A stretch of DNA of 64,000 bases. Origin: Candidatus Thorarchaeota archaeon (GTDB taxonomy: Archaea; Asgardarchaeota; Thorarchaeia; Thorarchaeales; Thorarchaeaceae). Under the pieces are notes generated by a model. That model had not been told where the DNA came from. It saw only the letters and a list, made by a program, of their open reading frames with translations, and did no database searches. Location of the stretch: assembly GCA_048882045.1 (NCBI GenBank), contig JBHLRZ010000012.1, forward strand, positions 10,012-74,011, written 5' to 3'. Numbering within the stretch: the stretch's first letter is position 1; every line of letters starts with the position of its first letter. The position numbers were made by a program, and so were the translations under genes. Below are positions 1 through 64,000 of the stretch, one piece after another.

Positions 1-81
1 GATCTTTTTTGCGAGATGGCGTAATGTCTGTCTTGAGTTGTCCATCAATTCAAAGACAATGCGTTTGTCGTATTCATCCAA
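1..81 (-). CDS. Lrp/AsnC-type HTH transcription regulator (N-terminal fragment, runs off window)
   Basis: Manual translation from TTG at 81: LDEYDKRIVFELMDNSRQTLRHLAKKI, matching the Lrp/AsnC N-terminal pattern LD..D..I...L..NSR......LA. Confidence 0.7.
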   Translation of the reverse strand, partial: MDEYDKRIVFELMDNSRQTLRHLAKKI

Positions 82-125
82 GACAATCAGCCTATATCAA
101 CAGGCGATTCATCTTGTGAGATTTA

Positions 126-1208
126 TCACTTATCATTGATTGATTCGTAGTAATGACAGGCAATTTGATGCATCGAGGAAACATAGCGGAGTTCGGGTTT
201 CTGCTCAACGCATCTCTTTTCTGCGTGAGGACACCTTGGATGAAATGAACATCCTCTTGGAATATCCCGCGGATTAGGTGGTGCGCCTGGAATCCCTCGC
301 AACTTTGGTCTCTCTTTTCTCGCCTTTTGCTGCATCATCAGACTCGTTGGACATGAAGCCATCAAACCCTGAGTGTATGGATGACTGGGATTGTGGAACA
401 TCTGCACCACGTCACCAACCTCGAGAATCCTACCTGAATACATGATGGCAACTCTGTCTGCTAGCTCTGCAATAATGGATGCATCATGAGACACTACCAT
501 CAATGCAACATCGAACTCATCCCTTACCATCTTCAAGACGTTCAAAATCTGAGCTTTCACTGTAACATCTAAAGCACTTGTTGGCTCATCGGCAATGACA
601 AGATATGGGGCTGCAATCAGGGCCATAGCGATTAGCACCCTCTGCGCCTCACCACCTGAGAATTTTCCAGGGTCGAAGGAATATCGTTCTCTTGCATCTA
701 TGAGGTTCACAAGGTCCAAGTACTCCAATACCCGCTTCTGCATCTCAGAATAACGAACATCTCCATTATGGATTTCAAGAGGTTCACAGGTTTGCATTCC
801 AATACTGAATATAGGTGTAAGAGCCCCCTGGAGTCCTTGGGGAATGTATGAAATATGGCTTCCAAGAAATCTCGCTCGCTCAGTTTCGGGAAGTGTCAAG
901 AAATCAATTCCCTGATACAACACCTCTCCTGATACGGTCTTGCTCCAGACCTCCTTGTCTATGTACTCTGTTTGGATAGGAAAGGTCCATTCGGACTTTA
1001 TCTTTGCATCATTATATCTGTGAGTGATCTGAAACAAACCAAGTGCAGCTTTTATCAGGGATGTCTTCCCACATCCAGATTCTCCCAGTAGACCGAGACA
1101 TTCTCCTTTATGTATGGTGAGTGAAACATCATCCACACTCACTATACTTCCTTTGCTGCTTGGAATGAAAGCTCTAAGATTTCTTATTTCAAAAAGAGAT
1201 TGTTGCAC
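126..1208 (-). CDS. oppD: Oligopeptide/dipeptide ABC transporter ATP-binding subunit
   Basis: Walker A GESGCGKT, signature FSGGEAQR, ADEPTSALDVT, HPYT and C-terminal GCSFHPRC...C...CH oligo_HPY domain. Confidence 0.9.
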   Translation of the reverse strand: MQQSLFEIRNLRAFIPSSKGSIVSVDDVSLTIHKGECLGLLGESGCGKTSLIKAALGLFQITHRYNDAKIKSEWTFPIQTEYIDKEVWSKTVSGEVLYQGIDFLTLPETERARFLGSHISYIPQGLQGALTPIFSIGMQTCEPLEIHNGDVRYSEMQKRVLEYLDLVNLIDARERYSFDPGKFSGGEAQRVLIAMALIAAPYLVIADEPTSALDVTVKAQILNVLKMVRDEFDVALMVVSHDASIIAELADRVAIMYSGRILEVGDVVQMFHNPSHPYTQGLMASCPTSLMMQQKARKERPKLRGIPGAPPNPRDIPRGCSFHPRCPHAEKRCVEQKPELRYVSSMHQIACHYYESINDK

Positions 1209-1214
1209 GGGAAT

Positions 1215-1691
1215 CTACTCTCCAACATAATTCCAGATAAGATAGCTAATACTGAGATGAACCAAACCGAATAGTGAAAATATCAGTGACTTTGCAGCTG
1301 AAACCTTTCCCCATGTAAATCCTATCAATATAGCCCAAAGACCAAGTATAACTTCTATTATCACAAAGACAGCTATCACATTTGGTTTTCCAAGGAACAA
1401 TGAGGACCCGAAAGAAACTGATGGCTCTTTGTATAATGCAACCTCTCCTCCGTCAACAACACTGATTTCGTGTATCCTTGGCAAAATACCCCGAGTATGT
1501 TCAATTTCCACAAGACTGCCTATCTTTGGTATTTCGCCTCTAGACTCTTTTCCGAACTGAAAGTCCGCTCTTTCTCCACTAATAGTCTTCAATGTGAGTC
1601 TTCCAGACACGAAACCAGCCCACTCACCAATCTCATGTCCAATTAAAATTCCAGAAGTGATTGTTGTTTCTGATGAGATTTCAGCCTTCAT
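1215..1691 (-). CDS. Hypothetical protein, two C-terminal TM helices
   Basis: 158-aa ORF between L37e and oppD on the same strand; hydrophobic C-terminal segments. Confidence 0.6.
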   Translation of the reverse strand: MKAEISSETTITSGILIGHEIGEWAGFVSGRLTLKTISGERADFQFGKESRGEIPKIGSLVEIEHTRGILPRIHEISVVDGGEVALYKEPSVSFGSSLFLGKPNVIAVFVIIEVILGLWAILIGFTWGKVSAAKSLIFSLFGLVHLSISYLIWNYVGE

Positions 1692-1750
1692 TATTGAAAA
1701 GGTTCAGGCTTTTGATAATAAACAGGTGTTTCAGAGTAGTGAAACAGGGA

Positions 1751-1939
1751 TTAGCCCCGGACACGAGGGCCGTGAACTTTCTTGTGCGCCCAGTTGTACT
1801 GTCGGAGCTTTGCTGAGCGACCGTATCCACATGCAGCGCATGCCTTATGCCTCACGTGATAGGATCTTCTGCCGCATCTTCTACATCGTATGTGGTGTGG
1901 GTTGTTCTTCTTACCTTTTGATGGTGTGCCTTTACCCAT
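1751..1939 (-). CDS. rpl37e: 50S ribosomal protein L37e
   Basis: [10 protein letters not shown]...[13 protein letters not shown]...CAACGYG zinc finger; downstream of Lsm as is typical in archaea. Confidence 0.97.
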
Positions 1940-1957
1940 CTTCTTTGACTCCTCTGG

Positions 1958-2206
1958 CTATTTGGGCGGAGGTGATACAAGAACGACGTTGTCGCCTCTC
2001 ACAATCACAGTCTTGACCACTTCGATGATCTGTTCATCCGTTTCAGGATTGATTGAAATCTCTTCAGCATCCTCTAATATGAGGTTCAGGTGTTGATCGA
2101 ATCCTCGCAGCTTTCCCTTGATTTTCTTTCTGCCTTTCAACTCAACCAGTACTTGGTCTCCGATCGAGGTCTGGAGAAGTTCCATAGGTCTGCCTGCGTT
2201 CAACAT
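1958..2206 (-). CDS. lsm: Sm-like archaeal protein (Lsm/SmAP)
   Basis: Sm1 GKLRGFDQHLNLIL and Sm2 IVRGDNVV motifs; probable ATG start at 2206. Confidence 0.95.
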   Translation of the reverse strand: MLNAGRPMELLQTSIGDQVLVELKGRKKIKGKLRGFDQHLNLILEDAEEISINPETDEQIIEVVKTVIVRGDNVVLVSPPPK

Positions 2207-2355
2207 AATCACCAACAGAATGCGTCATGTGGCCGATGGTCACCCGACGTTGGCGCTAGTTTTTGGGCTTGGCTTAAAAACATGACGATGAAGCCAGCAT
2301 ACCAAGTGGCTTAAACACGTCGTAGGCTTCAAAAGGACTACTTGCACACATCAAC

Positions 2356-2865
2356 ATGATGCCAAAGATAGAAAGAATCAAGAAACGCCATCTGTTGAAG
2401 AAGCGTGAGCAGAGAGACGAAATTGCGAGAATTGAGGGAGAGATTGGCTCTCCTATCGAGCGGCTTGATGGAAAGATCCAGCTCGAAGCCGGAGTCCTCG
2501 ACGATGGCTCACGAATTCTGCTTCTTGATGGTGAAATAATCTTCTTCGAACACGAGGGCAGGATGTTCCCGACCTTGAGAGCCCTTCTACATGGTCTTAT
2601 AGATGTTCCAAGGATAACCGTCGATATGGGTGCGGTACGTTTTGTTGTGAATGGAGCAGACATAATGCGTCCTGGAATCACAGAGATAGATCACCGAGTC
2701 CGGGAGAACTGTATCGTGGTAGTTGTGGATGAAAACCATAGCAAACCCCTGGCAGTTGGTGTGTCTAAGCTGTCAGCTGATGACTTACGTGCCGCAAGTA
2801 GTGGAAAGGTCATCAAGTCTGTTCATCATATCAACGATGATCTCTGGGTGTTCGGGAAATCCTGA
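2356..2865 (+). CDS. PUA-domain RNA-binding protein (DUF1947/MCT-1-like)
   Basis: FPTL..L, VDMGAVRFVVNGADIMRPGI, GKVIKSVHHINDDLW. Confidence 0.9.
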   Translation: MMPKIERIKKRHLLKKREQRDEIARIEGEIGSPIERLDGKIQLEAGVLDDGSRILLLDGEIIFFEHEGRMFPTLRALLHGLIDVPRITVDMGAVRFVVNGADIMRPGITEIDHRVRENCIVVVVDENHSKPLAVGVSKLSADDLRAASSGKVIKSVHHINDDLWVFGKS

Positions 2866-2869
2866 GATC

Positions 2870-5518
2870 CTATTCGTCGTCCTCTAGCTTGGCTCTGACA
2901 TGAGAGAGAGCAGCCTTGTAGACCTCTTTTGCAAACTCAGTTTCAAGTCCAGAGTTGTTCGCAAAACGGTCCCTTGCATACCCCTCTTTACTCGCCCCTA
3001 AGTCTTTCTTGACCACTTCTGAGATTGATGTGTAACTGTTTTCATAGAGAATTCTTGCATTGTCTCTGGACAATCTACTGGATGGAGAATCGTCACCTGG
3101 CAGAAGTTGTAGTTCAAGCAAGTCTGACCCAGCTAGATCTTTACACACTCCATACCGAACTTGTCTACTGAGCACAGTCATTCGTCTTGCAAGATTCTTT
3201 CTCTTCGTTGACACCAAGAATTGTGCTAGGTTCTCTGCACTTCTACTACAAATGCCAAGGAGCGAGTTGAGGTCTCCCTCATCCAGACTGATTCCTCGAG
3301 CCATATCAGCGGCCTCCTTTACAATTGTCGCTACATCCTGTTCCTCCAACCATCTCTCGAGGACTGCTTTCTTGACTGCCAACCGTTCAGGAACTCTCAT
3401 CACGTACCACTCTTCAGGTGGTTCCAGATTCATTAGGCTCATCTCAATCTTAGATGGAACATACGATCGTGGTCTGATTGATTGGGCCATTTTATGCTGG
3501 AGAAGCAGATCCAACAGTTCTGATTCGTCGGTATCCTCAGTAAGCTTCGTCAAGGATTCACTGATTCGAACGAAATCATCAATATCAATATTGGAAAGAA
3601 AAGCACTTCGTGCCATCTTGGACAATCTGTATCCCTTGTCAACTTCTTCAAAGACTTCCTCTCTGTCCAACCATTTGAAAAGTGAGGTGAAGAAACGTTT
3701 CATTCCTACTGAGTACTCCTTGTCTACAGTGCCTCTGAAGGTGCCTCTGACAAAATTCAGGAACTTCTCTTGAAGTTCATCACGAGTGAAAGTTCGTCCA
3801 TTGACTGTTTCTCTTGTCAAAATACTGACGGCAAGGCTCGGGTATAATCTACCAGGATTTAGTGGTTCTATGGGTCGATGAAGTAGTTTGTCTGCCCTAT
3901 CAAGAGGGTTCGGTCCATACGACTCCTCAAACGCCAGATACACCTTTCCTCCGTGTTGAGCCAGATAGTATTCTCCAATTCGTCCTGCGACCTGTAGATA
4001 TCGTGACCTGGTTACGAGATAGTACATACTCCTGTCAAAAAGAATCAGTACACAATCGAACGGAAAGCTGATACCAGAGGTAATGCCAGTTGTCGCTACA
4101 ACCGTTCTGACAGTCTTGTTTCTGATCTCTCTCTCCAGTCTTTCTCTAACACCCGCATCAAGTCCAGAATGATGGAATGCAACACCATACTTCAAGGTGT
4201 CAGCAAGTCTGTTACTAAGCGGAAGTTTCTCTCCTGAACCAACGATTCTGTTTTCAATTCCTTTGTTTGTGGATCGTGGATGGGTTCTAGCAAGTCTCCT
4301 TGCAACAGCTTGAGCTCGATACCTGGAGCTTGCTACAATCAGAATCGACTTGCCCTCGTAATCCTCCAGGTGGTCTATTACAGCATCAAGTATGTCTTCC
4401 TGTGAGGATTCTGCTCGTTGAGTCCCATCACTGCTGACAATCTCAAAGTGGTCGTTGACTATGCTCACTATAAACTCATCAGGCACAAGTTGCACATTCG
4501 GTCTAAAGACAGTCGCATCAAGCCACATGGTAACCTCTTCTGTTTCACCGAATCGCGAAGAAAGTGTGACAATCTGAGAGCTCTCCTTCATCAATGTGAT
4601 TATTGCGTCCAGCGTTGTACTCCTATCAGTTCCAAGACTTTGCGGAGTCACTTCCATGAAGGAATCAAGTTCAGTTAGTTCGTCTACTACTGTGAGGCTG
4701 AGGTTCTCTGTCCACTTTCTCTTTTGCAATAGAGCTGTTGCAAAAGACTCATACATCGCAATAACGAGGTTTCCCTTCTCAAGCTCATCAGCAGTAGCTC
4801 TTTGAAGACCATCATGTCGAACTACCGAGTATCCCAGCTCATTGAGAAGAGTCCCATATTCTTCAACAATCTGGCGGCTCAGAGACGTGTAGGGACTGAG
4901 ATATAGGCAGCGAACTCCCTGCTGTAGGCGCAATAGAATGATAATCATGGCTAGGAAGGTCTTTCCTGAACCAGGAGGCATCTGGATTACCAGATTGCCA
5001 TCGACATCCCCAATCTCTTGTATGAACTTCTCCTGAGCCGGGAGTAGACTCACGAAGTTCTTGTGCTTGAGCAGTATCTTTGCCGCATTCTGCACATCAG
5101 TTCCAGTTCCTATGGGTCCGCCAAGTTTGCCTATTGCTGCAAGTGCAAGTCTTCCCTCGTGTGTAATCATGAACCCTCTTTGCTTCCTCCCCTTTTCTCC
5201 GGTCGATATGACGAAACCTGAACGTACAAGCTTGTTCATAGTTTCATAGATGGTTCCCCCTGACATCAGAGTCTGCCGCTGTTTCTCGTATACAGCTTGT
5301 TGCTGGGATCTCTCTGTTTGCGATGTTGAAGCTGGCTTTGTCACTCCCTCTAATGTCAGCATCCCCTCAACTATTCCATCCCATCCCAGGCTTGGGACTA
5401 TCTCTCCTGTCTGAGGGCTCAGGACCTGTAGTATTTCGATTGCATGACGGTTACTGAGGGCTTTCAATTGCTCTCTCAGTTTCGAGAGGTCTTCGTCCTC
5501 CTTCCTCCGGGTCGACAT
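2870..5518 (-). CDS. Ski2/Hel308-like SF2 helicase with N-terminal winged-helix domain
   Basis: Walker A MPPGSGKT, motif II VVDELT, GVAFHHSGL, motif VI variant QVAGRIGE; N-terminal LKALSN..AIEILQVL...ITHEGR wHTH. Confidence 0.8.
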   Translation of the reverse strand: MSTRRKEDEDLSKLREQLKALSNRHAIEILQVLSPQTGEIVPSLGWDGIVEGMLTLEGVTKPASTSQTERSQQQAVYEKQRQTLMSGGTIYETMNKLVRSGFVISTGEKGRKQRGFMITHEGRLALAAIGKLGGPIGTGTDVQNAAKILLKHKNFVSLLPAQEKFIQEIGDVDGNLVIQMPPGSGKTFLAMIIILLRLQQGVRCLYLSPYTSLSRQIVEEYGTLLNELGYSVVRHDGLQRATADELEKGNLVIAMYESFATALLQKRKWTENLSLTVVDELTELDSFMEVTPQSLGTDRSTTLDAIITLMKESSQIVTLSSRFGETEEVTMWLDATVFRPNVQLVPDEFIVSIVNDHFEIVSSDGTQRAESSQEDILDAVIDHLEDYEGKSILIVASSRYRAQAVARRLARTHPRSTNKGIENRIVGSGEKLPLSNRLADTLKYGVAFHHSGLDAGVRERLEREIRNKTVRTVVATTGITSGISFPFDCVLILFDRSMYYLVTRSRYLQVAGRIGEYYLAQHGGKVYLAFEESYGPNPLDRADKLLHRPIEPLNPGRLYPSLAVSILTRETVNGRTFTRDELQEKFLNFVRGTFRGTVDKEYSVGMKRFFTSLFKWLDREEVFEEVDKGYRLSKMARSAFLSNIDIDDFVRISESLTKLTEDTDESELLDLLLQHKMAQSIRPRSYVPSKIEMSLMNLEPPEEWYVMRVPERLAVKKAVLERWLEEQDVATIVKEAADMARGISLDEGDLNSLLGICSRSAENLAQFLVSTKRKNLARRMTVLSRQVRYGVCKDLAGSDLLELQLLPGDDSPSSRLSRDNARILYENSYTSISEVVKKDLGASKEGYARDRFANNSGLETEFAKEVYKAALSHVRAKLEDDE

Positions 5519-5621
5519 TGCAATCAATCAGCTCTTTGGCTCGCGTGTGTGATAAAGTTTGGCTCCGCGATATAATACTCGCTCTTTTCTTGATATTACA
5601 GGTCTATCCATATGAACTGAG

Positions 5622-6032
5622 GTGTTCACAGTGAGGTCTCTATTCAAAAGAAACCGAAAGTCAGACTCATCTGAGGAAACAACAGCCCAAAGAACCCTAC
5701 CAAGTCTTGGCATCTTCTCTGCCGCCAAGGACTCCAAGCCTGAGCGACTTCTCAGTTATGATGTTAAGAGGCTTGCAGAGTTAGAACAGATATTCATCAG
5801 ATCAAAGAAACTGGAATCTCTCGCAGATGTATCATATGTTGTCAATGAGATTCGTGATGGTAACATTGTATTATTGGACATCTCACGACTCAACGATGGG
5901 AACGATCAGACCCATCTCGAACTCCGACGAATCATCGAACGAATCCGTGGTGAAACCAGAGGCTACATGGCTGAGATTGCACTTGTCAACGATGGTTGCA
6001 TGATAGTGACACCATCGTTTGTCAGTTTCTAG
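5622..6032 (+). CDS. sepF: Cell division protein SepF
   Basis: EIRDGNIVLLDIS.L ... L.RIIERI ... MIVTPS archaeal SepF core. Confidence 0.85.
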   Translation: MFTVRSLFKRNRKSDSSEETTAQRTLPSLGIFSAAKDSKPERLLSYDVKRLAELEQIFIRSKKLESLADVSYVVNEIRDGNIVLLDISRLNDGNDQTHLELRRIIERIRGETRGYMAEIALVNDGCMIVTPSFVSF

Positions 6033-6033
6033 A

Positions 6034-7953
6034 CTATCTCAGTTTCACAGTTTCTGTGACCAGGGGTGCCCTAGTTTCCACATTGAGCGCTTTGTGAATT
6101 GTAGATGCAAGACCAATTGTCTTGCTTGCTTCACCATGTGCAACAAGAACTCTTTCAGGGATTGGATTGACCCTCTTAACAAAGTTCAGGATCTGTTTTC
6201 TGTCGGAGTGTCCTGAGAAACCTTCCACAGTACTGACTTCCATATTCACTGGGACAACAGTAGTCTGTCCCTCTCGGTTTCTCATATTGACCTCTTTCCA
6301 GCCTTTCTGGATTCGCCTACCGAGGGTGCCTTCCCCCTGATAGCTCACAAAACAGAGCATGTTCTTGTCATCTGGAGCAAGAAGTCTGAAGTAGTCTACG
6401 CTTGGTCCTCCTGCTAGCATACCTGAAGTTGCCATTATGATGCATGGTTCAGCCTCTGTGATCTCTTCTCTCTGGTCAGGATTATCCACCTGCACAAAAA
6501 TATCTGCGAGGAATGGATTCACTCCTTGGTGGAATATCATTTCTCGTATCTTCTTACTCAACGCCTCAGGGTGAGTCGTGTGTATTGCTGTGGCTTGAGC
6601 AATCATCCCCTCGATGTACACAGGGACCTTTGGTATCCGTCCTTTTGAAACAAGGTCTTCAATGACTAGCATTATCTCCTGAGCTCTTCCGACTGCAAGG
6701 ACTGGAATCAGTACTTTCCCGCCTCGTTCTAGAGTACGTTTCAGTAGTGTTGCAAACTTCTTCTCAACTTCCTGTCTGGGGGGCATCTTGTCAGTAGGAT
6801 GCCCGTATGTACTCTCAATGATGAGGGTTTCAAGTCTTGGAAATGTGAATGTTGCAGGTTCTAGGAGTCTGGTTCTTCCGAACTTGAAGTCACCAGTATA
6901 GGCCATGTTGTACTGACCATCTCCTATGTGAAAGTGGACTATAGCAGACCCTAAGATGTGTCCAGCATTGTGAAGTGTTAATCTTACATCTGGTGCGATA
7001 TCGGTAACCTCTCCATAGTTAAGAGGTATAGTGTGCAGGATTGCCTCTTTGACATCTCTATCACGATACGGTCTCAGCTTCCCCTCGCGCTCTGCAACCT
7101 CCAAGTAGTCCAACTGCAGAAGTGTTGCTAGGTTCAGTGTTGGATGAGTCATATAGACTGGACCCCGATAACCGTATTTGAAGAGGAATGGAACCATTCC
7201 GCAGTGATCTAGGTGTGCATGTGTGATGACTACAGCATCCAGGTTGTCGACGCTAAACTCAGGCATGTCCAACCGTGGGAACGCCTTACTTGGTGTACCA
7301 ACATTTACACCACACTCAATCAGGACATTGCTCTCGGATGTCTGCAAGAACATACACTGTCTTCCGACTTCCCTAAAACCACCCATAGCTGTGAGTCGTA
7401 TCCATCCGTTGTCGACAAGTGGAGGTCGGTGGATTCTCTTTCCGATCTCACGAAAAGACTTGTTGCGTGTCGCCGCTTCTGATTGGATGATATACCGAAT
7501 CTGCTTGATTAGCTTACTCTCGATTGGTGGAGTTCTCATGACATTGGGACGCCAGAAGGTCTGCCTAGTAATCTCTCTTAGTGTTGTGCCACTACGACCA
7601 ATAACAAGTCCCGGTTTCTGGGCTTCGATTATGACCTCGCCTCTTGATATGTCAAAATCGATAGAGGTTATCTCAGCTTCATCTGGAACTAGCTCGCGTA
7701 CTGCTTTCTCAGTTTCTTCATGGGTCAATCTGACTTCAGGCGATGACCTGACCACAATGCGCTTTCGCATTTTTCGGGCTAGTGCCTTGATTTTGTCACC
7801 ATCGTCAATGAGGATCTTGGGTGCCTTTGAGTAGATTGCAATCTCTGGTCCCTCATACTCGACTGAACTTATGGCGGCTGACCTGGGTAGTGATTTCTTG
7901 ACTACCTCTCTGATATCAACGTATTCTTCTTCTCCATTATTATTGGGCTTCAT
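6034..7953 (-). CDS. fttA: beta-CASP ribonuclease aCPSF1 (transcription termination factor FttA)
   Basis: N-terminal KH domains (KPGLVIGRSG), MGGFREVGR, THAHLDHCG, AGHILGS, GFSGHSD, HGE; 639 aa; adjacent to psmB. Confidence 0.95.
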   Translation of the reverse strand: MKPNNNGEEEYVDIREVVKKSLPRSAAISSVEYEGPEIAIYSKAPKILIDDGDKIKALARKMRKRIVVRSSPEVRLTHEETEKAVRELVPDEAEITSIDFDISRGEVIIEAQKPGLVIGRSGTTLREITRQTFWRPNVMRTPPIESKLIKQIRYIIQSEAATRNKSFREIGKRIHRPPLVDNGWIRLTAMGGFREVGRQCMFLQTSESNVLIECGVNVGTPSKAFPRLDMPEFSVDNLDAVVITHAHLDHCGMVPFLFKYGYRGPVYMTHPTLNLATLLQLDYLEVAEREGKLRPYRDRDVKEAILHTIPLNYGEVTDIAPDVRLTLHNAGHILGSAIVHFHIGDGQYNMAYTGDFKFGRTRLLEPATFTFPRLETLIIESTYGHPTDKMPPRQEVEKKFATLLKRTLERGGKVLIPVLAVGRAQEIMLVIEDLVSKGRIPKVPVYIEGMIAQATAIHTTHPEALSKKIREMIFHQGVNPFLADIFVQVDNPDQREEITEAEPCIIMATSGMLAGGPSVDYFRLLAPDDKNMLCFVSYQGEGTLGRRIQKGWKEVNMRNREGQTTVVPVNMEVSTVEGFSGHSDRKQILNFVKRVNPIPERVLVAHGEASKTIGLASTIHKALNVETRAPLVTETVKLR

Positions 7954-8035
7954 AGATGGTCACAATCCTTGGCTACCAATGCCCTATGTTGTCTAATGGT
8001 CGGTCCTTGCACTCCTAATGCTGGACAGACCTTCC

Positions 8036-8050
8036 GCGAAACTGTTTCGC
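8036..8050. promoter_or_regulatory. Perfect 15-bp palindrome GCGAAAC-T-GTTTCGC in the psmB-fttA intergenic region
   Basis: 7-1-7 inverted repeat read directly; function inferred. Confidence 0.4.
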
Positions 8051-8073
8051 TAGGTGTTCAACAAATTCAGTCA

Positions 8074-8727
8074 CTACTGGCCTTTCCAGATCTTCATGAT
8101 GGTTTCTTTGTCGATCTCTTGGTATCCATCTTTGTCAATCACACTACACAGGATTGAGTTTCCTGTGGCTGCATCTCTCTCGATAGCAGCTGCTACGGCT
8201 CGGATAGCGAGCTCAATAGCTTTCTTCTTTGGAAGATCTTCTTTGTATCCGTCCTCCAACACACCCAAAGCAACTGGAGAACCAGAACCATTAGATGTGA
8301 ATTTGTCCGGAATGACCGAACCTACAAAGTCTGTGTAAAAGACCTGTGGACCCTCATCATCGAAACCGCCAACAAGAGATCCCAGCATGTAGAGCCCTCT
8401 GCCATTGAACATAATATTGCTAAGAAGACGTGTTAATGCTTTGACACGAATCGGTCTGCTTCTCTGAATCTCAAAGAGCTTGGCCTCGGCCCTCAAGTAA
8501 TCCATGATTTTCTGAGCGTCTGCAACTGATCCTGCAATCGTTGCACCAATCCGATCTGTGATTTTATAGATCTTCTGGGCTGTCTTGTTCGCTATCAGAT
8601 ATCCCATAGTGGCTCTCTGATCGCTTGCAAGTACGACGCAGTCTTTTCCTATTAGACCGACAGTGGTTGTTCCCGTCTTCAATTCAGCCGGGGGTTGCAT
8701 ATTATTTTCCATGTCAATTAACTCCAT
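8074..8727 (-). CDS. psmB: Proteasome beta subunit
   Basis: Propeptide then KTG|TTTVG, ASDQRAT, AGSVADAQ, GSGS, RDAATG. Confidence 0.97.
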   Translation of the reverse strand: MELIDMENNMQPPAELKTGTTTVGLIGKDCVVLASDQRATMGYLIANKTAQKIYKITDRIGATIAGSVADAQKIMDYLRAEAKLFEIQRSRPIRVKALTRLLSNIMFNGRGLYMLGSLVGGFDDEGPQVFYTDFVGSVIPDKFTSNGSGSPVALGVLEDGYKEDLPKKKAIELAIRAVAAAIERDAATGNSILCSVIDKDGYQEIDKETIMKIWKGQ

Positions 8728-8817
8728 ATAGGAGATGAAATCTAGAGAACTAGTGACAGCCTCAAGTCCTGTTTATGATATTTTAAGGTTTTCTCAGTGA
8801 CCATTGACGTACTAGTT

Positions 8818-9642
8818 TTACTGAGTCACATTCTCTGGTGGCGGTGGTCGCTTGAACAAGGTGACAATCTTGACCTCATCTATATCTTCCAATGCCTTGA
8901 GTATATCCTGTGCGATACCATATTCACCATACTGAATGTTCTCGATGAACCTGGTTTCCTCGCCCCATTCAATTGTCACAGTCTTCTTCTTCATCGTGAC
9001 ACTAAATCGGTCATCAGGAATTCCAGGGAGGCGTCTCTTGAGGACTGCTTCGAGTTTCTTATCCTTGTCTGAAACGATCTCTCTGATTATGACATCATAA
9101 ACCAAGGTCTTGCCAGCAAATGGACTATTGAAATCGACTCTGACTGATCTGCCAAAGTCTGTGGTGACCACACCTCGTTCGTTTCCAAACTCAATCTTTT
9201 CACCCACATATCCCTTTGCACCATGTTTTGCAAGCTTTGCCTTGGCAATCTTCTTGATCTTGGCAGGATCTCTTACTCCAGCTCCTCTCTCAGGGGGAAC
9301 CTCAATGGTCTTCGCATCTCCAACCTTCATACCAATGAGTTCTTCCTCTACTGCGGCGAGAAGCCAATTCCAACCAACCACAACCAAGACAGGTTCGTAC
9401 CTGTCACTCTCTTTGAACAAGCCCTCTTCTTTTGCCACTTCAAGGTGAGTTGTGTCGAATATTATTCCTTCTTTCTTAGTGCTCGCTGTGAAGTCAAGAT
9501 AGACCATGCTCTTCTCTGTGACTACTGTTTCGACCTTCGGAGCTGCTTTCTTGGTTGTCTTTTTCTCAGTAGTCTTCTCAGCCGCTGGCTTCTTTTTAGC
9601 AGCTGGTTTCTTCTTTGGTTTGGTCTCTTTCTTCTTAGACAT
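8818..9642 (-). CDS. Long-type FKBP peptidyl-prolyl isomerase with Lys/Ala-rich N-terminal extension
   Basis: IFDTT, GMKVG..KTIEVPPE..G.RDP, VDFNSPFAGKTLVY. Confidence 0.88.
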   Translation of the reverse strand: MSKKKETKPKKKPAAKKKPAAEKTTEKKTTKKAAPKVETVVTEKSMVYLDFTASTKKEGIIFDTTHLEVAKEEGLFKESDRYEPVLVVVGWNWLLAAVEEELIGMKVGDAKTIEVPPERGAGVRDPAKIKKIAKAKLAKHGAKGYVGEKIEFGNERGVVTTDFGRSVRVDFNSPFAGKTLVYDVIIREIVSDKDKKLEAVLKRRLPGIPDDRFSVTMKKKTVTIEWGEETRFIENIQYGEYGIAQDILKALEDIDEVKIVTLFKRPPPPENVTQ

Positions 9643-9709
9643 GTCTGGTTCCCTCGCAGAGTCTCCAAGAACAAATCTTGGCGCCGTTTGGTTTCATAAA
9701 ATGGTTTCC

Positions 9710-10312
9710 CTACGGTCTATCTTTCAGCGTTCCTCTCAGTACTTGTATCTTTTCAAAGAACATTGGTTCTTCTGAAACCGTTTCGACGTATAACCCACAC
9801 TCCTCCATGGTCTTCTGGATTGCATCTCTGTCTGCTAAGGTAGAAACTACAATGTACACACGCCCTCCCTCTACCAGATGTTGTGTTACCTGAGGGATAA
9901 ACCTCTGCGTAACCTCAGCTCCCGTTTGACCTCCTATAAGAGCATGATCCAGTCCAGTTGACATATCATCTTCCGGGAGATATGGTGGATTGAATACTAC
10001 AATAGAGAATTTTAAAGACGATTTGAATGAGGTCAAAAGGTCGGTTTGAAAAACAGCACATTTTAGGTCCAATCTATTTCTTCTCAGATTCTCCAGTGTG
10101 TTGCGAACTGCATCAAGGGAAACATCCACGCTCACAACACTCCTCGCACTTTTGGCTCCTTTCAGAGTGACCAAGCCTGCTCCGCATCCCACCTCAAGGA
10201 AATCATCGTCTGAGGTCACATGTATCGAATCTAGGAGAAGATACGTGTCGCCAGACGGGGGATAAACATCAGGAAATACGGTGAAGTTCTGATGATTGCC
10301 CACTTTTCTCAC
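9710..10312 (-). CDS. HemK-related (PrmC/N6AMT1-like) methyltransferase
   Basis: VYPPS.DTYLL, LEVGCGAG, FNPPYLP. Confidence 0.9.
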   Translation of the reverse strand: MRKVGNHQNFTVFPDVYPPSGDTYLLLDSIHVTSDDDFLEVGCGAGLVTLKGAKSARSVVSVDVSLDAVRNTLENLRRNRLDLKCAVFQTDLLTSFKSSLKFSIVVFNPPYLPEDDMSTGLDHALIGGQTGAEVTQRFIPQVTQHLVEGGRVYIVVSTLADRDAIQKTMEECGLYVETVSEEPMFFEKIQVLRGTLKDRP

Positions 10313-11175
10313 ACTCTTGGACCTGGTAGAATCTCGTCCGAAATCATCTCAAAGAGAACGTCAGCGAGATGAATCAGTGTTTCTCGATCTAGAGTTCGGA
10401 GCTTCTCAGTCCCCTCGAGATAGATAGCAGCTCGCTTCAGGATTTCCTGAGAGATCTCTTTATTATATCCGAGATTCCGTATCCAAATCTGTAGTGCTTT
10501 TCGGATGTTCTTGTTTGGATAAGGGTAGATTCCCTCAATCATCCATTGGAACACTGCATCATCCTTTGCAAAAGGACCTTCTCTTCGTGGTGTTACCTTC
10601 ACAACGGTGGATTCCACTGTCGGTACAGGGTAGAACCTATCTGCCGGAACATCCATCAGTGGGTCAACATGGGCATGATATTGGACATTGACAGTCAAAC
10701 GAGAATAGTCAGATGATCCTACTTCTGCGGCCAGTCTTGAAGCAAACTCCTTCTGATACATTAGGACTGCAAAGTCAAATTCGAGTTCCTTTAAAAATCG
10801 AAAGGTGACTTCTGAAGAGATGCTGTAGGGCAGATTGGCTACTATTTTGTTTACTTTTGGGAAGTCCACCTTCAGCGCATCACCCTCAATGATATGGACG
10901 TTGTTGAATCCCTTCGCGACATCCCGAAGAGCCTCTGCAAGACCTGGTTCCACCTCTACAACGTGAAGTGTTCCTGCCTCTGCAGCTATCCATCGCGTCA
11001 GCATTCCCAGCCCTCCACCAATCTCAAGAACCCGGTCCTGCGAATTGACTTCTGCCAGTCTAACAATCTCTCTTGCAATACTGTGACTGTTGAGGAAACT
11101 CTGCCCAAACTTCTTACTAGGTCTGACTTTGTACCTCTTCAGAAGCAAACGAATCTCGTCTGACAGAAACCTCAC
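10309..11175 (-). CDS. rsmA: 16S rRNA dimethyladenosine transferase KsgA/Dim1
   Basis: KKFGQSFL, VLEIGGGLG, IVANLPYSISS, QKEFA.RL, YSRL; probable GTG start at 11175 (ORF-track extension overlaps the upstream gene). Confidence 0.93.
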   Translation of the reverse strand: MRFLSDEIRLLLKRYKVRPSKKFGQSFLNSHSIAREIVRLAEVNSQDRVLEIGGGLGMLTRWIAAEAGTLHVVEVEPGLAEALRDVAKGFNNVHIIEGDALKVDFPKVNKIVANLPYSISSEVTFRFLKELEFDFAVLMYQKEFASRLAAEVGSSDYSRLTVNVQYHAHVDPLMDVPADRFYPVPTVESTVVKVTPRREGPFAKDDAVFQWMIEGIYPYPNKNIRKALQIWIRNLGYNKEISQEILKRAAIYLEGTEKLRTLDRETLIHLADVLFEMISDEILPGPRV

Positions 11176-11179
11176 CCGC

Positions 11180-11794
11180 TTATCGTCTTGGTGGGCGGTC
11201 ACGGTGGTCGCGTTCGTTCTCTTCTCGTTTTGGTGGGCGAACAAATAACCAGCGCTTGACATCCTCTCTGAGTTCATCAATAATCCTTGCAGTTATGACC
11301 TTCTTCGGGTTCTGAAGTTTGGTGCGACTAGCGATGTCCTCGAAGCTCTTGAATGGCTCTCTCTTTCTTTCCTCCAAGATTGCCCACATGAGTGTCTGTC
11401 CAATACCTGGAAGAAGTTGCAAGGAGTGCATCCTGGTTGTGATTGGACTGGCTTCGTTAAAGAACTGGACATACTTGTATTCGTATTTCGTTACTATTAT
11501 CTCCACTACAAGAGAAAGCTCAGCTACGCTCTCTGGAACAAGGTCCTCATAGAAGATCCTTCTCTTGACATGGTCTATCTTACTCGGTGTATCGCGAGTG
11601 ATTGCTACTCGTTCCTGAGGATGGGGCTTTACACCTCTTTGAGGAACCATCTCAAGTAGAGTAAAATGAGATTCTCCTATGCCCTGAGCTATAGTGTCAC
11701 CTCGTGGACGTGAATCACGAAGGTATTCTTTCGGTGGGACGACTGACAGGATATAGGCGTGTGTCTCAAATGTCCTGTTTTGGGGTCCTTCCAT
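11180..11794 (-). CDS. DUF655 putative RNA-binding protein
   Basis: AQGIGE..FTLLE, FFNEA.PITTRMHSLQLLPGIG, PFKSFEDI; conserved rpoF-DUF655-ksgA order. Confidence 0.92.
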   Translation of the reverse strand: MEGPQNRTFETHAYILSVVPPKEYLRDSRPRGDTIAQGIGESHFTLLEMVPQRGVKPHPQERVAITRDTPSKIDHVKRRIFYEDLVPESVAELSLVVEIIVTKYEYKYVQFFNEASPITTRMHSLQLLPGIGQTLMWAILEERKREPFKSFEDIASRTKLQNPKKVITARIIDELREDVKRWLFVRPPKREENERDHRDRPPRR

Positions 11795-11903
11795 TGGTGT
11801 ATACTCCTATAGCTACTAAGGTTCATTGTGTAACTGGTTTACCTGATTCGATAAAAACTGTTCGGACTCAGAAAGCATCTGCGCCAATCGAAACTGGTGA
11901 AGA

Positions 11904-12239
11904 CTAGGTCCTGCTCTTGATGATGAGGTCTACAATCTCAATCAGCTGTTCATCTGTTAGATTGGTTGTACGGGATGATAGTGTAGACTTGAGTTCTTCA
12001 ATGGTCGTAGGAGCAATGTTCACAATCTGTACTGCTTGGGACCTTGACATATCATAGCTCTTCATGAGTTTCTCAACAACCTTTACAGAAACAGCAGGTG
12101 CCATTCGAGAAAACGCACTTGCATGTTCAAGAGTTATTGACTGTTGAAAAGAGAGTTCTCCTTCTTTCCCTCTCTGGGCAAGTAGTTTCTTGACCTGAGG
12201 AAGGGTCACTTCCTCTTCACTGATAATCTCCTTTGGCAT
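11904..12239 (-). CDS. rpoF: RNA polymerase subunit F (Rpo4)
   Basis: KEIISEEEVTL..VK.LL..R...GELSFQQ, AVQIVNIAP.T.EEL; follows rpl21e. Confidence 0.9.
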   Translation of the reverse strand: MPKEIISEEEVTLPQVKKLLAQRGKEGELSFQQSITLEHASAFSRMAPAVSVKVVEKLMKSYDMSRSQAVQIVNIAPTTIEELKSTLSSRTTNLTDEQLIEIVDLIIKSRT

Positions 12240-12250
12240 GTTTCTTCCAC

Positions 12251-12547
12251 TCAACCCCTACTAGGTCGGAGATGCTCGCGTCTAATGATGAGTGTCTTTG
12301 TTGCTTTTCCAAGACCCACATCGACAACAACCGCTCGCCCTCTCAAGCCTGTCACCACACCTGTTCTTCCATGATATCTGCGATGTGGCATTCCCCTGTG
12401 AAAACCAGAGTCGATGACAATGTCTACATTCATACCTTCCTCGTAGTCAACTAACACCTTACTCGGTGAGGCGAGACCGCGCTGTCGCACTCTCTTGCTC
12501 ATCAAGCTACGTGTTCGGGCTCTGTAGCCATGACTCTTCTTGACCAT
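12251..12547 (-). CDS. rpl21e: 50S ribosomal protein L21e
   Basis: MVKKSHGYRARTR, GMPHRRYHGRTGVV, REHLRP. Confidence 0.97.
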   Translation of the reverse strand: MVKKSHGYRARTRSLMSKRVRQRGLASPSKVLVDYEEGMNVDIVIDSGFHRGMPHRRYHGRTGVVTGLRGRAVVVDVGLGKATKTLIIRREHLRPSRG

Positions 12548-12672
12548 GGTTATCACATGCAATAGATTCAATCTCGAAATGTGAGATATAGTCAAACTCA
12601 CACCCAAGTTCCAGCAAGACCTCTTGGGTCAACACTTAAGGATTTCGCAACAGCAATCAGGTTTTCCAATAT

Positions 12673-14034
12673 TCAAGACTCATCTCCATAGATTGCAGTC
12701 ACATTCAGTTCCGTGCACACACATTCAGTCCCTATCAAACTTGCAACAGATGGCACCGTTCTTCCATCATCACCGGAAATCAACTCCTTCACATAGGTTC
12801 CTCCTTGGACTTTGAAGAATCCCTGTAGTGTCTTGTCTGATTTCTTCCTGAGACGAACCTCGTGGATCATCTTCTCTCGTACAAGATCACTACGACGATG
12901 AGACACACGTTCTGGAGTTCTCTGCTCAATCTTGGTTCCATAGAGTTCTCTTTCGACTCTCTGTAAATCGATTTTGTCAACAATTTCAGAAGTTGCTATG
13001 ATTGCTGCATACTCCTTTATGTTTGTAGAGGCATCCTCCTTCAGCTTCTGGGAACGTTCTCGGTTGGTCATCCTAAGATCAAGAACTTCGACTCGTTTCT
13101 TCGCTTTTTTGTTGATCTTCTTTGTCAACAACTTCAAGTCTGGTTTCCTTATTTTGGGTTCCGAAACCTCGACAACAAATGGTCTGCCAGTTCCCAACAT
13201 GAGAACATCAACATCTTCCCTTCCTGCAGCATGAAACTTGAACCTTGAACCACCAGTGAGCTGTTGTGCAACTTCCCCTATATACTCAGATATTGAATCG
13301 GGATATCTTCTTCCTGTACCTCCACATTCGCTACAACCTTTTCCTCCACACTCGTTACAGTCCCATCTACTCTGTGGAATTCCTCTTTTGAGTTTGAGAT
13401 ATCTTCCATAGATGAAAATAGGATTGATTTGCAAATCTATTCTGTCATTGGTCATGTCATAGAGAAATACTAAATGGGGTCTCTCAAAATCCACCTCTTT
13501 CCCTAATAGACCTTGAATCTGTTTTCCAAGCTCTCTACTGTAATCTGACTTCAGAGCTTCAGCATGGAGCAGAGAGTGTTCAGCTCTTAGTTCGTCTTGT
13601 TTCTCATCGAGAACTGGGACTGAAATGGTTCCAACTAAGAATGTGTCGAATTCGATGTCTTTGCTCTGCTCTAGTGCCCTCCTAGCTATTGAATCAATTC
13701 CGTCAAAGACTGACTTTCTATCAACATTACAGAGATGACATTGACTTCTTTGCGTGAAGTCGATAGAATTCTTCTGAGCGATTACCTGGGCTGGCTCAAA
13801 CATCCCGTTCCCTGCAAGAAGGCTAATTGTTTCCTTTCCATTCTTCTCTCCCGATTTCAGTCGATCGTCAGCCATCATGGAGAGAATCAGTTTTAGTGAG
13901 TGGCCCCTATCTTCATTTGAAGTGTTTGTACTGAGCCAGGCAAACTGTCGTCCCAAGCACCTATCACATAGAGGATATTTCTCCAGCATGCTCACTGTGG
14001 TATCAAGCACTCTGGTATCAATAGGTGCTGTCAT
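12673..14034 (-). CDS. pus10: tRNA pseudouridine(54/55) synthase Pus10
   Basis: LCDRCLGR, GRYLKLKRGIPQSRW, FHAAGREDVDVLMLGTGRPFV, QRTP.RV.HRR, GGTYVKELISGD.GRT. Confidence 0.95.
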   Translation of the reverse strand: MTAPIDTRVLDTTVSMLEKYPLCDRCLGRQFAWLSTNTSNEDRGHSLKLILSMMADDRLKSGEKNGKETISLLAGNGMFEPAQVIAQKNSIDFTQRSQCHLCNVDRKSVFDGIDSIARRALEQSKDIEFDTFLVGTISVPVLDEKQDELRAEHSLLHAEALKSDYSRELGKQIQGLLGKEVDFERPHLVFLYDMTNDRIDLQINPIFIYGRYLKLKRGIPQSRWDCNECGGKGCSECGGTGRRYPDSISEYIGEVAQQLTGGSRFKFHAAGREDVDVLMLGTGRPFVVEVSEPKIRKPDLKLLTKKINKKAKKRVEVLDLRMTNRERSQKLKEDASTNIKEYAAIIATSEIVDKIDLQRVERELYGTKIEQRTPERVSHRRSDLVREKMIHEVRLRKKSDKTLQGFFKVQGGTYVKELISGDDGRTVPSVASLIGTECVCTELNVTAIYGDES

Positions 14035-14076
14035 TTCGTTTCCTCAGTCAAATCGTGATTCTATTTGTTCATAAAG

Positions 14077-15270
14077 CTAAAGGAATGGATTGATGTATCG
14101 CACTGCCTTGAGTCCTACCAATAACATCCTAGGGTCCGAGATAAGCTTCCTGATGACCCGACCCTGCATGTCCATATCGCCTTCTCTTCTCACAATACTC
14201 AGCAAGCCCATTTCTTGCGCATCTTTGATTACCGAGTCTAATCCCTTGTCAGAGAGTGATGAAAGAGCTTTTTGAGCTAAGTTCATTGTTTCAAGCTCTC
14301 TATAGAACTGGCTTTTACACCTTCTATCATATACAGAGAGGCTCTTCTTTGATACATCCCTCATCTTCAAGGCTTGGTCTACTACTGAACCCGCCTCGAG
14401 AGCAGCCAATCCACCAATGATAACTCCTCCTCCTGTGGTTGCCTTCACCAGTCCTGCTGCATCTCCTACAATTACAACACCATCAGTTGACAGCTTGGGT
14501 ATCGGTCTGCCTACAAGTACAGTCCCACCCATGCTACGTTCTATTTTTCCGCCCTGAAGTCGTTTACTGATGATTGGATGGTTTCTCATTGCAGCTTCCA
14601 ATCTGATTTTTGACTTGTTCCTCGCTGCCAGACCGACTCTGACCCTCCTCTCTCCAATTGGAATGATCCATGCAAAGAAACCGGGAGCTAATTGTCTCCC
14701 ATAGAACATCTCAACAAGGTCTTCTTCCACATCAACTCCCTTGACCTCATATTGGTATGCTGGGTGCTTGTATCCTTTCGGGACCGTAGAAAGTCCGACA
14801 CTCTTCGTTAATACTGAAGATACTCCTTCTGCAATGACTGTTGTAGAGGATTGATATTCACCATCTTTTGTCTTGACAGTTCGGAAACCTCCCTCACTCT
14901 TACTGATCTCTAAAACCCGTTGTCCAGTGACTATCTCAATCCCGTTGCTTGAAGCTTCGCTAGCAAGCCAAGAATCGAATCCACTTCTGTCAATGACAAG
15001 TGCCTCTCGTTGTCCTCTTTCAACGAGGATTGAATGTCCAGATGGAGCATAGATGCGTGCACCTGTGACTGTATTCTGGATGATTCCCTCGGGTGGTTTG
15101 ATCCCCAAAGTCTTCATACCTGATGAGCTCAGGAGGCCTGCACAATGATCTGGTTTCCCAACTTCTGGATGTTCCTCAAGAACAAGAACATCATGACCAC
15201 CATCAGCTATCTTTGAGGCTGCCAGCAACCCTGCTGGACCTGCACCCACTACGATAGCGTTTCTACTCAA
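14077..15270 (-). CDS. Geranylgeranyl reductase family FAD-dependent oxidoreductase
   Basis: VVGAGPAG, P.HCAG, PGFFAWIIP, VGDAAG.VK..TGGG. Confidence 0.85.
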   Translation of the reverse strand: MSRNAIVVGAGPAGLLAASKIADGGHDVLVLEEHPEVGKPDHCAGLLSSSGMKTLGIKPPEGIIQNTVTGARIYAPSGHSILVERGQREALVIDRSGFDSWLASEASSNGIEIVTGQRVLEISKSEGGFRTVKTKDGEYQSSTTVIAEGVSSVLTKSVGLSTVPKGYKHPAYQYEVKGVDVEEDLVEMFYGRQLAPGFFAWIIPIGERRVRVGLAARNKSKIRLEAAMRNHPIISKRLQGGKIERSMGGTVLVGRPIPKLSTDGVVIVGDAAGLVKATTGGGVIIGGLAALEAGSVVDQALKMRDVSKKSLSVYDRRCKSQFYRELETMNLAQKALSSLSDKGLDSVIKDAQEMGLLSIVRREGDMDMQGRVIRKLISDPRMLLVGLKAVRYINPFL

Positions 15271-15356
15271 TTAAGCACCCAGATAGTCTGCTTTGCGCAC
15301 GTTTTTAACTCTCTCCTAAGAAGACCCATCGAGTTCAAGTAACAGAGGTCGTCGAT

Positions 15357-15725
15357 TTGATATCTCGAACTTTCACCTACAAGCAAGTTATTGCGGTAAG
15401 AATGGACCTGAACATGAGCAGGGGAAAGATTGCTGTCCAGGTTGCCCATGGTGCCGTTTCAGCCGCAGAACAGGCTAGAGTCAACAAACAAGCAATATGG
15501 AGAGCTTGGCTGCGAGAAGGACAAAAGAAGGTGGCTGTCAAGGTCGCGTCCGAAGAGGAGCTGCTTGAACTTCGTCGTAAGGCTGTGAGTCATGATTTGT
15601 CACATGCTTTGATCAGAGATGCCGGAATGACAGAACTTCCTCCAGGTACGCTAACCGTAATAGGTGTCGGTCCTGCAAAGTCAGAAACTATCGATGAAGT
15701 CACTGGTGATCTCAAGCTATTGTGA
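15357..15725 (+). CDS. pth2: Peptidyl-tRNA hydrolase Pth2
   Basis: KQVIAVR.DL.MSRGKIAVQVAH, GQKKVAVKV, DAGMTE, GPA, TGDLKLL. Confidence 0.96.
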   Translation: MISRTFTYKQVIAVRMDLNMSRGKIAVQVAHGAVSAAEQARVNKQAIWRAWLREGQKKVAVKVASEEELLELRRKAVSHDLSHALIRDAGMTELPPGTLTVIGVGPAKSETIDEVTGDLKLL

Positions 15726-15734
15726 GGAATTTCA

Positions 15735-17072
15735 ATGAAGGCTGCACATCCCCTTGAACATTCTCTAGGGATGGAGCTCTATTCTACAGACTCGCCTGGA
15801 ATCGGGGGGAGGCTGAAGGAACGTTTTGAAGACTTTATTGTTCAGGAGATTACGTCTGACCAAGAGATTCTCTCACTTGAGGAGTGGCCTGAAAAGCCTA
15901 TCACTCAATCAATCGATGGTGAGCGTTCTCGGTTTCTGACGTTCACAGTTCAGAAGATGGGGCTGGCAACAATGGATGTTGCTACTATTTTAGCGTCATC
16001 ACTCAAGATCTCGCGGAACTATGTCACATATGCTGGTCTTAAAGACAAACGAGCGGTGACTGTCCAGTCTATGAGTGTACCAGCAAGAACCGCTGAAATG
16101 CTTGCTACTCTGGACCTCTCACGAATTGCTATCCGTGATATTCGATACACACGTCAACCCATACAAATCGGTGACCTTTGGGGAAACCGTTTCAGTATCC
16201 ATCTGAAAGACATTACTGTGGACAGTGAAACTGCATTGGCCTTGACCAAAGAACTCAGTAGAACTTCTCTTCTGAACTATTTTGGAGTCCAAAGGTTCGG
16301 TCTGACACGCCCGTATACTCATCTCGTTGGTAGAGCTCTAGTAAAGAGGGACTATGAAGATGCAGTTCGAATTATGCTGACCACAACCAGCGATTATGAG
16401 TCAGAAGAACTCACAAGCATCAGGAACAAGCTCTCTGAGGATATGACGCCAACGGAGAAAATCATAGAATCTTTTCCAATGGAGCTCAACTATGAGAAAG
16501 ACGTAATGAGGCATCTCATAAATCGACCAGGTGAATTTGAGAAGGCAATACTAAAGATTCCACCGAGAGTTCTCACACTTCTTGTGCATGCATTTCAGTC
16601 CTACATATTCAACCGTTTGATTAGTAAACGTGCAAGAGTTGGAATGTCGATTGATCTCCCTAAGGTAGGTGATTTCATCATCAAACTTGATGAAGCTCAT
16701 TCAGGAAGGGATTCTTGGCTCTTTGTCACTGATTCATCCTTAGAAGAGAGGGAGCGACAGGTGAAGACTGGACAGTACGGAGTGGCTTGTACTGTTCCAG
16801 GATATTCCTCAAGATTACCTCCTTCTAATCAAACAGACTTACTGAAACAGACACTCAAGGATGAGGATATCCAGTTGCAAGAGTTCAGAAACTCAGAGAT
16901 GAAATCCTTGGATGCTCCAGGAGGACTGCATCTCATTTCGATCTTCTTGAAGGATTTAGAGGCGTCTTCGACAGATGAGGGAATTGAAGTGCAGTTCAGT
17001 CTTCGAAAGGGCTCTTACGCTACTATTGTGATGCGAGAGATAATGAAGAATCATCCCATCAATAGGGTTTAG
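15735..17072 (+). CDS. truD: tRNA pseudouridine(13) synthase TruD/Pus7
   Basis: EDFIVQEI, YAGLKDKRAVT.Q, GDLWGNRF, NYFGVQRFG, HAFQSYIFN, GSYATIVMRE. Confidence 0.96.
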   Translation: MKAAHPLEHSLGMELYSTDSPGIGGRLKERFEDFIVQEITSDQEILSLEEWPEKPITQSIDGERSRFLTFTVQKMGLATMDVATILASSLKISRNYVTYAGLKDKRAVTVQSMSVPARTAEMLATLDLSRIAIRDIRYTRQPIQIGDLWGNRFSIHLKDITVDSETALALTKELSRTSLLNYFGVQRFGLTRPYTHLVGRALVKRDYEDAVRIMLTTTSDYESEELTSIRNKLSEDMTPTEKIIESFPMELNYEKDVMRHLINRPGEFEKAILKIPPRVLTLLVHAFQSYIFNRLISKRARVGMSIDLPKVGDFIIKLDEAHSGRDSWLFVTDSSLEERERQVKTGQYGVACTVPGYSSRLPPSNQTDLLKQTLKDEDIQLQEFRNSEMKSLDAPGGLHLISIFLKDLEASSTDEGIEVQFSLRKGSYATIVMREIMKNHPINRV

Positions 17073-17647
17073 AATCTCCTCTTTCTCATTTCTTCCATTC
17101 GTTGGTCAAACTCGTCTGGAGTTTCATCCTCTTTCTTCAATCTGTCATCCTGATATTCAAAGAGAACGGATTCGCCCATCACCGCTGAAACTATGAGGCG
17201 GAGTTCCTCTATTGTATATCTTATCCGTTCTCTGTCCTCTCCTCGGAGCATGACTATACTCTCTTTGGATCCGTCTGGAAGATAGAGACTATTCACACCC
17301 ACCTCGTTTGCAGGATGAATAAACTCTCGCACTACTCTACGGAGCTTGACGGGTCCCTCAACAATTATCGGTTCACCGAAGTAATCGGTTATCTCCTTGA
17401 CCAGATCTTCCTCAGCAAGGATGAGTTCTTTCCCTCTCTTCTTGACAACGAGGACTATCTTCTCACCCACTCTTGCAGCTCTCAATAGTGTGAGATCAAT
17501 TAGACTTGGATAGTCCTTCCCCTTCTCCAGCAACCACTTGCTAAATTCAATGTCAAAATGTTTGATTTCTCCTCTTTCGAGTCTTGCCTGACAATTTGTA
17601 CAAAGCATGTCCGATTCCAGATCGAAGTTACAGACAGGTAGTCGCAT
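17069..17647 (-). CDS. Archaeal NusA-like protein with N-terminal Cys motif
   Basis: LPVC..D...MLC..CQ.RL..GEI N-terminus and P.....GVN.LYLPDG, as in the archaeal second NusA-like family; next to Alba. Confidence 0.7.
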   Translation of the reverse strand: MRLPVCNFDLESDMLCTNCQARLERGEIKHFDIEFSKWLLEKGKDYPSLIDLTLLRAARVGEKIVLVVKKRGKELILAEEDLVKEITDYFGEPIIVEGPVKLRRVVREFIHPANEVGVNSLYLPDGSKESIVMLRGEDRERIRYTIEELRLIVSAVMGESVLFEYQDDRLKKEDETPDEFDQRMEEMRKRRF

Positions 17648-17717
17648 CTATGTTTCCTCGCCAATCTCGAAGGCTCAGTTAAGACAGAGCTTCGGGCGAG
17701 GAAAGCATAGAACTTGA

Positions 17718-18050
17718 CTACTTGGACAATGTTATGTCAATCGTTGAAACATTCAAGTCACTACCCTTGTCCGTTTGGACAGTTGTAGTCCCGATTTCTA
17801 TGCTCTTCACTAGGAGGTCGGAAATGAACCTATGACGCGTTATCTCTGCAACATCAACAGCCCTGCTGATCAGCCTACCCCTTGCCTTGATGACTACTTC
17901 ATCTGCGCCCTTGTTGAACAAGGTCACACAAGCCAAGACATAGGACATGACATTCTTATTACCCACTAAGATACAGTCCAAATCGTCATGGACCTTGTCC
18001 GAATCGGCTTTTTTGCTGCTCGACTTTCCGCCGGTGTTTTCCTCCGTCAA
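17718..18050 (-). CDS. albA: DNA/RNA-binding protein Alba
   Basis: [41 protein letters not shown]. Confidence 0.95.
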
Positions 18051-18238
18051 CCGAAGTCTCTCCGCCTACTACTGTTGCCAGTAGACCACAATAGGACTCA
18101 GTCTGATATAGATTTCGTTTCCAATCATAGAGTAACATCTAGACGAATTTATTATCGGAGGGACTCCTCTTAACATGGCGCTTTGCCAAACCTTTTTCTT
18201 GGCTTGGTCTTGGCACACACCTCGGGAAGTATCAATAA

Positions 18239-19504
18239 ATGCCGAAGTTGACATTTCTAGGATCTTGCAGAGAGATTGGTAAATCCGGATTTCTTGTTGA
18301 ACAAAAGGATGAGAGTGTCCTGGTGGATTATGGTGTCAAATTCACTGATCCACCAACTTTCCCTGACATGGTGCCCACGGACAGCTTACAGGGAATTGGA
18401 CTCACACACGCTCATCTAGACCATTCGGGTGGTATTCCCAGTGTACTGTCTCATACTGAGGCATCCCTATTCTGTACACCTGCAACTCGTGACCTGAGTG
18501 TTCTTCTGCTTCGTGATATGTTCAAAATTTCCAAAGGACCACTTCCCTTTAATCGGAAGGATATCGCACTTGTCAAAAGACAATGTCAAGCCACACCCTA
18601 TGAACAAACAATACCACTTGGTCATAACTTCGAGATGACACTGTTCAACGCTGGACATATTCCAGGAAGCTCCATGGTGTCAGTCAGAGTTGACGGGAAG
18701 CGGATTCTCTTCACCGGCGACTTTAACGCAACAGAGTCTCAACTGAACCTAGGTGCTAGGAAGAACCTCCCCAAACACGATATCGTTGTCACCGAGAGTA
18801 CATACGCTCGTCGAGTCAATCCAAACCGGGAAGATATTGAGGTCGCCCTGATTGATACGGTGATTGAAACTCTTGAAAGGGGTGGGACTGTACTAATTCC
18901 CGCTTTTGCAGTAGGGCGAAGTCAGGAAATCATGTGCATCCTAGAACAGCATGAGATCCCTCGTAAGTATCCCATGTACATCGATGGCATGGCTCGGGCT
19001 GTCAATGAAATTCTTGTGAAACATCCCGAATACCTTCAAAGTCCCCAATCATTTCAGAGGGCTGTGGGGAGGACTCATATCATCCACGACAACCGAGATC
19101 GCACAAAGGCCGTTCAGAAGGGAGGCATCATCATCTCTCCAGCGGGGATGCTGAAGGGTGGTGCATCACATCTTTATTTCAAAATGCTCCATGATGACCC
19201 AAAGAATGCTATTGTACTTGTAAGTTACCAGATTCCTGGTACTCCAGGGGCTGAGATGCTTGCCACGAAAAAGGTGGTAGTAGGAAATCGGGAATTTGAT
19301 GTCACAGCAGACATACGTCAGCATCATCTGTCATCTCATTCAGACTCCAAGGGTATGCTAGACATGCTCACTAGGATTCCCGGGGACCCTGAATTCTATG
19401 TTATCCATGGAGAACCAGAATCATGCGACGCTCTTGCTGAAAAGCTGGAAAAACGGAAACGTGTGGCACATGTGCCTGAGATAAACGAGAGTGTCAAAAT
19501 CTAG
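18239..19504 (+). CDS. MBL-fold beta-CASP ribonuclease (aCPSF2-like, no KH domains)
   Basis: FLGSCREIGKS, THAHLDHSG, AGHIPGS, TGD, ESTY, PAFAVGRSQE, SSHSD, HGE. Confidence 0.9.
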   Translation: MPKLTFLGSCREIGKSGFLVEQKDESVLVDYGVKFTDPPTFPDMVPTDSLQGIGLTHAHLDHSGGIPSVLSHTEASLFCTPATRDLSVLLLRDMFKISKGPLPFNRKDIALVKRQCQATPYEQTIPLGHNFEMTLFNAGHIPGSSMVSVRVDGKRILFTGDFNATESQLNLGARKNLPKHDIVVTESTYARRVNPNREDIEVALIDTVIETLERGGTVLIPAFAVGRSQEIMCILEQHEIPRKYPMYIDGMARAVNEILVKHPEYLQSPQSFQRAVGRTHIIHDNRDRTKAVQKGGIIISPAGMLKGGASHLYFKMLHDDPKNAIVLVSYQIPGTPGAEMLATKKVVVGNREFDVTADIRQHHLSSHSDSKGMLDMLTRIPGDPEFYVIHGEPESCDALAEKLEKRKRVAHVPEINESVKI

Positions 19505-19716
19505 GCTAAGGCTTCTCCACCTCTTGCCTCTACAACTTGACACTTGACCTGCTGGATGATTTCCTCGGCCTTTTGGGGCTCAACAACCATTGTGTAGAGG
19601 TATTTCTTTGTGCGGAGTTTGAGCTTTACTTGGTCAGTACCTCTCTTGACCCTGCATTCCTCTGCATCCTCTGACATCTCGAGGAACTTATCGACATCAT
19701 AGATTTGTTTTGGCAT
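19501..19716 (-). CDS. rpl38e: 50S ribosomal protein L38e
   Basis: From ATG 19716: MPKQI.DV.KFL......CRVKR...VKLKLRTKKYLYT. Confidence 0.9.
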   Translation of the reverse strand: MPKQIYDVDKFLEMSEDAEECRVKRGTDQVKLKLRTKKYLYTMVVEPQKAEEIIQQVKCQVVEARGGEALA

Positions 19717-19743
19717 TGTTAAGCACCATTGTTTTCTGAGATT

Positions 19744-19766
19744 TGGTGGGCTGGACGAGATTTGAA
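19744..19766 (-). repeat. Isolated tRNA 3'-end copy (T-loop to CCA), inverted relative to tRNA-Val
   Basis: TTCAAATCTCGTCCAGCCCACCA vs tRNA-Val 20109-20131 TTCAAATCTCGTCCGGCCCACCA (22/23 identical). Confidence 0.85.
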
Positions 19767-19960
19767 ATGGAATCCAACCTGAATGTCCACCTGCTGATGG
19801 CACGGCTTATGATGTTGTTATAACTCTAACGCTATGAATTCATGTCTTTCTCGCAGTGATTTGACACGCAATATCCATCGAGTGCATTTGTGAATTTTAC
19901 TAAATTGCGTGACGAAAATTCGATTGCTGCATTAAAGGTCAACAAAACTCAACGTCATTC

Positions 19961-19966
19961 TTATAA
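19961..19966 (+). promoter_or_regulatory. TATA box of tRNA-Val
   Basis: TTATAA about 30 nt upstream of the tRNA 5' end. Confidence 0.6.
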
Positions 19967-19994
19967 CCGATAGACCCCCTCAAGTTCAATGCAT

Positions 19995-20131
19995 GGGCCG
20001 GTGGTCTAGCCCGGTTATGATTTGGTCAAGTTTCTTGACCATCTAATACACGTCGCCTTCACAAATAGAGTTCCTTGGACCTCTATGGGATTCGGCGAAT
20101 ATCATGAGTTCAAATCTCGTCCGGCCCACCA
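19995..20131 (+). tRNA. trnV: tRNA-Val(CAC) with two introns (D-arm 23/24 at 20020-20049; canonical 37/38 at 20064-20092) and encoded CCA
   Basis: Acceptor GGGCCGG/CCGGCCC, A73, CCA; anticodon stem TCGCC/GGCGA with loop TT-CAC-A|C; T arm ATGAG-TTCAAAT-CTCGT; both introns form hairpins with BHB-like junctions. Confidence 0.92.
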
Positions 20132-20229
20132 CTTCTTCAAGAAACATGAGTGGTTGTTCAAGAATATTCAAACCCAGAAAATCCAATGAGATATATAGGG
20201 TAATTGATAATATCCTTTCGGGGATTGTA

Positions 20230-22074
20230 TTGGTCAAAAGGGCTTTTTCAATAATACTCATAGCTATCCTTGTAATTCTTGCTTTCAATCAAGAGGCTGT
20301 ATCTCCAAGTAACACAGAAATCAATACCATACAGTGCTTTGAGATTACAGGATATACAAGTCATGCCACGATATCAATTCAGAATAACGATGACTTTGAC
20401 TCACAGGGATGGCCGGGCAATGGCACCTCAGATGATCCTTACATTATCTCCGGATTGAATATCACTTCTGATGATCGATGTATTGTCATAACAAACACAG
20501 ATGTCTATTATAGAATTGAGAACTGCTATATCTCATCTTTAGGGGCGAGGAATCAGCTGGGCATATATCTCCTCAATGCTCCATTCGGAACTGTAGATAA
20601 TTGTAAGATAAACTCACATGAAGAAGGAATTCGTGTCCAAGATTCTCATCACTGCAATGTTACTAACAATATCCTCTACTACAATCTCTACAATGGAATC
20701 TTCCTTTCAGTAGCGGACTATGCTATCGTGGAGAACAACACTTGCTACGATAACGACCAAGGGATTATCTTGAATAATTCGGTTCAAGGCGTTTTAAGAG
20801 ATAACAATGTAACATTGAATAGAAATGGCCTTACAATATATAGTTCAGAAAATTCGCACGCTTATAACAACTCAGCAGTTGCTAATTCAGCACGAGGGTT
20901 TTCTTTGGCTTTTTCTGAATTTTGTACATTACAAGCAAACAATGCAACAAGCAACATAGAAGATGGATTCTATGTCCGTATTTCTGATAGTTGCAATCTT
21001 ACAGACAATTATGCGAGAGATAATGACGAAGGATATGAATTACAAGAATCATCAAATATTCGGCTAGAATCAAATCAGGCGAAGGAAAATTCTGGAACAG
21101 GAATTGCCTTGGATGATTCTCACAACTGTCTGTTTTTCCAAAATAATTTGTCTCAAAATTCAGGAGCGGGAGTCCAACTTTTTGGCGGTAGTTCCAACAA
21201 TCATCTGGTTCTGAACAGGATTGAAGTAAATTCTCTAGGCAATGGTTTTGACTACGTTGGCACAAATCATTGGGATGATGGAGTAGAGTTTGGCAACTAC
21301 TGGGGTGATTACGACGGAAGTGGTGTGTACAATCTCGATGGAACCGGTAACGCAGACGATAACTATCCATTTTCTTGTGGAGTAGTCCCGTTTCTTAATC
21401 ATCCAAGAGATATCACAATTGAACTTGGTTCAGTAGGAAGCACAGTCACATGGAGCGCAAACGATGTCGACCAAGCCACTTACAAGATATTTCAAAATAC
21501 AACTCAGAAAATCTCCGAAGTGTGGGATGAGCCTTTCATTAGTGTAAGCCTGAATGGGTTGAACGTTTCCACCTACAATTTCACAATAGTAGTGACTGAT
21601 ACTCTAGATAATTCTGCACTTGATACAGTCTATGTTGAAGTTGTAGACACTACTTCTCCAGATGTTGATAGTCCTGTGGACATTGTATTTGAAGAAGGAA
21701 CACCCGAGCAATTCATCATTTGGACTCCCTTTGATTTCGATCCGGATTCATACACAATACACAGAGATGGTATGTTGCTCATATCAGAAAGTTGGAATGG
21801 CTCTCAAGTAACAGTTAACATCACAGGATTGTCTGTGGGATCCTACACCTATGTGTTGAATCTGTATGATGGTAGTGGAAATTCAGAAACAGACACTGTG
21901 ATTGTTTCAGTAATTGAGCCTGTCACGACGGCTACAACAATCACATCAACCACAACAACATCTCCACTCACAGCTCCCATTCCTCTCGATGCCACAACTT
22001 TGGTAGTAATTGCTTTGGGGATTGGAGTAGGGGTTATAGTCCTGGCTGTAGTTCTGATGAAGAAGAAATCATAG
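20230..22074 (+). CDS. Membrane-anchored surface protein with parallel beta-helix (NosD/CASH) and Ig-like domains
   Basis: Signal peptide from TTG 20230, GWPGNGT..DPYIISGL, repeated N..GI.L..S..N coils, GNYWGDY.G, Thr-rich linker, C-terminal TM then KKKS. Confidence 0.85.
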   Translation: MVKRAFSIILIAILVILAFNQEAVSPSNTEINTIQCFEITGYTSHATISIQNNDDFDSQGWPGNGTSDDPYIISGLNITSDDRCIVITNTDVYYRIENCYISSLGARNQLGIYLLNAPFGTVDNCKINSHEEGIRVQDSHHCNVTNNILYYNLYNGIFLSVADYAIVENNTCYDNDQGIILNNSVQGVLRDNNVTLNRNGLTIYSSENSHAYNNSAVANSARGFSLAFSEFCTLQANNATSNIEDGFYVRISDSCNLTDNYARDNDEGYELQESSNIRLESNQAKENSGTGIALDDSHNCLFFQNNLSQNSGAGVQLFGGSSNNHLVLNRIEVNSLGNGFDYVGTNHWDDGVEFGNYWGDYDGSGVYNLDGTGNADDNYPFSCGVVPFLNHPRDITIELGSVGSTVTWSANDVDQATYKIFQNTTQKISEVWDEPFISVSLNGLNVSTYNFTIVVTDTLDNSALDTVYVEVVDTTSPDVDSPVDIVFEEGTPEQFIIWTPFDFDPDSYTIHRDGMLLISESWNGSQVTVNITGLSVGSYTYVLNLYDGSGNSETDTVIVSVIEPVTTATTITSTTTTSPLTAPIPLDATTLVVIALGIGVGVIVLAVVLMKKKS

Positions 22075-22222
22075 GGTCAAGATTTCATTCATACCAATCA
22101 TCTAGTGCATCTTCATCGAATAGCTACACTTCGTCCTCGACGAATTCAACAGTGATTTGATTTCCAACCGCTGAACCTGGCGTGAGTACAGTGATTCCAT
22201 GTTGATTTCCAGAAAACAGAGA

Positions 22223-22381
22223 TTACTTCTTTGAACGTCTCTTTGGTCTGAGGTCCTTGTTCTTGCATTTTCTGCACTTCTTTGCCTTAAGTGGATTAGT
22301 TGCTCCACAGTACCGGCAAATGGACTTGTACAGCAGATAGTGCTGTGCTAGCCTACGTTTTTCGATGTCAGCTACTGGCAT
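22223..22381 (-). CDS. rpl40e: 50S ribosomal protein L40e (missing from ORF track)
   Basis: Manual translation MPVADIEKRRLAQHYLLYKSICRYCGATNPLKAKKCRKCKNKDLRPKRRSKK; CxxC...CRKC zinc ribbon. Confidence 0.95.
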   Translation of the reverse strand: MPVADIEKRRLAQHYLLYKSICRYCGATNPLKAKKCRKCKNKDLRPKRRSKK

Positions 22382-22484
22382 CTTATGAACCTCATTTCAT
22401 TGATGGCGAACAGAGTGGACTCTAGTTAGCCCGCTCGGCTTTCCAGCCGGGTTGTGTTTTAAAAGCTTGTGCTCTTTCCACAAA

Positions 22485-23354
22485 TCAGAGTGCTTCTTTC
22501 AAGAGTCTAGCCACATCACTCGGTCTGTCAGCCACTGCGATTCCAGCATCGTTGAGTGCCTTTATCTTTGCTGCGGCAGTCCCCGAACTCCCGCTGATGA
22601 TTGCACCAGCATGACCCATACGTTTCCCTGGAGGTGCAGTCCGACCAGCGATGAATCCTACGACTGGAAGGTCGTATTCCTTCTTGATATATGCTGCAGC
22701 CCGCTCCTCTGCGTCGCCGCCAATCTCGCCGACCAAGACCAATGCTTTTGTGTCCTTGTCAGCTTTGAATAGTTCCACTGCCTCAATTGTGGTCAGACCT
22801 ACACACGGGTCTCCTCCAAGACCGATTGCTGTTGATATCCCAATACCTGCATTTGTCATTCCTGCAGCAATCTCATAGGTGAGAGTACCACTTCTGGACA
22901 TCAGACCTACATCGCCGTGTGAGAAGACATGACCAGGCATGATTCCAACCTTCTGTTTTACTCCGGGTGTGATGATTCCTGGTGTGTTTGGTCCAATCAC
23001 TGTGATTCCCTTGTCTTTTGCAGCATGTATCACACGAATTTCATCCTTCACTGGGACATGTTCTGTGATTATCACTACTGGATTGAGGTCTGCTGCAATT
23101 GCCTCCAGGGCTGCATCCCCTGCAAAAGGCGCTGGGACGAATATAATCGAGGCATTTGCTTCTGTGGCTTTTTTAGCCCCACGTACACTATCAAAGACTG
23201 GTATTCCATTGACCTCTTCTCCAGACTTTCCGGGAGTGACTCCTGCAACTATCTTAGTACCATAATCTAGCATGGCTGCTGAATGGAATGTTCCCTGTCC
23301 ACCAGTAATACCCTGTACTATGACCTTGGTGTCTTTGTTAACGAGAACCGCCAT
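22485..23354 (-). CDS. sucD: Succinyl-CoA synthetase alpha subunit
   Basis: VIVQGITG, GVTPGK, GPNTPG, SRSGTLTYE, GEIGG, phospho-His MGHAGA. Confidence 0.97.
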   Translation of the reverse strand: MAVLVNKDTKVIVQGITGGQGTFHSAAMLDYGTKIVAGVTPGKSGEEVNGIPVFDSVRGAKKATEANASIIFVPAPFAGDAALEAIAADLNPVVIITEHVPVKDEIRVIHAAKDKGITVIGPNTPGIITPGVKQKVGIMPGHVFSHGDVGLMSRSGTLTYEIAAGMTNAGIGISTAIGLGGDPCVGLTTIEAVELFKADKDTKALVLVGEIGGDAEERAAAYIKKEYDLPVVGFIAGRTAPPGKRMGHAGAIISGSSGTAAAKIKALNDAGIAVADRPSDVARLLKEAL

Positions 23355-24500
23355 TTAGGCAACCTCCTTTACTAATTCGACCACTTTGTGGGCTGCTTCT
23401 TCCATCGTCTTGAGAAAGGGTATTCCTGCTTTGTTCAGAATCTTTTGCCCCTCTTCTTCATTGGTGCCTACCATTCGAATGACCATTGGTGCTGTAATGT
23501 CACCATCGTTCCTAGCAGCCAGAATGCCTTTTGCGACTTCATCACAACGAGTGATTCCTCCCATGATGTTGACCAATATCGCTTTCACTTTTGGATACAT
23601 CAGTGCAATCTCAATCCCTTTTTCCACTCTTTCTGCATCGGCACCACCACCTAGGTCCAGGAAAGTGCTGGCTTTTCCTCCGTAGAGTGAAACTGCATCC
23701 AGTGTAGCCATTGTCAGACCTGCTCCGTTGCAGATACAGGCGATGTTTCCATCTAGTTCTACATACGCCATGTCATGGTCTGTGGCCAGTTTCTCGCGTT
23801 CGTTCTGCTCCACAGGTTCGCGTTTCAGTTTCTCGATGATGGCTTTGTGTCTGAACAACGAGTTATCATCGATGTTCAGTCGAGCATCAGCGGCAAAGAA
23901 CTGACCATCCTTTGTGAGAATCAATGGATTGATCTCTGTAAGCTCGACATCGTAAGCTTCTACAATTTGCCAGAGCTTAAGGAAGAAGCTACCAAGCATG
24001 TTGATCTGCTTGCCTTTGAATCCCATTGCAATAGCCATCTGTCTCGCCTCGAAGGGCTGGAAACCCAGATTTGGATCAACGTGCATCTTGATGATTTTCT
24101 CAGGACTCTCTTCTGCTAGCTCCTCGATTGACATTCCACCGGCAGCACTACCTATCACGACGTACTTTCGTTCGTTCCTGTCAATTGTGATTCCAGCATA
24201 GATTTCCTGCTCTATGTCGAGTTTCTCTTCAATCAGGACTGCGTCAACAGGGAGATCATTGATTCGCATCTTCAGTATCTCTTCAGCAGCCTTCTCGGCT
24301 TCCTGAGGTGTATCTGCAAACTTGACACCACCTGCTTTTCCTCTCTTTCCAGCAAGGACCATCGCCTTGACTACTACGGGCTTGCCTACCTCAGTAGCTC
24401 GTTCCTTCGCCTCTTTTGGAGTCTTAGCAAAACCACCTGGAGGGGTTGGCATCTTGAAGGCACGGAAAATGTCCTTTGCCTCATGTTCAAACAACTTCAT
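23355..24500 (-). CDS. sucC: Succinyl-CoA synthetase beta subunit
   Basis: MKLFEHEAK, RGKAGGV, EINPL, NGAGL.MAT.D, FLDLGGGA, GGITRCDEVA, GTNEEEG. Confidence 0.97.
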   Translation of the reverse strand: MKLFEHEAKDIFRAFKMPTPPGGFAKTPKEAKERATEVGKPVVVKAMVLAGKRGKAGGVKFADTPQEAEKAAEEILKMRINDLPVDAVLIEEKLDIEQEIYAGITIDRNERKYVVIGSAAGGMSIEELAEESPEKIIKMHVDPNLGFQPFEARQMAIAMGFKGKQINMLGSFFLKLWQIVEAYDVELTEINPLILTKDGQFFAADARLNIDDNSLFRHKAIIEKLKREPVEQNEREKLATDHDMAYVELDGNIACICNGAGLTMATLDAVSLYGGKASTFLDLGGGADAERVEKGIEIALMYPKVKAILVNIMGGITRCDEVAKGILAARNDGDITAPMVIRMVGTNEEEGQKILNKAGIPFLKTMEEAAHKVVELVKEVA

Positions 24501-24549
24501 GGACTTCACCCTGGGGCTAGGCGGCCTCAAGTCTACTCACGTAAAAATG

Positions 24550-26736
24550 TTACCTCATGGCCTCCAACAACATCACCAAATTGTCTTGGAGCTTCATACT
24601 CTCTTTTCTTGCTACGTGTTTCGTGCTCAATAGTTTGAGAAGTATCGAATTGATGTACTCAAACTCTTCAAGGCAGTTTTCAATGATTCCTGGCATATCA
24701 TCTTCGCAGACAATCTCCTCAATGGTCTTTGCAGGCAATCTGTCCAGAACCCTATTTACAACTTCACTTGGAAGTGTCATTCGTGCCAAAATCACACTCT
24801 TGAGGATTTTCTTCAGGTCACTCTTTTCATCACTTATAGCTTTCATCACTTTCTTAGCGTCTTTCACTGGTACACCAAGAACTGCGACACTCTTACCTTG
24901 CTCTGTACAGCGTGTGATATCATTGTCACGAATGATAAGACTATCATTCTCGAGGTCGTCGTAGACTTCTAGTCCCCGTAAGGCCTGAAGAATTACCCCT
25001 GCAGCATATGGTTTAGAGCTCTCATCATCCATCGCAAATCGGGCGAATTTGATAAGATGTTTGCAAAGTCTGTGTCTTTTAATTCCCTGATACTTCCATG
25101 ACTCGCAAGAACATGAAACACCATCCTTTGAACGAAGAGTAGTATAGTGCCAAATTTCTCTACTGCCGCTATGAACGAGGCCTTCGATTTTGTCCGGTCT
25201 TACAGTCACAATCTTAACACTTGAATCAGGAATATTCTTCGCTCTATCTAAAGTGGATCTTGTGGAACGTGAAGCAAGGCGGCTGTCAACAGCAACATCG
25301 TCCTGAGTTTCAATCTGACTGAGGTCTGTCACGCGACTCTCACTTCCCCAGAGAGTGCGCTCAATGATTGAGAATGGATCCTCATCAGTTTCACCACAGA
25401 GTTGTCTGAGAACCAAATCCTGAACATTCTCGGTTTCGTCCATGACACTATCCACTTCTCCTGGAAGAGGCATAATATCGCCCTTAGAGTCAGTTTCGAA
25501 ATATTTAGCCAACACTCTGGTCTTCTCATTCTCACTATCAACGACCACTATGCCAAAAGCTTCATTGTCAATCCGTCTCCGTCCTGCTGCCTCCAAGACA
25601 TCACTGAGCTGCCACTCAGATAGCATGATGACAGCATCCTCTTGAGATATCTCGGTCCCAAATTTTTGCATGAACACTCCCATCAGGAATACAACCGTCG
25701 CTCTTAGACCGCTAGCGATTGCGAAGCGGGTTGGCATGACAATGACCGGTATTATCCTATCCTCCCAAGCTGTGGAAATGATCCTCCGCTGTGACAATCC
25801 AACACCTTCGTGGAAGAATGCAACTCCCCTGGAAATCGTACTCGCCAAGTTTTTGGTTGTTCCACATTTTGGATACTTCTCTCTCAAGTCCTCCATTAGA
25901 TCGATGAGGTCATCCTTCTGCTCAGGTGGGAGTTGCAGGTCAAGAGTAGCAGTACTATTTTTGATACCTGCCAGCTCCAAAGCCAGCTCTTCGGATGTGC
26001 TGATATTTGCACAGAGAATCATCACCTGTCCCTGACGATATTGCACGAACTGAGTCAGGTCTGCTATCGACTCTCTCGAATCTTCGACAGCCTTCACGCT
26101 GAAAATGAGTTTCACGTCAGTCTTTGGGTCTTCTACAACCACCGCGCTTAACCAACTACTGAGTTCACCTATGTCCTCTAGAGGTGGGCAGATTGCTACA
26201 TATTGTATTTTGGGTCTTCCCAACAAAGTCACGAGAACTGTTTCAAGACTTGCTCCAATTCGTGGTTGCCCGATTAGGTCTAGTCGGTCAATGAGAACAT
26301 AAACAATATCATTCAGTATATCTGGATTGACTCGAGTAGCTATGTCAAAGGAGGTGTAGGTTGTAACGATTACTCTCCCATCTACTTTGTCCTTAGTTGC
26401 CACTCTTCTTCTGATAATCTGAGAGGTCTCAATCCCCAAACGAGTACATTTGTGACTGAGAGATTGGAAGCGTTTTTCTGCCTGATAGGGATTTGGGCAG
26501 AGAACGACTGCTCTGGCTCGATGATCTGAAGCCACACGGTTGAGCAGGGCGATTTCCGCAACAAGATATGCTTCATTGTAGTCATATGTTGCTAAGATCT
26601 GACTTTTCCCTCTCATGATCCTCTGGTCCACTGCAAGAGACTGGAACTTGGTGAGTGATGTAAGTCCCTGTCTTCTTAACACCTCCAACAAACGGGGGGC
26701 CACCTGTTGGAGTTCCAGTTCCTTGAGAGTGCTCAA
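24550..26736 (-). CDS. Degenerate Hel308/Ski2-like helicase paralog with SWIM zinc finger
   Basis: Hel308-like scaffold (RGVAFFHEG, AGR..ID.EAFG) but no GKT/DExH; CSC...CKH SWIM motif at 25057-25113. Confidence 0.7.
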   Translation of the reverse strand: MSTLKELELQQVAPRLLEVLRRQGLTSLTKFQSLAVDQRIMRGKSQILATYDYNEAYLVAEIALLNRVASDHRARAVVLCPNPYQAEKRFQSLSHKCTRLGIETSQIIRRRVATKDKVDGRVIVTTYTSFDIATRVNPDILNDIVYVLIDRLDLIGQPRIGASLETVLVTLLGRPKIQYVAICPPLEDIGELSSWLSAVVVEDPKTDVKLIFSVKAVEDSRESIADLTQFVQYRQGQVMILCANISTSEELALELAGIKNSTATLDLQLPPEQKDDLIDLMEDLREKYPKCGTTKNLASTISRGVAFFHEGVGLSQRRIISTAWEDRIIPVIVMPTRFAIASGLRATVVFLMGVFMQKFGTEISQEDAVIMLSEWQLSDVLEAAGRRRIDNEAFGIVVVDSENEKTRVLAKYFETDSKGDIMPLPGEVDSVMDETENVQDLVLRQLCGETDEDPFSIIERTLWGSESRVTDLSQIETQDDVAVDSRLASRSTRSTLDRAKNIPDSSVKIVTVRPDKIEGLVHSGSREIWHYTTLRSKDGVSCSCESWKYQGIKRHRLCKHLIKFARFAMDDESSKPYAAGVILQALRGLEVYDDLENDSLIIRDNDITRCTEQGKSVAVLGVPVKDAKKVMKAISDEKSDLKKILKSVILARMTLPSEVVNRVLDRLPAKTIEEIVCEDDMPGIIENCLEEFEYINSILLKLLSTKHVARKESMKLQDNLVMLLEAMR

Positions 26737-26974
26737 ATAGTCCCACTCCGTCTTTCAAATGCGCATATGATACTATGAGGTTATAACATATTATCCTATT
26801 AGTTTTGCGCGCGCCTGGGCATAATTCCGTCAGACCTGTCCAAAAAAGAATAACAAATCGAGTGTGTATCAATCTTACTTAGACACATATAAAGCCTCAA
26901 AAGCAACCACCGAATTTCCATTCATTCAGCTGTGACAGTCTAAGGATTCTTAGACCTACACACTTGAGGCGTGT

Positions 26975-27721
26975 ATGATAATGGCTTTCGTAGCTACCAC
27001 TGATTCATCTTTCAAAATCATTCTAAAGAAGGATTTCAAGGTCAAACCAGGATCAACATTCATCTGTGGTTTCCATGGTCTTGGTGAGGTAGGATTCTTG
27101 AGCACAGCTCACCTCACAAGAACTCTGGAAGCAGAACGAGTCGGTTTCATCAAGAGCGACATGCTCCCACTTTTCGTATCCATGGAGAATGAGAAGCTAG
27201 TATTACCATTTGAGATCTACTCTTATGAACCAAAGAAAATGGTATTCTTGGTTCCTCGTTTTCAACCACATCAGTCCGAACAGTGGGGATTCATAGATCG
27301 TCTTGCAGCTTGGGTTGCTGAGAATAAATTTGCAGAAACTCTTCTTCTTGGTGGTCTGGATGCCAGCTTCAAGGAGGATGGTGAGGACATGCGGAGTGTA
27401 CCAACCAGCGCTTATGGGAAACTGCTTGAGAAATGGAATGTTCCGCTCTTGGAGGAGGGTCTCTTTGTTGCTGGTCCCTTAGCACTCTTCTTGGCTGAAC
27501 TTGAGATGCATGATGCACCTGCTGTTGGTCTCCTTACCTATGCGACCCGAGGAAGACCCGATCCTCGTTCTGCAGCCACAATGCTTGAGAAGATCAATGA
27601 GGTCTATGGTGTCGGTGCCAACGTGGAGCAACTACTTGAGGAGTCAAGGGAGATTGAGAGGCTTGAGAAGATGCGTAAGTCGATTGAGTCCTCTGATCGT
27701 TCGAGCGACATGTTCGTCTAA
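26975..27721 (+). CDS. PAC2-family proteasome assembly chaperone-like protein
   Basis: GFHGLGEVG.L...HL, LLLGG, PDPRSAA, L.EES.EIE. Confidence 0.85.
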   Translation: MIMAFVATTDSSFKIILKKDFKVKPGSTFICGFHGLGEVGFLSTAHLTRTLEAERVGFIKSDMLPLFVSMENEKLVLPFEIYSYEPKKMVFLVPRFQPHQSEQWGFIDRLAAWVAENKFAETLLLGGLDASFKEDGEDMRSVPTSAYGKLLEKWNVPLLEEGLFVAGPLALFLAELEMHDAPAVGLLTYATRGRPDPRSAATMLEKINEVYGVGANVEQLLEESREIERLEKMRKSIESSDRSSDMFV

Positions 27722-28260
27722 CCAAGACGTCTGATGAACCATCCGATATCCACGAGGTTCTTCGCTACAAGTTTCTCCTTTCCTAGGCGTTTCAGTCTGT
27801 TCCCATCTATGGAAAGTGAGGCAAGTCCTAGACATTCGCGATTTTCATTCAGAACAAGGACTCTCTGACCTCTCTTCAACTCTGGATTCAATTCCAAAAC
27901 TGACTCCTTGAGAATGCTTCTCCCATAAGTGAACGCTTCTGCAGCATGTTTGGTCACTATAATGGTCTTGTCAGTCAGTTCCTTGAGTTCGTCAAGAATC
28001 TGTAGACTTAACCTGAGTTTCCCCTTAGAAATTGAACCGAGCTCTTTTCCGATGAACTGAATGTCTAGCCTTTCTCCTTCTTCAGTTGCATGGCTCATCC
28101 ACTCTGTCGGAATCAGGAATATTGTTTCGTTTTTTCCTTTTTTCAAGACTGCTGGTACACGATTTCCAAGTAGACTCTTGGTCACTCCTTCTCCATACTC
28201 TTCATCAATCCGCTCTGTTAAAGAAGTCCAATCAATTGGATCGACCAATGAAAGAGTCAT
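27718..28260 (-). CDS. NIP7-like PUA-domain ribosome biogenesis protein
   Basis: AEAFTYGRSILKESV, VLVLNE..ECLG, KNLVDIGWFIR; adjacent to NOP2/RsmB. Confidence 0.8.
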   Translation of the reverse strand: MTLSLVDPIDWTSLTERIDEEYGEGVTKSLLGNRVPAVLKKGKNETIFLIPTEWMSHATEEGERLDIQFIGKELGSISKGKLRLSLQILDELKELTDKTIIVTKHAAEAFTYGRSILKESVLELNPELKRGQRVLVLNENRECLGLASLSIDGNRLKRLGKEKLVAKNLVDIGWFIRRLG

Positions 28261-29255
28261 GTCGCCTCACTCTCCTTCTTCCTCAATTTGCAAATGAAGA
28301 AACCCTCAGTCCCATGTAGATGAGGAAGGAAGCGTCTCGCATGCCTTAGGGACTCGTTCAGTCTGATTCCATAAGGCTCTGAATATCCCGGAACTCCGAA
28401 GTCGAATGGTATCTCAACAATCTCCATCTCTGGATATCTCTTCAGAATATCATCCACAACGTACTCGTTCTCTTCAGGTGCAATAGAACATGTTGAGTAA
28501 ACTATTGTTCCACCCTCCGAAAGTATGTTTATCGCTGAATCCAACATTTCATCCTCTCTGGTAGCACAAAAGCGAATGTCAGCCATGGTCTTACTGGTCT
28601 TTCTTGTTGGGTCCAGAGGTATGAGCCCTTCCCCTGAACAGGGGGCATCAAGAAGGATCTTGTCTGGTTCATATCCAATTTTGTCAAGCTTTCTTGCATC
28701 CCCTCTAATGACTAGTGAATTGGTCACTCCACATCGGATGATGTTACTCTTGAGACTGGACATCCTGATCCGGTCCTGTTCTACTGCAATGACCATTCCC
28801 ATGTTCTGCATCATTTGACCTATGTGGGTCGTCTTTCCTCCAGGTGCAGCAGCCAAATCTATGACTGTTTCTCCAGGCTGCGGATCCAAAACAATAACCG
28901 CAGTCATCGAGGGAACACCCTGCACGTAGTAAAAGCCCAACATATGTTCCAACATCGCCCCTGGAGATGAACCTTCAAAGTCAGCAAAAAAGCCATTCTC
29001 GAGCCAAGGAATCTCATCGATGACAACTGATTTCTCTCTCAGACGTTCTTGCACCAGTTCGTTTGTCGCCTTGAGCGTATTCACCCTAAAGGAGGACCTG
29101 ATTGGATTCTCACAAGCTTCTAAAAACTGGAGGGTTTCCTCCTCTCCCCAGAGTGTGAGATAGCGTTCAATCATGTACTGGAGATATCCGAACTCTTTTG
29201 CCAAGTCCTTAGCCCTTGCTCGTATCTCCTTCTTTGCCAATTCCTCTCTCTCCAA
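28257..29255 (-). CDS. RsmB/NOP2-family RNA m5C methyltransferase
   Basis: RVNTLK, DLAAAPGGKT, ILLDAPCSGEG, VYSTCSI.PEENE, TEGFFI. Confidence 0.93.
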   Translation of the reverse strand: MEREELAKKEIRARAKDLAKEFGYLQYMIERYLTLWGEEETLQFLEACENPIRSSFRVNTLKATNELVQERLREKSVVIDEIPWLENGFFADFEGSSPGAMLEHMLGFYYVQGVPSMTAVIVLDPQPGETVIDLAAAPGGKTTHIGQMMQNMGMVIAVEQDRIRMSSLKSNIIRCGVTNSLVIRGDARKLDKIGYEPDKILLDAPCSGEGLIPLDPTRKTSKTMADIRFCATREDEMLDSAINILSEGGTIVYSTCSIAPEENEYVVDDILKRYPEMEIVEIPFDFGVPGYSEPYGIRLNESLRHARRFLPHLHGTEGFFICKLRKKESEAT

Positions 29256-29268
29256 TTCTAACTTTCAG

Positions 29269-29715
29269 TCATTCTCCGATGTCTTCATCCCACAGTTTTG
29301 GATTTTCTTCAATGAACTTCTCCATGATTTCGATACATTCTGGGTCATTTAGGACGGTCACATCGACTCCTCGGTCTTTGAGATACTCCTCCGGACCCTG
29401 GAAAGTTATATTCTCTCCAACAATGACCTTTGGTATTTTGTACAGAAGAACAGCTCCACTGCACATGTCACAGGGAGAGAGCGTCGAGTAGAGGACAGAT
29501 CTTTGGTAGTCCTTCGCAGTCAGTCTACCTGCATTCTCGAGACAGTCCATCTCAGCGTGAAGAACTGAACTCCCCTTCTGCATCCTCTGGTTATGACCCC
29601 GTCCCACAATCTTTCCATCGATCACGAGCACAGAACCTATAGGAATACCCCCTTCTGAAAGTCCCTTTTTCGCCTCATCAATAGCCGCTTTCATGAACTC
29701 ATCCATGTTTCTCAC
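29269..29715 (-). CDS. Zn-dependent nucleoside/cytosine deaminase (Fcy1-like)
   Basis: EGGIPIGSVL, HAEMDCLENAGR, SPCDMC, WDEDIGE. Confidence 0.9.
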   Translation of the reverse strand: MRNMDEFMKAAIDEAKKGLSEGGIPIGSVLVIDGKIVGRGHNQRMQKGSSVLHAEMDCLENAGRLTAKDYQRSVLYSTLSPCDMCSGAVLLYKIPKVIVGENITFQGPEEYLKDRGVDVTVLNDPECIEIMEKFIEENPKLWDEDIGE

Positions 29716-29719
29716 CTGT

Positions 29720-30970
29720 TCAGTAGTTGTCGAGAGCCTCCTTGAGTGCAGTTGTTTCAGGTGGTATCAATTTCACATCTGGCGTGAGCCGGTCTGGGGT
29801 GGCAAGGTCCTTGAAGCCTGACCCGGTTATTGGGACAACAACCCTATCAGATCTGTCGATGGTCCCCTGGTCGATGAGTGTCTTCAGACCTGCGAGTGCT
29901 GCTACGCCACTTGGTTCTGCAAAGATGCCCTCCATCTTCCCCAGCAATACTAGTGATTCCTCGATAGAATCGTCAGACACTGCTATCGCATCTCCCTTGG
30001 CAATCTTGAGATATTTCAGAGCCGCGTCTCCATCCCAGGGGAAGGGATCAGCCAAACCTCCAGCAACCGTTTCATTAGAGTCCCAAGGAGTGATGTCAAG
30101 CGGTTCTTGGTTTTCATTGAAAGCTCTCACAATTGGTGCACAACCCTCTGGTTGAACGACCACAGGTCGTGGGAGGTTTTCAATCAGTCCCATTTGTTGA
30201 AACTCCCAGAGTCCCTTCATGGTTCCTGCCATGAGTCCTCCACTTCCCGTAGGAAAGAGGATCCAGTCTGGCGGGTTCCAATCAGTCTGTTCTGCTATCT
30301 CATAACCTAGTGTTTTAGTCCCTTCGAACTGGAAGCAATTGAAGGGTCCAAATGATGGTGAAGGTGTCCATCCAAACTCTTTGCATGCTGCTAGAAGTAG
30401 GGTAGTTGTGGGATCCACACCTTCCTGTATCTTTTTTACCCTGAACACTTTGGCTCCAAGGGTCCTCAGGTGTATCAGTTTCCCTTTGGGAGCATCTTCA
30501 GGAACAAATACCACCGCCTGAAGACCACCTCTCGCAGCAAATGTAGACATCGAGGCTGCTGCGTTTCCTGAGGATGCTGCTGAAACAGTCTTCACACCGT
30601 CCTCAAGTGCTTTGCTGACACCCACACAGATTGGCCTGTCTTTGAAAGAGCCTGAAGGGTTAACCGTCTCAATCTTGAACGAGAGGTTGTCCATTTCCCA
30701 TTCTTTCCCTAAACGTCTGCTCTCGATGAGAGGAGTTCCGCCTTCTCCTGCTGTCACAATGTTCTTTCTGTCATTGAGTGGCATCAGTTCAAAGTACTTC
30801 CACTGTCCTGGTACTCTCCTACTCAATTCCACTCTCGAAATGACCTCTTTGAGAAATTCCAGGTCTAGCTCGAAATCGATTCGTCCCCCGCATCCATCGT
30901 TTGGAGGAACGTCTGACATATCGTAGGTCTTACCGCACTTTGCACATTTGATAGTCTTCATCCTCGACAA
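29720..30970 (-). CDS. thrC: Threonine synthase (PLP-dependent)
   Basis: GEGGTPL, NPSGSFKDR, ASSGN, EG.KT.GYEI.EQ, P.GSGG, EGIFAEP, TGSGFKD. Confidence 0.85.
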   Translation of the reverse strand: MSRMKTIKCAKCGKTYDMSDVPPNDGCGGRIDFELDLEFLKEVISRVELSRRVPGQWKYFELMPLNDRKNIVTAGEGGTPLIESRRLGKEWEMDNLSFKIETVNPSGSFKDRPICVGVSKALEDGVKTVSAASSGNAAASMSTFAARGGLQAVVFVPEDAPKGKLIHLRTLGAKVFRVKKIQEGVDPTTTLLLAACKEFGWTPSPSFGPFNCFQFEGTKTLGYEIAEQTDWNPPDWILFPTGSGGLMAGTMKGLWEFQQMGLIENLPRPVVVQPEGCAPIVRAFNENQEPLDITPWDSNETVAGGLADPFPWDGDAALKYLKIAKGDAIAVSDDSIEESLVLLGKMEGIFAEPSGVAALAGLKTLIDQGTIDRSDRVVVPITGSGFKDLATPDRLTPDVKLIPPETTALKEALDNY

Positions 30971-31089
30971 TGCGACACCAACCGTTCACATGAGAACTAG
31001 TCGCCGTTATTTGGCTTATGGCTCATCTATCTAATGGAAACATCTAACTGTCCTATATCATTGTCATAATCAGAAAGAGGTTGATACAG

Positions 31090-31659
31090 ATGGGAGATAT
31101 CTACGAAGTCGAGGTCAAGATTGCCATTGACAACTATGAGGAGATGGAGAAGCGAATTATGGAGGTTGGAGCCCAGAAGACCAATAGGGAAACTCAGATC
31201 GACTCGTACTATGATCATCCTTGCAAGACCTTCCAAAACACAGACGAAGCACTCCGAGTACGTTCTAGGCAACCGATCAATTCCGGAGCAGTTGATCCAC
31301 CAAGAGAGGAGGCTGAACTTACCTATAAAGGTCCAAGGATTGATAGTACCACCAAAACTCGCATCGAAACCTCTGTTAGCATTGATTCAGCGAAAGGAAT
31401 GACCTCTATTCTAGAAAACCTCGGTTTCAAACTTGTAGCATCTATCATTAAGAAGAGGCAGTTCTTCAACCTCCCTTCGATGACAATCAGCATCGATGAA
31501 GTAGAGGATGTTGGTTTGTTCATGGAACTTGAAACAATCGCTCAAACAAAGGATGTCGATGAGGCACGACAAAATATCTTTGCTATGATGGAGAAGCTGG
31601 GTCTCAATCCTTCCCAGTCTATTCGAGCGTCATATCTGGAGATCTATATGAACCGGTGA
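31090..31659 (+). CDS. cyaB: CYTH-domain protein (class IV adenylyl cyclase-like)
   Basis: EVEVK, Q.D.YY, EALRVR, LTYKGP, KTR.E, KKR, GLFMELE, SYLE. Confidence 0.88.
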   Translation: MGDIYEVEVKIAIDNYEEMEKRIMEVGAQKTNRETQIDSYYDHPCKTFQNTDEALRVRSRQPINSGAVDPPREEAELTYKGPRIDSTTKTRIETSVSIDSAKGMTSILENLGFKLVASIIKKRQFFNLPSMTISIDEVEDVGLFMELETIAQTKDVDEARQNIFAMMEKLGLNPSQSIRASYLEIYMNR

Positions 31660-31662
31660 TTC

Positions 31663-32244
31663 TCATTCCAGCTCATTTTGAAGTTGGTTCACATAGGTTT
31701 CCAGTGTCTTGTGTCGTTTCTCAGCCTCAGTGCGTGATGGCTTGGTATACATCAAATCCTTCAGTTTCAGCAATTTCTCGTCTGCGTGTTTGAGAAATGC
31801 TTCTATTCCTCCTCCTCCACTTTCAGCCTGGGCAATAGCACGAAACACACCTATTGCTCCCATAGCATCGAGCTTGTCGACATCACTCAATATCTCTCCC
31901 TCTAGTGAATTTGGTTCAAGTCCCTCACTGAATCTATGCGTCCTGATCGCATCCACGACCTGGTCTATTTCTTTATCCGTAAACCCCGAATCGCTTAGAA
32001 TTCCCCTCCCTATCTCTCCCGAGAGAATGGAATGCGAGACCCCTGTGTCATCCTCCCGAGGTCTACCGACATCATGGAGAAGTGCAGCTGCTCCAAGCAC
32101 CCTGAGATTGGCATTCAGCTCTGAGCCAATCTTCATACACAATGCATAGACCCGTGTCGTATGATCCAAAGTATGAGCGCCTCGACCCGCTTTGATGAGC
32201 TCTTGCATGACGAAGTTCTCAATCTTCTCCATTTCTGATACCAT
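31663..32244 (-). CDS. HD-domain phosphohydrolase
   Basis: H..DH..RV, AALLHDVGR, HRFS, D.DKLDAMGAIG. Confidence 0.9.
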   Translation of the reverse strand: MVSEMEKIENFVMQELIKAGRGAHTLDHTTRVYALCMKIGSELNANLRVLGAAALLHDVGRPREDDTGVSHSILSGEIGRGILSDSGFTDKEIDQVVDAIRTHRFSEGLEPNSLEGEILSDVDKLDAMGAIGVFRAIAQAESGGGGIEAFLKHADEKLLKLKDLMYTKPSRTEAEKRHKTLETYVNQLQNELE

Positions 32245-32463
32245 GTTTTGAACTTCCGTGTTTTAATCCGGTTGTGTTTATCTTGTTCAGAAAAGAATCT
32301 CTGCTGTAAATACGATTCGCTTTGGAACTCTTTCGATAAACGAAATCGAGTTCAGCTGAAATACCCTTTAATTGTTAGAAAAGGACGTTTGAGAGTAACT
32401 TGCGCCCCACGTATGTTACACTCGACGCCAACTCCCTACCTGGCGAAAGAGAGGAATATTGTA

Positions 32464-35400
32464 TTGAGCACCGCTACATCCACCCGTAAACGCATGGGTC
32501 TGACAACACTCATCAGCTCACTGATTATTGTGTCAAGTCTAGTGTGGGCTGCCTATAATTTCGGGCTCATCCAGTTTGGTGTAGTTCGAGAATATCCGCC
32601 ACACTATGAATACGATAATATCCCATACTGGCCTTATACAAATGATCTTACAGGCGGTAGGACTAATTGGTCTGGCAATTACAATCAACTCCCATTGAAC
32701 CAGACTCTCCCCCCTGATTTTCTCGATCAGCTAGATGACACAGTGTTTGTAGTTACACCTGAGAACCCTGGGCAGCTATGGCGGACAAGTTCGTATGACG
32801 ACTATGATGGTGATACGAACCTATGGAGCAAATCTATGAGCGGAACATGGGACCTCGATGACACCCTTCAGCTGATTTCGTATGGTGAGGCGACAAACCA
32901 AATCTACACTATTTTCTTCTATGCTTCTGCAGGAGCAACGGTGGGGACAATTGAGCTTCCAAGGATATTCCCCGATATCCGTGTAATTGAAGACTCATTT
33001 CAGACCTATAGCCTTGTAGACAATGCATACGTCCCAGATGCACAAAGTCGTATAGAGAGCTATACACTGCAAACTGATAGTTATGATAGTCTTCTGTTTG
33101 AGCCTTTCATCATAGGAACAACAGGTGAGAACGTTCTGGTCAGCTTTGACCTCACATATGAGATACAGGACATCGCAAATGTCAATGCCAACGCTCGTGA
33201 AGGTCCATTTCCTGTTTACACCGAACCATATCGAAACAACGCATTCACACCCACAACTCGGGTCGAGGACGAATACAACCAATTTCTGGGGGTCGGCAAT
33301 AATGTGTATGAGCGAGCAATAGCTGTACAGGTCTATTTCCAGTCCAACTTTGACCTGATAATAGACCTTAATGACCGCCCAGTTGGTCAAGAAACTACGG
33401 ACTGGTTCATCGAACGCGGAGGCGGCCTTCCGATGGACTTTGCCACTGCATACTGTACCTACATGCGTGGACTAGGGATTCCTGCCCGCATGGTCAAGGG
33501 CTATGCCATGGGTGATGCTGATCCAGATCCCCTGATAGACCAACGAACTGTCAAGATCAAACATCTTCAATTCTGGGTCGAAGTGTTCGTACCAATGGCA
33601 GGTGTCACTCCCGGTGAATGGATTCAAATCATGCCGATTCCATTACCAGACGAATATGGTGGAGGTCCTGGCATCCCTGAGAACACTCCTATTCCTGACA
33701 TAGAATTGTTGATTTGGCCAACAAGTGGACAGCCATGGGAACAGTTAGGAGACCTATTCAACCTCAGCACCTCTCTCACAGTAGAGGGAATTCCGGTCAC
33801 CTCTGGAGAGTATCTAGCTGTTTACGACGAACTCGACAACATTCCAATAGGCTCATTCCTCGTTGGAGAACAAATTGAATATTTCTTCCCTTCGGATGCC
33901 ACAATTGACTATCACATTTTCTCTGCTACTTGGGTGACACCTTATTACCAAATATCAAACACCACGTCCGTCTTCGCAGTTGGAACTCCAAGTCCACTGC
34001 ATAGTCCCGTATTAACAAGCGACTTCGTCTTGAGCGAAACCCTCGAACTCAATGTCAGTCAGGGTGTCGACACTCATATTTCCTACTGGGAGGACACTAT
34101 TCATGTCTATGGAACAATGACTGTTGGTGGAGTTCCAGTAAACAGCTCGAACTATGATAACAGGAACATTGGAATATACTGGGACAATACTTTCTGGGGC
34201 AATGCATCTATCAATGAATATGGATACTATGAGCTCTACATCTACGTTGATCCATATGACTGGGTGGAGATGACAGTAGGACCACATGAAGTCTGGTCTT
34301 GGTACCTGGGTGACTGGGATGGCCCAATACCTCGACTGAATGAAGCACGCTCAGCTGATAACTCGACTGTTGCAGTGTGGGGTCGTGTGGGATTCGCTAT
34401 GACAGTCGTCCCCACTGATGTTACAGCTGGAGGTACTATCGATTATGATGGTGTTGCCTACTTCCTAAACGGTACAGTCCTTCCAATGGGGCAACAAGTC
34501 GGAGTCTTTTTCCATTCGCAAGCCAACGCGACACGCGGTCTGAACTCAACAGGTGGCTTTACTTGGAGCTACACGATTCCAGTCAGTCAACCTGATGGTA
34601 CCTACTTTGCCTATGCAAACTGGAGTTCTCCATGGCCATATATCGCTGGTAATTGGAGTCAGTTCATCCCTGTAAATGTTGGTTCAAGCGGAACTCATCT
34701 CACAATTGGACTTGACTTTCTACCACCCTGGGATCCTCTCTATGTTTTCGAAACCATCACAATTGAAGGCTATCTAACACACGTTTCAAACGGCACTGGT
34801 ATTGGTGGTCGTGTCGTCGAAATCTATTGGAACAATGGGTCTACTTTCCTCCTAGGCACAAATGTAACTGAGGCCGATGGATATTACAGCTTTACCTACA
34901 CAATTCTCCTATCGGATGAGGGACCAGTTGAATTCTGGTCGAGTTTTACATCACTGGAACCAACTCTGGCAAGTACAGAGTCGGTGCACATCTTCTCAAC
35001 CGTGAAGAAATATGACACTTCTCTCGATCCTATCTTTGTCACTCCCGATCCTGTGGTCATCCTTCAACGAGTTGACATTCAAGGAATTTTGATAGCGCCC
35101 GAATTTCCGGCTTATCTACCGAATGAATGGATTGATTTCTGGTACCAAAACAGTACAGGAATTTACTACATTGGAAGTGTGATGACAAACAGCACTGGTG
35201 GCTATCTTCTCCAATATACAATTCCAATTGGACAGACACCTGATCAGACGGTGTATATTTGGGCTAGCTACACATCACCCTATATCAACGTCTATGATTG
35301 TGAGTCGTTCCATGAGCCTCTTTGGGTCGAGGCTACAGGCACACTCATCACAATCCAAGAGGACTTCACAACCTACTTTGTGAATGAAACAATCCTTCTT

Positions 35401-38400
35401 TATGGTAATCTTCAGTTCTCAAATGGCACTCCAATTGGTTTTCAAACAGTCTACATCCATTGGTTCAATGCTTCTGGAACCTTTGTGTACACTAAGACCA
35501 CAAACGCACTTGGTAACTACTTCATGTTATACAACTGCACTCCTACAAAAGATAATCCCGGTTTAATCGATGTTTACGTCAATTGGACCTCATGGACCCT
35601 CATCTATGACGATGCGTTCAGTTCAGTGTCACCTCAGATACAGCTTCAAAGATACTATCTCGAGATAACAATGACAGAACCATCGCGAGTACTATATGTT
35701 GATGAACAGCTATTCGATTTTGAAGGTATCCTCTCCTATCAGGGTGGTGCACCCCCAATTGTTGGTGAAACGGTATCTATCCAATTCTGGGATGGCTCTG
35801 GTTGGTATGAAATAGACACTCAGACGACGAACTCAACTGGAGGATTTCTTTCATCACTTGGGTTTGTAACATATGATGAAGGTGTCTACCTCTTCCGTGT
35901 TCAATACATCAGTACGAATCCATTGTACAATGATACAGTTGCATACTGTGATATCACTCGCATCAAGTACCAGGTCAATCTTGAAGTCACACTCGACTTC
36001 AATCCGGTCTATCAGAATGAAACTCTCACAATACATGCATACCTCTACTTCCCGCATAATGGAACAGCTTTTTCGAATGGAGATGTGGATATCTGGTGGG
36101 ATAACGGTACAGCAGTATATCTTGGGACTATCACAACTGACGGGACTGGCCAGGGAGATCTACCATATTCTGGCATGGATTGGGACACAGTGCGAACAGG
36201 AATCCATGTGTATGGATATTATGCTGGAACTGTATTCTACGGCGCTAATGAGTCATATCACAACATACTGACACTCCAACAATGGTCCACTGCAATATTT
36301 GGAGTCAATGTCCCTCTGACTGTCTATAGGTTGACGGAAACAGTAGTTGTCACAGGGACACTCGAGTATGATTTAGTTCCTGCTCCCTATCCTGGAGCAA
36401 CAGTCGAACTGACACTCTTCGGTTTTACACAGGCAGTCGACATCACAGACATCAATGGTGATTTCTCAATCAATTGGATCATTCCCGGGTCGACTACTCC
36501 TGGATTCTATGATTTGTTTGTGGAGTTTAACTCACCATATCCGTGGATTGCGAGCTCATCAGCCTCGGTCCCCCAGATTGAAATCATAGCCCCTGGATAT
36601 AACTGGCCAGCATTCAACATTGACCCAACAACGGTATACTTGGATCAAGTTTTGACGATTTGGGGCACGGTCACATGGGACAATGGTACACCCTATGCCA
36701 ACTCTCCAGTGGACTTCTTCTGGGGTGATCCACTAGGAACATATGATACAATACAACTCGATGTGCTAACGGACGGTTCAGGGAACTTCTACTACGAGTA
36801 TACAGTTCCAACATTTCCAACATCTATACTTCCACTGACCAGACAGGTATGGGGCTACATTGACCCTGCTGGTTATGCTACATCAGGTATCTCCACAGAT
36901 GACTGGACTGTTTGGGTCACTGTTGACATCATTAGAATCAATCTCGCAACTGCAGTTAACACGACTTCGGTGTATTTGAACCATAATATCGAGTTCTCAG
37001 GAACACTACAATTTGCAAACGGAACCCCAATGGTTGGCCATGAAGTTGAGATCTGGTGGGATGGCGGGCTCCTCACAACATTGACCATCAGTGATCCCTT
37101 GTTCGGAGCGTACAGTTATATTTACACCGTACCCTGGTCATTTGATCCAGGTGTTGTATCCAGTAACTACGCACTGTTTCGCCCTCCCAGCCTGTCATAT
37201 GGGGATTTGGACATTCTAACTCCCTTCAGTGATGTAACAGTCATGGAGCTCGTAGACATAATCATGTATGGACAGACCATTACTACAGTCAGTCGTGGCG
37301 ACACATTCACTGTTTCGGGTGAGGTCCGTAACGATGGAAACTTTGCTGTAGAATCTGTCACAGTAGAGGTCCTATATAATGGAACCGGAACTCCCTTCAC
37401 TAGTTTCACAGCCACTGATGGCAGTTATTCAATCTCTGTCCAAGTGCCTGCCATACAAGCTCCTGGCATCTACAATATCAGTGTCCGTGTCAATTCGCCA
37501 TATCACAGATTACGGACTGGACCTGATGAATGGTTCATTCAGGTCTTCATAGATTCAATTGTAACTGCTGACATCACTATGATCGCTAGGATGCCTGGAG
37601 AGAATTTTGCTGTTGATATCACACTGTCAGATGACGATGGTAATAACCATGACTTTGAGCAAGTGTCGGTTTATCTAGGTGCTAGGTATCTTGGAGATGT
37701 GACACTAATCACAGCGGATGGACAGAGATTCCAATTCACTGTTCCCCTTGACTGGGATAGCGGTGATGGGTCCTTCAATGTCACAGTCTATTACAATCCT
37801 CTTCCTTCTACATTCCTCAATCCCAGTTCGTATATGTCCGCTAATTCGATTCATGTCTTCACTGATGTCACATTCACTGCGACCCCTGAAAGGGTCGATC
37901 CTGGTCAATCATTCTCTATCCAGTGTAGGTTCTTGGATTCAGATGGTATTCCAATTGCTAGACGCACCGTAGAATTACATTTCAATTTCACAGACGATTA
38001 TACACTGGGAACAGATGATAATGGGATGATCACATTTCCTGTTTCTGCTCAGGCGGCAGGGACAATTATACAGTTTTCATTCACGTTTGTTGGATTTGGA
38101 GTTAATAATATTCAGTCTAATACATTCACAATCAATATCGAAACAACAGGTGGTAATCCATTGCAAGGAACAGATTTACTCATAGCAGGTATCTTACTCT
38201 TGGGTGCAGTCATTGCCGTTCTGGCATATCTATACATAGTAAGGGGAATGTTCCGTGGTACCCCAGGAATTTCAAGAGGTATTGACATACCCTCCAAGTT
38301 GCGAAATATCAAGAAGCTGGCAGACGCTGGGAAGTACGGTGCCTCAATCACTTTGGCGTACCGAACCTTTGAGCAGATGTGCGGCTCAAAGATAGGCTCA

Positions 38401-38616
38401 GAGCGGTCTCATAATGAAACTGCTCGTGAGTACTTGGACAGGGTGCTTCAGACAATTCCACTTGATCTTGGGACCGTTGAACAATTCGTGCAGACTTACG
38501 AAGAGGCTCGCTTCTCTCATCACGAGATGACTCGTGAGAGGTATGAAGAGGCAGTCAGAATATTCACAGATCTATATCCAAGGATCGATTCAACCGCACC
38601 AATAGAGAAAGAGTAA
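32464..38616 (+). CDS. Giant membrane-anchored protein: transglutaminase-like domain, many Ig-like repeats, TM, DUF4129-like C-terminus
   Basis: N-terminal TM, LWRTSSYDDY.G..W, DFATA...R.LGIPARMV.GY, WVEV; repeated T...G.F/Y beta-sandwich units; ETAREY...YEEARFS; probable TTG start at 32464 after GAGGA. Confidence 0.85.
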   Translation: MSTATSTRKRMGLTTLISSLIIVSSLVWAAYNFGLIQFGVVREYPPHYEYDNIPYWPYTNDLTGGRTNWSGNYNQLPLNQTLPPDFLDQLDDTVFVVTPENPGQLWRTSSYDDYDGDTNLWSKSMSGTWDLDDTLQLISYGEATNQIYTIFFYASAGATVGTIELPRIFPDIRVIEDSFQTYSLVDNAYVPDAQSRIESYTLQTDSYDSLLFEPFIIGTTGENVLVSFDLTYEIQDIANVNANAREGPFPVYTEPYRNNAFTPTTRVEDEYNQFLGVGNNVYERAIAVQVYFQSNFDLIIDLNDRPVGQETTDWFIERGGGLPMDFATAYCTYMRGLGIPARMVKGYAMGDADPDPLIDQRTVKIKHLQFWVEVFVPMAGVTPGEWIQIMPIPLPDEYGGGPGIPENTPIPDIELLIWPTSGQPWEQLGDLFNLSTSLTVEGIPVTSGEYLAVYDELDNIPIGSFLVGEQIEYFFPSDATIDYHIFSATWVTPYYQISNTTSVFAVGTPSPLHSPVLTSDFVLSETLELNVSQGVDTHISYWEDTIHVYGTMTVGGVPVNSSNYDNRNIGIYWDNTFWGNASINEYGYYELYIYVDPYDWVEMTVGPHEVWSWYLGDWDGPIPRLNEARSADNSTVAVWGRVGFAMTVVPTDVTAGGTIDYDGVAYFLNGTVLPMGQQVGVFFHSQANATRGLNSTGGFTWSYTIPVSQPDGTYFAYANWSSPWPYIAGNWSQFIPVNVGSSGTHLTIGLDFLPPWDPLYVFETITIEGYLTHVSNGTGIGGRVVEIYWNNGSTFLLGTNVTEADGYYSFTYTILLSDEGPVEFWSSFTSLEPTLASTESVHIFSTVKKYDTSLDPIFVTPDPVVILQRVDIQGILIAPEFPAYLPNEWIDFWYQNSTGIYYIGSVMTNSTGGYLLQYTIPIGQTPDQTVYIWASYTSPYINVYDCESFHEPLWVEATGTLITIQEDFTTYFVNETILLYGNLQFSNGTPIGFQTVYIHWFNASGTFVYTKTTNALGNYFMLYNCTPTKDNPGLIDVYVNWTSWTLIYDDAFSSVSPQIQLQRYYLEITMTEPSRVLYVDEQLFDFEGILSYQGGAPPIVGETVSIQFWDGSGWYEIDTQTTNSTGGFLSSLGFVTYDEGVYLFRVQYISTNPLYNDTVAYCDITRIKYQVNLEVTLDFNPVYQNETLTIHAYLYFPHNGTAFSNGDVDIWWDNGTAVYLGTITTDGTGQGDLPYSGMDWDTVRTGIHVYGYYAGTVFYGANESYHNILTLQQWSTAIFGVNVPLTVYRLTETVVVTGTLEYDLVPAPYPGATVELTLFGFTQAVDITDINGDFSINWIIPGSTTPGFYDLFVEFNSPYPWIASSSASVPQIEIIAPGYNWPAFNIDPTTVYLDQVLTIWGTVTWDNGTPYANSPVDFFWGDPLGTYDTIQLDVLTDGSGNFYYEYTVPTFPTSILPLTRQVWGYIDPAGYATSGISTDDWTVWVTVDIIRINLATAVNTTSVYLNHNIEFSGTLQFANGTPMVGHEVEIWWDGGLLTTLTISDPLFGAYSYIYTVPWSFDPGVVSSNYALFRPPSLSYGDLDILTPFSDVTVMELVDIIMYGQTITTVSRGDTFTVSGEVRNDGNFAVESVTVEVLYNGTGTPFTSFTATDGSYSISVQVPAIQAPGIYNISVRVNSPYHRLRTGPDEWFIQVFIDSIVTADITMIARMPGENFAVDITLSDDDGNNHDFEQVSVYLGARYLGDVTLITADGQRFQFTVPLDWDSGDGSFNVTVYYNPLPSTFLNPSSYMSANSIHVFTDVTFTATPERVDPGQSFSIQCRFLDSDGIPIARRTVELHFNFTDDYTLGTDDNGMITFPVSAQAAGTIIQFSFTFVGFGVNNIQSNTFTINIETTGGNPLQGTDLLIAGILLLGAVIAVLAYLYIVRGMFRGTPGISRGIDIPSKLRNIKKLADAGKYGASITLAYRTFEQMCGSKIGSERSHNETAREYLDRVLQTIPLDLGTVEQFVQTYEEARFSHHEMTRERYEEAVRIFTDLYPRIDSTAPIEKE

Positions 38617-38628
38617 GGAGAGATACAA

Positions 38629-40026
38629 ATGGGCTGGAAAGAGTACGGTCAAGTCATTCTATTCTTATTATCTTGGATGCCAGTGGCCGTTCTAGTGATT
38701 AGCCCAGTAGTTGGGACAACATCCCAGTACGACTACGACTTCTCGATCTACAATAACAGAGATTTTGGTCTTAGCCAGTTTGCCTCCAGTATCTCTGATA
38801 CAGGACGAGAGGTCCTATCAATCCAGGCAAGTATGAGCGTTGCAACACGGTATAATGGCTCAGCTGTACTAGCCATCATGGGTCCTGTGAGAGACTTCAC
38901 GTTAGATGCCACGTTAGTAATATTCGCGCATCTGATGTCTGGTGGAAGTCTACTCATAGCTGACGACTTTGGGTCTGCGAACTCCTCTATGTTATTCCTA
39001 AATACAGTCTTTAGCGGACTTACTGGGACTAATACTAGCGGAGGACTACTCACATTTCTGAGAGGAGTACTCTTCGACTTAGACTCCTACGATACAACCA
39101 AAGAACCGCGACTTCCCATAATCAGAGACCTTAGACCAGGAGCTGATGGTGGTGCCCTGACTGCAGGGATCTCTGAGATCCACCTGAACTGGGCTTCAGC
39201 GCTCAATCCTTACAGTCTGCTTGGACAGGCAGGGGTCGCGTGGACTACTTCTCGGTCTTGGTGTGAGAAGAACATAAGCGACCCATATCCAAGTCCTGAT
39301 TCTGATGAGTTGTATGGAAGTCTCCCAGTAGCAGGAGCTATCGATCTTTCTGTAGGTATCCCTGGAGCTGGTAGAATAGTCGCAGTCAGTGATCCGAGTA
39401 TATTCAACAATGATATGTGGCGTCGCTGGCCTGATAACCAGAGGTTTGGTGCAAACATCATTGAGTGGCTCACCCAAGGAGATACATCAGAACCGGTGTT
39501 GTTCTGCGAACAACTCCTTGAGGTTCCACTTTCCGATAGTGAGTTCTTCTTTGGAGTCTACTTGGGTCGAGTCCTCTGGCTCTCTTCACTGCCCTATATT
39601 TCAGCCATCTATCCTCTTTTCACTGCCCTTGGAATCAGAAAATACCTGCCTGATATCAAAAAACCAGAGGTGAAGAGTGTATCAGATGTCTTCCTCAGGA
39701 AAGGACGGACATACTTCAGCGAGCGGATGGCCTATTATCGGACAGAAGGCAACTACACGCGAGTAGTGAAAATGCTGTATAGACGACTGAGACGAGGTCT
39801 CCGAAAAGCACAGCAATGGACAGAATACAATCCCGAGAAAGTTTGGGAAGTCATGCGTTACAAGGACCACAAACTGAAGCAGGATGATTTCTTTAGGATG
39901 ATCAACCGGATTGAGGAAATCTCTTCAAATCCCAATATCAAGATAAAGGAGAGCGAGATGATGGAGCTCTTCTTCTTCATGCGAAATATCCAATCACATA
40001 TGGTAGATACAACAACAAGAAAATGA
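38629..40026 (+). CDS. DUF4350-domain membrane protein
   Basis: FSIYN...GLS.F, GGSLLIADDFG, GRIVAVSDPSIFNN.M, N..F..N; MoxR-locus context. Confidence 0.8.
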   Translation: MGWKEYGQVILFLLSWMPVAVLVISPVVGTTSQYDYDFSIYNNRDFGLSQFASSISDTGREVLSIQASMSVATRYNGSAVLAIMGPVRDFTLDATLVIFAHLMSGGSLLIADDFGSANSSMLFLNTVFSGLTGTNTSGGLLTFLRGVLFDLDSYDTTKEPRLPIIRDLRPGADGGALTAGISEIHLNWASALNPYSLLGQAGVAWTTSRSWCEKNISDPYPSPDSDELYGSLPVAGAIDLSVGIPGAGRIVAVSDPSIFNNDMWRRWPDNQRFGANIIEWLTQGDTSEPVLFCEQLLEVPLSDSEFFFGVYLGRVLWLSSLPYISAIYPLFTALGIRKYLPDIKKPEVKSVSDVFLRKGRTYFSERMAYYRTEGNYTRVVKMLYRRLRRGLRKAQQWTEYNPEKVWEVMRYKDHKLKQDDFFRMINRIEEISSNPNIKIKESEMMELFFFMRNIQSHMVDTTTRK

Positions 40027-40036
40027 GGTAGAAAAA

Positions 40037-41026
40037 ATGACAACAGAAGATGCGAACGACACTGTGATCGAGGACACCTCTGCGACGATGTCAATCGATG
40101 AGGTCCACAAGATCACGAGTGATATTATTCGAGAATGCGGCCGCATTATCGTTGGAAAGGACGAGGCTCTCAGAGACGTACTGATTGCCTTTCTCTCAAA
40201 CGGCCATGTGGTGCTCGAAGGCGTGCCGGGTCTCGCCAAGACCTACATGGCTCGGACCTTTGCATCAATCCTGGGCTGCGCATTCAAACGAATCCAGCTC
40301 ACCGTTGATACTCTCCCAGCAGATCTGCTTGGGAGCAACGTATTCAATCAGCGAACAGGAGAGTTCTGGTTCCGAAAGGGTCCAGTGTTCTCAAACCTAG
40401 TCCTGGCTGATGAAATCAATAGATGTCCTCCAAAGTCACAGAGCGCTTTGCTTGAAGTGATGGAAGAACGTCAGGTTTCGATTGAGGGTGTTACAAGAAA
40501 ACTCCCACGACCATTCTTGATCATCGCCACCCAGAATCCAGTAGAACAGGAGGGTACCTATCCTCTTCCTGAGGCACAGCTGGACAGGTTCATGTTCAGA
40601 CTGATTCTCGATTATCCCACTGATATGGAAGAGGCAGAAATTGTCCGCCGAAAACACCTGGGTGAAGCTTCTGACCTGAATGTCTTGGCTGATCCATCTG
40701 CGATGGTTCGAATGCAGAACACATGCAGGACAGTATTCATTGAAGAGGATGTCATCAACTACATTCGCGACATTGTAGTCCGAACAAGAAATGACCCTCA
40801 GATCCTACTCGGTGGTTCTCCCAGAGCATCACTAGTGCTCATGAATGCTTCCAAGACACGAGCTGCAATGCATGGTCGTGACTACGTGGTTCCTGAGGAT
40901 GTTCGTCGCCTATCAGTTCAGACATTGAATCACCGGCTTGTCCTTAAACCAGAGGCTGAGCTTGAAGGACTGACCGTCGAACGTGTCGTATCCAAGATTC
41001 TCGGTGAAGTAGACTGTCCCAAGTAG
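40037..41026 (+). CDS. moxR: MoxR-family AAA+ ATPase
   Basis: LEGVPGLAKT, F.RIQ.T.D.LPAD, LADEINR.PPK.QSALLE, ATQNPVEQEGTYPLPEAQLDRF, SPRAS. Confidence 0.96.
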   Translation: MTTEDANDTVIEDTSATMSIDEVHKITSDIIRECGRIIVGKDEALRDVLIAFLSNGHVVLEGVPGLAKTYMARTFASILGCAFKRIQLTVDTLPADLLGSNVFNQRTGEFWFRKGPVFSNLVLADEINRCPPKSQSALLEVMEERQVSIEGVTRKLPRPFLIIATQNPVEQEGTYPLPEAQLDRFMFRLILDYPTDMEEAEIVRRKHLGEASDLNVLADPSAMVRMQNTCRTVFIEEDVINYIRDIVVRTRNDPQILLGGSPRASLVLMNASKTRAAMHGRDYVVPEDVRRLSVQTLNHRLVLKPEAELEGLTVERVVSKILGEVDCPK

Positions 41027-41051
41027 TCCGGCTAGATGGAGAAGATATAAA

Positions 41052-42374
41052 GTGATAACACAGAGAGGCTTCATGGTAGTCTTCTCAGGAGTCCTACTAT
41101 TGACTAGTGGGTTCTCTTTCGTGAATTTCTACCTCGTCCTCCTAGGAGTCTATCTCGTGATTGGTTTAGTCGTCACGTTGCCTCTCTTTGCACTGACAGC
41201 CAATCTAGCTGGCATTGAAGTAGACCGTCAGATCGACAAGATCAAGGTGTTCTCAGGTGACTTCATCCGTGTACGAGTCACAATCAAGAATGCATCCAGA
41301 CGACACTTTGACTTCATTGAGGTTCATGACCAGTATCCAGAAACCTGGATTCTAGCCATTGGAGAGAACTTCATGGCTTCTCGGATTGAACCTGGAAGTA
41401 GCATGACCTTCTCCTATATTCTCCAAGCAAGGATGCGTGGAAGATATTACTTGGGTCCAACTGAGGTTATCATGCGGGACCGCCTTGGCCTTCACTATTA
41501 CAAACGAATACTCAAAGAACAGACGGAGGTTTTAGTGTATCCTACTTGGAAAGATGTCCGACGAATGGAGGCTCTCGGTAAACAGAGACAGCTCGGTCTT
41601 ATGTTCGGTGCTCATCGTACAAAGACAGTCGGAATGGGTACTGACTTTGCAGGTTTCAGAGAGTACGTTCCTGGAGATGAGTTTCGACTCATCGATTGGA
41701 AGGTCAGTGCGAAACGCGGTGATATGGTCATCAAACAGTGGGAGCAGGAGAAAAATGTCCAAGTAATCTGCATGGTGGACAGCAGCGGAAGCATGGGCAA
41801 TGGATATCCTGAGAACACAAAGCTGGAATATGCCATCAGAGCTGCTGTACTCCTCACCCATATGGGTCTTGAGCGAAAGGATCTAGTGGGGACTTGTGTA
41901 TTCAGCGACCTTGTTCATGGTTATATCCCCCCAGGTGCTCGACCCACTCACTTGTATGATGTTCTAGAGATTCTTGCTATGGCAGAACCGAGAGGCTGGA
42001 GTGACTATGAAACCGCAATCTCTCATGTTGTTTCTCAGAGTAAGAAACGCTCTTTGATTATCTGGATGACTGATCTTGAAGAGAGTCCAGCTCCACTGAT
42101 CAACGCCATGAAGACACTCGTGGCAAACGGTCACAAGGCTATGGTGATTAGTCCTTTTGGTCCTTGGTTCGAAGCTCCTGTGGGTCAATTCGGACCGGTG
42201 GAGAAAGTACTCTCAGAAGCTGTATCTGAGGAGCTCTGGGAGCGAAGAACAAAGATTGCTAGAGCATTGGCTCGTTTTGGCATTCAGGTGATTAACGTAG
42301 GACCTGAGGACTTCTTGCCTACAATCATCAGGACATACGAGAAGGCCAAACAGACGGGGGTGGCAACATTTTGA
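41052..42374 (+). CDS. DUF58 / VWA-domain MoxR partner
   Basis: RGRY..GP, VLVYP, G.DF..FREY.PGD..R.IDWK.SA, MIDAS VDSSGSM. Confidence 0.92.
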   Translation: MITQRGFMVVFSGVLLLTSGFSFVNFYLVLLGVYLVIGLVVTLPLFALTANLAGIEVDRQIDKIKVFSGDFIRVRVTIKNASRRHFDFIEVHDQYPETWILAIGENFMASRIEPGSSMTFSYILQARMRGRYYLGPTEVIMRDRLGLHYYKRILKEQTEVLVYPTWKDVRRMEALGKQRQLGLMFGAHRTKTVGMGTDFAGFREYVPGDEFRLIDWKVSAKRGDMVIKQWEQEKNVQVICMVDSSGSMGNGYPENTKLEYAIRAAVLLTHMGLERKDLVGTCVFSDLVHGYIPPGARPTHLYDVLEILAMAEPRGWSDYETAISHVVSQSKKRSLIIWMTDLEESPAPLINAMKTLVANGHKAMVISPFGPWFEAPVGQFGPVEKVLSEAVSEELWERRTKIARALARFGIQVINVGPEDFLPTIIRTYEKAKQTGVATF

Positions 42375-43759
42375 AGGCTGTCACTTGGATTCTTCGGATT
42401 GCATCCATTGCTACCTTCGCAGTAATGGCATACCTCGTATATGCAATACTGGATGTTAATGACTTCTGGCACTGGGACGCTCCCTATGCATTCATAGTCA
42501 CAGTATTTCGTCTCTTGTCTCTCATCATATTTTTCTTGACAACAACGATGATTGCTGGTCTCATCAGTGCTTTTGCTGGAGGAGCAATGCCAAATGATCT
42601 AGTGGTAGGTCTGTACAATACAATCGTTCTGAGAACTTGGTATATGCAACCATATGGCGTGAGTGATCCTCTGACAAATGTTACTCAGGTATGGGCGTCA
42701 TTCCAGGCCAACCTTCTGAACTCCCTCTATGCACTCTGGGACAACACCTTTCTCTTCCTGTATTTTCTCTTCGCAGGAATAGGAATTGCCCTGTTCCTCC
42801 AGTCTCTAGTTCGTATGGAACACAAGTTTGTCGGTGGCGCGTTCCTCTCGATTCAAGCAATTGTTATCATTGCTGCATACCGAATGCTTATCGTTCCTGA
42901 TCTGAGTCCTTTTCCAGCTGACTTTGTTGTTTTCATATTTCGACCAGCTCAGTTGCTGGCGCTTGTTTCATTTGCTTATCTAGAAGTCAGTTATCAGATG
43001 ATCTATAGCTATTCAGTTGGAAAGCCTGTAGAAGACCGAGAAGAAACCCTGAAGAAACAACTACTTGCCCTTCGCCAAGCTACGAGGAAGCAAGATGCGA
43101 TTGAACGTGGTGAGAAAGTAAGCATCACAGGTATGAGTCGTACAACTGGTGCTACTGCATTCTCGTTCCTCAGAGAAGCTATTGAACGTAAGGTTGTTGG
43201 GACTCAAGATGCCCTCGAGAGTCTTGATGCAGTTTCTGATGTTCGCAGACTACAAATCTATGTTGATGAACTACTTCAATCTGACCCACGAGCACGAGAT
43301 GAACTGACAGCAAAGGCTGCAGCCCCCTCATCATCCTATGTTATTGCCTCTACGATAACAGGTTCAATAATCAGATTCCTTACTGTTATTGTACTTTCCT
43401 TTATTCTCATGAGTCCGAGTGTTGTATCAACCCTCCTCAACCTGCCCCTTGGAATCCAAGATAGTGTTGAACTGTTTCAACCTGAAATTGTTCTGCTGTT
43501 CTTGGTGCCTATAGTGTTACTCTTTCCATTCGCAGCAATGGTCATCAGTTGGTTTTCAAAGCGGGAAGTAATCGAGAAACCCAAGCTCTCTAAGGAAGAA
43601 AAAGAAGCCGAGAAGCAGAGAAAGAAGGATTTGGCTCGGAAGAGGCGTGAGGCTGATAGGGCTCGAAGAGAACGCGCGAGAGCAAGGAAGAAACGCAGGG
43701 GAGATGAAACTGAAGTTGATGAATGGGACAAAGCCCTTGCGGAGAGCTTCAAGCGTTAG
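42371..43759 (+). CDS. Multi-pass membrane protein of the MoxR locus with highly charged C-terminal tail
   Basis: About 7 hydrophobic segments; start overlaps the DUF58 stop; R/K/E-rich tail. Confidence 0.7.
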   Translation: MKAVTWILRIASIATFAVMAYLVYAILDVNDFWHWDAPYAFIVTVFRLLSLIIFFLTTTMIAGLISAFAGGAMPNDLVVGLYNTIVLRTWYMQPYGVSDPLTNVTQVWASFQANLLNSLYALWDNTFLFLYFLFAGIGIALFLQSLVRMEHKFVGGAFLSIQAIVIIAAYRMLIVPDLSPFPADFVVFIFRPAQLLALVSFAYLEVSYQMIYSYSVGKPVEDREETLKKQLLALRQATRKQDAIERGEKVSITGMSRTTGATAFSFLREAIERKVVGTQDALESLDAVSDVRRLQIYVDELLQSDPRARDELTAKAAAPSSSYVIASTITGSIIRFLTVIVLSFILMSPSVVSTLLNLPLGIQDSVELFQPEIVLLFLVPIVLLFPFAAMVISWFSKREVIEKPKLSKEEKEAEKQRKKDLARKRREADRARRERARARKKRRGDETEVDEWDKALAESFKR

Positions 43760-46608
43760 AGGAGCATAAGGGCACTCATCATTACCCAAATCACTGTAAC
43801 AACGGCTTCTCCAGCAACAATTCCACTCAGTATTCGACTGGTGACACTATATCCTGCATCATAGACCTCAATCTGTTGCTGTTGTAGGTCCGGAGTTTTT
43901 GGACTGAGCCCCTTTTGCTCTTTCATCTTGTAGTTGATGTAACCTCCAATCAGTATCGTGACCGAGGTGGCTGGAGGTATGAGTACTCCCACAACAAGAC
44001 TCATTGGACTGAGTCCACGTTTGCTAAGTTCGCGACCAGCGAGAAAACCACCGACTGCCCATGAAAAGAGATACAGAAACATAACAAGGAGATCTACTCC
44101 CTCCAGTCCTCCCAATCCCGGTAATCCAATACCTTCACCAATCCCCTCCAGACTTGTTACAAGAAATCCAAACAGTTGTGCTGCTGGTGCAGGAAAAGCT
44201 GTACTTCCAAACCCATATACACTAAACAGTTGAAAAGTAATCAATGATCCAAACGTTGTTCCGAGCATAGCACCAATAAACACTGCCTTGACAATGTCTC
44301 TCCCACGGACTCCAGTCAACCTACCCAGTTTGAGATGGACCAGTAATGCAATTGCAGAGTCTTGTACTGCACCCAGCATCCCAATGAAAGTAGTAATCGC
44401 TGAGAAGGTGACTTTGAAGAATAGAATTGCTGGAATTGCTACAATGTCAGAAATATACCCAGCAAGCATTCCGGTTTCACTGATTGCCCTAGCAGTGAAA
44501 TATGCTGAAACAAGAGCAAGTGGAGTGCCAAATATAAAGAGTAGCCAATGGATCTGTAGTGGTTCTGTTGCACTCTGCAAGAATGGTGTGAGGAACCAGA
44601 ACACGATTATTCCTATCACCATAAAGATACTCATCGAAAAGAAGGCTATCCATGGAGGAATCTGACCTCTTCGTGACCGTAGATATCCTCTCGGATTTTC
44701 AACAATCTCTCTGATCTCTTCCCTAAAGGTTTCAATTGAGAACAGCTCTTCTCTTACTCTGAGGACTCTGGGTAGTTCCTTGGTCTTGTGTGGAGTATCT
44801 ACTATTATCGCTCCTTCCTCTTCCTCTCTCTTTGAATGTTCCTCGAACTCTTCAGGAGAGAGATTCTTCTCCTTCCTGCCACTGAGGACATCTCCAAGTA
44901 TTATTGTGACAAAGAGGCCCAATGCAAAATACAATATCTCCGGTCTCTTGAGGTGTGTACTATATGCAATCGTTCCATTTGCGCCCTCGATGAATATCCA
45001 GATGAGAATCGAGATTATACTGCCTATGGCCATTATGACTGATCTTTTCCATCCTACAAAGAACCCAATGCCAGCAATCATAGGTGAATTGCTGATTCCA
45101 ATCCAATCAGGGATCGCGGCAGCCGCAGGAATGATTGGTCCCAAGGCATGTGGGACAGCGCTCAATGACGCCCCCGTAGTTCCTTCAACGATCTTTGAAG
45201 TGCCTACCCATGCCCCGGAAGCAGCTATACCCACTCCTACTGATTTCCTTGCCTCAGAGTCGCCTCCAATTGAGTTGATACACTCAGCTTGAGGTTGAAC
45301 CTGTGGCCAGGCTTCCTTCTCAAAACGATCACGAAACGGAGCCAATAGAATGAGTCCGAAGATTGCACTGATTCCTGTCGTGAAAATGATGAAGATCAAT
45401 GTGATTGTAGGATCATATGCACTGAGGGTCTTATTGAATAGGGGATTTTCAGTGTCGAAAATTGCTATTGCAGGGTATGTCATTAGTACTCCAATAGCGA
45501 CCATTGATGAGGAGTTGGCTATCGCCACCACAACAGCGTTCTCTTCTCGAGTATATACTCCATATATGCTCAGGAAAATCGCACCAAGCATCTCAGCTCC
45601 TACCAGAAAAACAACCCCTAGTTTCAAGGCTAGGTAGATGCCCATAAACGTCATCACAATGCCTACAATCAATCCGGTACCTAAAGCGCGTTTTGTAAGG
45701 GGAAACTTTGGTTCTGCCCTGACAATTCCATAGATGGCCAATCCTCCTATAGCCATGACCACGGCCTCAGTGAAGAATGCAAAATAGGAACTTAGGATTA
45801 GATACATAATCATCAGGAATGAAATAGCACCCAGCATTTTCTTATCAGGTGGTGGTCTAAACACTGATAGATAGAGCAGGGCTATCTCTAGGACTAATGC
45901 AAAGATCACATCTGGATGGGACCATCTCCCCTCTGCCATTAAGATTAATGTGTAAAATATCCCTGCGGAAAAGAGTCCTGCAAGGAATGACCTCTTCGGG
46001 TCAGGTCTCACCTTTGTCGTCATTACAATGTAGATAACAAGAGCTCCAATTGTAATGATCGTCATCTCTGAGAAAATTCCGAAAAACAGACTGAAAGGCA
46101 GATAGATTGCTGTGACAAAGACAGCTACTACCAGCTCTTTGAGCTCAAACGGCTTTCTGTACAATGTGAAATAGAGTAGTGTCGAAGTGGTCACAAGAGA
46201 GATTACGACGTCAGGATGGAACCATCTTCCCATGATCATTAGAATTATTGAGTATAACGCTCCAGCTGAGAATAATCCTGAAAGAAGAGATTTTGTTATG
46301 ACAGGTCTAAAAATTGTCGTTATTACCAGATAGAACAATGCAATTGCAATTGCGACAATAACCATCTCTGAAAAAATACCTATCAAGAAACTGAGTGGGA
46401 TATAGATTGCAGAGAAACAGAAAATCATCACACGACCTATAAAGTCTGGAGGAGGGCGGTAAAGCGAGAGATATAGGAATACAAAGGATGTCAGAAGAGC
46501 AATGATGACAGCTGGCTCAGCATAGCGTCCCATGACCATTGCAAACAGAACATAGAAGATAAATCCTGAAAAGATATAGCTTAGGAATCTTCTAGTTCGG
46601 TCCTTCAA
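43756..46608 (-). CDS. OPT/YSL-family oligopeptide transporter with triplicated N-terminal membrane module
   Basis: C-terminal ~650 aa OPT-like (REEN..V...A, FPAPAAQL, SGIVAGEAV); three ~100-aa N-terminal repeats. Confidence 0.7.
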   Translation of the reverse strand: MKDRTRRFLSYIFSGFIFYVLFAMVMGRYAEPAVIIALLTSFVFLYLSLYRPPPDFIGRVMIFCFSAIYIPLSFLIGIFSEMVIVAIAIALFYLVITTIFRPVITKSLLSGLFSAGALYSIILMIMGRWFHPDVVISLVTTSTLLYFTLYRKPFELKELVVAVFVTAIYLPFSLFFGIFSEMTIITIGALVIYIVMTTKVRPDPKRSFLAGLFSAGIFYTLILMAEGRWSHPDVIFALVLEIALLYLSVFRPPPDKKMLGAISFLMIMYLILSSYFAFFTEAVVMAIGGLAIYGIVRAEPKFPLTKRALGTGLIVGIVMTFMGIYLALKLGVVFLVGAEMLGAIFLSIYGVYTREENAVVVAIANSSSMVAIGVLMTYPAIAIFDTENPLFNKTLSAYDPTITLIFIIFTTGISAIFGLILLAPFRDRFEKEAWPQVQPQAECINSIGGDSEARKSVGVGIAASGAWVGTSKIVEGTTGASLSAVPHALGPIIPAAAAIPDWIGISNSPMIAGIGFFVGWKRSVIMAIGSIISILIWIFIEGANGTIAYSTHLKRPEILYFALGLFVTIILGDVLSGRKEKNLSPEEFEEHSKREEEEGAIIVDTPHKTKELPRVLRVREELFSIETFREEIREIVENPRGYLRSRRGQIPPWIAFFSMSIFMVIGIIVFWFLTPFLQSATEPLQIHWLLFIFGTPLALVSAYFTARAISETGMLAGYISDIVAIPAILFFKVTFSAITTFIGMLGAVQDSAIALLVHLKLGRLTGVRGRDIVKAVFIGAMLGTTFGSLITFQLFSVYGFGSTAFPAPAAQLFGFLVTSLEGIGEGIGLPGLGGLEGVDLLVMFLYLFSWAVGGFLAGRELSKRGLSPMSLVVGVLIPPATSVTILIGGYINYKMKEQKGLSPKTPDLQQQQIEVYDAGYSVTSRILSGIVAGEAVVTVIWVMMSALMLL

Positions 46609-46681
46609 TGCTGTTTTCTCCGGGTCGATCGAGGTCTATGGTCCTTCCTACATCTGGCCATCAAATCCTGTATATAACTGC

Positions 46682-46981
46682 CTATGTCATATCTGACAGA
46701 TTTTTTCTGACACTCTCAAGGCTCATTCCCTGAATAAGAAGAGTCTTCTCTCTTGACTTGTGTCCTGCAACAAGGGTGATATTACTTGTAGAGGTCGATA
46801 GTACTTTAGCCATTTTCTTAATCAGTTCTGAATTTGCCTTCCCTTCTCTTGCGGGACTATTCAGATTTAGCACTATGACCTCTGACGATATCTCGGCAAC
46901 AAGATTCTTCTCTCTTGACCTAGGACGTACGACCACTTTGAGAAGAATTCCTCTCTCAGTTTCCCAAATTGCAGAACTCAT
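46682..46981 (-). CDS. DUF167 (UPF0235/YggU) protein
   Basis: VVVRP.S, PAREGKANSELIK, GHKSREK.L. Confidence 0.92.
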   Translation of the reverse strand: MSSAIWETERGILLKVVVRPRSREKNLVAEISSEVIVLNLNSPAREGKANSELIKKMAKVLSTSTSNITLVAGHKSREKTLLIQGMSLESVRKNLSDMT

Positions 46982-47097
46982 GATGATTTGTCAGCACTTG
47001 TCTATATGAGTTCTGTCACGGTACTCGTCAAAGATTTGTTTATTTGTGGAATATACAGGAGGTTCTTGTTGACCGTAGAAGTACGGGGTGAATTCAC

Positions 47098-47484
47098 ATG
47101 AGCGATCCTGTAATGGATGCATATACGCAAGCATACAATAGTTCAGGCAATATGGTTCAAGCTTTTGGCGTGATAACTGAAAGCGGACAAGTCCTATGGC
47201 AGAGTAACAACTGGGACCTTACAGCTGAGGCGTCCAGTCTAATTTCTGCTGTTAAATCGAGAAGCTCTTCAGTCGTGCAGAACTCAGTCAAATATAGCAC
47301 AATGAGGTCTACTCCTGAGAGTCTAGTGGCTCGCAATGTCCAGGGGAATGGAATCCTCATCCTGACAAAGATTGACGCTGCAGGTGACCGATGGGTTGTA
47401 GCATGGGCTGATGCAAGTGCACAGCCAGATGGTGTCTACGTAGACGTTGACCGTGCTGCAAAGACCCTTCGTGGTAAGATTTAA
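47098..47484 (+). CDS. Asgard profilin
   Basis: AFGVI..SGQVLWQSNNWDL, VKY....T.E..VARNV.G.G.L..., AAK.L; size and motifs match Asgard profilins as recalled (QTENW..., GIKY, GKGH). Confidence 0.85.
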   Translation: MSDPVMDAYTQAYNSSGNMVQAFGVITESGQVLWQSNNWDLTAEASSLISAVKSRSSSVVQNSVKYSTMRSTPESLVARNVQGNGILILTKIDAAGDRWVVAWADASAQPDGVYVDVDRAAKTLRGKI

Positions 47485-47490
47485 TCGAGA

Positions 47491-47548
47491 AATCAGGGGG
47501 ACTTTCTGAGACGAATCCCCCTAGATTACTCCTCTCAGAATCTGGAGG
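47491..47548 (+). promoter_or_regulatory. Structured intercistronic RNA element (pseudoknot/alternative stems) before the RBS of profilin 2
   Basis: AATCAGGGGGA/TCCCCCTAGATT stem plus TTCTGAGA/TCTCAGAA interleaved stem, followed by GGAGG. Confidence 0.5.
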
Positions 47549-47555
47549 CCTTCTT

Positions 47556-47930
47556 TTGAGCTCGACAATAGGAAACGAATGGACACAACTCTACTCGAAC
47601 AATCCTAAGGTCCAAGCGTTCGCAGTCGCCAAGGATGAGGCCATCATTTGGCAGACCGATAATTGGGACTTGGTAGAGGATGTAGAAGGGATCATTAAAG
47701 CAATCTCTGGTGACAAAGGTAGCGTTTCTGTTGGAGGAGTCAAATACAAACGAGTCTCATCATCAGATGACTCCTATCTTGCCACAGCTGACAACGACCA
47801 AGGACATCTTCTCATTGTCAAGATCGACGAGAATGCTTGGGCTGTTGCTTTTGCAGTCCCTATTGCAATACCTGAGCTTTCAATCATAGACGTGAAAAAG
47901 ACTGCAACACAGCTAAAAGGTCACGTCTGA
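47556..47930 (+). CDS. Second profilin-like paralog
   Basis: VQAFAV...IIWQTDNWDL, VGGVKY, QGHLLIVKID, WAVAFA; aligns end to end with the upstream profilin. Confidence 0.8.
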   Translation: MSSTIGNEWTQLYSNNPKVQAFAVAKDEAIIWQTDNWDLVEDVEGIIKAISGDKGSVSVGGVKYKRVSSSDDSYLATADNDQGHLLIVKIDENAWAVAFAVPIAIPELSIIDVKKTATQLKGHV

Positions 47931-47932
47931 TC

Positions 47933-48685
47933 TCATTTTCCTGGAAATAGTATTTCCCTGATTCTGTATATGATATCCATATACTCCTTAGATCCTAAGG
48001 AGTAATAATCTAGCAGCATCTCATACATACTCAGAATCTCTTTGTTTGCCACATCTAGGCTGACCATCTCTGCAATCTTGGTCCTCCACTCGTGTTGCAT
48101 TTTTGCTCTTTTGACACTTAGCTCCAAGAGCTCTGTGCGCTGTTCTTCAGAGAGATTAAGGTTGAATGCGTCTAGCATCTTTAACGTGTAATCTTCAAGC
48201 TTCTCCCTGATGCGTTTCTCCTCAGTACCCCACGCACCTGTGGTCAACATAAATCCCTTCGCAGTTCTACGATAGTAATCGGTTGTTCTCTTTCCGGTTT
48301 TGACAGTACCATACTTGACAACATATCCTGCCTTTTCTAAAATTGGTAGATGGTGGTAAACCTGATTCTTCGTGATCTTTTCACCGTCATAGCAACACTC
48401 AGGTGACTGTTTCACTATCTCGACCACAGACAAGACATTTCGTTTGACTTTTCTCCTTGTTCTGATGGTTGTATCTCCCTCAACGGTTTCTGTGGTGATG
48501 GTGTCTTCGATTCCTTTTCGTAAGACTTGCAAGATGTTGTATCGCACAATCTCATCCAAGACTTCTGCCTTTTCGTCGTCTGTCACAAAAATGATCTCTT
48601 TCTGAGGTTCCTTGCCCTCTTTCGTATACTTTATTCCTTTGAGGCTGTCCGTTTCTTCCGTCGTAAAGTCTGTGTCATCGCCCAT
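47933..48685 (-). CDS. ArsR-like winged-helix transcription regulator
   Basis: R.NILQVLR, LSVVEI, VYHHL..LE.AG.V, YYRRTAK; ATG 48685 preceded by GGTGA. Confidence 0.8.
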   Translation of the reverse strand: MGDDTDFTTEETDSLKGIKYTKEGKEPQKEIIFVTDDEKAEVLDEIVRYNILQVLRKGIEDTITTETVEGDTTIRTRRKVKRNVLSVVEIVKQSPECCYDGEKITKNQVYHHLPILEKAGYVVKYGTVKTGKRTTDYYRRTAKGFMLTTGAWGTEEKRIREKLEDYTLKMLDAFNLNLSEEQRTELLELSVKRAKMQHEWRTKIAEMVSLDVANKEILSMYEMLLDYYSLGSKEYMDIIYRIREILFPGK

Positions 48686-48723
48686 ATTATTCTTCACCAA
48701 TGCATTTCTGATCCGTCGATTCT

Positions 48724-48771
48724 TCAAGCGACTCGGATAGCCCTGGAATCGTTGGTCCTCATTTTTCTCAT
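48724..48771 (-). CDS. Putative leader uORF MRKMRTNDSRAIRVA
   Basis: 15-codon ORF in the regulator's leader; its ATG ends the hairpin TGGGTTTT/AAAACCCA. Confidence 0.25.
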   Translation of the reverse strand: MRKMRTNDSRAIRVA

Positions 48772-48906
48772 GGGTTTTGGATTTTAAAACCCACTAGGAG
48801 CGCTTTAAACTGCTCCTTGCTTGTTCTATAATCGTATATGGCTAAATATAAGTTTGTTGTTCAGACTATTTGTGTGCTATGTACGTGATTTTATAACCAA
48901 ATACTG

Positions 48907-48979
48907 AATTTTAGTGTTTAACAACAACGTAAAAAACCTAAATGGTTGGTGGCACAAACCTTATATACAATTTTAGTGT
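48907..48979 (+). promoter_or_regulatory. Promoter of the small-peptide operon: TATA TTATATA (48961) with direct repeats AATTTTAGTGT at 48907 and 48969
   Basis: Exact 11-bp repeats, one directly downstream of the TATA box. Confidence 0.55.
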
Positions 48980-48999
48980 GACAGAACCTGTGAAACATC

Positions 49000-49107
49000 A
49001 TGGCTTTCGTGAGACTAACGAACAACGAACGTGAGAAGTTGAATAACAAGATGGCGAAGGTCCAAACAGCCTACGCCCTCGCATACTCTTACCAGTACAG
49101 GAGGTAA
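49000..49107 (+). CDS. Small peptide 1 (35 aa) MAFVRLTNNEREKLNNKMAKVQTAYALAYSYQYRR
   Basis: ATG ~39 nt after TATA; its 3' end carries AGGAGGT, the RBS for peptide 2. Confidence 0.6.
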   Translation: MAFVRLTNNEREKLNNKMAKVQTAYALAYSYQYRR

Positions 49108-49114
49108 ACAAGAA

Positions 49115-49207
49115 ATGGCACTAGCTAAGACAGTCCCAAGGAAGAAGTACGTTGACAAGAAACAGATTTCTACTGAGGCTATCACTCATTCCTACAAGTA
49201 CAGGTAG
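49115..49207 (+). CDS. Small peptide 2 (30 aa) MALAKTVPRKKYVDKKQISTEAITHSYKYR
   Basis: Strong RBS AGGAGGT; shares C-terminal SYxYR with peptide 1. Confidence 0.65.
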   Translation: MALAKTVPRKKYVDKKQISTEAITHSYKYR

Positions 49208-49213
49208 ATTGCA

Positions 49214-49330
49214 ATGACTCCGATCAACGAACAAATTGCATTCCTCCCTGAAAAGGAGAGCCGTTCAGTAGACGCGGACAAGCGTCCAGTACTTACTACT
49301 GAAGAAGTGCTCTTGTTGGAAGCAACCTGA
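49214..49330 (+). CDS. Small peptide 3 (38 aa) MTPINEQIAFLPEKESRSVDADKRPVLTTEEVLLLEAT
   Basis: 6 nt after the peptide 2 stop, AGGT upstream, followed by a T-tract (CTCTTTTT). Confidence 0.5.
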   Translation: MTPINEQIAFLPEKESRSVDADKRPVLTTEEVLLLEAT

Positions 49331-49382
49331 GCACTCCAACTCTTTTTGCCGATATACTCTGGTGATTTCTCACCAATACGCA

Positions 49383-50174
49383 TCATTTTCTGAAACTGAT
49401 TTGATAGAAGGTCTCGTTCATGACATAGGTCAACTCTACATCTTTTGCCTTCTCTGGAATATGTTGTAGAGGAGGTCGTGCTGCAAAGAGTGAGTTGGCC
49501 TCTATGATTGCCTTTCCTTCCTCCGTTTCCATCTTCTTGGGTGAAAGCCCTTCATCCACAACGATAATGACTCCACCTGGCTTTGCGATTCGAAGCATCT
49601 CGTTGAGAGAGCCTGGAATGTCTGAGAAAGTGTTGATACCACCAGAATGCAATACAATGTCGAACTGGTTCTTCTGATATGGGATGTTGAAGACGCTACC
49701 ATGGGTAAGACTAACATAGAGCCCAACCTCGACAAACTTCCGTTGAGAAACAGCAAGCATCCCTGTTGAGAGGTCCATCCCATGTAGATTGAACCTGTCC
49801 ATCTGTTTCTCGAATTGATCATGAATGGCTATGAAGTTGGCTCCGGTTCCAATGCTGACATCTATTATCTTCACTGGGCCCTCTATTGGAATAAACATAT
49901 GGAAATTCTGACGTTCCTTCATCAGATCTATACCTAGCCAGTCATCGTATTGTTTGACCAGCTCGTCGTAGGTTTCAGCCATCTCGTCATATTCTGATAT
50001 CCACTTAGCATCTTCATCGCTGATCGGAGGATGCACCAGCGATGGTATTCCCTTACTTACAGACCAGATGTGTCCCTTCACACAGACAATTTCTCCCTCC
50101 ATGAGGTCTCCGTTACTTCGCAGTTCTTTCCCGCACTTAGGACATCTCAGGACCTTTAGATGGGCATCATCCAT
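49383..50174 (-). CDS. Class I SAM-dependent methyltransferase with N-terminal Trm112-like zinc ribbon
   Basis: LRCPKC...C..GH.W....GIP; IIDVSIGTG, GMDLS..ML, FDIVL, EMLRIAKPGG. Confidence 0.88.
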   Translation of the reverse strand: MDDAHLKVLRCPKCGKELRSNGDLMEGEIVCVKGHIWSVSKGIPSLVHPPISDEDAKWISEYDEMAETYDELVKQYDDWLGIDLMKERQNFHMFIPIEGPVKIIDVSIGTGANFIAIHDQFEKQMDRFNLHGMDLSTGMLAVSQRKFVEVGLYVSLTHGSVFNIPYQKNQFDIVLHSGGINTFSDIPGSLNEMLRIAKPGGVIIVVDEGLSPKKMETEEGKAIIEANSLFAARPPLQHIPEKAKDVELTYVMNETFYQISFRK

Positions 50175-50274
50175 TGTATCGCCTCACACTACTACAGGTC
50201 ATTCGGTTAAAATATGAATCGAATGAGATTTTGTACATCATAGGATATGTTATCCTAAGACGTTGGGTTTCTGA

Positions 50275-51129
50275 CTATTCCCTCATGACACTCTGAATCA
50301 TCGCCTCGACCCCTGACAGAACTGTCTTGACAACCTGCCACTGAATCATCACGACAAGTCTGCTTCGGATGTGCAAAGCCCACGGTTGTGAGCTCTCATC
50401 ACTTGGAAGAAACACTCCCACACTCTCTCTTCCATCAACGTTCATGATAAGCATCCTCGTTGGTTCCATCTCGTCTGGATGGAGATCGGGTGGCGTCTGA
50501 AATACTTCCTTGAAACTCTCTAACAGTATTTCCTTACTTGGCATTGCAATCTTGATGTCCAAGTAGTGCTTTAGATCCTCTATCTCCATAGCCCCCGGGG
50601 TTGTAGTGTATACCTCTATTTTGACATCTCGGTTCTTAGCCGAGCTGAATGCCCCTCTCAGTCTGCCCAAGAGAACAGGTGACGCTGAGGCAATTGACAC
50701 GAACTCCTCAGCCTCTTCAATTGCTGACCGTAATCCAACAATGACCTGATCCATTCCTTCAACAGCCCAGGCAAACTCCTTCGGTCGAGTATCTCTCAGT
50801 ACTTGGAGTCCTTGAAGGACTTTACGGGCACTTGAGGCTGAGCTCTTCACTTTCTCTTCTAGGTGGTCTAATGCAGCATCAACAGGAGCAGGATCGAACT
50901 CTGTAGGATCACTTCCTGTGACCTTCTTGATTATCCCTCTCTTGTCTAGCATATCAAGGGTTTCATACACTTTGCTTCGAGGAATGCCTGACTCCTCTGC
51001 GATTTCTCTTGCTGTGGATCTACCAATCTTGACAAGAGCATGATACGCCTTTGCTTCATTCTTGGTAAGACCGAGGCTGGTAAGGTCATTGACAATAGTG
51101 TCTTGAACCACATCGACCACCTTAGACAC
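50275..51129 (-). CDS. trmB: TrmB-family transcription regulator
   Basis: LGLT.NEAKAY.AL, TA.EIA..SGIPRSKVYE.L..L..RG; C-terminal effector domain. Confidence 0.9.
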   Translation of the reverse strand: MSKVVDVVQDTIVNDLTSLGLTKNEAKAYHALVKIGRSTAREIAEESGIPRSKVYETLDMLDKRGIIKKVTGSDPTEFDPAPVDAALDHLEEKVKSSASSARKVLQGLQVLRDTRPKEFAWAVEGMDQVIVGLRSAIEEAEEFVSIASASPVLLGRLRGAFSSAKNRDVKIEVYTTTPGAMEIEDLKHYLDIKIAMPSKEILLESFKEVFQTPPDLHPDEMEPTRMLIMNVDGRESVGVFLPSDESSQPWALHIRSRLVVMIQWQVVKTVLSGVEAMIQSVMRE

Positions 51130-51156
51130 CTAATTCGATTTGAATATTAAATCTCT

Positions 51157-51175
51157 TGTCACTTTAGGAGTGACA
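51157..51175. promoter_or_regulatory. Operator palindrome TGTCACT-N5-AGTGACA upstream of trmB
   Basis: Perfect 7-5-7 inverted repeat, 5 nt upstream of the minus-strand TATA (TTTAATAT). Confidence 0.7.
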
Positions 51176-51183
51176 CAAAAACC

Positions 51184-51459
51184 TCATTCATTATCTATAT
51201 CTTCGCCTTCAATTATCCTTTCGATTTCATAGAGGCGACCAACGATTGCAACACCCTTGTCGGTCAGGGAGAGATACGGACTATCATTCTCTCCACGGAG
51301 GAGATAGACCAGCTCTTCTTTCACTAGTCTGTCCCGTATTTTGTCATAGTTCTCGTCTGAAGCCATGTTTGCCCTGAGGTCCTTTTCAAACCTGTCCCCC
51401 CATATGATTTGGAAAAGAATCTCACGAACTTCCGGTCGGACTAGAAACTCAATTGTCAT
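51184..51459 (-). CDS. Small winged-helix protein
   Basis: L...ELV......YLSLTDKG..I...L.EIE wHTH wing signature. Confidence 0.7.
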   Translation of the reverse strand: MTIEFLVRPEVREILFQIIWGDRFEKDLRANMASDENYDKIRDRLVKEELVYLLRGENDSPYLSLTDKGVAIVGRLYEIERIIEGEDIDNE

Positions 51460-51499
51460 GTTTCTCTCTACAGGTTCCCAGCTGTAATGAAGTCTATGC

Positions 51500-51518
51500 T
51501 GTCATCCCCAGAGTGACA
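51500..51518. promoter_or_regulatory. Second operator copy TGTCATC-N5-AGTGACA upstream of the ABC exporter operon
   Basis: Same motif, 5 nt upstream of the TATA-like ATAATAT. Confidence 0.65.
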
Positions 51519-51555
51519 CCAGCATAATATGTTCTCGAGCTACTTTCATACCTAG

Positions 51556-52527
51556 GTGATTCTACTGGCTTCAATAGTTGAAATATCGAATCTTTCCCAC
51601 ATCTACAGTGGCGACATCAAGGCGCTTGATGATCTTTCTTTCAGTGTAGAGGAAGGAGAGCTGATCGCTCTTCTTGGACCGAACGGAGCTGGCAAGTCAA
51701 CAACTGTAAAGATGATAACTGGAATCCTGAAACCCACATCTGGTAGTGTCAAGGTTTCAGGCCACGAGGTCACAGATAGTCTGGATGAAGTCAGGAAACT
51801 CATAGGTTTCATGCCACAAGAAACTGCACTCTATCAGGACTTGACCGCACATGAGGCACTCGAGTATCATGCTGAGCTCTATGGGGTTCCCAAAGAAGAG
51901 GTAAAGGATCGTATTTCCAAGATGCTCGAATTAGCTGGTCTCACTTATCGAAAAGATGATTTGGTGAAGACCTATTCTGGTGGAATGAAGAGGCGACTAG
52001 CGCTCGTACGGTCAATATTGCATGACTCCGAACTCCTCATCCTTGATGAAATGTCATTGGGTGTAGATGTCCAGAGTCGAAACCTGATATGGAATCAGGT
52101 TCGCAAGATGAGGGATGAAGGAAGGACAGTCATTTTCTGCACGAACTACATGGATGAGGCCGAAGCTTTGGCAGACCGAGTTGTTGTAATTGACAATGGA
52201 CGTCTTGTTGCTAGTGGGACACCTAGTGATTTGAAACGTCAATATGTTGGGGATTTTTTGATTGAGGTCTTGTTGGAAGGAATGGACTCCTCACAAGACT
52301 CAGAATGGTTGACCAAAAGCATCGGCTTTGAGGTGGAGAAGGTTTCAGACCCACTGAACGGAGGGCCCAGAACAGCTTGGATTCGTAGTCAATCGGGTCA
52401 CTCAGATCTACCTCTAGTGATTGGTAAACTGTCTGAAATTGGATTGATAGTTAAGCAGGCATCCATGAGAGAACCATCTCTTGGAGATGTCTTCCTTGCG
52501 ATCACTGGCTCGAAATTGAGGGATTGA
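51556..52527 (+). CDS. ABC-2/DrrA-type exporter ATP-binding subunit
   Basis: GPNGAGKST, YSGGMKRRL, ILDE, YMDEAE.LADRV, EPSL.DVFL.ITG. Confidence 0.93.
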   Translation: MILLASIVEISNLSHIYSGDIKALDDLSFSVEEGELIALLGPNGAGKSTTVKMITGILKPTSGSVKVSGHEVTDSLDEVRKLIGFMPQETALYQDLTAHEALEYHAELYGVPKEEVKDRISKMLELAGLTYRKDDLVKTYSGGMKRRLALVRSILHDSELLILDEMSLGVDVQSRNLIWNQVRKMRDEGRTVIFCTNYMDEAEALADRVVVIDNGRLVASGTPSDLKRQYVGDFLIEVLLEGMDSSQDSEWLTKSIGFEVEKVSDPLNGGPRTAWIRSQSGHSDLPLVIGKLSEIGLIVKQASMREPSLGDVFLAITGSKLRD

Positions 52528-52528
52528 T

Positions 52529-53662
52529 ATGCTCCGTGAGATAGTCGCAATAGTGAAGAAAGACCTGAAACAGGCCAAGAGAGACCCTAAGTTCATTGCA
52601 CCAAGCCTGATCATCCCCTTTGTTTTTCTTCTTGTATACACTATCATGTGGACGTCAGTTGGAGGAGGTGAGTCTTTCGCATGTGGGCTCGTTGTAGAGG
52701 ATCTATCTCCTGAAGCCAATGATATGGCCAATATCATTGAGAATATGGTGTCTACAACAAATCACACATGGTTCAGCATAGAACGTTATGATGCTGAAAC
52801 TGCTGATGAACTCTATCGGAGTACATCTCTAATCGCTTACATTTTGATACCCGCGGGATTTGGAAATAACATTACGTCAGGTCAAGATGCAGTTGTTATT
52901 ATGTACATTAACAATGCCAATGATGATGTAGTTAAGAACTATGTACACAGAGTAGAAGCAGCAGTCCTACTATTCAACCAAGGAGCTGTCTATCCTGAGT
53001 TTGATCAGTCTGATGCACGAATAGCCATTGATGAATCATTTAGTCTGGTCGAAACCCCTTCCAATCTCAAATACATGGCAGCCGTAGCAATCTTACTTTC
53101 GCTCATGGCCTGTTCTCTTGCAAGTCAGGCTATGCTGACAGCAACCGAATTCGAAACAAATGCCCTCCAAGACACTCTGAACTCTCCAACCCCTCGACTT
53201 GCTCTGGTTCTTGGTCGAACTATAGCTGCTATTCCTAGATCCTTGTCCGCGGTCTTGATATCTGCTCCTGTGATTTGTTTCGGTATGGGTGTGTTCCCAA
53301 CAGGAAACATACTCGTGCTCATCGGAATTCTATTTCTCACAATTATTGCGCTAGTGCCAATTGGCGAACTGCTTGGAATGAAGATACGAAACCGAGAACA
53401 GGCCCTGCTTGCTGCAGTTCTGTTCACAGTGTTTGCATTCTATATAGGAGGCGGCATTGCTCCTATTGGACTATCTCCAGCTCCAATAAGGGTGATTGCA
53501 GGGATTTTCCCAACCACTCATTCATACTTTCTATGGACCCGCGTGTTCTTCTCTGACACGGTTCTTGGATTGACAACAAGCTCGTTGTTTCTAGTTGGTT
53601 CATGGATTGCTTTGTCAGCTGTCGTGCTTCATCTCATGAAGAAGGAGGTAGAACGGTCTTGA
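52529..53662 (+). CDS. ABC-2 type exporter permease
   Basis: KDLK...RDP, extracellular IP.GF domain, E.E..L...SP, multiple TM helices. Confidence 0.88.
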   Translation: MLREIVAIVKKDLKQAKRDPKFIAPSLIIPFVFLLVYTIMWTSVGGGESFACGLVVEDLSPEANDMANIIENMVSTTNHTWFSIERYDAETADELYRSTSLIAYILIPAGFGNNITSGQDAVVIMYINNANDDVVKNYVHRVEAAVLLFNQGAVYPEFDQSDARIAIDESFSLVETPSNLKYMAAVAILLSLMACSLASQAMLTATEFETNALQDTLNSPTPRLALVLGRTIAAIPRSLSAVLISAPVICFGMGVFPTGNILVLIGILFLTIIALVPIGELLGMKIRNREQALLAAVLFTVFAFYIGGGIAPIGLSPAPIRVIAGIFPTTHSYFLWTRVFFSDTVLGLTTSSLFLVGSWIALSAVVLHLMKKEVERS

Positions 53663-54855
53663 ATTTGTCATTTAGAGTAGTTCGAGCCAGCCTTCTCAAA
53701 GAGATGCGAGTGTGGAAACGAAGTCCTCACAAATTGGCTTTAGTAATCCTTCTGCCACTGATGTTCTTCTCCGGATTCAGTATGCTCATGGGAGGAGTGT
53801 ATTTCGGAAGTGGTGTTGAAACAGCTGTGGTCATACAGGAACAGAATCCTGGTTTCTACACGGAGGCTCTGATTGAGATTTTAGGAGAGTATGATCCGAT
53901 CCCACCAAGGCTTGACCCAATAATGATGGACTCGGAAACAGCCAATGCTCTTTTCCAGAATGGTGAGATTCTACTCGTCATTACTATCCCTGAGGGATTC
54001 GAGGATGCCATCGCGAACAATGACACCACATCGATTCAAGTCCAAGTTGCAAATATCCATGAAGATCTGACAAAGAACTTGCGAATGCCAGTCATACGCA
54101 AGATTGACCTCTTCTATCAGAGATATTTGCTAAATGACTCCCTAGTTGACTTTGAGGTAGAGAGTCTCCGACCTTTCACACCACCAAGATTGGCTTACAT
54201 GGCTTGGACAATCGCAATCTACTCGGTCATGTTTGGAGGAATCTTTGCTGCAGGTTCTGCAATGACACAGGAATTCGAACAGGATACAATGGATGAACTT
54301 ATCCTCTCCAACCAGTCTCCCATTGCAATATACGCAGGCAAGATGCTGAGTGGTGTCATAATTGCTCATGTGGCCTTACCATTTCTTTTCCTACTCAGCT
54401 TCGCGCTCTTTGGGGTCTGGCCCAACGGAGATATTCTTGTCTTTCTTGCAATGACACTTCCCCTAGCAATATTCAGCTCAGGACTTGGATTGATTGCAGG
54501 AGCTATCTTCAGAAATTCTGTCTTTGTTGTACCTGTTGCAGCTCTTGGTGGTATCTTCTATTGGATCACTGGTGGCGGAATTGCTCCTTTGGAACTTGTA
54601 GGTGAAACGTTCGGTATGTTTGACGAATATCTTCCTGTTTCCAATGTCTATCGGTCCATGATCAGAATGTTCGTTGAAGGAAGTTATGGAACATTAATCA
54701 TCGATACCGCTGTGATTGTCACATTTGCAATCATCTTTCTACTGATATCCCCACTCATCGCAAACCGGTTGAGCGGTGTAGATATCGGTACAAAGCTGGA
54801 GAAGATAAAGCAGCGAAGAGCTAAAGGGACTCAACAACAACTTCAGTCAACTTAG
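53659..54855 (+). CDS. ABC-2 type exporter permease (second)
   Basis: KE.R...R.P, IPEGF, EFE..T..EL; TTG start after AAGGAGGT. Confidence 0.88.
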   Translation: MNLSFRVVRASLLKEMRVWKRSPHKLALVILLPLMFFSGFSMLMGGVYFGSGVETAVVIQEQNPGFYTEALIEILGEYDPIPPRLDPIMMDSETANALFQNGEILLVITIPEGFEDAIANNDTTSIQVQVANIHEDLTKNLRMPVIRKIDLFYQRYLLNDSLVDFEVESLRPFTPPRLAYMAWTIAIYSVMFGGIFAAGSAMTQEFEQDTMDELILSNQSPIAIYAGKMLSGVIIAHVALPFLFLLSFALFGVWPNGDILVFLAMTLPLAIFSSGLGLIAGAIFRNSVFVVPVAALGGIFYWITGGGIAPLELVGETFGMFDEYLPVSNVYRSMIRMFVEGSYGTLIIDTAVIVTFAIIFLLISPLIANRLSGVDIGTKLEKIKQRRAKGTQQQLQST

Positions 54856-55936
54856 GATTGTGATTTCTATTGTAGAGCCAGAACAGACCATATGATACCA
54901 GAGACATCACCATAGCGAATAACATGATTGGCGTATACCCTGGCCATATTGTATAGATGACTGCTGCAAGAACGGGCCCTATGATTCCAGACAATGACAA
55001 CATTGATTCAAGTAGTCCTGATGCTGTCGACCTTTCCTCATTGTTCTCGGTCACGTACTTCAAGGCACCAACATAGAGTGTTGCCCAGGCAAATCCCAGG
55101 AGAATTTGCGACGGCAGAATCTCGATGATATTTGTCGCGAATGGGAACCAAGCGAATGTCACAGCTGAAGCTACTAATCCTATTGCTACTGATTTACGAC
55201 TGTCTATCCGATCAGTTATGGTGACCATGAATAGCACTTGCGAAATCGAATTTGTCGCTTGGACTATTGAAATCATGAATGGATCTCCTCCAATGTCATA
55301 GAGAAATAGAGGCCACAGAGTCCAGATGGCAAATGCACTACTATGTCGAATAAGGACAGCCATGTAAATCGAAATGTTTCGCTTGAAGGTTTCAACTGGG
55401 AACCAAGGAACATCCATTTTGAACTCCTGCATGGGCGGCAGAGTGAGCGATGATCCAAATGCAATGATGAGGAATATTGTTGACATGAGAAATGCATAGT
55501 AGATGTTGAAACCCGCTGCGTATCCTGCAAACAGCGTTCCTACTCCCCAGCCTGCAGCCCCCCAGGTGGCGAACCTCCCCATCTTCATCTTAGACTCAAA
55601 GGCGTAAGCAGCTAGAGCTCCAGGATACATGCCGACACAAAAACCATTCATCAGGCGTACAATAAACAGGGTTTCGAAGTTTGAAGACAAGAGGAGTAGA
55701 GCGAAGGATAGAGTGGCTAAGAACAGACCTAACCTGATGATCTTTCTTCTTCCATAGACATCTCCAGCTCTGCCAAAGACATAGGATGAGAGAAACCTTG
55801 CTGTTGCATATCCTGCAACTATTACTGTGATAAGAATCTCAGAGATACCCAGCTCTTCTCTTGCAAGAATCGGTAAATATGTGAAAGCAGAGAGCATTGC
55901 AGCCCCTGCCATAATCTGGATTGTCTCAGTCCTCAA
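54821..55936 (-). CDS. MFS transporter
   Basis: Motif A FGRAGDVYGRR, ~12 TM helices, ERSTASG. Confidence 0.9.
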   Translation of the reverse strand: MRTETIQIMAGAAMLSAFTYLPILAREELGISEILITVIVAGYATARFLSSYVFGRAGDVYGRRKIIRLGLFLATLSFALLLLSSNFETLFIVRLMNGFCVGMYPGALAAYAFESKMKMGRFATWGAAGWGVGTLFAGYAAGFNIYYAFLMSTIFLIIAFGSSLTLPPMQEFKMDVPWFPVETFKRNISIYMAVLIRHSSAFAIWTLWPLFLYDIGGDPFMISIVQATNSISQVLFMVTITDRIDSRKSVAIGLVASAVTFAWFPFATNIIEILPSQILLGFAWATLYVGALKYVTENNEERSTASGLLESMLSLSGIIGPVLAAVIYTIWPGYTPIMLFAMVMSLVSYGLFWLYNRNHNPKLTEVVVESL

Positions 55937-56064
55937 GAAAGTGTCACTGACTCGGCGCCATTATTGTGCCTTTTCAATTGTACTATGTGCTCAAATCCAA
56001 TTTCTTCGCCAAGTAGCAAAACCTTTTGTCCTCTCCCACAAAATATGGCACAAATGAAGGTTGG

Positions 56065-56472
56065 ATGCGAGTATTGGTAGACTTCTCACCTCGTGCAAAA
56101 TTCATTGCAATAACAGTGGACGAGCTCATTCTTGTACCAATTGCGATAATCATTGTGTACTATTTCAAACCCGAATGGCTTCTCCCTATCACCGTCCTGC
56201 TAATCATTGGAGCTGCAATCTTTGTCGCTGGAAAATACTACCTCATCTATCCCTCCCTTCTTGATACTCCTCAGGAGTTCTATGAACTGAAGGGTCTCAA
56301 AGGAACGGTGATTGACACAGTCACACAAACATCGGGGAAGATCAAGGTAGGAGCTGAGATCTGGGACGCTCGTTGTGATATCGGTGAGATCGAAAAAGGA
56401 ACGCAAGTGGTCATTGTATCTCGCGACTTCATGAAGGTTCGTGTAGAACCCATCGGATTCAGTAATGACTAG
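56065..56472 (+). CDS. NfeD-family membrane protein
   Basis: TM N-terminus; G.KGTV...GKIKVG.E.W.A....I.KG..V OB-fold. Confidence 0.85.
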   Translation: MRVLVDFSPRAKFIAITVDELILVPIAIIIVYYFKPEWLLPITVLLIIGAAIFVAGKYYLIYPSLLDTPQEFYELKGLKGTVIDTVTQTSGKIKVGAEIWDARCDIGEIEKGTQVVIVSRDFMKVRVEPIGFSND

Positions 56473-57509
56473 GAGAGCAATTTCATCATTAGATGAATCG
56501 TCATTTCCACGTCTAGTAGATTCACTGCCTCAAAGGCACTGTGTGAATATCTGCATGGTACTGCCAGTACTGCGACTGTCTGTCCTTGAGATGCAAACTG
56601 AACTCCATCTGTCATGTAGTTGTGAAAGACTGCTCTCTGAATTGGGATCTTTTCCATTTCAGCAATCTTGACTATACGTAGGATTAACTCATGCGAGTAA
56701 TGCAGTGCGTTGTCCTTTATCACCACTACCGGGCCTTTCCCTAGTGAAATCCCAGATTCTCCCTTGGTACCAGGATAGTCGTCTGCGAGGCCTATGTCTA
56801 GCACGATTATCTCATCCACATCCAAGTCTCGTGCTACTGCAGCAGCTCCTTTTGCACCCAACTCCTCCATTACGGTCGATACAAAGGTAATAGTTGGCCG
56901 CTTTGTCTTTGCAATTTTCGAAAAATGCTCCAGTACCTTGAGGAGTATAGTGAGACCGATTCTGTCATCCATGGACTTGCCTGCTACTATGTGATCCATG
57001 AGTTTCTCAACAGGTGCAGCATAGATGACAGGGTCTCCTACGTTAATGCCTTGTTCTTTTACTTGATCGGCACTCGTGGCCCCTATGTCGAGAAAGACCT
57101 CCTCATACGTAGGAATTCTCTTTTTCACCTTGGGTCCTGCTATATGTGCAGTCTGGACACAGAATACCCCTGGTACAAAGCCGTTCTCAGCCATGATCAA
57201 GACCCATTGCCCCGGCAAAAGTCTGAGGTCTGGTATATGTCCCTGTGTGTTCCATTTAACTCTCAGGAATCCTTTATCGTCGATATTGCTGACTAGAAAA
57301 CCTACTTCATCAGCATGGGCAACTACAGCGAAGTGCTTGTCAACACCGCCCTCTAGTGTGCAAACGACATTGCCTATTTTGTCTTGGACGAAACTCCCAC
57401 AGTGTTGCTTGAATTGCTCTTTGACTATATCTTGGACAAGTCCTTCTCTCCCAACAGGACCTGGTGTCGCTGATAGAATCTTTAGAAGATCAAGGGTTTC
57501 CTCAGACAT
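56469..57509 (-). CDS. M42 family metallopeptidase (TET-like aminopeptidase)
   Basis: PGP.GRE, AHADEVG, KSMDDRIG, MEELG..GA, LDIG, RYSHS. Confidence 0.92.
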   Translation of the reverse strand: MSEETLDLLKILSATPGPVGREGLVQDIVKEQFKQHCGSFVQDKIGNVVCTLEGGVDKHFAVVAHADEVGFLVSNIDDKGFLRVKWNTQGHIPDLRLLPGQWVLIMAENGFVPGVFCVQTAHIAGPKVKKRIPTYEEVFLDIGATSADQVKEQGINVGDPVIYAAPVEKLMDHIVAGKSMDDRIGLTILLKVLEHFSKIAKTKRPTITFVSTVMEELGAKGAAAVARDLDVDEIIVLDIGLADDYPGTKGESGISLGKGPVVVIKDNALHYSHELILRIVKIAEMEKIPIQRAVFHNYMTDGVQFASQGQTVAVLAVPCRYSHSAFEAVNLLDVEMTIHLMMKLLS

Positions 57510-57708
57510 GATGAACAGCCACGCAATCTTTTGTGAAACTCCCACTTAAGGGTCAGCTTCCATACTCTAGTAAGCTATTTTGGAGATTTGTGAGGATTTC
57601 TGATTCTGAATTGGTTGTCTTCAGCCATCTTTCTCCTTTTCAAATGTAATCTCTGGAGAATACCCTACAATTACCTGAGAATATATTGAGTTCCTGACAG
57701 ACATCTGT

Positions 57709-58164
57709 ATGGCATTCGAAGACACTCTTATAGGGTTAGGAATTGGACTCGTTCTCGCGGTACTTGTTTATCTAATTATGAAGATTCAGCTCCGCCACAG
57801 AATCTCTATGGTTGAGAATGAGTTTGCACTGACATGGGCTGAAAAGGAGGCATCAGTAAGAAAGGATGCAGCCGATAGGAGTCGTTATGTGTTGAAGGGC
57901 AAGATTGCCGAACACATGGTCCCTATGTACAGGGATGTCTTCAACTTCGATCCCGCTGACGCTAGGTTCATTGGCGCTCCAATTGACTACCTTATTTTTG
58001 ATGGCTACACAGCAGCAAAAGACGGAGGTTCTGATAGAGAGATTATCGTTGTGCTTGCTGACATAAAGACTGGGAACGCTCAGCTAAACCGAACTGAACG
58101 GAAGATCAAAGAGGCAGTGGAAAAGGGTAGGGTTCGCTGGGAAACGATCAGACTCGATTTTTGA
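57709..58164 (+). CDS. Holliday-junction-resolvase-like endonuclease with N-terminal TM (Endonuc_Holl type)
   Basis: RKDA..RSR.VL.GKI.E...P, DARFIG.PID...FDG, DIKTG. Confidence 0.88.
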   Translation: MAFEDTLIGLGIGLVLAVLVYLIMKIQLRHRISMVENEFALTWAEKEASVRKDAADRSRYVLKGKIAEHMVPMYRDVFNFDPADARFIGAPIDYLIFDGYTAAKDGGSDREIIVVLADIKTGNAQLNRTERKIKEAVEKGRVRWETIRLDF

Positions 58165-58167
58165 CTT

Positions 58168-58500
58168 CTACTCACAGAAGCAGTCCTTCATGATTGCTCT
58201 CATCACAGCGTCATTCATAGACTGTTCATCAGGGATTCCTGTGAGTTTCATATCGCAGATTCTGATAGTGGGGAGCATAGCAATGTCATCAGTCCCACAT
58301 CCGCACTCATCATCAGAATCCACGTCTATCTTACAAATTGCCGAATTGGAAACTCCAAATCCCATCAAAGCATCTGCTAACATTTCTGTGGCTGCATCAC
58401 AGAACACGCAGAACTTTCCAGTGTAGAATATTATACACCCGCATCTTCCGCATGGTGTTTTCATTTCTATATCTGCCGTAGGAATAGCCTCCGCTTTCAT
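58168..58500 (-). CDS. Cys-rich thioredoxin-like protein
   Basis: FYT..FCVFC, IDVD, LPTI.I...L.G.P. Confidence 0.7.
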   Translation of the reverse strand: MKAEAIPTADIEMKTPCGRCGCIIFYTGKFCVFCDAATEMLADALMGFGVSNSAICKIDVDSDDECGCGTDDIAMLPTIRICDMKLTGIPDEQSMNDAVMRAIMKDCFCE

Positions 58501-58650
58501 TGCAGCATCTCCAAGGACCTAGATGACATCTTCGCATGTATAGGGTCCAAGTTCTAAAGAACTCGAGTAAGACCCTTATAAACTAATAGGTCTTAATATG
58601 TTATAACTGTAAGTAGTGCGGACCTGTACAGTTTCTCCTCTGCCATTAGT

Positions 58651-59289
58651 TCATTCAGATGGTTCTAAATCGATTCTTGAAGATTCTTCAATCTCTTCCT
58701 CGGCAGCCTCTAAATCTTGAACCTCATCAGGAGCCGGCGGTTGAGGTGGTGGAGGTGCTTGTTGTGGTTGCTGAGACGGTATTGGTGTTGAAGCCCCTTT
58801 CGGCTTGAAAACTCTGGGATGGATAAATCTACCAAATATACCACCCAAGAGACCAAAGAAAAGAGCCATTGCATATACAAATGGGGCAAGTATGATCAGT
58901 AGTGCGATGATCACTAGGCCTTCAATCCAGGGAACTGGTTCATCTGGGAATCTTAAACTGTATGACAATGATAGCCCCATGACGAGCCACATCATACCAA
59001 AGAGGTCTGATGCAGTAATAGTAGCTCCTGGGACCAATATCTGTGGGAACAGAACCAGTAACAGAATACTCAACAGTTCCGTCAGAAAGGCTGCAACGAA
59101 ACCTCCTGAGATGTCACCTGAGATTATCCCAACAATAAACATGACTATGAAAATTGTCCAGATTCCACTTATGTTGACTGACATCCATCCATACAGAATA
59201 TCAGACATCCATAGGATTATTCCGACGATTATTGCAATCAATACTTTTTTCCATTGCATGAAGTTTTCCTTCTTACCTCGCTGATACAT
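58651..59289 (-). CDS. Hypothetical multi-pass membrane protein with Pro/Gln-rich and acidic cytoplasmic tail
   Basis: 5-6 hydrophobic segments, then PSQQPQQAPPPPQPPAP and an E-rich end. Confidence 0.65.
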   Translation of the reverse strand: MYQRGKKENFMQWKKVLIAIIVGIILWMSDILYGWMSVNISGIWTIFIVMFIVGIISGDISGGFVAAFLTELLSILLLVLFPQILVPGATITASDLFGMMWLVMGLSLSYSLRFPDEPVPWIEGLVIIALLIILAPFVYAMALFFGLLGGIFGRFIHPRVFKPKGASTPIPSQQPQQAPPPPQPPAPDEVQDLEAAEEEIEESSRIDLEPSE

Positions 59290-59319
59290 AGCCCAATGGA
59301 CATTGATGCTTATGAATTG

Positions 59320-59781
59320 TTAGTCTAAGAGCAACTTTTCACCAAATGCAATCCCAAACTCACGTGCTCTGGACTCCTCATCATCAGCGAGAGGACCTTT
59401 TCGTCCTGTGACCTTCGCTGAAAGTAGATCCAGTACTGAGATGCCCGGCAACTCCTCCCTCATCTTGGACTCGAGCTTCTTGACAGCAATGTTTCTGTTT
59501 CCCCCGGTATATGTATCAAAAGCAGCACCTATCTTTGCTTTGAGATGAACGATTGCTGCTCTCTCTATGAATCTGAGAAGGTTGAGTGGAGGTTCCTGGT
59601 TATGGTTTGGACCTCCCAAGAGAATCGCATCATAATCACATAGGTCATCAGTGTGAATCTCTCCGGTCTTCTTCACAATACACTCGGCACCTTCAATAGA
59701 GCTGATTCCTTGGCTAATTGCTTCAGCTATCTTCTTTGTATTACCATAGACGCTCTCGTAGACTATGATTGCTTTCTTCAT
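59320..59781 (-). CDS. Flavodoxin-like protein
   Basis: From ATG 59781: IIVYESVYGNTKKIAEAI, YDAILLGGP, AAFDT. Confidence 0.9.
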   Translation of the reverse strand: MKKAIIVYESVYGNTKKIAEAISQGISSIEGAECIVKKTGEIHTDDLCDYDAILLGGPNHNQEPPLNLLRFIERAAIVHLKAKIGAAFDTYTGGNRNIAVKKLESKMREELPGISVLDLLSAKVTGRKGPLADDEESRAREFGIAFGEKLLLD

Positions 59782-60006
59782 ATCCGTCGCCAGTACAGAG
59801 TTCCTATTTTTTCTCTTATGTACGTTGTTCAACAACGAATCCGCGGCATTACGTGAATCTAAACGCCTAATATAGAGGTTGAATGTCAGTTTTTGTAATA
59901 TAATAGGCCTCAGAGCACTGAGGAGTATGGAGGAGTGCTGTGAAGCTTGAAATGAAACATGAGGTGATTTAAGATCACACACTCTAAGACCAAAATTCTA
60001 CTCTTT

Positions 60007-61662
60007 ATGTTGATTCTGAGCCTGTTAGTAGCACCAATACAGGTCATGGCCACCGAGGCCCCAAGTGGTGTTCTAACTATTGAGAGGGTCACGACGCCTT
60101 CAGTGACGAAGACCTGGAGCACACTATCTCTGATAAATGACAGTTATTTCCATGATCCTGATGAATTAGATGAAGAAATCGAAAACATCCATGACTCTGT
60201 ACCTGCACTCGTCGACCTCGAGGTGATTGGTCAGAGCTATCAGGGACGAGACATCACTTGTTTGAGAATCACGAATGAGCAAAACGAAGTTCAAAAGGCA
60301 AAGACCCTAGTTGTCGCGCAGCATCACGGACGTGAGCAGATTACGGCTGAGATGGCTCTTCGTTTCATACTTTATCTGCTGAACAACTATGGTGACGATG
60401 CTCTCATTACTGAATATGTTGATACTCAGGAGATTTTCGTCATTCCTACTCTGAATCCTGATGCTCTCGAAATTGTCGTGAATCAAGGAAATCACTGGCT
60501 TAGGAAGAACTTGAGACCGTACGACAATGATGGTGACGGATTGTTTGCAGAAGATGACCTTGAGGATGTGAATGGCGATGGATGGATCTCTGACTTCCTT
60601 GTGTACGAAAAGGACTATCCCTCAGAAGTCCCTCACATTAATGACTATGACTGGGAGTACTGGGAAGGTATCGATAATGACGGAGATGGTTTGATCAATG
60701 AGGATGAAGTTGGCTTAGTTGACCTAAATCGCAACTATCCTACATTCTGGGATGATGCCATTGGAGACTTGCTTATCCCAGAAACACAGGTGTATCATGG
60801 AACATCACCATTTTCAGAACCTGAAACACAAGCATTCCGTGACTTTGTTCTCAATCATCGATTTGCGATGGCCTATTCATTGCATTCTGGAATCAATGCG
60901 ACTTATTTTCCCACTGATGAAAATGAAAACTGGAATGAAGCCATTCTCTATTATCAGGTATATTCGGACTTAGATGATATGCTTCCACATAGTTTCAATG
61001 AGGGTCAGGGCTATATGTCACAGGAGGCTGGGTTGAGCGGGGGTTGGGCTGAATGGATGTACACTGAGCGCGGCACAACAGTACCTATCACATTCGAACT
61101 ATATCACAACGGATCTGTTGACACAGAAGAAGCCCATGTAATCATCGAGAACAATAATACGCACATCGTTCGTGAATGGAAAGGCATCTATGGTTATTTC
61201 GCCCCTGTCGAGAGTCACATCAACGCACTATGGGATGACGTCCTCCCCGCTTTTGACTACCTCCTTGAGATGACCCCACGGTTAGATGTAACTGCTACTG
61301 GTGTTACAGGTGGCGTAACTACCGGAGACACGGTCGATATGTCAGTTGAGATGACCTGTCTGAGTCCAAGACTTGGAACTCATGGTGGAGTGCATGTTAT
61401 TGGACCGGGTGGTGCAGTTCTTGATACGCTGATTGCCATAGAAGGCGATCAGACTTTGACTGACCAAGCCAGCATCACATTACCATCAGACCTCAGCTCT
61501 GACATGACTATTCTGATTGGGAACAACTACACAGGTTATGCTGAGTTCGTACTATCTACTGGCGCCACACCAGCTCCACTCGATCCTTTGATTGTAGGTG
61601 CAGTCGTGGCGGTCTCGATAGCTGCTGTGGTAATCGTAGTATACTTTGTGAAATTCCGCTAG
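60007..61662 (+). CDS. Membrane-anchored M14 zinc carboxypeptidase
   Basis: IGQSYQGR, HHGRE, NPD, RKN, VDLNRNY, PFSEPET, SLHS, FELY; DxDGDG inserts; C-terminal TM. Confidence 0.9.
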   Translation: MLILSLLVAPIQVMATEAPSGVLTIERVTTPSVTKTWSTLSLINDSYFHDPDELDEEIENIHDSVPALVDLEVIGQSYQGRDITCLRITNEQNEVQKAKTLVVAQHHGREQITAEMALRFILYLLNNYGDDALITEYVDTQEIFVIPTLNPDALEIVVNQGNHWLRKNLRPYDNDGDGLFAEDDLEDVNGDGWISDFLVYEKDYPSEVPHINDYDWEYWEGIDNDGDGLINEDEVGLVDLNRNYPTFWDDAIGDLLIPETQVYHGTSPFSEPETQAFRDFVLNHRFAMAYSLHSGINATYFPTDENENWNEAILYYQVYSDLDDMLPHSFNEGQGYMSQEAGLSGGWAEWMYTERGTTVPITFELYHNGSVDTEEAHVIIENNNTHIVREWKGIYGYFAPVESHINALWDDVLPAFDYLLEMTPRLDVTATGVTGGVTTGDTVDMSVEMTCLSPRLGTHGGVHVIGPGGAVLDTLIAIEGDQTLTDQASITLPSDLSSDMTILIGNNYTGYAEFVLSTGATPAPLDPLIVGAVVAVSIAAVVIVVYFVKFR

Positions 61663-61681
61663 ACTCGGATTTATACGAAAT

Positions 61682-61725
61682 GGTGGGAACTGGACTAATT
61701 CCATTCCCACCTACACATCTTTTGA
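61682..61725 (+). terminator. Hairpin plus T-rich tract between convergent genes
   Basis: GGTGGGAA-c-TGGA-ctaat-TCCA-TTCCCACC then TCTTTT. Confidence 0.55.
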
Positions 61726-61785
61726 TATTTGGTCAATCAGTCACAAGGTCTTCAAAGCCTCATGGTTCATCAATTTAGACGCAAT

Positions 61786-62637
61786 TCATTTCCTAGCAAC
61801 AACTCCAAGGGTATCGTCATTCCTCGAAACACGCTGGAATCCCACTTCACGAAGCCGCTTAATCACTCCTTTCGGCAGGTCTCTTTTTCTGTGTCTTCCT
61901 CCAGGTGATCCAACATAGTGATGTAAGACTCCCCTTGGTTTCAAGACTCGGTGTATCTCTGAATAGAACTCAGCTGTGTATAGATCTGGCCCCAAAGAAA
62001 ATCTAGGGGGATCATGAAGGACAGCATGAAACGATTCTGGTTCGAACTCCTTTATCTTTAGAGCTGCATCTCCAAAAACTATGGAGACCCTCTTGTCACT
62101 ATGAAGCTCCCTTGACCATGGATTCAACTTGGACAACTCAATCACATGATGGTCTTTCTCTATTGAAACGATGCTCCTTACTCCCCTCTGAAGACACGCA
62201 ATGGTTGAGTAGCCCAATCCAGTGCATATGTCTAGTACGTCTATACCTTGACGAGCACAGAGTGCTGCTTTCATTCTCGCATCCTGAATGGGATTGATGT
62301 CCTTCACCCGATGCATGAGGATACCATCAATCAATAGCGCTGGTGCAGACTCGTGCCCTGTTGGGAAGAGTTTGTAGAAATGGTCCCCACTAATTGCTGC
62401 TTTGAAGATCTGATTGTCCCTCACAAAGTAAATGGTTTCTGGATCCTCGACAATCTTCGAGAGCTGCTCTAGATTCCAGAATGGATCCTTTAGATTGATT
62501 GTGGTGAATGTTCTCCCTAAATCCAGCGAAAGTTTCAGATGTTCGGTCTCACTTCTGATTGCTTCAATAATCTTCTCTGCAGTCACTGAGTGGAGGAATA
62601 TCATCAATGTTCTTCTAGCGGTTCCCCCTTTAGGCAC
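61786..62637 (-). CDS. Archaeal SAM-dependent methyltransferase (COG2521-like)
   Basis: SLDLG, P.L.IDGI.MH, VLDICTGLGY, NPWS, HDPPRF, LY..EFY. Confidence 0.85.
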   Translation of the reverse strand: MPKGGTARRTLMIFLHSVTAEKIIEAIRSETEHLKLSLDLGRTFTTINLKDPFWNLEQLSKIVEDPETIYFVRDNQIFKAAISGDHFYKLFPTGHESAPALLIDGILMHRVKDINPIQDARMKAALCARQGIDVLDICTGLGYSTIACLQRGVRSIVSIEKDHHVIELSKLNPWSRELHSDKRVSIVFGDAALKIKEFEPESFHAVLHDPPRFSLGPDLYTAEFYSEIHRVLKPRGVLHHYVGSPGGRHRKRDLPKGVIKRLREVGFQRVSRNDDTLGVVARK

Positions 62638-62693
62638 TTCGATTCATTGGAGTTATATGGTGGAATCTCTGGCGAAACAGCTAGTGAATTGTC

Positions 62694-63092
62694 ATGGACA
62701 GAGAACGATATCATCGGATGATATTTCTGACTGCAGCGGTTTGGAATATGATACTTGGAGCCGCTTTCTTCATACTACCTCGAATCGACATAGGATACTT
62801 CATTGCAACCGGTCTAGTCATTCCAAATACTCTACTTTGGTTTGATTCGTTTGTAGGACTTGTCTTTATCTTTGGAATAGGATTCTATCTTGTCAGTAAG
62901 GATATGATGGAGAATCATGGAATCATCAAGATGTCACTCTTCGAAAAGAATTGGGTCTTTATTGTGGGAGTTGCCTGGTTCTTCTTGGGACAGGCTTCGT
63001 TCCTAGTCGTGGCTTTTGTCACAGTCGATTTTGTCTTGGGACTTCTGTTTCTAGAGGATCTGTTGGCTATCAGAAAAATGAATCAAACATGA
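62694..63092 (+). CDS. Hypothetical 4-TM membrane protein
   Basis: AAVWN...G, FGIGFY.V..D...N..II. Confidence 0.65.
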   Translation: MDRERYHRMIFLTAAVWNMILGAAFFILPRIDIGYFIATGLVIPNTLLWFDSFVGLVFIFGIGFYLVSKDMMENHGIIKMSLFEKNWVFIVGVAWFFLGQASFLVVAFVTVDFVLGLLFLEDLLAIRKMNQT

Positions 63093-63171
63093 GAAACTGA
63101 GTGGTTTTTGTAGGTAGGCAGACACCAGACTATAAGTAGGGGCTACATGAAGAAGTCTTGGAAGTATTATC

Positions 63172-63789
63172 ATGGTCGAGGTCACAATCTGGAGTGAAAC
63201 GAAGACAGGAGGCAAGGTCGTCGAGCGATTCGATACAAGTTCATCATCTATCAATCTTAGTGATAGGAGAATCGCCACCACTGACCTATCAGTTTTGGAC
63301 CAGTTTCCAACCATTGAGGTACTTACTCTCTCAGGAAATGAGATTTCCTTTATCGACCTATCAGTCCTCAGAGATCGGACCGAGCTTCTGGAATTGTCAC
63401 TGAATGGTAATGTTATGGAAACCATCGATCTGGAACCATTGGAGGGTTGTACTGGCCTTATGCATCTGGATTTGTCTTTCAATATACTCAAGTCCATTGA
63501 CCTGAAACCTATTGGGAAGTGCAGGGCTTTGAAAGCACTCCACCTCTATGAGAACAAACTTGAGAGCATCGATCTATCACCGCTCAGTAGATGTAAGAAA
63601 CTACGCAATCTGACATTGGAAAAGAATGCCTTCACATCTATCGATGTGTCAGGACTATTCGCTTGTCCTAACCTGATGAAACTAGGTCTTGATCCCGAAG
63701 TAGTGATAACAGCCAAAGCCAAACTGAAAGATCAGGCAAAGATCCCATTCGGATTGAAACCTCTACTAGGTCAAATCAACTGGGAATGA
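63172..63789 (+). CDS. Leucine-rich repeat protein
   Basis: Tandem LxxLxLxxNxLxxIDLxPL repeats. Confidence 0.9.
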   Translation: MVEVTIWSETKTGGKVVERFDTSSSSINLSDRRIATTDLSVLDQFPTIEVLTLSGNEISFIDLSVLRDRTELLELSLNGNVMETIDLEPLEGCTGLMHLDLSFNILKSIDLKPIGKCRALKALHLYENKLESIDLSPLSRCKKLRNLTLEKNAFTSIDVSGLFACPNLMKLGLDPEVVITAKAKLKDQAKIPFGLKPLLGQINWE

Positions 63790-63935
63790 CGACAAACTAT
63801 TGTGAACCTTGTCTACCACTGAATTAGATATACAGTACATGCAACACCTAGGATCCACAACCGCCTTCTACACCAAACACTCGTATATCACAATGAATAT
63901 AATCTGGTTAATGACCGCCAACTAGTGAGGCAACA

Positions 63936-64000
63936 ATGTCCGATATACTCTTTTTATCAACTGGATTCGGATCAGGCCTTCTTTCTATCCTTATCGCTCT
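63936..64000 (+). CDS. Partial hydrophobic ORF (runs off window)
   Basis: GTGAGG RBS then MSDILFLSTGFGSGLLSILIA. Confidence 0.4.
   Translation, partial: MSDILFLSTGFGSGLLSILIA

Follow-up and report, generated by a model that had tools for sequence, protein, structure and literature searches.

The window is the whole stretch of 64,000 nt of contig JBHLRZ010000012.1 that was analysed, and all coordinates refer to it; genomes are designated G (G000 being the present genome) and loci L. The rpl38e gene, encoding the 71-aa ribosomal protein eL38 (Pfam PF01781, E 4e-14), lies on the minus strand at 19501..19716 with its ATG at 19716, and its closest homologues carry Ca. Thorarchaeota titles. Upstream on the same strand, a 27-nt spacer with a GGTG ribosome-binding-like motif (19717..19743) leads to a 23-nt orphan tRNA 3' end (T54 to CCA, 19744..19766), then to a 50-nt spacer of foreign type, hereafter type alpha (19767..19816), and to a BRE-TATA promoter motif facing rpl38e (PromA, 19817..19831), the TTATAA of which occupies 19823-19818. 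The elements named in the preliminary description are present where it placed them. On the plus strand, a second BRE-TATA promoter motif (PromB, 19953..19967) stands 27 nt 5' of the start of a whole tRNA-Val(CAC) gene (19995..20131), which is inverted relative to the operon and contains two introns (about 20021-20050 and 20064-20092), as read from the sequence and from intron-less orthologues. A gene for a beta-helix/NosD-type membrane-anchored protein, a putative cargo, follows on the plus strand at 20188..22074 (Pfam PF13229, PF05048), and beyond it rpl40e (22223..22381, minus strand) forms the left anchor of the ancestral rpl40e-tRNA-Val-rpl38e unit. The promoter and a leader of about 75 nt 5' of rpl40e (22382-22475, minus strand) are strongly conserved across the genus, and this leader is possibly a structured leader or a small RNA. 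An uncertain second tRNA 3' remnant, older and decayed, may be present on the minus strand at 19907..19923 (local alignment, p 0.03 uncorrected); relatives of the same layout have a clearer remnant at the matching position.

In the window, ARAGORN reports no tRNA and Rfam gives only chance-level matches; the tRNA-Val(CAC) gene (fold z -2.9) is missed by ARAGORN because of its two introns. The D-arm-side intron is common to the inverted tRNA genes of G012, G009, G001, G013 and L131 and to the resident gene of L136, and the anticodon intron is similar to those in G016, G018 and L134. With two introns of differing affinity, the gene looks mosaic. The 23-nt piece matches the 3' end of this gene at 22 of 23 bases, the single difference being a G-to-A change, and the strongest inverted repeat of the region joins the two places (arms 19739-19766 and 20109-20136, 28 nt, 89% complementary). 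When any tRNA 23-mer was searched with up to 3 mismatches, 64 matches were found in the genome against none in the reversed genome, so that the resemblance of the piece to a tRNA is not due to chance. Elsewhere in the genome, tRNA-Pro(CGG) and tRNA-Val(GAC) end in 3' sequences that are likewise identical to the piece at 22/23 positions, and its assignment to Val(CAC) therefore comes from synteny alone. The type alpha spacer had been described as a hairpin leader; a hairpin can be drawn in it, but with -6.3 kcal/mol and z -0.92 it is equalled by 37 of 200 shuffled sequences, and it is not conserved in relatives. The promoter-proximal 30 nt of this spacer are common to 7 other genomes and its scar-proximal 20 nt are variable. 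The spacer was also considered as a decayed tRNA 5' part and this was rejected, the alignment being not significant in 12 loci (p 0.08-0.8).

The locus was compared with 26 genomes of the genus having rpl38e, seven outgroup loci and metagenome loci. In half of the former (13/26), rpl40e, a whole tRNA-Val(CAC) and rpl38e stand in a row on one strand, and a whole tRNA is found directly 5' of rpl38e in 6 of the 7 outgroup loci, three of which have rpl40e ahead. The distance from CCA to ATG is 25-30 nt in the ancestral and the derived states alike. The spacer at 19717..19743 is in agreement with a native origin, since a spacer of equal length with the same motif lies 3' of the whole tRNA in ancestral genomes, and it starts like the spacers of L126 and L127, two metagenome loci that are the nearest relatives (support 99/98). 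Both of these are in the ancestral state and hold a whole tRNA where the fragment would be, which speaks for a scar in the present genome. Since a whole tRNA occupies the same position in relatives, the 23-nt piece is the host's own tRNA-Val(CAC) 3' end (T54-CCA), which stayed where it was. Across the derived genomes this remnant ranges from 23 down to 12 of 23 matches (12-13/23 in G009 and G042) with broken stems, against intact stems in the ancestral genes, and in other Thorarchaeota where the tRNA is separated from rpl38e it is decayed or absent. Taken together, synteny and decay make it very probable that the piece is an insertion scar. In L016 (G003), an orphan 3' piece located 100 nt 5' of rpl38e retains the T-loop intron of the host, as found in the whole genes of G008 and G010.

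The derived genomes display three layouts. In G005 the host tRNA is intact and is followed by the promoter and then by the remnant; in six genomes a self-promoted whole tRNA lies in direct orientation; and in G000, G012, G001, G013, G017, G009 and the metagenome loci L131, L134, L156 and L152 the self-promoted whole tRNA is inverted. The PromB motif also precedes the inverted tRNA in G012, G001, G013, G017, L131 and L156. Orphan 5' parts, which follow either rpl40e or a promoter from an earlier insertion, are found in G012, G017, G009, L131 and L156; these dead 5' parts of tRNA-Val end near positions 47-56, the one of G012 has a mutated anticodon, and G017 holds two nested pairs of tRNA halves. 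Since relatives keep the dead 5' part, the insert brings a spare tRNA rather than rebuilding the host gene, and the tRNA-Val(CAC) at 19995..20131 was probably such a spare, brought by an insertion. For another isoacceptor, at L121:1540-1760 (G014) and L124:2770-2970 (G003), a promoter-bearing tRNA-Val(GAC) 5' orphan was observed with a divergent whole tRNA-Val(GAC) directly behind it and then a convergent HNH-like gene.

The PromA motif is among the top 0.02% of the 16-mers of the genome when scored with a matrix built from the genome's own tRNA promoters. An exact search found the PromA 15-mer in 13 of 28 genus genomes, at this locus only. In the 13 derived genomes the motif lies about 100-125 nt 5' of rpl38e and is followed by a spacer and then by the tRNA 3' remnant, and it is nearly invariant while the remnant decays. 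A promoter that is almost invariant beside a freely decaying piece most likely serves rpl38e, and it is the promoter rather than the tRNA piece that selection appears to maintain. The TATA box that the preliminary description had attributed to the orphan piece is real, but its owner is most likely the ribosomal-protein gene and not a tRNA half. PromA would then make up for the read-through that the rpl40e promoter had provided. Other Thorarchaeota in which the tRNA is separated from rpl38e also have a promoter of the same family. Upstream of rpl38e in L147, L154-L163 and L191-L205, the separation comes with different spacers and a promoter of this family, which suggests, on comparison of the sequences, independent events.

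From these observations the following history is proposed. The rpl40e, tRNA-Val and rpl38e genes, observed co-oriented and closely spaced in the ancestral order, were presumably carried on one transcript. DNA was inserted in the T arm at about position 53/54, leaving, as synteny shows, T54-CCA on the leader of rpl38e. The insert ends in an outward BRE-TATA promoter, recognized by its motif and conservation, that would supply rpl38e after the loss of read-through. The whole tRNA-Val(CAC) with its own promoter probably arrived in the inserted DNA, here back to front, as seen in relatives keeping both broken halves, and the inverted repeat would be a by-product of this orientation. At the present locus the 5' orphan and a mobility gene were probably lost, with the beta-helix gene in their place; indeed, this gene (20188..22074) occupies the position of the HNH-like gene of relatives. 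Downstream of rpl40e in the present genome no 5' tRNA remnant is detectable (p 0.48), and beside the spare tRNA no HNH-like remnant is clearly detectable (best p 0.03-0.06 uncorrected, profile E 0.4), which is why the history of the locus is read from relatives. Nested remnants in these relatives indicate more than one insertion at this site. A tree with the derived genomes as a single clade is rejected (AU test p 8.5e-67) and two spacer types cross host lineages, both pointing to repeated insertion or horizontal spread; the tree fits repeated gain as well as gain followed by precise loss or conversion. The full account, i.e. a T-arm insertion scar, a spare tRNA and a replacement promoter at a repeatedly hit site, is held with nearly the same high confidence as the scar itself.

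The 23-nt piece is one of a class of orphan tails. Besides it, the present genome contains 22 orphan tRNA 3' ends, most of them arranged in rows behind the tRNAs from which they derive, and 16 of the 22 start within 1 nt of T54. Behind several tRNAs, rows of T54-CCA tail copies between short gene blocks were observed in G000 on C9 (63-68 kb), C12 (2-7 kb), C49, C54, C68, C19, C2 and C11. The G-to-A change of the piece is seen again in unrelated orphans, and G stands at this position in the nearest relatives. Methylated CCGG was considered as the cause of this change and rejected, CCGG being not depleted (0.98); GATC is under-represented in G000 (observed/expected 0.60).

The preliminary description had offered three other readings of the piece, which were weighed against the insertion scar. 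It is scarcely credible that the piece belongs, as a 3' fragment under its own promoter, to a trans-spliced split tRNA. The features by which such tRNAs were judged were taken from the literature (PMC3218864, PMC3293823), and one of them is present, namely an archaeal-type promoter (19817-19831) at a distance giving a leader of about 25 nt, as for the split tRNA-Asp of Aeropyrum (PMC3218864); it is explained equally as the promoter of rpl38e. The coexistence of 5' and 3' orphans in some relatives would also suit a split gene, and a GGGCTGG/CCAGCCC pair exists in a whole tRNA-Val(CAC) of a sister-family genome (L025:1375-1470, G025), between rpl40e and rpl38e, although this whole gene shows only the viability of the A variant. 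The GGGCTGG 5' part already reported as missing from the window is missing from the 93%-complete genome as well, where the three matching tRNA starts are those of whole genes and no other orphan Val 5' start was found. No Val isoacceptor is lacking, since the TAC, CAC and GAC genes are whole, as are three Pro tRNAs of similar ends. Perfect complements of the leader occur at about the chance level and none lies beside a tRNA, and in relatives with both orphans the pairing of trailer and leader is no better than in shuffled sequences (p 0.17-0.82). The mutated anticodon of the G012 orphan, the decay of the piece and the recurrence of its G-to-A change in unrelated orphans also argue against a split tRNA.

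A second proposal made the piece one arm of an inverted repeat bounding an invertible promoter segment of 340 bp. The arms are real, and inversion of the segment would restore a tRNA directed towards rpl38e, but contigs of depth 23 and depth 12 cross both arms unbroken, a third bridges the segment from arm to arm, and no strand-changing joint was found in contigs of three runs, which may be source samples and whose contigs drop rare variants. About ten related loci of this layout all have the same orientation, neither an invertase nor a tyrosine recombinase (PF00239, PF00589) was found in the genome, and the arm decays in relatives; we consider such a switch most improbable. It seems very unlikely that the rpl38e leader keeps the piece as a tRNA-like signal for processing or regulation. 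The CCA and 22 of 23 bases are kept in the present genome, and the 3' end of the ancestral tRNA would mark the site where the rpl38e message is freed. The 5' strands belonging to the T and acceptor stems are missing from the piece, which forms no T-arm fold; only 12-13 of 23 matches subsist in G009 and G042, and it is absent from several Thorarchaeota that keep the promoter, which leaves this signal without conservation. The attachment-site scar that the same description attributed to a tyrosine integrase stands in part: the whole tRNA of relatives and the decay argue for the scar, whereas no tyrosine integrase was found at the locus or in the genome.

To account for the insertion itself, two agents were compared. 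A gene encoding helix-turn-helix (HTH) repeats and two zinc-binding HNH-like domains lies, whole or as its tail, beside the spare tRNA in G012, G009, G001, G013, G003, L131, L134 and L156. It is found at 5/13 derived against 0/13 ancestral Val(CAC) loci, and members of its family end at most 250 bp from a tRNA 3' end in 22 of 28 cases in the genus, next to many tRNA types. A tRNA-Val(TAC) locus repeats the order of a 5' orphan, an HTH/HNH-like gene and an inverted spare. Two different whole tRNA-Val(GAC) genes are present in G000 (C49:723 and C91:1880), the one on C49 adjoining the sole HTH/HNH-like gene of this genome. The HNH assignment of the family is likely rather than firm on the basis of structural modelling and profiles. 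The predicted model of the protein has a pLDDT of 91, Foldseek rows obtained with it are mostly HNH nucleases at E above 0.1, the Atlas assigns HNH clusters at 0.94, and Pfam HNH matches 7 of 17 family members weakly (best E 0.01); VIA-align gave no match at Z of at least 5. In HHxDG-type HNH enzymes the second His is expected to be catalytic; the HNH-like domains have Arg or Lys at its position. No relative of the family was found in viral contigs with the query used. We give about an even chance to the agent being a putative HNH-like homing element travelling with the spare tRNA. The wider model, somewhat less well assured, is that of integrase-free selfish elements of Asgard archaea, in which the HTH-repeat/tandem HNH-like protein would cut the tRNA T arm and the element would supply a spare tRNA; where the tRNA lies in a ribosomal-protein operon, an outward promoter would rescue the downstream gene, and repeated invasion would lead to nested halves and to the entry of cargo.

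The same scar could have been made by the tyrosine integrase of a virus or plasmid, through a 7-nt T-loop crossover leaving an attR fragment, the element having decayed later and the HNH-like gene being a passenger or a second invader. Such crossovers are a known subsite of tRNA genes (PMC4383910), integrases with a short core are known that break a tRNA and bring a spare (PMC10865867), the textbook layout of an intact host tRNA, an insert and a 3' fragment is seen in G005, and 16 of the 22 other orphans have a sharp left edge at T54. A T-loop crossover and a fixed cut site would account for this edge equally well, so that it does not designate the enzyme. Neither PF00589 nor PF00239 has a match in the 93%-complete genome; PF00589 occurs in 8 of 28 genus genomes but near a tRNA at only 1 of 20 loci, and at none of the derived Val(CAC) loci examined. 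The filters of Islander would moreover reject the present locus for its opposite orientation, its lack of an integrase and its length under 2 kb. An integrase no longer present is the main alternative agent, although a rather unlikely one.

Several consequences could be drawn from these data. After the break, the spare whole tRNA and the new promoter would keep both the tRNA and rpl38e supplied. The piece is an ordinary insertion scar and is not to be listed among Asgard split tRNAs. It is of value as a marker, since it points to a tRNA gene that lies within a ribosomal-protein operon of Thorarchaeota and was broken repeatedly, a spare tRNA and a new rpl38e promoter arriving on every occasion. 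If the HNH-like protein is the agent, this would constitute an integrase-free route of gene gain at Asgard tRNA genes. Loci with both promoter-bearing halves show a starting material that could give rise to true split tRNAs.

Our literature searches, which covered the field in part, found no paper on these Thorarchaeota tRNA elements, and the locus can be set beside several known systems. Split tRNAs of Nanoarchaeum, Caldivirga, Aeropyrum and Staphylothermus (PMC3218864) resemble it in the separate promoter placed upstream of a tRNA 3' piece, but the partner half, the leader pairing over 13-14 bp, the BHB, the missing tRNA and the conservation are absent here. Displaced tDNA fragments mark integrated islands in the Islander account (PMC4383910; Williams 2002 as cited there). 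As in such islands, the tRNA gene is split in the T arm and a 3' fragment stands at one end of the insert. In contrast, the whole tRNA here lies within the insert, in inverted orientation and with a promoter of its own, a dead 5' part persists in relatives, the locus has no integrase, and a rebuilt tRNA in the same orientation is found only in some relatives, e.g. G005. At the tRNA-Thr(GGU) locus of the archaeon Caldiarchaeum subterraneum (PMC3293823), too, a 5' tRNA fragment and an insert occur with a whole copy of differing intron content, but in direct orientation and with a putative recombinase in the insert.

In the tRNA-dependent lysogeny described for Fionnbharth and similar mycobacteriophages (PMC10865867), a host tRNA is broken and not rebuilt, and the insert brings a spare of the same isotype with its own promoter; here, an unrebuilt host tRNA together with a self-promoted spare of the same isotype is found in G012, G017, G009, L131 and L156, and G000 retains the spare and the 3' piece only. 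Elements of the Fionnbharth type are prophages with a tyrosine integrase and a core of roughly 10 bp (PMC10865867), whereas the Thorarchaeota loci have no phage gene or integrase, their linked gene is of the HTH-repeat/HNH-like kind, and their second promoter faces a ribosomal-protein gene. SegB of phage T4 is a free-standing homing endonuclease of a tRNA cluster that recognises the T-psi-C motif (PMC2330249), and it resembles the present case in that a gene of nuclease type stands free and is linked to tRNA genes. SegB is nevertheless a phage-borne GIY-YIG enzyme of demonstrated activity that cuts near the 3' end, unlike the chromosomal HNH-like archaeal gene, a putative nuclease. By analogy, the element would resemble tRNA-dependent lysogeny and, if the HNH-like protein cuts, intronless homing of the SegB type, while belonging to neither. 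In its wider form it is close to known tRNA-targeting insertions, to which this locus adds a conserved outward rpl38e promoter and repeated hits on one operon.

Follow-up and report, generated by a model that had tools for sequence, protein, structure and literature searches.

Three short open reading frames (ORFs) in a 64,000-nt stretch of Candidatus Thorarchaeota DNA, called the window here, are, on comparative evidence, real protein-coding genes under purifying selection. They form a translated-looking, translationally coupled operon in which two basic peptides of one family, X, are followed by one peptide of a second family, Z, with a predicted hairpin terminator at the end. The preferred reading, given a probability of about 0.4, is that the products are unmodified, stress-induced docking microproteins that may act on a co-regulated envelope protein. 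The features of the locus are as follows.

47933..48685, minus strand: divergent winged-helix regulator of the PH1932-like ArsR type with a helical C-terminal domain, assigned by sequence and fold matches
48844..48866, minus strand: TATA-like box of the regulator (48844-48851) and abutting operator copy (48852-48866), from sequence
48945..48959, plus strand: operator A palindrome, here GTTGG-N5-CAAAC, over the BRE position of the cassette promoter
48961..48967, plus strand: cassette TATA box, TTATAT, invariant in 23 orthologs
49000..49107, plus strand: ORF1 (X1), basic, 35 aa here and in all 23 orthologs, with SD-like GTGA at 48990-48993
49115..49207, plus strand: ORF2 (X2), basic, 30 aa, with SD AGGAGGT overlapping the ORF1 stop
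49214..49330, plus strand: ORF3 (Z), 38 aa, ending in the motif [TS].EEVL.[WL]EAT-stop, with SD AGGT overlapping the ORF2 stop
49304..49347, plus strand: terminator-type RNA hairpin (49304-49337) covering the last ORF3 codons, then a T-tract (49343-49347)
49383-50174: convergent methyltransferase gene, on the other side of the cassette from the regulator

These coordinates agreed with an earlier note on this DNA, which had described ORFs of 35, 30 and 38 aa behind a TATA box, gaps of 7 nt (ORF1-ORF2) and 6 nt (ORF2-ORF3), embedded ribosome binding sites and a T-tract; the C-termini of ORF1 and ORF2 (AYSYQYRR and THSYKYR) were also as first read. The SD-like sequences were located at 49099-49105 in the end of ORF1 (AGGAGGT) and at 49202-49205 in the end of ORF2 (AGGT). 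An overlapping 30-aa ORF (48942-49034), which extends across the promoter and is matched nowhere else in the genome, was treated as spurious.

DNA matching the cassette was found in 24 of 24 same-genus genomes, and at the 23 orthologous loci all three frames were open and near-fixed in length. Whole-ORF pairwise dN/dS was 0.32 for ORF1, 0.23 for ORF2 and 0.53 for ORF3; shifted frames gave 0.78-1.33 and most of them contained stops. The C-terminal parts gave lower values: 0.18 in the C-terminal half of ORF1, 0.16 in the corresponding part of ORF2 and 0.20 in the last 11 codons of ORF3, as against 0.30-0.52 at the N-termini of the X genes (C-terminal 0.16-0.18) and 0.65 in ORF3 upstream of its last 11 codons. 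The comparison with relatives proposed earlier thus returned conserved frames and selection at the protein level, not at the nucleotide or ribosome binding site level only. The accompanying caveat, that the shared motif might partly reflect duplicated DNA carrying the ribosome binding site, did not hold for the core, where Ser, Thr, Ala, Ile/Leu and Tyr were encoded by all or most of their synonymous codons. It did hold for the last Arg, which was AGG in 120 of 138 peptides with an X or Z gene next because the codon belongs to the SD of that gene. The 3' end of ORF3 appears to be constrained twice, as protein and as hairpin. The core stem was 91-100% paired in 64 Z genes, and a synonymous choice of Val codon (GTG or GTA) covaried with the hairpin partner base (10/13 versus 5/51, in rows that are related to one another); Thr/Ser outside the hairpin and Leu inside it were encoded by nearly all of their codons.

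The internal SDs were strong, 98% falling below -5 kcal/mol as compared to 56% for ORFs of the genome. Such an SD-coupled chain, with an MFS gene in its last slot at several loci, would suit a function linked to translation, in which the peptides are basic factors that bind ribosomes or RNA and protect or park ribosomes during stress, or are leader peptides that control the coupled Z or MFS gene. The mean net charge of X (+5.4, never below +2) and the crowding of conserved residues just before the stop would fit as well, and antibiotic-induced resistance regulons (WhiB7/WblC) resemble the X regulon in content. This function was judged unlikely. At many cassettes there is no downstream gene to be controlled, occlusion of the start sites did not exceed that in synonymous shuffles (0.48, 0.45 and 0.35 versus 0.48, 0.45 and 0.39), and no ribosomal or hibernation protein was matched in Pfam, NCBIfam or PDB. 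With regard to leader peptides, the next gene in the window is convergent, and a coupled MFS gene was present at a minority of the paralogous loci. Codon usage gave no sign of high expression in the X genes, which when pooled lay at the 10th percentile of the self-consistent codon index. Long-range pairing at the ORF1 start was 0.10 versus 0.15 in controls (56 cassettes). A type I toxin mRNA with a folded-back 5' end was rejected, as the ORF1 start is not occluded and the core is not hydrophobic.

Members of the X family (ORF1 and ORF2) are basic peptides of ~32 aa with a variable N-terminus and the core ST.A[ILV].[YHF][AS]Y.[YF]. The Z family (ORF3) is mostly acidic, ends in [TS].EEVL.[WL]EAT and is separate from X; homology between the two was not detected by profile comparison. 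The family of short peptides suggested from the single locus was borne out and is larger than proposed, with 194 distinct X and 65 Z sequences. The X profile had matches in 67 of 76 Thorarchaeia genomes, with up to 13 per genome, and in 0 of 224 other Asgard genomes; six Thorarchaeia genomes without a profile match still carry an X-like gene facing the regulator. Nine X and two Z matches were found in the source genome, that is, seven more X genes and one more Z gene than in the window. The X-X-Z layout was observed in 58 of 123 distinct chains, minimal loci keep a single X2-like gene facing the regulator, and most cassettes are without a downstream gene on their own strand. No usable match to the peptides was obtained from Pfam or NCBIfam (a match to EdmS at E 0.15 was treated as chance), from PDB sequences, the ESM Atlas or PHROGs, or from Rfam (one match at E 4), while a search of 1.8 billion proteins yielded two long repetitive proteins besides 40 short members of the family. 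Fusion of ORF2 to ORF3 by pyrrolysine read-through of the in-frame TAG was also considered and rejected: PylS was not found over the cut-off in 86 genomes, the junction stop and the spacing vary in paralogs, and the 70-aa database entries are gene calls with TAG read as Q.

By its copies, the cassette was shown to be duplicated elsewhere in the genome as a unit from promoter to terminator. One genome contains five near-identical cassettes, each running from operator to terminator between unrelated flanks; across the five, X2 differs by 6 synonymous and 0 amino-acid changes. Terminal repeats were not evident by eye, several cassette sites are syntenic across genera, and one site of the five, beside a PolX-like gene, is common to other genera. 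This suggests homogenised old copies, which fit the cross-genus synteny better than a mobile element (MITE/IS) does.

Several further elements were seen among the X loci. A third promoter-like element with reversed GTGAC repeats lies between tandem X genes (L031:7300-7460, L034:6940-7095); an ORF within it falls in different frames across genomes, and the element therefore appears to be conserved at the DNA level. Some X genes have another peptide type, L[RK]T..SLY, ahead of them (L032:4887-4994, L063, L087, L090); it ends in EGG where the next SD is in another frame and is probably a drifted X. A variant peptide, VR.E.YR.SF.R, faces divergent regulator copies in three genomes (L193-L195) and occupies the X2 slot at contig C34 of the source genome.

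Aromatic residues of the X core alternate, with Y/H/F at position +3 in 170 of 192 sequences and Y/F at position +5 in 188 of 192; in roughly one family member in ten, R, Q, N or E stands in place of the first core aromatic. The earlier note had been reminded by this pattern of aromatic cross-linked RiPP cores, and an aromatic-X-X motif near the C-terminus is indeed shared with triceptide precursors (PMC11499958). Under such a scheme the cationic X peptides would be precursors of modified or exported products, either a RiPP with aromatic cross-links or an antimicrobial or signal made up of several leaderless peptides, served by unlinked enzymes and co-regulated pumps. The GNATs and pumps could give self-protection, and a methyltransferase, an ABC-2 exporter and an M42 peptidase lie nearby. 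The cross-linked RiPP in particular was not supported, there being no linked or co-regulated maturase and no invariant first aromatic, and the scheme as a whole was held to be quite improbable. No recurrent maturase was found in 75 neighbour clusters or in either regulon, the single radical SAM neighbour being convergent and confined to one locus; no P450 and no FxsB-type enzyme were found over the cut-off in 5 genomes, and the 3 SPASM genes of the source genome are far from any X gene. Unlike triceptide precursors, X has no linked radical SAM cyclophane synthase or P450, and its variable N-terminus and conserved core are the reverse of the leader/core pattern; neither a signal nor a double-glycine leader was found in X peptides. 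The methyltransferase was absent at 3 of 14 syntenic loci and the ABC permeases at 7 of 14, with operator A on neither; the patchy synteny and unshared operators weaken the case for a local module of production, modification and export, and the export genes are not obligate. Finally, the near-universal, conserved presence of X is unlike that of an arms-race toxin.

The terminal -YR had also been compared with the HbYX tails that dock on the proteasome, whereby the peptides would be gate openers or competitors. This was found to be highly improbable. Some X2 peptides do end in LYR, which is the PAN motif (PMC10349142), but they number 11 of 194. ORF1 ends in YRR and ORF2 in KYR; a penultimate Tyr occurs in 36 of 194 sequences and Hb-Y-X in 23 of 194, the commonest endings being YRR, FRR and VVR. 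Among orthologous X2 the Hb position varies between K, T, R, M and L and some members add a residue, and the last Arg is driven by the SD. As to conformation, the AlphaFold model of ORF2 has a disordered N-terminus and a helix at 20-28, whereas residue size in the X core alternates with period two, as in a strand, so that the bound form may be either a helix or a strand.

The divergent regulator had its best PDB match, by sequence and by fold (E 1e-8 for the fold), in 1uly/2cwe, PH1932 of Pyrococcus horikoshii, with which it has in common a winged helix and a helical C-terminal domain. This closest solved structure is distant (20% identity, TM-score 0.37-0.48), lacks the extra beta-hairpin insert and acidic N-terminus of the Thorarchaeia regulator, and has no peptide cassette known from the literature searched. 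Homologs of the regulator were found in 72 of 76 Thorarchaeia and 5 of 224 other Asgard genomes. Upstream of 59 of them, the palindrome GTTTG-N5-CAAAC (operator A) occurred at 71 sites as against 1.0 expected, and it nearly always abuts the cassette TATA box, covering the BRE position. The site at 48945-48959 was the best match of a genome-wide matrix scan, and within 43000-58500 of the window it and 48852-48866 were the two matches; a clear copy at the regulator-side position was present in only some orthologs. Of 75 regulator loci, 50 have a cassette and a TATA-abutting operator, 14 have neither, 7 have the cassette only and 4 the operator only. Two Hermodarchaeia regulator homologs keep the palindrome in the absence of X peptides, which gives independent support to the pairing of regulator and operator. 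We infer that the regulator binds this operator and is a repressor of the cassette; repression is suggested because the operator overlaps the BRE position and second copies lie downstream of the TATA box in several genera. The window copy, which faces its own regulator, is probably the ancestral cassette. Operator A was also found ahead of other genes: in the source genome, an MFS gene, the gene for a GNAT-domain protein of 1110 aa and an operon that includes an FMN reductase; in four other genera, an MFS gene. In one genome (G100; L238, L260) operator A matches lie beside a divergent pair and a further gene that, judged by eye, resemble TldD/TldE and oligoendopeptidase F. A GC-rich inverted repeat upstream of the regulator (window 48796-48817) was terminator-like in a consensus scan.

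The main rival to the docking reading arises from this pairing. ArmR of Pseudomonas aeruginosa is a 53-aa anti-repressor of MexR that is itself under another repressor (PMC6018408), and X resembles it as a small protein with a conserved C-terminal motif, through which ArmR acts, and an efflux regulon under winged-helix repressors. By analogy, the C-terminal motif of X would bind the regulator dimer and lift repression, such that the window cassette provides positive feedback and the copies under a second operator (B) feed a second signal into regulon A. This is possible though doubtful. The distribution of X (67/76 Thorarchaeia) parallels that of the regulator (72/76), the one X gene kept at minimal loci faces the regulator, three genomes pair a divergent regulator with a divergent peptide type, and efflux pumps belong to the regulon, as with MexR. 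On the other hand, a repressor gene is normally found next to its main target, and this accounts for the linkage with no need for binding. Of the regulator homologs, 14 have neither cassette nor operator, and the two from Hermodarchaeia have the operator without X; up to 13 X matches per genome stand against 1-5 regulator genes; most X copies are under operator B; and profile comparison gave no similarity of the peptide to regulator helices. The systems also differ in that ArmR is one 53-aa gene, as opposed to coupled peptides of 30-38 aa in two types and many copies, and in that MexR is a MarR protein and the regulator here is of the PH1932-like ArsR type, its binding by an anti-repressor being putative.

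Operator B, found on the dispersed cassettes, consists of GTCAC-N5-GTGAC with direct repeats before the TATA box. Eight sites were found in the source genome (scores 22-48 versus a shuffle maximum of 13), of which the three best are peptide cassettes; the other five are ahead of an MFS gene, a bactofilin-domain gene, the gene for a GNAT protein of 1106 aa and two genes for membrane proteins. In at least 5 cases the distance from the end of an X gene to an MFS_3-type pump gene is ≤13 nt. Operator A does not precede the bactofilin-like gene, and it is operator A that the window cassette is under. The parallel content of the two regulons (pump, GNAT, peptides) points to a drug or envelope stress response. 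The two GNAT proteins (L215:81-3401 and L212:490-3822) are paralogs of ~1100 aa, in which a GNAT domain at the N-terminus is followed by a long stretch without annotation; operator B precedes one of them and operator A the other. A candidate regulator of operator B is the product of an HTH_45 winged-helix gene (L214:1237-1575, contig C21) directly upstream of the bactofilin-domain gene; the same arrangement was seen in G100, G245 and G104, and in G068, G085 and G025 the HTH_45 gene is within about 6 kb of the bactofilin-domain gene.

At the phylum level the short operator B pattern was too unspecific and the three-repeat pattern was specific. Three-repeat B promoters were found in 15 of 19 Hermodarchaeia genomes with no control matches, and drive MFS genes and a single basic peptide of 29-30 aa with an aromatic C-terminus; a shorter B form is ahead of bactofilin-like genes. 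Profile comparison detected no homology between the Hermodarchaeia peptides and X. These peptides (L284-L313, L314-L333; 16 of 19 genomes) end in YWFACRN or similar and lie at a fixed distance behind the B promoter, often with a zinc-finger protein gene next. In G061 (L282), a CRISPR-like repeat-spacer array starts just behind an operator-B-like palindrome.

Under the docking reading, the cassette would be repressed by the regulator covering the BRE beside the TATA box, and operators A and B would place the peptides in a drug or envelope stress response alongside MFS pumps and GNATs, to which B adds the bactofilin-like gene. Upon induction the X and Z peptides would be co-produced and would act in trans from the cytoplasm, where they remain without modification; they are read as trans-acting outputs because the cassettes hold the best sites of both regulons, usually with nothing downstream. 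The disordered basic tail would make an electrostatic contact, and the conserved C-terminal motif may fold when it docks at a conserved site on an envelope protein of the same regulon, tuning that protein. The MFS pumps are the first candidate target, since they are the sole partner to occur with operator A as well as operator B and since some pump genes directly follow an X gene to which they are coupled; the bactofilin-like filament is the second. Co-regulation does not show binding, and contact of the peptides with pump or filament is something we infer from sequence. In a more elaborate version, offered as speculative and rather doubtful, Asgard archaea would have a dedicated layer of control by microproteins from dispersed, sequence-homogenised operons. 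X and Z would assemble into a small complex that docks on machinery of the cytoskeleton or membrane, the bactofilin-like filament or a pump, and passes on the signals of two stress regulators; the Hermodarchaeia peptide would be an independently shaped or far-drifted counterpart.

Two kinds of small modulator are relevant for comparison. AcrZ is a small membrane-spanning helix on an RND pump and is co-regulated with the pump that it tunes. In contrast to AcrZ-type modulators, X is a basic, non-hydrophobic peptide whose core mean on the Eisenberg scale (0.05) is too low for a membrane-spanning pump subunit, and the pumps here are of the MFS type. MciZ of Bacillus subtilis (PMC10730256), a peptide of about 40 aa that is partly unstructured until bound and tunes a filament protein, would serve as a model for an X peptide docking on a bactofilin-like protein; unlike X, it is a single sporulation gene with FtsZ as its target, and no sequence relation was found in Pfam and PDB searches. 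The X/Z family and its dispersed X-X-Z operons are new, no description of the family having been found in the literature searched, while small proteins of stress regulons are of a known kind. Standard annotation had overlooked this gene family, which is present in multiple copies throughout a class of Asgard archaea; two operators are now defined for it, each with a candidate regulator. The contribution of this locus is the copy linked to a regulator, a quantification of operator A and the parallel between regulons A and B. The parts are small enough to be synthesised, so that binding can be tested in vitro with no need to culture a Thorarchaeon. Should the peptides turn out to tune a filament or to be anti-repressors, they would rank with the earliest microprotein regulators described in Asgard archaea.

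The wider neighbourhood was also inspected. Two tandem profilin-like genes (window 47098-47930) adjoin the regulator in 13 of 14 genomes checked, and the first matches Pfam Profilin while the second does not; a link to the peptides is not indicated, because operator A is not found ahead of them. In most genomes checked, the locus is in synteny with the gene for an OPT-family oligopeptide transporter of 949 aa (window 43756-46608).
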